From Propionibacterium freudenreichii subsp. freudenreichii (lineage in GTDB: Bacteria; Actinomycetota; Actinomycetes; Propionibacteriales; Propionibacteriaceae), in the NCBI RefSeq assembly GCF_000940845.1, contig NZ_CP010341.1, positions 1,950,001 through 1,982,000 of the forward strand: 32,000 nt of DNA. The letters run 5' to 3'. Position numbers and translations under genes: made by a program. Shown in pieces: positions 1-32,000 of the stretch. The notes under the pieces are model-generated. The model did not search any database. It had not been told where the DNA came from and was given only the letters and a program-made list of their open reading frames with translations. Numbering within the stretch: the first letter of the stretch is position 1; the number at the start of each line of letters is the position of its first letter.

Positions 1-238
1 CCAGGTACTTCGGCGCCCCGCTGACGAGCTCACCGCGTGAATCAACGGCGGTGCCGATGATCAGCGGGTTGAGGGCCAGGATGTACGCCATCGTGAAGAA
101 GGTGACCAACCCGCCGCGCACTTCGCGTGAGGCGGATGAGCCGCGGGCCGTGATGGAGAACCACCGGTTGAAGGACGACAATTTTGCGCTGTCGTCGGCG
201 CTTGCCACAGGGGTTTCCCCAGGGGATTGCGAGACCAT
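1..238 (-). CDS. NCS2-family purine permease (adenine/guanine/hypoxanthine type), 5' part only, runs off the left edge
   Basis: Own minus-strand translation from ATG at 238: MVSQSPGETPVASADDSAKLSSFNRWFSITARGSSASREVRGGLVTFFTMAYILALNPLIIGTAVDSRGELVSGAPKYL, open to base 1. The E..GG..TFFTMAYI...NP segment is the characteristic N-terminus of AzgA/PbuG-like permeases. Absent from the ORF track because it is truncated. Confidence 0.65.
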   Translation of the reverse strand, partial: MVSQSPGETPVASADDSAKLSSFNRWFSITARGSSASREVRGGLVTFFTMAYILALNPLIIGTAVDSRGELVSGAPKYL

Positions 239-277
239 GGGCGACACCCTATAGGCGTTTCACAGGTGCTCTAGCAT

Positions 278-625
278 GTGCTCATGGCCCCAGCATCGAA
301 TCCAGCGAATGGCACCGGATCCCACACGTCGGACGCCGAGATCTCCGACAAGGAGCGCTTCTTCGTGCAGGCACCCGTCGCTCCCCTGCGCGAGGACGGG
401 CTCATCGCCTTCACCATCGGCACGGTGGTGTTCATCGTGTTGGCGATTGCGGCATATTTCTGGCGGGTACCGCTGGGCGACGCCGGCCTGGGCTGGTGGT
501 TCTGGGTGGCAGTGAGCGGCGCGGTGATCGGGGTGCTGGCCATCAGCTACGGCATCCTGCGACGCCGGCGCATGGGCCAGACCCGCACCACCGCCTCGGA
601 TGCGGCCGCCAAGAAGCTGCCGTAG
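278..625 (+). CDS. small two-TM membrane protein, DUF2530-like
   Basis: 115-aa ORF with two hydrophobic helices (LIAFTIGTVVFIVLAIAAYFW and WWFWVAVSGAVIGVLAISYGIL) followed by a basic tail. Size and topology fit actinobacterial DUF2530. Start codon (278 or 284) is uncertain. Confidence 0.5.
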   Translation: MLMAPASNPANGTGSHTSDAEISDKERFFVQAPVAPLREDGLIAFTIGTVVFIVLAIAAYFWRVPLGDAGLGWWFWVAVSGAVIGVLAISYGILRRRRMGQTRTTASDAAAKKLP

Positions 626-630
626 CAGCA

Positions 631-665
631 CAAGGGCCGCGCGGAATGATCCGCACGGCCCTTGG
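631..665. terminator. hairpin between convergent genes, candidate bidirectional terminator
   Basis: caagggccgcgcgga-atga-tccgcacggcccttg forms a ~15-bp stem with one mismatch. It lies between the stop of the plus-strand ORF (625) and the stop of the minus-strand ORF (703). Confidence 0.5.
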
Positions 666-702
666 GACAGCCACTGGGGCGGGTCATCCGCCCCGGCATG
701 AA

Positions 703-1482
703 TCAGTCGAACAGCGACTGCTCGATGCTGATCGTGTCGTACACCGGCTCGGGCAGTTCGATGCCACGCTCGTCGGCCACCACATCGGAGTGTCCACCGC
801 AGCCGTGGTCGACGCTGACGACCTTGCCGTCGCGCGGGGCGAAGGAGTTGGTGCACACCCCGAACTCCACCCCCAGCGATCCGGACAGCCGCTGGAAGTA
901 GCCGCAGGTGAGGCAATAGGCCGGCGCATGTTCGGTTGAGGGATTGTCGGGACCCGCCGCACCCTCGATCCAGCGCTGCGCGGCCTCGCTGCGTCCCTCG
1001 TGCGACAGCACGCGCTCACGGCCCAGGCCGAGGTCCGCGACGATGGCACGGGTCTCCGACCATTCAGCCGGATCATCATCGGCAGCCATCTCGCCGCCGG
1101 TGAATCCCGGCTCGAGGCGGGGATCATTGTCGGGCGTGGGCAGCAGTGAACCCGGCGTCACATCGCCGGGGCGCACGCGCTGCGACCACGGAACCCATTG
1201 CGGGGTGGGTAGTGCACCCTCGCCGGGCAGTAACACCACCTCGTCGACGGTGGCGGTGCGGGCGCGCGGCGGACGCGTCAGCGTGACGGCCCAGTGCCAA
1301 CCCACATAGCCCGGATGCGGGCAGGCGAAGAAGTGCGTGAGCACCCGGTCGCCCTCCATCCGGAAGCCGAGATGCTCACCCACGCCGAAGTCACCGGCCT
1401 GGTGTTCAGCGGCTGTCTGGGCAACCTCGATTGCCGCTGACAACACCGTGTCCGGTTTGAGAGCCGCTTTCACCGTGGCCAT
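703..1482 (-). CDS. DUF3027-like conserved actinobacterial protein with C-terminal Cys/His cluster
   Basis: 259-aa ORF with ordinary composition. C-terminal pattern YCLTCGYF...GVCTN...VDHGCGGHSD. It sits 4 nt downstream of a cold-shock-domain gene on the same strand, the usual DUF3027 context in Actinobacteria. Confidence 0.7.
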   Translation of the reverse strand: MATVKAALKPDTVLSAAIEVAQTAAEHQAGDFGVGEHLGFRMEGDRVLTHFFACPHPGYVGWHWAVTLTRPPRARTATVDEVVLLPGEGALPTPQWVPWSQRVRPGDVTPGSLLPTPDNDPRLEPGFTGGEMAADDDPAEWSETRAIVADLGLGRERVLSHEGRSEAAQRWIEGAAGPDNPSTEHAPAYCLTCGYFQRLSGSLGVEFGVCTNSFAPRDGKVVSVDHGCGGHSDVVADERGIELPEPVYDTISIEQSLFD

Positions 1483-1485
1483 AGA

Positions 1486-1872
1486 TCACTTCTCCAATTC
1501 ATCGGCGACGCCGCGCAGCATGGCGGCGATCTTTGAGGCCTGACCCGAGCTGGGGTACCGGCGACGACGGTAGCCGTTCGACAACCCGTCGAGCATCTTG
1601 ATCAAATCCTCCATCATCGCCGCCAGGTCCTCCGGCTTGCGACGGGTGGCCTTTGACAGCGACGGCGGCGGATCGATCAGCTCAACCGACAGCGCCTGCT
1701 CACCGCGCCGGCCATCGACGATGCCGAACTCAACCCGCTGACCCCGCTTGACGGAGGTCACCCCGTCGGGCAGCACATTGGCGCGGAAATAGACCTCTCC
1801 ATCGCCCTCGTCCTTGGTGATGAATCCGAAACCCTTATCGGGGTCGAAGAAACGCACCCTGCCGCTTGGCAT
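1486..1872 (-). CDS. cold-shock-domain protein with extended C-terminal tail (128 aa)
   Basis: MPSGRVRFFDPDKGFGFITKDEGDGEVYFRANVL carries the RNP1-like KGFGFI motif of CspA-family domains. I chose the internal ATG at 1872 rather than the track start at 1965, because the extra 31 aa are Arg/Ser-rich and unlike any Csp N-terminus. Confidence 0.85.
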   Translation of the reverse strand: MPSGRVRFFDPDKGFGFITKDEGDGEVYFRANVLPDGVTSVKRGQRVEFGIVDGRRGEQALSVELIDPPPSLSKATRRKPEDLAAMMEDLIKMLDGLSNGYRRRRYPSSGQASKIAAMLRGVADELEK

Positions 1873-2098
1873 CTGCACCCTCACACTGCTCGGGGATCGC
1901 TGGGCGATCCGACGTATATCGTTCTGAACCGCTGTTGACGATCCGCGTGGCCCTGACCACTTCATCGGTGACCGGGAGTTCCCCCGGAGCCTTCCGGACG
2001 ACCTGACCTGCCCGGACGACCGGCGCCGGGGCCGTCTTCCAAGCCTACCGGCGCCCGCAAGATCGTCCTAGTCGACCGGGACGACCATCCCCGGACGG

Positions 2099-3127
2099 AT
2101 GGGCACCGACTCATACACTTGGGCCATGACCTCCCGGACGCGCGTGATGACCACTCTCACCACCGAGGACGCGCCCGCTGCCGTGCCCGACGGCTTCGCC
2201 GCGCCGGTGGCCGCACCCTTGGATGCCGGCAGCCCGACACCCCGGGTGGAAGTTGCCGCGGCGATCGCACCGCCCGCCACGGTGGAGGAACCCGCCGACC
2301 CCGGCCCCGCCCTGGACGCCGTGGAACCCGCCACCGAGGCCCCGCGCGACCCGACCACGCCCTTCGCGGCCGGCGATTCCCTGTTCCCCACCAGTACGGG
2401 CCACGACGATCCCCATCGGCCGATCCGACTTGATGCGGCTCTGGCGCCGGGTGGCGCCAACAACCCACCCGATCCCTCAACGATGGTCGCCGCACCACAT
2501 GATGCCCCGCCGCCGAACCCGGCGGCACGTTTCGACTCGTCCCATGTCGCGGGCGGCACCGCCGGGGCGCAGCCCACCGGCCGCCCGGGTCAGGCGCAGG
2601 CCCCACAGGGCCAGTTCAGGCCCGGCCAGTTCCCGCCGCCGGGATTCCAGGGCGGCCAGCCGAGCCCCTACCACGCGCCCAACCATCCGCAGGGCCCCGC
2701 CGGCGCCCCCTATCCGGGGGCCCCTTATCCGGGAGCGCCCTATCCGGGACCACAGGGTTCGGCACCCCGCCCGCCCCAGCCGACCACCATGTCGAAGGCC
2801 CTCGGTTCGGGGGGCGTCCTCATGGTGAGCGCCCTTGCACTCGGCCTGTTCGTCGGAGCGCTGTCGCTGACCTGCCTGTTCGTGGCGTGGATCTGCGCGA
2901 TGAGCATCCAGGTGGGCCGCAAGTGGCTGCAGTTCTGCTTCCTGGCGGGGTTCGGGCTGCTCGGCTTCAATTTCTTCCTGGCGATTTCGCAGCAGGTCTT
3001 CTCCCCCTTTGACATCACGCTGGGGCTGGCCCGCTGGGTCTGCCTGGCGATGATTCCCGCCACATTGTTCTGCGTCTGGCGCGGCCTCCATCATCCGGAC
3101 GCCCCGTCGGGGGGAGCCTCCCGGTGA
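2099..3127 (+). CDS. proline-rich protein with C-terminal multi-TM membrane domain
   Basis: 342-aa ORF. The N-terminal ~230 aa are Pro/Ala/Gly-rich and low complexity, including GAPYPGAPYPGAPYPGPQG. The C-terminal ~110 aa hold 3-4 hydrophobic helices (VLMVSALALGLFVGALSLTCLFVAWICAM, FCFLAGFGLLGFNFFLAI, WVCLAMIPATLFCVW). Start is uncertain (ATGs at 2099, 2126, 2147). The stop overlaps the next start as GTGA. Confidence 0.55.
   Translation: MGTDSYTWAMTSRTRVMTTLTTEDAPAAVPDGFAAPVAAPLDAGSPTPRVEVAAAIAPPATVEEPADPGPALDAVEPATEAPRDPTTPFAAGDSLFPTSTGHDDPHRPIRLDAALAPGGANNPPDPSTMVAAPHDAPPPNPAARFDSSHVAGGTAGAQPTGRPGQAQAPQGQFRPGQFPPPGFQGGQPSPYHAPNHPQGPAGAPYPGAPYPGAPYPGPQGSAPRPPQPTTMSKALGSGGVLMVSALALGLFVGALSLTCLFVAWICAMSIQVGRKWLQFCFLAGFGLLGFNFFLAISQQVFSPFDITLGLARWVCLAMIPATLFCVWRGLHHPDAPSGGASR
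2702..2746 (+). repeat. three tandem 15-bp units inside the CDS, encoding GAPYP x3
   Basis: ggcgccccctatccg / ggggccccttatccg / ggagcgccctatccg read directly from the sequence. Confidence 0.8.
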
Positions 3128-5445
3128 GCGCCTCGTCGCGTTCGCTTGCCGACGCGATCAGGGCCTTCGACGCCCAACAGTTGGCTGTCCTGTTGCGTGC
3201 CCGGCCCGATCTGACGCAGCCCCGCCCGCTCGACCTGTCCGAGTTGATCGAACGCCTTTCGGCCCGCGCGTCCACCCTGCGGGCCCTTGACCGCCTCGAC
3301 GCCTGGCACTTGCTGGTGGCGCAGGCGGTTGCCGCCTGGGAGGGTGGCGGCGATCCGGTGGACGACAAGCAGCTGGCCGCAGCAATGGGCCTGCCGGACG
3401 ATGTCGCCGCCGTGGACCGGGCCCTTGATGGGCTGCGACAACTGGGTCTGGCGTGGGGCAGCCCCGTGCACCTGACCCAGGCCGCGCGCGCGGCCTTCGG
3501 CGAGCACCCGGGCGGGCTCGCGGCGGTATCCCCCACCCCGCTTGCTCCGGCCACGATCGACGAGGCCCTCCGGGCGGTCGGCGAGGCGGGGCGCGCCGTG
3601 CTCGATCGGCTGGTCTGGGGGCCGCCGACGGGCACCGTGCAGCGCGCCGACCGGGCCGTCACTCGGGAATCGGCCGAATCCACCATGGATCTCCTCCTGG
3701 CGTGGGGGCTGTTGCGTCCGATCGGCCCCGATCAGGTGTTGCTGCCCCGTGAGGTGGCGCTGCGGCTGCGCGGCGGCCGGCTGGTGCGCCAACCCGTGCC
3801 CACGCAGGTGCCCGCCTGGCAGGCCCCCACCTCGGCCACCGGGGCTTCCCTGCCGGCAAGCCTGGTCGACCGGGCCGCCATCGGCTCGGCCCAGGAGCTC
3901 ACCAGCCACGTGGTGGCGGTGCTCGACGACATTGCCGCCCGCACCCCACGGGCGCTGGCCACCGGCGGCGTACCGAAGCGCGAGATGGGCACCTTCACCC
4001 GCTTGGTCGACGATGCCCGGTTGGCCGAGTTCGTCATCGGAATCACGCGCGGCGCGGGACTGTTCACCACCCGCGGCGGCCTGCTGATGCCCACGACCGG
4101 CCTGGACGACTTCCTCGACCTCGACGCCTTCGCACGGTGGCTGCTGGTGCGTGACGCCTGGCGCTCCCTGACATGGTGGCCCGCGGACCTCGACGCCGCC
4201 GGGCGCGCACCGGCAGAGGAGATGACGGGCTCGTCGGCCAGCTCCCGGGCCGCCAGTCAACGGGCTGCCGGCCAGCGGCCCACCGGCCAGCCGGAGTCGG
4301 GGGCCCATGGCGACGCACCCACCCATCCGGGCCTGCCCACCTCGGCGGCATTGCGTGAGGCAGCGTGGGACGAGCTCGTCGCCGCCACCCGCGGTACTGC
4401 CGTTGTCGCCGACTCGCTGGCCGAGAGATTGTCGTGGCGCCATCCGGCGTGGTTGGGAGTCGATTGGCCCGGCGTCGCCCGCCAACTGGTCCGCGAGGCC
4501 GAATGGCTGGGCCTGATGGCCTTCGGTCGCACCACCGGCCTGCTCGATGCCACCCGGAGCACGCCCGATCCGGGCTTCACCGCCTACGGCGACCGCTTCG
4601 TGCTGCAATCCGATCTCACGGCGGTGGCCCCTGCGCCGCTCGACCATGACACGGCGGCGCTGATCGGCGTCATGGCCAACCGGGAGTCCCATGGCGCGGC
4701 TGCGACCTACCGCTTCACGCCTGCCTCGCTCGAGAGGGCGCTGGACGCCGGGTGGAGCGTACAGGACATCTCCGAATGGCTCACGACCCACAATGAATCG
4801 GGTGCCGACGCCGGGCTGCCCGCCCCGCTCACCTCATTGCTCGACGACGTGGCACGCCAACACGGCAAGGTGCGGGTGATGACCCTGGGCGCCGTGGTGC
4901 AGTTGGACGATCCCGCCACCGAGGCCTCCCTGCTCGCTGATCCACGGGCCGAGGACCTGGGCCTCATCGCCCTGGCACCGGGCGTGCTCGGCGCTGCCGC
5001 CGAACCGGCCGAGCTGGTGGCGTTCCTGCGTCAACGTGGCCTGGCGCCCGTCGCGCAGAGCAGCCAGGGCGTGCAGATCACCACTCCCCCGTCGAGGCGC
5101 GCCCCGGCACCGGCCCGTCCGGTCGCCCCACCACCGGTGGACGCCGATGCGCTCGCCGCGGCCCTGCTGCGACGCGAATCCACCGGCCTGTCGCCCGAGC
5201 AGATCGTGCAGGCCCTCACCCGGGCCTACCGCGACGACCTGTGGGTGGGGGTCGACTGGGCCGACGACAACGGCGCCACGCATTCCCACACGATGCGCGT
5301 CCTGTCCATGGGATCCGGGGTGGTCAACCTGGTGCGCCGCGCCGCCGGACGGCTCAGCCTGCCCGTGACGCGCATCATCGCAGTCGACATTCCGGCGTCC
5401 GCCGACGCCCCCTCCGATGCGGGGAAAGCCCCGTCGGACACGTGA
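3124..5445 (+). CDS. large helicase-associated protein, conserved partner encoded upstream of actinobacterial XPB
   Basis: 773-aa ORF with a GTG start overlapping the previous stop by 4 nt (GTGA). Ala/Leu/Asp-rich globular composition with one low-complexity linker. It sits directly upstream of an XPB-type helicase, the same arrangement as the Mycobacterium tuberculosis Rv0862c/Rv0861c pair. No catalytic motif was recognised by eye. Confidence 0.65.
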   Translation: MSASSRSLADAIRAFDAQQLAVLLRARPDLTQPRPLDLSELIERLSARASTLRALDRLDAWHLLVAQAVAAWEGGGDPVDDKQLAAAMGLPDDVAAVDRALDGLRQLGLAWGSPVHLTQAARAAFGEHPGGLAAVSPTPLAPATIDEALRAVGEAGRAVLDRLVWGPPTGTVQRADRAVTRESAESTMDLLLAWGLLRPIGPDQVLLPREVALRLRGGRLVRQPVPTQVPAWQAPTSATGASLPASLVDRAAIGSAQELTSHVVAVLDDIAARTPRALATGGVPKREMGTFTRLVDDARLAEFVIGITRGAGLFTTRGGLLMPTTGLDDFLDLDAFARWLLVRDAWRSLTWWPADLDAAGRAPAEEMTGSSASSRAASQRAAGQRPTGQPESGAHGDAPTHPGLPTSAALREAAWDELVAATRGTAVVADSLAERLSWRHPAWLGVDWPGVARQLVREAEWLGLMAFGRTTGLLDATRSTPDPGFTAYGDRFVLQSDLTAVAPAPLDHDTAALIGVMANRESHGAAATYRFTPASLERALDAGWSVQDISEWLTTHNESGADAGLPAPLTSLLDDVARQHGKVRVMTLGAVVQLDDPATEASLLADPRAEDLGLIALAPGVLGAAAEPAELVAFLRQRGLAPVAQSSQGVQITTPPSRRAPAPARPVAPPPVDADALAAALLRRESTGLSPEQIVQALTRAYRDDLWVGVDWADDNGATHSHTMRVLSMGSGVVNLVRRAAGRLSLPVTRIIAVDIPASADAPSDAGKAPSDT

Positions 5446-5517
5446 GTCTGCCGCCCGGTGTCAGCCCGGGGCGGGCCCGGCGCTGACATTTGGCCACGGC
5501 GGGGATACTGGTGGGCG

Positions 5518-7197
5518 ATGACTCACGACGGACCCCTGATTGTCCAATCCGACCGCACCCTCCTGCTCGAGGTCGACCACCCGCAGGCCGACGAATGCCG
5601 CGCGGCGATCGCGCCCTTCGCCGAGCTCGAGCGCGCCCCCGAACACGTCCACACCTACCGGCTCACGCCCCTGGGCCTGTGGAATGCCCGTGCTGCCGGC
5701 CACGATGCCGAGCAGGTGGTGCACGCCCTGCTGAGCTATTCGCGTTACCCGGTGCCCTCCGGGCTGTTGATGGACATTGCCGAGACGATGGAACGCTACG
5801 GCATCCTGCGCATCGACAAGGACCCGGCCCATGGCCTGGTGCTCACCTCCACCGACGCCGCCGTGATGACCCAGGTGCGACGCAGCGCCAAGACCAAGGG
5901 ACTGCTCGGCGAGGCGGTCGATGACGCCACCGTGCTCATCCATCCCTCCGAGCGGGGGCACCTCAAGCAGGTGCTGCTGAAGCTGGGCTGGCCGGCCGAG
6001 GACGTGGCCGGCTATGTCGATGGCGAGGCGCACCAGATCGACCTTGACCTGGACGACTGGCAGTTGCGGCCCTATCAGGAATTGGCGGCCGAGTCGTTCT
6101 GGGAGGGCGGCTCGGGCGTCGTCGTGCTGCCGTGCGGCTCGGGCAAGACGATCGTCGGTGCGGCGGCGATGGCGAAGGCCCATGCCACCACGCTGATCCT
6201 GGTGACCAACACGGTGGCGGCCCGCCAGTGGCGCGACGAGTTGTTGGCCCGCACCACGCTGACCCCCGATGAGATCGGCGAATACTCGGGCGCCAAGAAG
6301 CAGATCCGTCCGGTGACGATCGCCACCTATCAGGTGATCACCACCAAGCGCGATGGCGTACACCCCCACCTGGAGCTGTTCAGCGCCCGTGACTGGGGCC
6401 TGGTGATCTATGACGAGGTGCACCTGTTGCCGGCACCGGTGTTCCGGATGACCGCGGACCTGCAGGCTCGACGCCGCCTCGGCCTCACCGCAACGCTGGT
6501 GCGCGAAGACGGCCACGAGGCCGATGTGTTCAGCCTGATCGGACCCAAGCGCTATGACGCCGCCTGGAAGCAGATGGAGGAGCAGGGCTGGATCGCGCCG
6601 GCGGACTGCGTCGAGGTGCGCGTGGACCTCAGCGAGGACGAGAAGATGGCCTATGCAATGTCCGAACCGACCGAGCGGCATCGCTTCGCGTCCACCGCGG
6701 CGTCGAAGATGCCGGTGATCTCGTCGCTGGTCAAGGCATATCGGGGAACTCCCACGCTGGTGATCGGCCAATATGTCGATCAGCTGGAGGAAGTGGCCCG
6801 TGAACTCGACTGCCCCATCATCACCGGATCGACGCCGAATCGGCAGCGCGAGAAGATCTTCGCTGATTTCCGTTCGGGAGACCTCGACCTCCTGGTGGTG
6901 AGCAAGGTCGCCAATTTCTCGGTGGACCTTCCCGTGGCACAGGTGGCCATTGAGATCTCCGGGACATTCGGGTCGCGCCAGGAAGAGGCACAGCGCCTCG
7001 GCCGCCTGTTGCGCCCCAAGCAGCGACTGAGCGGCCATGACGCCGATGGCGATAATACGGCGCATTTCTATTCGGTTGTGGCCCGCGACACGGTGGACGC
7101 CGATTTCGCCCAGCACCGGCAGCGGTTCCTGGCCGAGCAGGGCTATTCGTACCGCATCATCGATGGCGCCGAGGTGGGCACCGACGCCGCCCGCTGA
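5518..7197 (+). CDS. xpb: XPB/ERCC3-type superfamily-2 DNA repair helicase
   Basis: Motif I VLPCGSGKT, motif II VIYDEVHLL, motif III LGLTATLVRED, then RxGR-like QRLGRLLR. The N-terminal damage-recognition-like domain starts MTHDGPLIVQSDRTLLLEV. Start set at ATG 5518, because the track start at 5458 adds a non-homologous Arg/Gly/Trp leader. Confidence 0.9.
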   Translation: MTHDGPLIVQSDRTLLLEVDHPQADECRAAIAPFAELERAPEHVHTYRLTPLGLWNARAAGHDAEQVVHALLSYSRYPVPSGLLMDIAETMERYGILRIDKDPAHGLVLTSTDAAVMTQVRRSAKTKGLLGEAVDDATVLIHPSERGHLKQVLLKLGWPAEDVAGYVDGEAHQIDLDLDDWQLRPYQELAAESFWEGGSGVVVLPCGSGKTIVGAAAMAKAHATTLILVTNTVAARQWRDELLARTTLTPDEIGEYSGAKKQIRPVTIATYQVITTKRDGVHPHLELFSARDWGLVIYDEVHLLPAPVFRMTADLQARRRLGLTATLVREDGHEADVFSLIGPKRYDAAWKQMEEQGWIAPADCVEVRVDLSEDEKMAYAMSEPTERHRFASTAASKMPVISSLVKAYRGTPTLVIGQYVDQLEEVARELDCPIITGSTPNRQREKIFADFRSGDLDLLVVSKVANFSVDLPVAQVAIEISGTFGSRQEEAQRLGRLLRPKQRLSGHDADGDNTAHFYSVVARDTVDADFAQHRQRFLAEQGYSYRIIDGAEVGTDAAR

Positions 7198-7269
7198 GGC
7201 GGGTTGGCCGCACGACGCCCGATGACGCCGCACGGGGGCATGACCTGCTCCTGCGGGGCCCGAACAGAC

Positions 7270-7308
7270 GAAGGTGGTGACCGGGAGGACTTCCCGGCCA
7301 CCACCTTC
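7270..7308. terminator. hairpin between convergent xpb and SLH gene 1
   Basis: gaaggtggtgaccgggag-gac-ttcccggccaccaccttc forms an 18-bp stem with one mismatch and one G-U pair. It is followed by TTCTT on the plus strand. Confidence 0.55.
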
Positions 7309-7359
7309 TTGCCATGCTGGTTTCCTGTCGCGCTGGGTGGTTGCCCAGCGGTGTGGGTG

Positions 7360-9237
7360 TTACTTCGTGGGGTTCTCCATGCGATACAAGAACGCGGCCA
7401 TCGCATCACGCGCAATCGCGGTCACCGGACGATAGGTGCCATCAGGCCAACCCGTCGACAGACCCTGCGACTGCATCCAGGCCATCTCCTTGTAGAACAA
7501 CTGACTCGTCACCACATCAGAGAACGGCGAAGAACCGGGAGCCTGATAGGCCGGACTCCCGTTGTACCGGTACATGAACGCAGCCATCGCATCACGATTC
7601 ACATTGTCCAACGGACGATAGGTGCCATCAGGCCAACCCGTCGCAATGCCCTTCGAACTCAACCAGCACATCTCCTTGTAATACATCGTCGAAGGAGTGA
7701 TATCCCGGAACGGCGACACCGCAGGAGCCTGATAGCCGGTATCACCCGAGATCCGGTACATGAACGCCGCAAACGCATCACGATGGATACCATCCAACGG
7801 CATGTACAAACGCGAACCATCAGCCTGCACCCAACCAGTCGAATAACCAGACGTCCCCATCCAATTGATCTCAGTGAAGAACTGGTTGTTCAACGGCACA
7901 TCCGCAAAGAACTGCGTCACGGCCTTGTCGGTCACTGTGAGCGTGACCACCGAGGATGTCTCGGACTTGTCGCCGCTCTTCACGACCACCTGGTACTGGG
8001 AACCGTTCAGTTCCTTGGTGGCCTGGCTCACAGACAGGGTGGCCTTCGTGGCACCGGCAACATCCTGCCACGTGCCGTCGTTGCCCTTGGCCTGCCACTG
8101 GTAGGTGAGGTTGTCACCCGCAGCGGTCACGGTGAAGCTGGCAGGTGAGCCCTCCTGCACCGTCACCGACTTCGGCTGTGCAGTGATCAGCTCTGCCGCC
8201 TCGGCGACGGTCAGAATCGCAGTCTTCGAGGTCTCCTGACCCTTGTTCTTGTCGGTCACGACCACCTGGTACTTCGAGCCGTCCTACTCGGCGGTCACCT
8301 TGGGGACCACCAGCGTGGCGCTCGTGGCACCTTCAACGTTCTGCCACTTGCCCTCTGCATCCTGCTTCTGCCACTGGAAGGTCAGGCCGGCACCGCCGTC
8401 GATGGTCTTCACGGTGAAGGTGGCATCGGTGCCAGGTGCTGCCGTCACAGGCTGCGGCTGGGCTGTGATCAGTTCGGCCGCGGCCTGAATGGTGAAGGAC
8501 TGGCTGAACTGGGCGCTCTTGCCGGCCTTGTTGGTCAGCTTCACGGTCACCGTGTGGTTGCCAGCAGTCAGGCCCTCACCCAGCGACCAGCTAGCAGTCT
8601 TGTCGTCCTTGATCTCGGGTCCGTCATTCCATTCCTTGGCCCCATCAAGCTGCCACTGCGCAGTGTCGGTTGCGTCATCAGCGACGAAGGACGCTGTGGC
8701 ACTGGCTCCGGCCACGGCCACCTTCAGGTTGGACAGCACTGGTCCGGGGTTCAGCTCATTGGCGGTCTTCGAGGGGCCGGCCTGGTTGAAGTAGCCATTC
8801 GTGTACGAGAAAGCCACGGTCTGGCCCGGCGTCACGTCGATGAAACCCAGCCCGACTCGGGTATCCACGAGCTTCCACGCGCCACTGGCACCGTCAACCG
8901 TGAAGTAGCGCCAACCCTTGAACAAATCGGAGCTCTTGGGATAGTCATTGATCGTCGTGGGGCCGGCTTCCAGCGGCCGCCACTCGTTCTGCGTGTAGCC
9001 CGCCGCGGGGAGCAGCTTGCTCGAGTTCACCGTGCCGACATCCACCGCGCACCTCTGCTGGATCGGGGTGCCGTCATGGTTGTCGACCACGACAGTGATG
9101 CTGTTTGCGGACTCAGCATCGGTGCAGGCACCGCCATGGGGGCCGGTGGCGGCGCTGGCGGGCTGCAACCCGGCAAACGCCGTGAGGGACAGGGTGGCGG
9201 CAGCTCCCGCTGCAACCACTCTCTTGCGAGTGAGCAT
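7360..9237 (-). pseudogene. SLH-anchored Ig-repeat surface protein, paralogue 1, interrupted by an in-frame TAG at 8284-8286
   Basis: Track ORFs 8284..9363 and 7360..8265 are in the same frame (checked codon by codon), reading ...TLVVPKVTAE-TAG-DGSKYQVVVTDKNKG.... ATG at 9237 follows GAGGAAA and gives the signal peptide MLTRKRVVAAGAAATLSLTAFAGLQPASA. There are two Ig-like repeats (ELITAQP...F/YQWQ...W..V.GAT.ATL) and three SLH-like domains (F.D......FY.E..W....G...GW.DGTYRP...V.RDAMAAF.YR). Stop is TAA at 7360. Confidence 0.7.
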
Positions 9238-9577
9238 GTGTTTCCTCTCATGTGGGGTGCAAAAACACAAATTTTGCGAAACTGTTGCGAAACGACAGGG
9301 TTCGCATGGTGATTCGAGCCCCGTGTGGATACGAAACGTCCGGCCGGGTCTGCTGGCCGCCATCGGTGGTGACCACCGGGCTCATGGCGATGCTCTGCAA
9401 TCCAGCCGATTTGAGGCTAACACAGCCCTCTGACAGGAATACAGGCGCTCACTCGAATTCGGTGCGGATCCCCGCCGACCCATCGGGTCGATTTGTTGCG
9501 GGATTGTGCATGTCACGCCACCGAATTTGACAACTCACTGAGCACGACAACGCACGGGACACAACAACCCATGGGAT

Positions 9578-9620
9578 GACGGTGTGGCGGTGGCAATCCT
9601 CCTGCCACCGCCACACCGTC
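9578..9620 (-). terminator. perfect 18-bp stem hairpin downstream of SLH gene 2
   Basis: gacggtgtggcggtggca-atcctcc-tgccaccgccacaccgtc, located 15 nt past the TGA at 9635-9637. Confidence 0.6.
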
Positions 9621-9634
9621 ATCGGGATCGTGGT

Positions 9635-11186
9635 TCAGTTCTTCATGCGGTAGATGAACGCGGCCATCGCGTCGCGTGCCACCGGGGTGACCGGACGGTA
9701 GGTGCCGTCGGGCCAGCCGGTGGAGATCCCCTTGTCAGACAGCCAGGCCATCTCCTTGTAGAACTGCTGGCCCGTGGTCACGTCACGGAACGGCGAGGTC
9801 GTGGGCGCCGTGAAGTCGGGGCTGGCGTTGAACCGGTAGAGGAAGGCGGCCATCGCGTCGCGATTCACGTCGTCGAGCGGACGGAAGGTGCCATCGTCAT
9901 AGCCGGTGGCGATCCCCTTCGACTGGAGCCAGCAGATCTCCTTGTAGTACTCATCGCTGGGCGCCATGTCGCTGAACGGTGACGTGGTGGGTGCCGTGTA
10001 GTCGGGGCTGCCCGCCAGCCGGTACATGAACGCGGCGAAGGCGTCGCGGTGGATCGATTCCAGGGGACGGTATTCGTGTCCCCCGGCGACCTGCCAGCCG
10101 GTGGCATAGCCGGAGGTGCCCATCCAGTTGATCTGCGTGTAGTACATGTTGTCGCCGGGAACGTCGACGAAGTACTGACTCTGGGGATGTGCCCACACGT
10201 ACAGCGTCACCACGTCGGAATCAGCGGTGCCATAGTCATTGGTCGCCTGCACCCGGTACTTGCCCTGGTCCATCGCCATCGTGGCGTTGGTGACGGTCAG
10301 GGTCGCCTGGTCTCCACCATCAACATTGACCCAGTGGCCCTGGCCATCCATACGCTGCCACTGGTAGGTGGGATCGGGGTAGCCGGTCGCCTTGGCGGTG
10401 AAGCTGGCGTCCTGGCCCACCGAGGTGGTCGGTGAGAAGGGCTGCTGGGTGATCGTCGGGGCACCGAACACCTTGAACTGGGTGCCATCGTGGCTCTCCC
10501 AGGTGTTGGTGTTGTTGTTGGCCAGGTCCCAGATGCGGATGTAGAGCGTGTGGACGCCGGGCGTCAGGTCCTTGATCGTCCAGGTGCGCAGATTGTCCGG
10601 TCCGCTGATGAAGGGCAGGTCGAACCAGGCACCGTTGTCGTCGAGCTTCCAGATGCCGCGCGATTGTGGGTCGTCGGTCTTGAAGCTCGCAGTGGTGCTG
10701 GTGGAGCCCGCCTTGACATCGGCCACCGTGACATCGGTGACGGCCGGTGGGGTGACGTCGGAGAAGGTGGGCCCGATGCCCGGCGCCTTCTGCTCGCCGG
10801 TCTTCACATATGACCAGCCCTCCACCGGGGCATGGGTGGAGTTGCTGATGTCTGACTGCGTCCAGTTGGCCCCGGCGATGCCGGTGTAGTGCAGCCATGT
10901 GTATCCGGTCTGCGCGCCGTGGGGGAACCCGTTGATGCTCGTGGGCGCGTCAGTGCCCCCGGTGGATGACGGATTGAACCCGGCACGGTAGAGCACCTGC
11001 AGCGCGCCCTGACCCATCCTGCTGGTCGACGGCCACCGGGACGGCCCCGTTGGACAGCTCGTAGGTGGTGCAGGGGCCGTCATGGCCCTTGACCGTGTCG
11101 GCGCCTGCCGACGCCGTGACGCCCAGTGAGCTGATCACCAGGGTGGCTGCGGCGGCCGTGGCCACCGTGATTCTGCGAACGGACAA
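9635..11186 (-). pseudogene. SLH-anchored Ig-repeat surface protein, paralogue 2, with signal peptide and body in different frames
   Basis: A TTG start at 11186 follows GGAAGGGAAAC and gives MSVRRITVATAAAATLVISSLGVTASAGADTVKGHDGPCTTYELS, but that frame stops at 10950. The homologous body (QVLYRAGFNPSS... one QWQ Ig-like repeat, three SLH domains) is in another frame (track ORF 9635..11083). The span is 1552 nt, not a multiple of 3. Confidence 0.65.
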
Positions 11187-11570
11187 CTTGTTTCCCTTCC
11201 TGAGTGGATACCAAGCACGCGAACCAGCGGGGGGCTGTTTCAGCCGTCTGTGTGTGGACCACGACCCGGTGAAATCAAGTGACCCTTGGCAATCCCTCGC
11301 CCAGCACTGCGCTTCCGCGCGGCACCTGGGCGCTGATCACAGCCTCCGGTCGTGGGCAGGTTAACACAGCGCAATCACAGGACGTGATTATGCGCGGCGA
11401 TTGTGGATAACACCGCGACAATGCAACATATGTTGATTTTCCTCGACGTGGCGCAAAACTCGACATCCAGTGACTGCGGACCACAACTCCCCCGGCCGCC
11501 CCACGCGCGCCGCGCTGGCCCCACGACACGGGCGGCGAAGAGACGCGAGCAGACACAAACCCGGTGGGCA

Positions 11571-11618
11571 AACAACACGGTAGGCCCGGAACATGTGTTC
11601 CGGGCCTACCGTGTTGTT
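11571..11618 (-). terminator. long near-perfect hairpin downstream of SLH gene 3
   Basis: aacaacacggtaggcccggaa-catgtg-ttccgggcctaccgtgttgtt forms a 21-bp stem. It is followed on the minus strand by TTTG and lies 48 nt past the TGA at 11666-11668. Confidence 0.6.
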
Positions 11619-11665
11619 CAGGCCGAAGACTCCTCGCTCACGAAGTGCCTTCAGTTTTCAGTTGT

Positions 11666-13180
11666 TCAGTTGCCCTGCAGGCGGTAGATGAAGGCAGCCA
11701 TGGCGTCGCGCGCGACCGGGGTCACGGGACGGTAGGTGCCGTCTTCCCAACCAGTGGAGATGCCCTCATCGGACAGCCAGGCCATTTCCTTGTAGAACTG
11801 CTGGCTGGTGGCCACATCGTTGAACGGCGAGGTCGCCGGAGCGGTGTAGGCCGGGTTGCCCTTGAAGCGGTACATGAAGGCAGCCATGGCATCGCGGTTC
11901 ACGTTGTCCAGGGGACGGAAGGTTCCGTCACCGTAACCGGTGGTGATACCGGTCGAGGCCAGCCAGGAGATCTCCTTGTAGAACTGGTTGGAGGTCGCCA
12001 CATCGGAGAACGGCGAGGTAGCAGGTGGCGTGTAGGCCGGGCTACCGGCCAGACGGTACATGAACGCTGCCATCGCATCACGGTGGATCGAATCCAGCGG
12101 ACGGTACTCCTTGGTGCCATCAGGCAGCACCCAACCAGTCGAAATACCCTCGCCGGCGAGCCACTCGATCTCCTTGAAGAACTCGTTGCCCTTGGGGACG
12201 TCCACGAAGGTCGCGGTCGCAACCGGCACCTCAGCAACAGTCAACTTCGCCGAGCTGGAGTACAAGGAGGCTTCCTTGCCCTGGGAATCGGCACCGGTGA
12301 CGACCACGCGGTAGAGCGTGCCGTCCTGGTCCTCGGTCACCTGACGCACGGTGTAGCTCGACTTCGTGGCACCGGTGACGTCGGCCCACTCGCCGGTCAC
12401 CTTGTCCTGGGACTGCCACTGGTAAGCAACCGCGGCGCCATCCACACCGGTTCCCGTGGTCTTCACGGTGAACACGGCATTGCCGCCGGGGGCAGCCGTC
12501 ACATCAGTAGGCTGCTGGGCAATCGCCACCGGGCCAGCAACAACGGCCTGCTCGGTGGGCTTGCTGGTGGTCACCAGGCCGTCGGCATTGGTGACGCGGT
12601 AGGTCGCCGTGTCGATGCCCGAAGCGGCATTCGCCTGGCTCCACTTGTAGGTCCAAGCACTGGTTCCGTCCCACACGCCAGCCTTCGGCACTGCGGTCCA
12701 AGTGCCCTCTTCGTCGCCATTGTCGAGCTTGTACTCAACCTTGGTCGGCTGGTCAGTCGACGTTGCACTCGACTGAGCCGTCACGGAGAAGTCGAGGCCA
12801 ACGGCGGTCGAACCCCTGGGGACGCTCTTGTCCAGGGATCCGGCGACCACCACAGGGGCGGCGGTCTTCCACGTCGACAGGTCAACGGCAGGTCCCTTGG
12901 CCGGCCCGCTACCGGTGTTGTCGCCATAGACCAGGCCGAGCACGGAGGCAGTCACCGAAGCAGGTGCAGCCTTCAGCTGGCTCCACTCCTTGGTACCGGG
13001 CTCACCGGTGAAGGCCAACCAGCCCTCGCCGTCCACTGCCTTGGCGGGCAGGCCCTGGACCGTCGTGGCCGGGAAGGCCGTTGTGTCGGCCGAGAAACCC
13101 GCATCCGTCAACAGCTGGCTGACATCGCGAGTGACGTCATCCTTACCGGACAGGTTCACTGCGCACTTGGTCTGGATGCC
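11666..13180 (-). pseudogene. SLH-anchored Ig-repeat surface protein, paralogue 3, 3' fragment separated from its 5' end by an IS
   Basis: Reading frame GIQTKCAVNLSGKDDVTRDV... one QWQ Ig-like repeat ... three SLH domains ... IYRLQGN-TGA. Track ORF 11666..13702 extends this frame artefactually into the IS. Confidence 0.8.
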
Positions 13181-13184
13181 CTTG
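13181..13184. repeat. target-site duplication copy (cttg)
   Basis: Identical 4 bp at 13181-13184 and 14432-14435, directly abutting the TG/CA IS termini. Confidence 0.75.
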
Positions 13185-13228
13185 TGGGCCGCCCCCTTCA
13201 TTCGGTCCGGTCGCTCTGTGAGTCGTCG
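13185..13228. repeat. IS terminal inverted repeat (orfB-proximal end)
   Basis: Aligned by eye to 14387-14431. About 35 of 45 positions match, with one gap. Confidence 0.7.
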
Positions 13229-14076
13229 GTTTCGATTTGATGGGTGCACTGCCGAGCGTACTCGGCCGGGGGTAGGTAGCCGAGCGATGAGTGCCGACGC
13301 TGATGGTTGTACTCGGTCTTCCAGTCGCCGATCACGACCTGAGCGTGCAGCAGTGAGTAGAAGCTGTTGATGTTGAGGCACTCGTCGCGGAGGCGGCTGT
13401 TGAACGATTCGACGTATCCGTTGTGCCAGGGCGAGCCGGGCGGAATGTAGAACAGGCCGGTGCGGGTACCCGCCCAGTCGGCCATCGCGTCGCTGATGAA
13501 CTCGGGCCCGTTGTCGCTGCGGAGCACACCCGGTGCACCGCGGACGGCGACGAGCTCTTCGAGGTGGGCGGTGAGCCGGTCGGCGGTGATCGACCGCTCC
13601 ACGAGCCCGCCGATGCATTCGCGGGTGTGCTCGTCGACGATGGAGCAGATCTTGATCGGGCAGCCCCGCTCGTCGGCGTCGAACTGGAAGTCCACCGCCC
13701 ATACGAGGTTCGGTGCGACCGCCGCCGGGGCGTCGACGGTCGAGGATCCGACACGCTTGCGGCGTCGCCGCTGCGGGACGCGGAGGCCTTCGGCTCGCCA
13801 GAGGCGTTGGATCTTCTTGTGGTTGACCGCCCAGCCCTCACCCCGGGCGTCGTGATACGCCCGCCGGTACCCGTAGCGGGGATGCTTCTTCGCCCACGCG
13901 CGCAGCCAGTCTCGCAACGCGCGATCAGGGTCGGCGACCGTGTCGCCCTTGAGCGGGCGACGGTACGCGGACCTGCTCAGCCCGGCCAGACGGCACGCCA
14001 TCCGCTCGCTCACCTGCAGTGTCCTGATCAGGTGCGAGACGGCGGCGCGGCGCCTGCCCGGGCCTAGAAGTTTCCC
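13198..14076 (-). CDS. IS3-family transposase OrfB (DDE integrase-like), probably made as an OrfAB fusion by -1 frameshifting
   Basis: The OrfB frame is open from the slippery site: GKLLGPGRRRAAVSHLIRTLQVSERMACRLAGLSRSAYRR.... It carries the catalytic-core signatures WAVDFQF, LRSDNGPEF and HNGYVESFNSRLRDECL. The track lists 13198..14013 from an internal GTG. Confidence 0.85.
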   Translation of the reverse strand, partial: GKLLGPGRRRAAVSHLIRTLQVSERMACRLAGLSRSAYRRPLKGDTVADPDRALRDWLRAWAKKHPRYGYRRAYHDARGEGWAVNHKKIQRLWRAEGLRVPQRRRRKRVGSSTVDAPAAVAPNLVWAVDFQFDADERGCPIKICSIVDEHTRECIGGLVERSITADRLTAHLEELVAVRGAPGVLRSDNGPEFISDAMADWAGTRTGLFYIPPGSPWHNGYVESFNSRLRDECLNINSFYSLLHAQVVIGDWKTEYNHQRRHSSLGYLPPAEYARQCTHQIETDDSQSDRTE

Positions 14077-14348
14077 TCGGCCAGCTCCTTGAGCGCAGCC
14101 TTCTCCAGCTCCGCTTCGGCCAGCAACCGCTTGAGCGTGGCGTTCTGCTTCTCCAGCTCCCTGAGGCGCTTCGCGTCGTCGGCCTTCAGTCCGCCGTACT
14201 GGTTACGCCACCGGTAACACGTCTGCTCGGATATCCCAAGCTCCCGACACACCGCGGCGATGTCGCTGCCGTCGGCGAGCATCCTGTCGGCCTGCCCGAG
14301 CTTGCGGACGACCTGCTCCGGGGTGTGACGCTTCCTGCTGTTCGACAT
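14064..14348 (-). CDS. IS3-family transposase OrfA (HTH plus leucine-zipper part)
   Basis: MSNSRKRHTPEQVVRKLGQADRMLADGSDIAAVCRELGISEQTCYRWRNQYGGLKADDAKRLRELEKQNATLKRLLAEAELEKAALKELAEGNF. ATG at 14348 was chosen over the upstream track start. Confidence 0.85.
   Translation of the reverse strand: MSNSRKRHTPEQVVRKLGQADRMLADGSDIAAVCRELGISEQTCYRWRNQYGGLKADDAKRLRELEKQNATLKRLLAEAELEKAALKELAEGNF
14070..14076 (-). promoter_or_regulatory. candidate -1 programmed ribosomal frameshift heptamer G GGA AAC
   Basis: The minus strand reads GAG GGA AAC TTC TAG in the orfA frame. Slipping to GGG AAA C enters the orfB frame exactly (codon phase checked). This fits the X XXY YYZ pattern, 4 nt before the orfA stop. 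Confidence 0.6.
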
Positions 14349-14386
14349 GATCTGACCAGTCTCCCTGCCCGCAACCACGGGCGACA

Positions 14387-14431
14387 GGACGACTCCCAGA
14401 ACCACCGGACCTAAAAAACGGGGTCAGCCCA
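14387..14431. repeat. IS terminal inverted repeat (orfA-proximal end)
   Basis: Aligned by eye to 13185-13228. Confidence 0.7.
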
Positions 14432-14435
14432 CTTG
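14432..14435. repeat. target-site duplication copy (cttg)
   Basis: See 13181-13184. Confidence 0.75.
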
Positions 14436-14617
14436 GCCTTGTCGACGGAGGTGAAGTCAACCACCACTGACTTGGAGCCGGGCGCATCAGCTGAGGTGCA
14501 GTACCCCTCGTGAGTGGACGCCACCTCCTTGGCATTCGCAGGCGCCATGCCCGCAAACGTCGTCACAAACATGGCGGCCGCAGCACCTGTGGCCACCGCA
14601 ATCCTACGAACAGACAA
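14432..14617 (-). pseudogene. SLH surface protein paralogue 3, 5' fragment (signal peptide and first 62 codons)
   Basis: A TTG start at 14617 follows GAAAGGAAAC and gives MSVRRIAVATGAAAAMFVTTFAGMAPANAKEVASTHEGYCTSADAPGSKSVVVDFTSVDKAK, then runs into the IS end. The initiation region is nearly identical to paralogue 2 (ACAAG TTG TCY GTT CGY AGR AT). Confidence 0.8.
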
Positions 14618-15145
14618 CTTGTTTCCTTTCAAGCCTGGACAAGGGTGCACGGCCGACCTTCAAGAGCTCTGCCGGGATGTTCGAACACCCATGTCCTCTG
14701 GGAAAATTCATGGCCTTCGATGGGTTCCCTAGGATTGGCGACGCACTATGCCGAGGCAAGAGCATCATCAATCGAACTACCCGTCCAGCCGCTAGAACAG
14801 TAACAGAGCCACTGCTCCTTCGCGGTGACTACTGAGGACTGTTTCCCCTAGTCAGAGCCATCTTCAAAGAGGCTTCGAAGAGTCCTGTCAAGCACTTGGG
14901 GACTATTGGTGTTATCGGTGGCATAGAACGCTGTTATCCGTGCGGCGCGCCGCTCAAACGGCCCCCGAATCGGCCTTCACGCACAAATCACACAGTTATC
15001 GGGGCCCGTGATTCCGCTCGAAGACGAGCATGGTGCCTGCGTGTCGTCCACATGGTGGATAACCGAACAGCTCCATTCCCAGAGCCGGAACCCCCGGCCT
15101 GCCCGGCAGGTGTACCCGCCTCGGCCCGGCGTGTGGACCTCGGGG

Positions 15146-15706
15146 CTACTGGGACCGCTGCGCGTCGGTGAGGGGAACGGTCGACTCCTCGACAACGCCC
15201 ATGTCAAAGTAGATGCCCGGCCGGTACTTCCACAGCTGCACGAGCTGCTTCGGCCACACCGTGACCGTCGCCAGTTCCTCTCGCGTGAACCACCGCGTGG
15301 CCTGGAGGGTGATCTTCTCCTCCTCCGTGTAGCCACTGGAGCTTGTCCGGAAGGGCTCGGTCCGCACGATATAGAACTGCTCGTGCTGGATCAGGACCTG
15401 ATCCGAGTAACCATGGCGCACGGTGCGATCACCAATGGGCCCCTCGAGGTCCTTCTCGGTGATCACAAGGCCCGTCTCCTCCTGGAGTTCGCGCACGGCC
15501 GCCTGTTCATAGGTCTCGCCGGGCCCGACGCCACCACCCGGGGTGACCCACCAGACGACACCCGGCTTACCGGGATCGCTGTCCTCCTCGAGGAGGACCT
15601 TGTCGTCGGCAATCACCAGGACGCGACTGGCGGTGCGGTGCCGAATGGGTCGCTGCTCCGCAGGAACGGTCACGAAGCTGCGGGGATGCTCGTCTTCCAA
15701 TGCCAT
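15146..15706 (-). CDS. NUDIX hydrolase
   Basis: The Nudix box GGGVGPGETYEQAAVRELQEETGL matches GX5EX7REUXEEXGU. 186-aa ORF. Confidence 0.85.
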   Translation of the reverse strand: MALEDEHPRSFVTVPAEQRPIRHRTASRVLVIADDKVLLEEDSDPGKPGVVWWVTPGGGVGPGETYEQAAVRELQEETGLVITEKDLEGPIGDRTVRHGYSDQVLIQHEQFYIVRTEPFRTSSSGYTEEEKITLQATRWFTREELATVTVWPKQLVQLWKYRPGIYFDMGVVEESTVPLTDAQRSQ

Positions 15707-15910
15707 GGGGCAAGGCTATCCGCATGGCCATGCTCGCTCGGTAGGCGAACCCCGCAGGAGGGTCCGGGGCACGTGAACGCTCCCAGGACGCAAAAAACCC
15801 GGGACAAGACCTCGTATGAGGTGTCCCGGGAAAACAAACAGTGGACGCAACGCTTGCACCGTGTTGACGGCACCGCATTGATTGCACGCTGAAGAGGTGC
15901 TGAATGTAGT

Positions 15911-15942
15911 AACTCCCTCCCACCATCGGGTGGGAGGGAGTT
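15911..15942 (-). terminator. rRNA operon terminator hairpin
   Basis: aactccctcccacc-atcg-ggtgggagggagtt forms a perfect 14-bp stem immediately downstream of the 5S rRNA on the minus strand. Confidence 0.65.
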
Positions 15943-15945
15943 GAA

Positions 15946-16065
15946 AGTCCGGCGGCTTCCTAGTCTCCCACAGGCTCCCGCCTGCAGTACCATCGGCGTA
16001 GAAAGGCTTAACTTCCGGGTTCGGAATGGGACCGGGTGTTTCCCTCTCGCTATGGCCACCGAAAC
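15946..16065 (-). rRNA. rrf: 5S ribosomal RNA
   Basis: The reverse complement reads GTTTCGGTGGCCATAGCGAGAGGGAAACACCCGGTCCCATTCCGAACCCGGAAGTTAAGCC...GGGAGACTAGGAAGCCGCCGGAC, the typical bacterial 5S. Ends are good to about +/-3 nt. Confidence 0.9.
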
Positions 16066-16202
16066 AACTATCGGCTTACTACGTGTACAACCCCCCACAC
16101 CAACCCCAACAGGGCGGCATGAACAGGAGGTTCCCGACCGTATACCGGGAACGACACAGTGGACGCGAACAAAACTCTTCACAACAATCTACAAGAATTA
16201 AA

Positions 16203-19332
<3,130 letters not shown>

Positions 19333-19666
19333 ACACAAAACTCATAAAAAACTACAAAGATGCTCGCGTCCACTGTGAAGTTCTCAACATACGGGCGGAC
19401 CCAACCAGCCACCCCCCAAACACGGGGAACAACCACCTGGCCACACCGAAAAACCAGCCACAAACATGGCCGATCCCTCAGGACCCAACAACGTGCCTCC
19501 CACGACCACCAACCAACCCCCACCCGCGTTCCACACCAACACCCCAACAGGGCACCAGCAGTACTAACAAACAGAAACCAGCCGACAATCTACGGTCAAT
19601 GCTCCACAACCTCCACCACCAACGCCGCAGGACACAGCCCACGAAACGCACGATGGCGAAAAGGCT

Positions 19667-21192
<1,526 letters not shown>

Positions 21193-21624
21193 AAAATATC
21201 GGCACAACCACAACCCCACCCCAAAAGGACAGGACCACAGCAGAAACCGTCAACAAAAAGTAGAACCTGACCAAGCCCAAAAACTGGACTCAATCAAATA
21301 ATACAAACTACAAAGGAATCCAAAACCATCAACAATCCCACCAAAGCAGGACCATCAACGATCACGGAAACAAAATAAAATCATTGACTATAAAAAGACA
21401 CGCTGTTGAGTTCTCAAGAAACGGACACACACGAACCAACACCCAAAAACTTCCTTCAGGCACCAACTCGAGGTGACTTAACTATCGTAGAGCATTCACA
21501 CCAACAAATCAAATCCGGTGAACCGTCTTTGTCGGGCTCAATTCTCAGGCTTTATGCACTTGGCACTCAGCCCTTGATTCAGGCCCTTTGTTGAGTTGTG
21601 AACCACCCTGCGGCAGCTCGGACA

Positions 21625-21653
21625 ACATTACGTGCTCCTGCAGCAGATGTCAA
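21625..21653 (-). promoter_or_regulatory. candidate rrn promoter: TTGACA, 17 nt, TAATGT
   Basis: The minus strand reads TTGACAtctgctgcaggagcacgTAATGT (-35 at 21648-21653, -10 at 21625-21630). It lies about 430 nt upstream of the 16S 5' end, at the GC-rich to AT-richer transition. Confidence 0.5.
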
Positions 21654-22290
21654 ATGAGAGGTCCCACCCCCTCCGAACGGCCCTGGGACGATCGCTCGCG
21701 GGGGCTCCCTTCCCGCGTCCACCCCCCCTACTGGCCGCTACCTGCTGTCTGCCCCTGCCTCTGCCCCCGCATGCGGTCTGCGGGAACAGAGCCACACCAG
21801 GGTGGCCCGGGGCGCGCGGCGACCCACAAGGGCGAGCGCGCTTCTGCCCGTCCCTGCTGGCATGGGGAGTGCGCGGCCCCTACCGGCTGTGGCGTCCCCT
21901 CCCTGGGGGAAGGTGCGCTGACTCCCTGCCCGGCACGTCCCCGCGCCGGTGGAGACCAACACGGGTGTCCCAGCGTGTTCTCTCCGGACACGTTGTGGCG
22001 TTGAGTGAGGGGCGAGCCCTGAGATGGTCGTAGCTGTCGCGCCGCGCGGTGGATCCGGCGGAGCACCGACTCAGGCGGTGATGCCGTCCACAACGCGGTG
22101 GTCAGTAACGCAGGGCCTCCTATAGGAGCAGGTGCAGGTGGAAGACGGTCGCCGAGGCACGACAGCCCCCGGACGGGACGCTCCCACGGACAAGACAGGG
22201 TCCCCGGGCACAGCCGGCCCCGGACACCTCCTCGCGGGATCCCCCACAACTAGCGGACCCCGAAGGCTAGGTCCTCTGACAAGACCGGCC

Positions 22291-22343
22291 CACGACAAAG
22301 CGGTGGGGCCGACTCCGAAGAGCCGACCCCACCGCTTGTCGTG
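22291..22343 (-). terminator. long hairpin downstream of groEL
   Basis: cacgacaaagcggtggggccgac-tccgaaga-gccgaccccaccgcttgtcgtg forms a ~20-bp stem with one bulge and a mismatch. It lies 147 nt past the groEL stop. No clear U-tract, so the call is moderate. Confidence 0.4.
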
Positions 22344-22489
22344 CACCAACCACGCGTGCACTCGTCGTTCAGGTGATGCGATGTAGCCCGCATGTCGGGG
22401 GCGAGGGCGTTGTCACCATCTGGTGGGTATCCACCATCCGTGCAACCGACCTGTCACCTGTCCATGCAGCTACCTGCACATACCGTCTA

Positions 22490-24281
<1,792 letters not shown>

Positions 24282-24289
24282 CACCATTT

Positions 24290-24316
24290 TTAGCACTCGA
24301 CCGAAGCGAGTGCAAA
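24290..24316. promoter_or_regulatory. second CIRCE-like HrcA operator
   Basis: TTAGCACTC-gaccgaagc-GAGTGCAAA, 8 nt from the first element. Confidence 0.75.
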
Positions 24317-24455
24317 GGTCTGACGTGGACTTGAGCCGCCCCGACTCAACCATGGATGGCCCCGCAGGCACTTCGGGGGACGCCCGAACGTCGGGACGAG
24401 GGCCCGTTGCACCGCCGTTGCGGCGTCGACAAGGGCAATCACTGCCCCGGGGGCG

Positions 24456-24737
24456 CTAGGCCTTGTGCAGCCGGTGCGCCGACCGCTCCCGTTGGCGCTG
24501 CTCACGCAGGCGACGCAGTCGCTTCACCAACAGCGGATCGTGGGCCAGGGCCTCGGGACGGTCGATCAGCGAGTTCAGGATCAGGTAATAGCGCGGGGTC
24601 GACAGGTCGAAGCGTTCCCGGATCTCCTGCTCCTTGGAGACGCGTGACTTCCACCAGGTCTTCTCGAAGTCGAGGATCGCGATGTCGCGCGGCGACAACT
24701 CGGGGCCGCTCTGCGCGTCGTGTGCTACCTGGGGCAT
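24456..24737 (-). CDS. DUF3263-like small protein
   Basis: 93 aa. LSPRDIAILDFEKTWWKSRVSKEQEIRERFDLSTPRYYLILNSLIDRPEALAHDPLLVKRLRRLRE matches my recollection of the conserved actinobacterial DUF3263 pattern. Confidence 0.65.
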   Translation of the reverse strand: MPQVAHDAQSGPELSPRDIAILDFEKTWWKSRVSKEQEIRERFDLSTPRYYLILNSLIDRPEALAHDPLLVKRLRRLREQRQRERSAHRLHKA

Positions 24738-24955
24738 ACCCGCAGTCTAACGACTCACCGCCCATGGTCTGAAAGCCTGTGGAACCGGCGACACGGCCCG
24801 CGGCGGCGGCTGGGGATATTGCCCGGCCGGGGCCTCCAACTGACATGATGGACAGCGCCGGACCGGTGAGGGGTGCGGCCATCGCGGAGCACGACATCGC
24901 CACAGAAGGCCCGAAAGCAGGACCTGGAAACGCAGGACCTGAGAGAAGGAAGAGC

Positions 24956-26155
24956 ATGCGATCTCTGACAGGCATCGTGAAGAACTACGCCTGGGGATCA
25001 CCCACAGCCATTCCAGCCATCCTCGGCACCGTGCCCGATGAGACGCCGCAGGCCGAGTACTGGCTGGGCGCGCACGACTCCGCACCTGCCAAGGTGGACG
25101 GCACCACCCTGGACCGGCTACTGGCCGATGAACCGCAGTTGTTGGGCGGCCCGGTGAATGAGCGCTTCGGCGGCAAGCTGCCCTTCCTGATGAAGATCCT
25201 CGCCGCCGCCCAGCCACTGAGCCTGCAGGCACATCCCTCCGCGGAACAGGCCGAGGCCGGATTCGCCGCCGAGGAAGCACGCGGGGTGCCGGTGGACGAC
25301 CCGAAGCGCACCTTCAAGGACACCTGGCCCAAGCCGGAGGTGCTGGTGGCGCTGAGCCCCTTCGAGGCGCTGGCCGGCTTCCGTGATCCCAAGCGCACCG
25401 TGGCCCTGTTCGACGAGCTGCAGCCGCGCGAACCCCTGGAATCGTTGATCGGCCCGCTGCGCCACCGCGGCGCCGAGGCGGGCCTGGCCGAGGTGTTCCT
25501 CGAATGCCTGTGTCCCGACGACGAGCACAAGGCCATGGTGAACGGGGTGCTCGCCGCGGCGCTGCCCCATGAGCACGACAAGTCGCCGCTCGGCGACTTC
25601 GCCCGCCTGGCACTGCGCCTCGACGAGTTCTACCCCAGCGACCCGGGCATCCTCGCGGCCCTGCTGCTGAACCACTTCACGCTGAAGCCGGGGCAGGGAC
25701 TGCGGGTGCAGGCCGATGTGCTGCACGCCTACGTGCAGGGCACCGGAATCGAGATCATGGCAAGCTCCGACAACGTGGTGCGGGGCGGGCTGACCCACAA
25801 GCACATTGACGTGAAGGCCCTGGTGGACCTGCTGGACTTCAGCCCGAGCACGCCGCAGATCATCACCCCGACCCCCGTCGGTGGTGGCCTGGCCCGCTAC
25901 CAGACGCCCGACGAGCAGTTCGCCCTGTGGCGCGCCGAATTGTCGCCCGACCGCACGGTGACCCTGCCCGCCCAGCAGATGTCGCGCATCCTGCTGGTGA
26001 TCGAGGGCCATGTTGACGTGATGGACGCCCGGGGCCAGCACAAGGCCGAACTCGTGCAGGGCCAGTCGGCCTTCTTCGACGCCGGCGAGGACGTCACCCT
26101 CAAGGGAAGTTGCCTGGCATTCCTGGCGGCCCCCGGTCTCCACGAGGCGATCTAG
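24956..26155 (+). CDS. manA: mannose-6-phosphate isomerase, class I
   Basis: From ATG 24956 (preceded by GAAGGAAG): MRSLTGIVKNYAWGSPTAIPAILG...EYWLGAHDSAPAKV...LPFLMKILAAAQPLSLQAHPS...VRGGLTHKHIDV. These are type I PMI signatures. The track start at 24779 adds a non-homologous leader. Confidence 0.88.
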   Translation: MRSLTGIVKNYAWGSPTAIPAILGTVPDETPQAEYWLGAHDSAPAKVDGTTLDRLLADEPQLLGGPVNERFGGKLPFLMKILAAAQPLSLQAHPSAEQAEAGFAAEEARGVPVDDPKRTFKDTWPKPEVLVALSPFEALAGFRDPKRTVALFDELQPREPLESLIGPLRHRGAEAGLAEVFLECLCPDDEHKAMVNGVLAAALPHEHDKSPLGDFARLALRLDEFYPSDPGILAALLLNHFTLKPGQGLRVQADVLHAYVQGTGIEIMASSDNVVRGGLTHKHIDVKALVDLLDFSPSTPQIITPTPVGGGLARYQTPDEQFALWRAELSPDRTVTLPAQQMSRILLVIEGHVDVMDARGQHKAELVQGQSAFFDAGEDVTLKGSCLAFLAAPGLHEAI

Positions 26156-26288
26156 TCCCCCGTCGCCGGTTCGCGCCGGACGCGGCTGGCGGGCAGAATG
26201 GCCCGGCAGGCACAATGGTGCCCGCAGCCTGGGCCCTGGCACGTTGGGCCCTTGCAGATCGGGTCAACGCAGGTTGACCAACCGGCAC

Positions 26289-26364
26289 GCCTCCGTAGCT
26301 CAGCGGCCAGAGCATTCGCCTTGTAAGCGAAGGGTCGAGGGTTCGACTCCCTCCGGGGGCTCCA
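26289..26364 (+). tRNA. tRNA-Thr (anticodon TGT), CCA encoded
   Basis: Folded by hand: acceptor GCCTCCG/CGGGGGC, D stem GCTC/GAGC, anticodon stem TTCGC/GCGAA with loop CTTGTAA, variable loop GGGTC, T arm GAGGG-TTCGACT-CCCTC, discriminator T, then CCA. Confidence 0.9.
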
Positions 26365-26643
26365 TGTGGACCGGCTCGTCCCGGACAGGGGAATGGGGCG
26401 CCGGATCACCCACCAGACCCGACGCCCCAAGTTTTGGACTCCCGGCTTGTCCTTGCCGTCCATCCGGCCTTCCCCGGGAGCAGTTCCCATTGTGCGCAGC
26501 GTGATTGTGGTCACCGTCAGGCGTCGCTGTGGGTTGGCTGTCATTTCGACCCCCACCGGGGCTCCTTCCGCAGGCCGATGGGCGGCCCCTCGGGGCCGGA
26601 GCCATCACGAAACCCGGTGTTATCCTGAGCGGACCGTCCGGCT

Positions 26644-28974
26644 ATGGCAGCCGCGCATTGGGAGACTCAGTTGTTCACTCGCATCGGCAGGGCCGTGTCC
26701 CGCCACCCACTGGCCTTCGTCCTCATCTGGGCGGTGGTGCTGGGCATCACAGGAAGCCTGGCGCTCACCGGATGGGGTGGCCAGAACCTGTTCTCCCGGC
26801 TGACCAGCAGCGAGACCAATGTGCCCGACACCGACTCACAGCACGTCGCCGACACCGTGGCCGAGGCCCGGGGATCGTCGACCACGGTGACGATCGTGGT
26901 GACCGGCGTCGACGTGCGGACGCACCGGGCGCAGGCTGGCGAGTTGGTCGCCACGCTGCGCGACAAGCTCGACGTCGAGCACGTGGCCTCCGTCACCGAC
27001 GCCTTCTCGGTGCTGGCCCGGGTTCCCGGGACGGATCCGGCGCTGGCACAGGCCGATCCGGCCGCAGCACGTGCCGCGGCCGAGGCGACCGCCAGGGCAC
27101 AGGCCTCGGCGCAGGCGATGCTGGCCGCCGACGGGAACGGGTTCACCGAGGTGATCACGCTGGATGCGGGGCTTGACGCCAAGCAGCAATCGGCAGCCCA
27201 CGAGGCACTCGATGCCGCCCTGCCCGGCTATCTCGACGGGCTGCACGAGCAATTCCCCGGGGCCGAGGCCTATCAGGTGTCGACCCGCGCCATCGGCGAC
27301 TCGATCATCGACCTGGTGCAGAAGGACCTGATCCGCGGGGAGAGCGTCGGGCTACCGGTGGCCCTGGTGCTGCTGGTGATCGTCTTCGGCGGACTGCTCG
27401 CCGCAGGGCTTCCGCTGGTCGGAGCGCTCACCTCCATCGGCGTCGGCATGGGTGGCCTGTGGCTCCTCACCCATGTGATGGGCATCGATTCGTTCATCCT
27501 CAATGTGATCTCGATCATCGGCCTGGCGCTGTCGATCGACTACGGGCTATTGGTGGTGAGCCGCTACCGCGAGGAACTCGCCGAACGCCTCGACGCCGAC
27601 GCGGCAGTGGCCGCCGACCGACACCGGACGCACCAGCTGGTGCGCCAGTGCGTGGCCCGGTCGATCGAGACCGCCGGACGCACGGTGTCGTTCTCGGCGC
27701 TGACCATCGCCTTCTCGATCGGCGGGCTGCTGGTGATGCGTTCGTCCATCCTCAAGACGATCGCCCTGGGCGGCATCATCGTGACGGTGATCGCCGTGCT
27801 CAGCGCGGTGACGCTCATCCCGGCGATCATCACCCTGTTGGGCTCGCACATGGTGCGGCCCTCGGTGCTGGCACGGGTGCCCGGACTGCGCGGGTTGGTG
27901 CGGGCGGTGGGCGATGCGTCGAGTGACACCGGTGCCTTCCACAAGCTCGCCCACCGGGTGATCGCGCACCCGTGGATCATCATGGTGGTGGTGAGCGCCA
28001 TCCTGGCGCTGATGGCCTCCCCGATCGGCACGCTGCGGCTGCGCACCGCGTTCACCGACTACATGCCGGCCAACTCGATGATCCGAACCGGCTACGACAC
28101 CCTGCAGTCGCAGTATCCGGCGATGGCGACGCCGTCGATCACCCTGATTGCCGAGGCGCCACCGGAACGAACCGGCGCCCTGGTGTCACAGATCGAGGAC
28201 CTTGCCCACGTCACCCGGGTGAGCCCCGGCGCGCTGGCGGACAAGCCCGGGCTGACGCGCATCGACGTGCGGGTCGACGCGTCCGACCAGGTGGGCCCCG
28301 AGGTGAGCGACATGGTGCGCACCCTGCGGGGCGAGGACCCCGGATACCGGATCTGGGTGGGCGGCGCGGCGGCCTCGCAGATCGACTTCAACCACTCACT
28401 GGCCCAGGGCGCACCGTGGTCAGCGTTGATCATCGTGGTCTCGGTGCTGGTGCTGCTGTTCCTCATGACCGGGTCATTGATCGTGCCCCTCAAGGCGCTG
28501 CTCATCAACAGCCTGTCGCTGGTGGCCTCCTTGGGAGTGACGGCCTGGCTGTTCGAGGGCGGCCACCTGGGACTGCCACAGGTGAACGGGCTGGAGACCT
28601 TCATCGTGGCGTGCATGCTGGCCTTCGGATTCGGGCTGGCGATGGACTACGAGGTGTTCCTGCTGGCGCGCATCAAGGAGTACTGGGAAGCCGGCCACGA
28701 CAACAACGAGGCCGTGGCCCGTGGACTCCAACGGTCGGGACGCATCATCACCTCGGCGGCGGCGATCATCATCGCGGTGTTCCTCGGGTTCGTCTCGGGC
28801 GAGATGCTGGCCATCAAGGAGCTCGGCGTCGCACTGGCAATCATGGTGGCCACCGACGCCACCCTGGTGCGGCTGCTCCTGGTGCCCAGCACGATGACGG
28901 TGCTCGGCCACTGGAACTGGTGGGCGCCGCGGCCCCTGCGGAAGGTCTACGAGCGCTTCCAGCTGCACCACTGA
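26644..28974 (+). CDS. MMPL-family (RND superfamily) membrane transporter
   Basis: 776 aa with two blocks of about 5-6 TM helices, each preceded by a soluble loop. Typical strings: FTRIGRAVSRHPLAFVLIWAVVL, GLALSIDYGLLVVSRYREEL, GFGLAMDYEVFLLARIKEYW. Confidence 0.85.
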   Translation: MAAAHWETQLFTRIGRAVSRHPLAFVLIWAVVLGITGSLALTGWGGQNLFSRLTSSETNVPDTDSQHVADTVAEARGSSTTVTIVVTGVDVRTHRAQAGELVATLRDKLDVEHVASVTDAFSVLARVPGTDPALAQADPAAARAAAEATARAQASAQAMLAADGNGFTEVITLDAGLDAKQQSAAHEALDAALPGYLDGLHEQFPGAEAYQVSTRAIGDSIIDLVQKDLIRGESVGLPVALVLLVIVFGGLLAAGLPLVGALTSIGVGMGGLWLLTHVMGIDSFILNVISIIGLALSIDYGLLVVSRYREELAERLDADAAVAADRHRTHQLVRQCVARSIETAGRTVSFSALTIAFSIGGLLVMRSSILKTIALGGIIVTVIAVLSAVTLIPAIITLLGSHMVRPSVLARVPGLRGLVRAVGDASSDTGAFHKLAHRVIAHPWIIMVVVSAILALMASPIGTLRLRTAFTDYMPANSMIRTGYDTLQSQYPAMATPSITLIAEAPPERTGALVSQIEDLAHVTRVSPGALADKPGLTRIDVRVDASDQVGPEVSDMVRTLRGEDPGYRIWVGGAAASQIDFNHSLAQGAPWSALIIVVSVLVLLFLMTGSLIVPLKALLINSLSLVASLGVTAWLFEGGHLGLPQVNGLETFIVACMLAFGFGLAMDYEVFLLARIKEYWEAGHDNNEAVARGLQRSGRIITSAAAIIIAVFLGFVSGEMLAIKELGVALAIMVATDATLVRLLLVPSTMTVLGHWNWWAPRPLRKVYERFQLHH

Positions 28975-29039
28975 GCCACTGGGACCCGACCCCGCCGGAC
29001 TGCCGGGCCGCCCGGGCCTCGGACGGGCGCGCGGTCCGG

Positions 29040-29099
29040 GCCCAGGTCCCTGCGCAGGTCCGGGCCCAGATCCGTACGCAGATCCGTGCGCAGGTCAGT
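29040..29099. repeat. five degenerate 12-bp tandem repeats in a convergent intergenic region
   Basis: gcccaggtccct / gcgcaggtccgg / gcccagatccgt / acgcagatccgt / gcgcaggtcagt. The last unit overlaps the stop codon of the minus-strand channel gene. Confidence 0.75.
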
Positions 29100-31236
29100 G
29101 GTGCTCGGACGCGGACGGCTCGGGACCGGTGCCCTTGTCGTCGCCGGTGGACGCCGTGCCATGCCCGGCGTCGGCCTCCGGCTGCCGTGCCGGATCATCC
29201 TTCGGGGGCGCGCCTGGAGTGTCCTGCGCGGGTGCGGCCGGGACACCGTTACCGGCGCTTGTCGGCCCGTCGCCACAGGGAACCGGTATCCCCTGCCCGG
29301 ATCGCCCGCCCACGGCGTTGACGCGCCCGTCGGACCCGGACTGCGCTCCCCGGGCATCACGGCCCGGCCTGCCACCGGGCTTGCCCGACAGCGCCTTGGC
29401 AGCCTTCGCCTTGGCGGCCTTGGCGCGGGCCACGCGTTGCTTCGCCGCCAGGGCGCGGGCACCCTCCTGGGGAGGCACCGCATCATGGTCGTGCAGCTCC
29501 TCGGACTGGCGGCGTTGGCCGGTGATCCAGCGCCACACCACCCCGCCATTGCCCTCCTGCCCGGTCTGCACATAGCCCAGCGCATTCGCGTTCTGCAGCA
29601 CCAGGGACACATTGCCGTGGCCCTGCGTCGAACCGGCGAACAGGATGCGGTCGTCGGGACGCAATTCCATCGTGAGTTCGGGACGTTCCATCGACTTGTT
29701 GCCGCGACGCACCATCAGCGCCGCCGCCTCGCTGCGCTGGGTGCGCTTGTCGGGATCGGTGAGCACATCGGCCAGGGTGACCCGGTGGCCGGAGGCCAGA
29801 CGCTGCGACACGGCCGTGGCCTGTCCACGCCGGATGACGACGTCCCACAACTCCGGGATGCGCCCCCGGCCGAAGCGCGTGAGCCGATCAGACAGGACGG
29901 CGCATTCCTTCTCGCTGTACTGGTCGATGCGCTTGAGGTACTGCCCCAACAACGGGGTGGTGATGCGGGCCAGGAACTCCTGGGCGACGATATGGCTCGG
30001 GACCATGGACAGGTCGTCGAGGAAGGCGTCGAACAGGGGTGTGTTGGCGGTCTGGTTCTGCCGGGTGACGATGAAGATGCCGGGATTCAGCTCGCGGGCC
30101 GTCACCGCGATGGCCAGGTTCTTCGTGTCCGACGCATTGCCGGCCACGATGCCGTCGGCCGTCTTCACCCCCGCGGCGATGAGGCTCTCGGAATCGGTGC
30201 CGGTGCCGCGCACGTCGACGCCGCCCTGGTCGAAGTGGGCCTCGTCGATCACCGTCACCTCGATGCCGGTGGAGCGCAGCTCCTCGACCATGGCGTGGCC
30301 GAAACGCCCATAGCCGCACATGATCCAGTGCCCGCGGGGCGGTTGGCGCTGGTCGGGAACGGGCTCGCCGACCAGTCCGGTGAGGATCTCTCGCAGCCGG
30401 TAGCGCTCAGGGGCGATGATCGACGACGCCAGCTGCCGCGCAAAGCGCTCGAAGGGATTGATCACCAGGTCGCCACCGAAGACCCCCACATGCGTCTCGG
30501 TCTCCACATTGCGGATGCGGGCCAGCACCACCACCCGCGGGGCCAACAGGCGCGTGGTGACCGCGATCGCCTGGTTGGTGGAGTCGTCCTCGGTGAGCGC
30601 CAGCACCCCGCGACAATGCGGGGACACCAGGCCGGCATCGCGCATCACCGAGGGCTGGCTGGCGTCGGCCACGATGAGCGGCGGATCGGAGCGGAACTCC
30701 TCCAGGCGCATGCGCGCGAGGCGCTCCTCGTTGCGCTCCACCACCACGAAGCGCAGCCCGAGCCGATCGAGGCCATGGCACACCAGGGCCCCCGTCTCGC
30801 CGGCGCCCGCCACGATGTAGAAGGGCTCACGCAGCCCGTAGATGCGTCGGGTGAAGCGTGCCTGGCGCAGCGCATTCTGGAACGCCCGCTCCTGCACCAG
30901 GGCGAGGATGTTGACCAGCGAATATGACCAACCCACCACGGTCATGTAGATGGTCATGGTCATCCACATGCGTTGCGCCGCCGAATAGGGCTGCGGGATC
31001 TCGCCGAAGCCGATGGTGGCGCCGGTGTAGCTCACCACGTAGAAGGCGTTGAACAGGCCCATCGCCGGGGTGGGATTCCCTGCGTCGTCGACGCCGGGGA
31101 TCAACCCCAGGCCGACCGTACAGATGGTGTAGATCACGATGAGCAGGATGAGCGGGAAGCGCATCCTGCGCATGATCAGGTAGAAGACGTCGGTGAGGCC
31201 ACCGGGACGCTTCAACCGTGTGCTGCTGGCGGGCAT
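29095..31236 (-). CDS. potassium channel protein: 2TM pore plus two RCK/TrkA-N domains and a long low-complexity C-terminal tail
   Basis: Pore region [20 protein letters not shown] (T-I-G-F-G-E filter) sits between two hydrophobic helices. Rossmann GxGxxG motifs are [11 protein letters not shown] and [11 protein letters not shown]. The last ~170 aa are Ala/Lys/Gly/Pro-rich. Confidence 0.8.
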
Positions 31237-31242
31237 GGGCGG

Positions 31243-31626
31243 CTAGCGACGAATCTGCACGATCTCGCTGATCATCAGGATCACCGAGACGAGGTTGGCC
31301 AGCAGGGCTCCACCCGACATCGACACGATCAGCGAGATGTGACCCGGCGTCATGGTGGTGGCCACGATCTGCGTGGCCCAGACCCAGATGACGGCGGCCA
31401 CCACGAGCTGCAGGTCGGCCACCAGGCTGGTCGCCAGGTGCACGGCACCGAGCTGGGTGCGGTCGCCGAACTTCAGCACCGTGGTGATGAAGCTGACCAC
31501 CAGCGCAGCCGCGAGCTCATAGCCGTTGTGCAGCGCTGGATCGTCGATGCGGCCATAGAAGAAACCCAGGTTCAGGGCAGCGGCAAGGGTGACGAAAAAG
31601 CCGAAGACGACCTTCTCCAGATTCAT
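31243..31626 (-). CDS. small 4-TM membrane protein of unknown function, 6 nt upstream of the channel gene
   Basis: ATG 31626 follows GGAGG and gives [25 protein letters not shown]... (127 aa, four hydrophobic segments). The track start at 31701 was rejected, as there is no RBS and the leader is Ala/Gly-rich. Confidence 0.6.
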
Positions 31627-31710
31627 ACTGCCTCCGTCGAAATCAATGATGACTCCTGTAGACGCTACCGCCCCGGCACTCGCGGCGCGGATCTGAAGCA
31701 CACTGGGGGC

Positions 31711-32000
31711 ATGGACATCGAGATCGTGCAGGGCGACATCACCCGGCTGCGGGTGGACGCCATCGTGAACGCCGCCAACTCATCGCTGCTGGGCGGGGGC
31801 GGCGTGGACGGGGCGATCCATCGCGCCGGCGGCCCGGCGATCCTGGCGGCCTGCCGCCAGTTGCGGGCGACGTCGCTGCCCGACGGACTGCCGGCGGGTC
31901 AGGCCGTGGCCACGACGGCCGGGAAGCTCCCGGCCACCTGGGTGATCCACACGGTGGGGCCGGTCTATTCGCGCACCGAGGACCGCTCGGCGCTGCTGGT
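31711..32000 (+). CDS. macro-domain protein (O-acetyl-ADP-ribose deacetylase-like), 5' part, runs off the right edge
   Basis: Own translation from ATG 31711: [51 protein letters not shown]...VIHTVGPVY, the canonical macro-domain N-terminal motifs. Confidence 0.85.

What the first reader, a model, noticed from the sequence alone, without database searches (positions are those of the whole stretch)
7360..14617. Tandem array of three SLH-anchored Ig-repeat surface-protein paralogues, each apparently inactivated by a different lesion
Three consecutive minus-strand genes share one architecture: Sec signal peptide, Cys-containing N-terminal domain, Ig-like repeats with the F/YQWQ...W..V.GAT motif, and three C-terminal SLH domains. 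None reads as an intact ORF. Copy 1 has an in-frame TAG (8284-8286). Copy 2 has its signal peptide out of frame with its body. Copy 3 is split by an IS3-family element. Three independent lesion types in one family suggest relaxed or negative selection on this envelope module, or strain-level on/off variation, rather than a single accident. The array sits between conserved core genes (xpb and NUDIX/rrn), so it behaves as an accessory islet. Each copy keeps its own strong terminator hairpin.
Basis: partly seen in the sequence, partly recalled or inferred. Interest (0 to 1): 0.75.

Follow-up and report, generated by a model that had tools for sequence, protein, structure and literature searches.

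The report
Broken slpA surface-protein gene trio
This is the slpA surface-protein locus of the cheese bacterium Propionibacterium freudenreichii: a mobile element has knocked out the known slpA gene in this lineage, and its two neighbouring copies are old pseudogenes shared by the whole species, so the finding is real but ordinary.

Summary
Three tandem minus-strand paralogues have the same layout: signal peptide, orphan N-terminal domain, Ig-like domain(s) and three C-terminal SLH repeats. None is an intact ORF.

- **Copy 3 (11666-14617)** is slpA of Propionibacterium freudenreichii (99% identity). A 1247-bp IS3-family element (13185-14431) splits it, flanked by a 4-bp CAAG duplication. Nine other genomes have the empty site.
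- **Copy 1 (7360-9237)** carries an in-frame TAG at 8284-8286, probably from CAG.
- **Copy 2 (9635-11186)** changes frame near 11005-11020. The cause is an out-of-frame deletion that also removed a conserved Cys segment, not a one-base slip.

Independent assemblies are 100% identical across all three lesions, so none is a sequencing error.

The TAG and the frameshift occur in every sequenced strain, and no full-length allele exists among about 15 billion proteins. Other strains add further damage: ISL3 insertions, W447*, a copy2/copy1 chimera and an inversion. The two older lesions are therefore species-wide pseudogenes. Only the slpA insertion varies between lineages.

A sister species has xpb directly next to NUDIX, so the array is an islet. 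One published secretome reports peptides from copy 1, so residual expression is not excluded.

Verdict: correct, but ordinary and largely already annotated.

The parts
7360..9237 (-). Copy 1, annotated elsewhere as a 'secreted protein' plus 'slpC/slpC1'. It has a signal peptide, an orphan N-terminal domain with two Cys, a Big_13-like domain, two Ig-like repeats and three SLH repeats. A nonsense codon splits it.
   Evidence: Translation and Pfam. Its two halves match P0163 (317 aa) and P0149 (299 aa) exactly; these occur on 171 and 40 contigs.
8284..8286 (-). In-frame TAG inside the first Ig-like repeat of copy 1.
   Evidence: The aligned codon in the paralogous repeats is CAG (slpA), CTG or ATG, so CAG>TAG is the simplest origin. 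The TAG is present in every sequenced strain.
7270..7308 (-). Hairpin downstream of the copy 1 stop codon (17-bp stem); putative terminator.
   Evidence: -49.5 kcal/mol for the 96-nt stretch, z = -5.9.
9635..11186 (-). Copy 2 (PFREUD_18270 / RM25_1746 homologue). The TTG start and signal peptide are in one frame. The 460-482 aa body (Big_13-like domain, one Ig_3/I-set domain, three SLH repeats) is in the +1 frame.
   Evidence: The body matches P0135 exactly (128 contigs) and the 78-aa leader matches P0178.
11005..11020 (-). Approximate site of the copy 2 lesion: an out-of-frame deletion (net -2 mod 3) that removed the segment holding the second conserved Cys.
   Evidence: GC3 periodicity switches frame here. 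Copy 2 is 32-62 nt shorter than its paralogues between the start codon and the conserved AGF motif. The site is identical in all the other P. freudenreichii genomes compared (loci L001-L018).
9575..9623 (-). Hairpin downstream of the copy 2 stop codon (22-bp stem); putative terminator.
   Evidence: z = -6.0.
11666..13184 (-). slpA, 3' part (codons about 63-566): rest of the N-terminal domain, the Ig-like domain and three SLH repeats. It is called as a 511-aa ORF that starts inside the IS end.
   Evidence: Exact match to P0122, which includes AJQ91455.1. That accession series belongs to DSM 20271. The restored gene is 99% identical to P0001 'Surface layer protein A'.
13185..14431 (-). IS3-family insertion sequence, IS407-group-like, 1247 bp, with imperfect terminal inverted repeats starting TGGGC. 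orfA is 14064-14348 and orfB is 13198-14013. A -1 frameshift heptamer G GGA AAC lies at 14070-14076.
   Evidence: Inverted repeats. Pfam HTH_Tnp_1, rve and rve_3. NCBIfam transpos_IS3 scores 220.8 bits against a cut-off of 160. Empty sites in nine genomes. The heptamer was read from the sequence.
13181..13184 (-). Target-site duplication CAAG (3' copy).
14432..14435 (-). Target-site duplication CAAG (5' copy).
14432..14617 (-). slpA, 5' part: TTG start, signal peptide and the first 33 or so mature residues, including the first conserved Cys.
   Evidence: This stretch is contiguous with 13184 in nine other genomes.
11575..11614 (-). Hairpin downstream of the slpA stop codon (18-bp stem); putative terminator.
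   Evidence: z = -9.2.
7198..15145 (.). The whole islet between the xpb stop and the NUDIX stop. It is absent from a sister Propionibacterium species.
   Evidence: In L019, xpb (87% identity) is followed after 70 bp by the NUDIX gene and then rRNA. GC is 0.61-0.65 here against 0.65-0.74 upstream.

Best explanation
The window comes from Propionibacterium freudenreichii, in the lineage that includes the type strain DSM 20271. The region is the slpA islet.

An ancestral gene for a cell-wall-bound surface protein was triplicated in tandem. Each copy encodes a signal peptide, a variable exposed N-terminal part with Ig-like domain(s), and a C-terminal triple SLH module. By analogy with solved SLH modules, that module holds the protein non-covalently on a pyruvylated cell-wall polymer.

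Before the last common ancestor of the sequenced strains, two copies were disabled. Copy 1 acquired a CAG>TAG nonsense mutation in its first Ig repeat. Copy 2 suffered an out-of-frame deletion just after the signal peptide. Both are now decaying neutrally: different strains carry different additional lesions.

The third copy, slpA, is intact and expressed in most strains. In this lineage an active IS3-family (IS407-group-like) element inserted at codon 62-63 with a 4-bp duplication. That separates the promoter, start codon and signal peptide from the rest of the gene. This lineage should therefore make no exported SlpA.

Shown: the sequence, the lesions and their distribution among strains. 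Inferred: the order of events, the neutrality of the decay and the loss of surface SlpA.
For: **Identity of the locus.** P0001 'Surface layer protein A [P. freudenreichii]' is 99% identical to restored copy 3. The window's four ORF products match AJQ91452-AJQ91455 exactly.

**Lesions are real.** Five independent assemblies are 100% identical to the window over 6-11 kb.

**IS insertion.**
- Nine of ten other genomes have the empty site with a 4-bp overlap.
- The element has inverted repeats, a CAAG duplication, an intact orfA/orfB and a G GGA AAC heptamer.
- The transposase passes the NCBIfam IS3 cut-off.
- Deptula 2017 reports IS3/IS407-group elements still moving within P. freudenreichii cultures.

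**Species-wide TAG and frameshift.**
- The 317-aa product occurs on 171 contigs and the 460-aa product on 128.
- All cluster members are that length or shorter.
- No full-length copy 1 or copy 2 appeared in two profile searches of 5.8 billion clusters.

**Continuing decay in other strains.**
- ISL3 insertions at two sites in copy 1, plus 166-, 268- and 306-aa remnants.
- A 1-nt insertion at 8280.
- W447* and 214-aa remnants in copy 2.
- A copy2/copy1 chimera formed at a 22-nt identical stretch.
- An inversion in CIRM-BIA1 and JS15.

**No sign of switching or recoding.** There is no repeat tract and no length variation at either lesion, and no unusual RNA structure nearby (z = -0.76 and +0.56).

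**Low diversity explains the intact downstream ORFs.** Strains differ by only about 0.1%, so these ORFs are expected under neutrality.

**SLH function.** Pfam, and the AlphaFold model matching the Sap and SpaA SLH structures solved with pyruvylated ligands. Arg-Asp-Ala is invariant in all nine SLH repeats.

**SlpA is a real surface protein.** It was detected by surface proteomics in several strains (PMC2909200; PMC5390290 supplement).

**Islet.** A sister species has xpb and NUDIX adjacent.
Against: - Frohnmeyer 2018 (PMC5902329, Table 1) lists PFR_JS22_1_537 in four 2-DE spots of the JS22 secretome, with up to 76 peptide matches and 25% coverage. In that paper's own protein database this tag is the 299-aa ORF downstream of the TAG. 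The same table lists the copy 2 body weakly (6 peptides, possibly shared with SlpA).
- Deutsch 2017 treats 'slpC1' as a transcribed, surface-exposed protein. I found no entries for the array's neighbouring genes in strains 118, 134 and 138 in its supplementary table.
- So at least one 'pseudogene' half is transcribed and translated in some strains.
- There are too few SNPs to test selection: about 2-5 non-synonymous and 1-3 synonymous per copy.
- Loss of SlpA from the surface in the IS-bearing lineage was not tested. Table S2 of PMC5902329 names DSM 20271 among strains with an SlpA-sized band, without MS identification.
Confidence: 0.85

Rival explanations
1. The TAG and the frameshift are sequencing or assembly errors, and only the IS disruption is real.
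For: Nothing beyond the prior possibility. High-GC genomes do suffer indel errors.
Against: The DNA is identical in independent isolate genomes (PacBio and Illumina), metagenome assemblies and SRA re-assemblies. The exact truncated products occur on 128-171 contigs. The copy 2 lesion is a multi-codon deletion, not a homopolymer miscount.
Confidence: 0.01
2. The lesions are bypassed by recoding: read-through of the TAG in copy 1 and/or ribosomal frameshifting in copy 2. Full-length, exported, SLH-anchored proteins would still be made at a low level.
For: Both lesions are conserved in all strains, and the downstream ORFs are open in many of them. A copy 1 product is abundant in one secretome. 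A GGGGG run precedes the frame-1 TGA of copy 2 (CGG GGG CAC TGA C), which loosely recalls the prfB +1 site.
Against: - Strain diversity of 0.1% explains the conservation without selection.
- Many strains carry extra disabling lesions in the downstream parts.
- There is no slippery re-pairing codon at the TGA.
- GC3 places the ancestral frame change about 60 nt upstream of that stop.
- There is no stimulatory RNA structure.
- The secretome table gives only a calculated mass (32,959 Da) for the listed ORF, and no N-terminal-half product (_536) or full-length product is listed with it.
- No Pyl or suppressor machinery is known in this species (my own knowledge; only one tRNA, Thr, lies in the window).
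Confidence: 0.04
3. Copy 1 is now a split gene whose halves are expressed separately. The 317-aa N-terminal half would be a secreted, anchorless protein. The 299-aa SLH half would be translated by re-initiation at GTG 8265 or 8259, and either half may have kept or gained a role.
For: Secretome detection of a copy 1 product in JS22. Strain-variable slpC1 transcript levels correlate negatively with IL-10 induction. GTG codons lie 18-24 nt after the TAG, next to an AGGTGG stretch. The 317-aa half keeps its signal peptide and is nearly invariant.
Against: - The SLH half has no signal peptide, so its presence in supernatant may reflect lysis. Many cytoplasmic proteins were found in the same secretomes.
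- The paper's table gives it 'signal peptide: yes, 1 TMD, 32,959 Da'. That fits the N-terminal half (32,881 Da by my calculation) at least as well as the SLH half (32,673 Da). Which half was seen is therefore unclear.
- Both halves are destroyed in many strains.
Confidence: 0.15
4. The silent paralogues are a cassette reservoir for surface variation. Recombination or inversion would swap exposed domains behind the single working slpA promoter and signal peptide, as in Campylobacter fetus sap or Lactobacillus acidophilus slpA/slpB.
For: Recombination within the array does happen. There is a copy2/copy1 chimera at a 22-nt identical stretch, SlpA alleles that lost one SLH repeat and an ISL3-bounded inversion in CIRM-BIA1 and JS15.
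Against: No chimera joins the slpA 5' end to another copy's body in any database. The observed chimera still lacks a signal peptide. DNA identity between copies is only 71-79% and is confined to the SLH region, downstream of the variable part. The inversions are IS-mediated, not site-specific.
Confidence: 0.04
5. The losses are adaptive rather than neutral. Shedding SLH surface proteins would be favoured in the dairy niche, for example to escape phages that use them as receptors or to save cost. This would explain repeated independent hits on the family.
For: slpA has independent knock-outs or damage: the IS allele on 26 contigs and a 453/475-aa allele with an SLH deletion and an altered N-terminus on 9 contigs. 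Other SLH genes of the species (inlA, slpB, slpE) are also strain-variable or truncated. Phages and CRISPR immunity are common in the species.
Against: No receptor data exist. IS elements are very active genome-wide in this species, and about 3.5% of the genome is IS, so repeated hits are expected by chance. Most strains keep slpA intact.
Confidence: 0.2

Closest known systems
SlpA (PFREUD_18290 / PFCIRM129_09350 / RM25_1747) of Propionibacterium freudenreichii
   Same: Copy 3 is this gene. The restored protein is 99% identical, has three C-terminal SLH domains as described in PMC4714504, and sits in the same position next to NUDIX and the second Slp gene.
   Different: Here an IS3-family element interrupts it after codon 62. 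The allele also differs at two residues (D252 and P447, against Y and A in nine other genomes). The papers I read treat RM25_1747 as SlpA and report no sequence differences between strains. They do not mention the interruption.
'Another Slp protein' RM25_1746 / PFREUD_18270, and 'slpC/slpC1' (PFCIRM121_08040) with the 'secreted protein' upstream of it
   Same: Copy 2 and the two halves of copy 1 are these annotated ORFs, identical in sequence. Frohnmeyer 2018 calls them SlpA paralogues.
   Different: The literature lists them as separate, apparently normal genes. Read together, they are one gene cut by a TAG and one gene that has lost its signal peptide through a frame-breaking deletion.
Sap/EA1 of Bacillus anthracis and SpaA of Paenibacillus alvei (SLH-anchored S-layer proteins; PDB 3PYW, 6BT4, 6CWC)
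   Same: A triple SLH module with the same predicted fold (TM 0.80-0.86, rmsd 2.6-3.2 A). sap and eag are also tandem paralogous genes (my own knowledge).
   Different: The SLH module is C-terminal here and N-terminal in Sap, EA1 and SpaA. Sequence identity is only 12-23%. Each repeat carries xRDA where the Bacillus proteins have TRAE. Binding to a pyruvylated polymer and lattice formation were not tested. CIRM-BIA129 shows no typical thick S-layer.
IS407 group of the IS3 family (annotated in this species as ISAar43-like, 'IS407 orfB')
   Same: About 1.25 kb long, two ORFs with a -1 frameshift heptamer, TG...CA ends, rve DDE domain and a 4-bp target duplication. Deptula 2017 annotates such elements and sees them transpose within cultures.
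   Different: I did not compare the element with ISfinder entries, so the group assignment rests on the 4-bp duplication, the size and the published annotation.
Loss of S-layer expression by IS insertion in Geobacillus stearothermophilus (ISBst12 in or near sbsC). Recalled from memory, not checked here.
   Same: A mobile element silences an S-layer gene and produces S-layer-negative variants within a species.
   Different: Different IS family and organism. Here the insertion is inside the coding region and is fixed in a lineage found in many samples.

Membership tests
SLH-domain cell-wall-anchored proteins (Pfam PF00395) | Significant match to the SLH profile, usually in three tandem copies | tested here: met
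   Scores of 60, 69 and 80 bits against a cut-off of 20.8 in copies 1, 2 and 3. Three repeats per copy are visible in the alignment, with invariant W, G and R-D-A columns.
SLH-domain cell-wall-anchored proteins (Pfam PF00395) | Three SLH repeats fold into the pseudo-trimeric three-prong module seen in Sap and SpaA | tested here: met
   In the AlphaFold model of SlpA, residues about 385-559 have pLDDT above 90. Foldseek gives 3PYW TM 0.85, 6BT4 0.86 and 6CWH/6CWC 0.80. This is a prediction, not a solved structure.
SLH-domain cell-wall-anchored proteins (Pfam PF00395) | Binding to a pyruvylated secondary cell-wall polymer (CsaB-dependent) | not testable with these tools
   No csaB lies in the window, and biochemistry would be needed.
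True S-layer protein (forms a 2-D crystalline lattice) | Self-assembly into a paracrystalline surface array | not testable with these tools
   The literature is ambivalent. SlpA is extractable from the surface, but CIRM-BIA129 shows no typical thick S-layer, and the authors suggest these are S-layer-associated proteins.
Bacterial Ig-like (Ig_3 / I-set) repeat proteins | Profile match above the curated cut-off | tested here: inconclusive
   Copy 2: Ig_3 47.3 against 30 and I-set 46.7 against 23.7, so met. Copy 1: 26 against 30 and 21.3 against 23.7, just below. SlpA: no Pfam hit, but the model shows a confident beta-sandwich that matches I-set tandems, and the YQWQ...G.W..V.G motif is invariant.
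IS3 family insertion sequence | DDE (rve) transposase matching the IS3 profile above the cut-off | tested here: met
   NF033516 scores 220.8 bits against 160. Pfam finds rve, rve_3, HTH_21 and HTH_Tnp_1.
IS3 family insertion sequence | Two overlapping ORFs joined by programmed -1 frameshifting | tested here: met
   orfA ends ...G GGA AAC TTC TAG. The X XXY YYZ heptamer lies at 14070-14076, and the -1 frame runs on into orfB (read). One NCBI record annotates a fused 383-aa product (L014). Frameshifting itself was not measured.
IS3 family insertion sequence | Terminal inverted repeats (5'-TG...CA-3') and a short target duplication (3-4 bp) | tested here: met
   The arms are 36 nt and 81% complementary, and both ends start TGGGC. 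The CAAG duplication is confirmed by empty sites in nine genomes.
Pseudogene (copies 1 and 2) | A disabling lesion relative to intact paralogues, with no intact allele in the population | tested here: met
Pseudogene (copies 1 and 2) | Further independent disabling mutations accumulate in different lineages | tested here: met
   ISL3 insertions, W447*, a 1-nt insertion, truncated remnants and a chimeric deletion.
Pseudogene (copies 1 and 2) | No protein product | tested here: inconclusive
   Published 2-DE/MS lists a copy 1 ORF strongly and the copy 2 body weakly in the JS22 secretome. Which half of copy 1 was seen, and whether the copy 2 peptides are unique, is unclear.
Phase-variable (on/off) surface gene | The lesion lies in a hypermutable repeat tract or invertible element whose state differs between or within strains | tested here: not met
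   There is no simple repeat at either site, and both sites are identical in all the other P. freudenreichii genomes compared (loci L001-L018). Only the IS insertion differs between lineages, and it is a one-way knock-out unless precisely excised.

The most novel reading that the evidence does not exclude
Copy 1 may not be dead. Its TAG, conserved across the species, would be bypassed by read-through, or followed by re-initiation, so that an SLH-bearing product reaches the outside of the cell. On this reading the split or recoded gene is kept because it modulates surface properties or host response. That would fit the abundant JS22 secretome spots and the link between slpC1 expression and low IL-10 induction.
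Probability: 0.06. Interest if true: 0.5.

Novelty: already known. Interest (0 to 1): 0.15.

Why it matters
Its value is mainly in annotation and strain choice. P. freudenreichii surface proteins are studied for probiotic adhesion and anti-inflammatory effects. This locus shows that the type-strain lineage (DSM 20271-like) carries slpA::IS, so it should lack exported SlpA. It also shows that the 'SlpA paralogues' and 'slpC1' used in multi-strain association studies are fragments of pseudogenes. The papers I read list these ORFs as ordinary genes and report no SlpA sequence differences between strains. Beyond that, it is a textbook case of IS-driven and recombination-driven decay of a recently expanded surface-protein family in a domesticated bacterium.

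Tried and rejected
- **Intact alleles.** I looked for full-length copy 1 or copy 2 with two profile searches of 5.8 billion protein clusters and with exact-sequence cluster listings. None was found.
- **Homologues of the N-terminal domain.** I used an exhaustive phmmer search of 1.84 billion representatives, PDB sequences, NCBIfam and Pfam. There were only weak hits to the Big_13-like stretch. The first 100 or so mature residues are orphan, and AlphaFold is not confident there (pLDDT below 50).
- **Selection test.** I tabulated SNPs across ten genomes. There are too few for dN/dS.
- **Recoding signals.** I checked RNA folding around both lesions and inspected the sequence for slippery sites. 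Nothing convincing emerged.
- **Position of the copy 2 frame change.** I first considered a shift after the frame-1 'LPC' Cys, but rejected it because GC3 periodicity switches about 40 nt upstream.
- **Which half of copy 1 was seen in the JS22 secretome.** I compared calculated masses. The result is ambiguous.
- **Deutsch 2017 supplementary surface proteome.** I searched for the array's neighbouring locus tags in strains 118, 134 and 138 and found no entries.
- **Consensus scans.** The promoter and terminator scans found nothing useful in this high-GC DNA.
- **Islet boundaries.** Comparing the edges with the sister-species intergenic region showed no repeats or integration signature.

Full report
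**What is in the sequence**

The minus strand between 7360 and 14617 holds three consecutive reading units.

Copy 1 (7360-9237) translates in a single frame into a 625-codon product, interrupted once by TAG at 8284-8286 in the context …PKVTAE*DGSKYQVVV….

Copy 2 (9635-11186) starts with TTG and a typical signal peptide, MSVRRITVATAAAATLVISSLGVTASAGA. That frame stops at 10950-10952. The rest of the protein, 460-482 aa, lies in the +1 frame, which is open from 11083.

Copy 3 (11666-14617) has a near-identical start region and signal peptide at 14617-14432. A 1247-bp element follows (13185-14431), and then the remainder of the gene. Deleting the element and one copy of CAAG restores a 566-codon ORF.

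**Domain calls**

- Pfam finds SLH well above its cut-off in all three copies.
- Ig_3 and I-set are above the cut-off in copy 2 and just below it in copy 1.
- The alignment of the three proteins shows three SLH repeats each. The YQWQ…G.W..V.G motif and R-D-A in every SLH repeat are invariant.
- An AlphaFold model of SlpA is confident (pLDDT above 90) from about residue 270 to the end. It shows a beta-sandwich followed by a three-SLH module.
- That module superposes on the SLH modules of B. anthracis Sap (3PYW, 6BT4; TM 0.85-0.86) and P. alvei SpaA (TM about 0.8). These were solved with pyruvylated cell-wall ligands.
- The first 200 or so residues are modelled poorly. They have no detectable relatives outside this species apart from weak hits to a Big_13-like stretch.
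- Two Cys are conserved in copies 1 and 3.

Each copy is followed by a 17-22 bp perfect hairpin (z = -5.9, -6.0 and -9.2). There is no classic U-tract, so the consensus scan missed all three.

The flanks are xpb and NUDIX and an rRNA operon at 15947-21191.

**Whose locus it is**

The profile search returns Propionibacterium freudenreichii proteins at the top. 'Surface layer protein A' is 99% identical to restored copy 3. A 460-aa 'S-layer homology domain-containing protein' corresponds to the copy 2 body, and a 299-aa protein to the part of copy 1 after the TAG.

Exact-sequence look-ups show that the window's four ORF products are AJQ91452-AJQ91455. Deptula 2017 lists CP010341 (locus tag RM25) as strain DSM 20271, and names RM25_1747 as SlpA and RM25_1746 as 'another Slp protein'. 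Assigning the AJQ accessions to that record is my own recollection, not a tool result.

Falentin 2010 counts PFREUD_18270 and PFREUD_18290 (SlpA) among seven S-layer proteins and detected SlpA by surface proteomics. Falentin 2016 describes slpA as having three C-terminal SLH domains. That paper also notes that CIRM-BIA129 lacks a typical thick S-layer, so these may be S-layer-associated proteins.

**Are the lesions real, and how widespread are they?**

Five independent assemblies are 100% identical to the window over 6-11 kb, covering all three lesions. They comprise an isolate draft, two metagenome assemblies and SRA re-assemblies. One of the contigs was seen in 20 or more samples. Assembly error is excluded.

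The three lesions differ in age:

- **The TAG.** The TAG-terminated 317-aa product occurs with exactly this sequence on 171 contigs.
- **The copy 2 frame change.** The 460-aa copy 2 body occurs with exactly this sequence on 128 contigs.
- **No intact allele.** Every member of those clusters is that length or shorter. No full-length copy 1 or copy 2 appears anywhere in the collection. In all ten complete or near-complete genomes fetched, both lesions are identical to the window.
- **The IS.** By contrast, nine of those ten genomes have the empty IS site. Window 14432 abuts 13184 with a 4-bp overlap, which proves a CAAG target duplication.

The slpA::IS allele (511-aa remnant, P0122) is seen on 26 contigs, against at least 125 with intact slpA among the members listed.

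**Nature of each lesion**

*Copy 1.* The codon aligned with TAG is CAG in slpA, CTG in copy 1's second Ig repeat and ATG in copy 2. A single C>T change from CAG is the simplest origin.

*Copy 2.* GC3 periodicity is 0.87-1.0 in the leader frame up to about 11020 and 0.87-0.93 in the body frame from about 11035 onward. The frame change therefore lies in …GAT GGG TCA GGG CGC G…, at roughly 11005-11020. Copy 2 is 32 nt (against copy 1) or 62 nt (against slpA) shorter between the start codon and the invariant AGF/AGY motif. Both differences are 2 mod 3. The missing stretch includes the second conserved Cys. The lesion is therefore an out-of-frame deletion. It cannot revert by slippage, and there is no repeat tract.

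*Copy 3.* The element has the hallmarks of the IS3 family:

- imperfect terminal inverted repeats beginning TGGGC;
- orfA (HTH_Tnp_1) and orfB (rve, rve_3), with orfB passing NCBIfam's IS3 cut-off at 220.8 bits against 160;
- a G GGA AAC heptamer immediately before the orfA stop, from which the -1 frame continues into orfB.

Its size and 4-bp duplication fit the IS407 group. Deptula 2017 annotates ISAar43/IS407-type elements in this species and saw them move within cultures. The insertion sits after codon 62. It cuts the promoter, start codon and signal peptide away from the other 504 codons.

**Decay elsewhere in the species**

Other strains add different damage:

- ISL3 insertions at two positions in the SLH part of copy 1.
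- 166-aa, 268-aa and 306-aa remnants of copy 1.
- A 1-nt insertion at 8280.
- W447* and 214-aa remnants of copy 2.
- SlpA alleles of 453 and 475 aa that have lost one SLH repeat by recombination between RDAMAAF motifs and have an altered N-terminus.

JS14 and relatives carry a 463-aa chimera that begins as copy 2 and ends as copy 1. The junction lies in the longest stretch identical between the two copies, 22 nt encoding FYKEMAW. In CIRM-BIA1 and JS15, ISL3 copies bracket a rearrangement that inverts copy 1 relative to copy 2 and slpA. JS9 has the same slpA::IS, but the sequence beyond the IS differs and the IS end carries six SNPs, as expected after recombination between two IS copies.

This pattern is what neutral decay in an IS-rich genome looks like. 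IS elements make up about 3.5% of the CIRM-BIA1 genome. Strains differ by only about 0.1% here. The open downstream ORFs of copies 1 and 2 are therefore expected even without selection.

**Islet status**

A scan of one genome per species with the xpb product found a MAG of another Propionibacterium species (xpb 87% identical). In it, xpb is followed after 70 bp by the NUDIX gene and then by rRNA. There are no slp genes. The 7.9-kb interval 7198-15145 is therefore an insertion specific to P. freudenreichii. Its G+C content is slightly lower than that of the upstream flank. This agrees with the genomic-island prediction in Deptula 2017.

**The caveat: expression**

Frohnmeyer 2018 found three products in the JS22 secretome:

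- SlpA (PFR_JS22_1_534).
- Weakly, PFR_JS22_1_535, the copy 2 body: six peptides at 6% coverage, in the same spot as SlpA, so the peptides may be shared.
- Strongly, PFR_JS22_1_537: four spots, up to 76 peptide matches and 25% coverage.

The paper's own protein database shows _536 to be the 317-aa N-terminal half and _537 the 299-aa half after the TAG. However, the table's predicted features for _537 are signal peptide yes, one TMD and 32,959 Da. These fit the N-terminal half (32,881 Da by my calculation) at least as well as the SLH half (32,673 Da). I cannot tell which half was seen.

Deutsch 2017 names the SLH half slpC1. It reports strain-variable transcription that correlates negatively with IL-10 induction and says the protein was confirmed at the surface. 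I found no entries for the array's neighbouring genes of strains 118, 134 and 138 in the supplementary table.

So copy 1 is transcribed, and at least one half is translated in some strains. I found no RNA structure or slippery site that would suggest programmed read-through or frameshifting. The simplest reading is termination at the TAG, giving a secreted, anchorless N-terminal fragment. Some re-initiation at the GTG codons 18-24 nt downstream is possible. This remains open.

**Verdict**

The finding is accurate and its coordinates are right. However, it describes an already named and annotated locus (slpA and its paralogues), and the mechanisms are ordinary: a nonsense mutation, a frame-breaking deletion and an IS insertion.

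The other two lesions are fixed in the species.

What I add is the following:

- the distinction in age between the lesions;
- the exact IS boundaries and target duplication;
- the nature and position of the copy 2 lesion;
- the proof of islet status;
- the note that the literature treats these fragments, and the interrupted type-strain slpA, as ordinary genes.

Interest is low.

Noticed in passing
L002/L011 (JS9, LT618785) against window 14383-14431 and beyond: JS9 has the same IS at the same slpA site. Its distal IS end carries six clustered SNPs, and the flank beyond the IS is unrelated: the NUDIX gene and the slpA 5' fragment are replaced by other genes and transposases. This looks like recombination between two IS copies after the insertion.
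   Followed up: partly
L004 and L010 (JS15 and CIRM-BIA1), corresponding to window about 5430-9338: In CIRM-BIA1 and JS15, two ISL3 copies bracket copy 1. Copy 1 is inverted relative to copy 2 and slpA, its SLH part is cut at window about 7696, and xpb is no longer adjacent.
   Followed up: partly
P0138/P0148 (463 aa; JS14 PFR_JS14_484), junction at window about 9760 / 7495: This is a copy2/copy1 chimera that deletes copy 1. It formed at the longest stretch identical between the two copies, 22 nt (GTTCTACAAGGAGATGGCCTGG, encoding FYKEMAW). It is annotated as 'Surface layer protein A' in some records.
   Followed up: yes
window 12613 and 12028 (slpA codons 252 and 447): The slpA::IS lineage has D252 and P447, whereas nine other genomes have Y and A. 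Both differences are non-synonymous, and no synonymous difference is private to this lineage. This could be drift after inactivation or simply lineage polymorphism.
   Followed up: no
SNP table across window 5000-16500: A large share of the between-strain substitutions are G>T on the coding strand, several of them turning Asp (GAC) into Tyr (TAC): D252Y, D512Y and D554Y. V53F is another G>T change. This may reflect a mutational bias such as oxidative damage.
   Followed up: no
P0001 (SCQ70840.1 / SCQ79616.1) against window 14497-14499: One otherwise intact SlpA allele replaces the first conserved Cys with Trp (…DEGYWTSAD…). The proposed disulfide is therefore not universally kept.
   Followed up: no
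P0129/P0130 (453 and 475 aa SlpA alleles, 9 contigs): This is a second, independent damaged slpA allele. One SLH repeat is deleted in frame between RDAMAAF motifs, and the N-terminus differs (MTSPSTHEGYC…), which suggests a further lesion in the signal-peptide region.
   Followed up: no
window 7204-8148 (+), 11564-13240 (+), 5461-7233 (-): Long ORFs run antisense to the slp genes and xpb (314, 558 and 590 aa). They are the usual shadow ORFs of 65-70% G+C DNA and are not genes.
   Followed up: no
Literature against sequence: window 13185-14431: Deptula 2017 cites RM25_1747 as the SlpA gene 'found in all strains'. Frohnmeyer 2018 states that SlpA sequences show no changes or deletions between strains. 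Yet the AJQ91455.1 product is the 511-aa remnant downstream of an IS. Table S2 of Frohnmeyer 2018 names DSM 20271 among strains showing an SlpA-sized band.
   Followed up: partly
window 14595-14625 and 11165-11195: The ribosome-binding and start regions of slpA and copy 2 are nearly identical (GGAAACAAGTTGTCyGTTCG, both with TTG starts). Further upstream the sequences are unrelated, so the duplication unit began just before the RBS or the promoters have since diverged.
   Followed up: no
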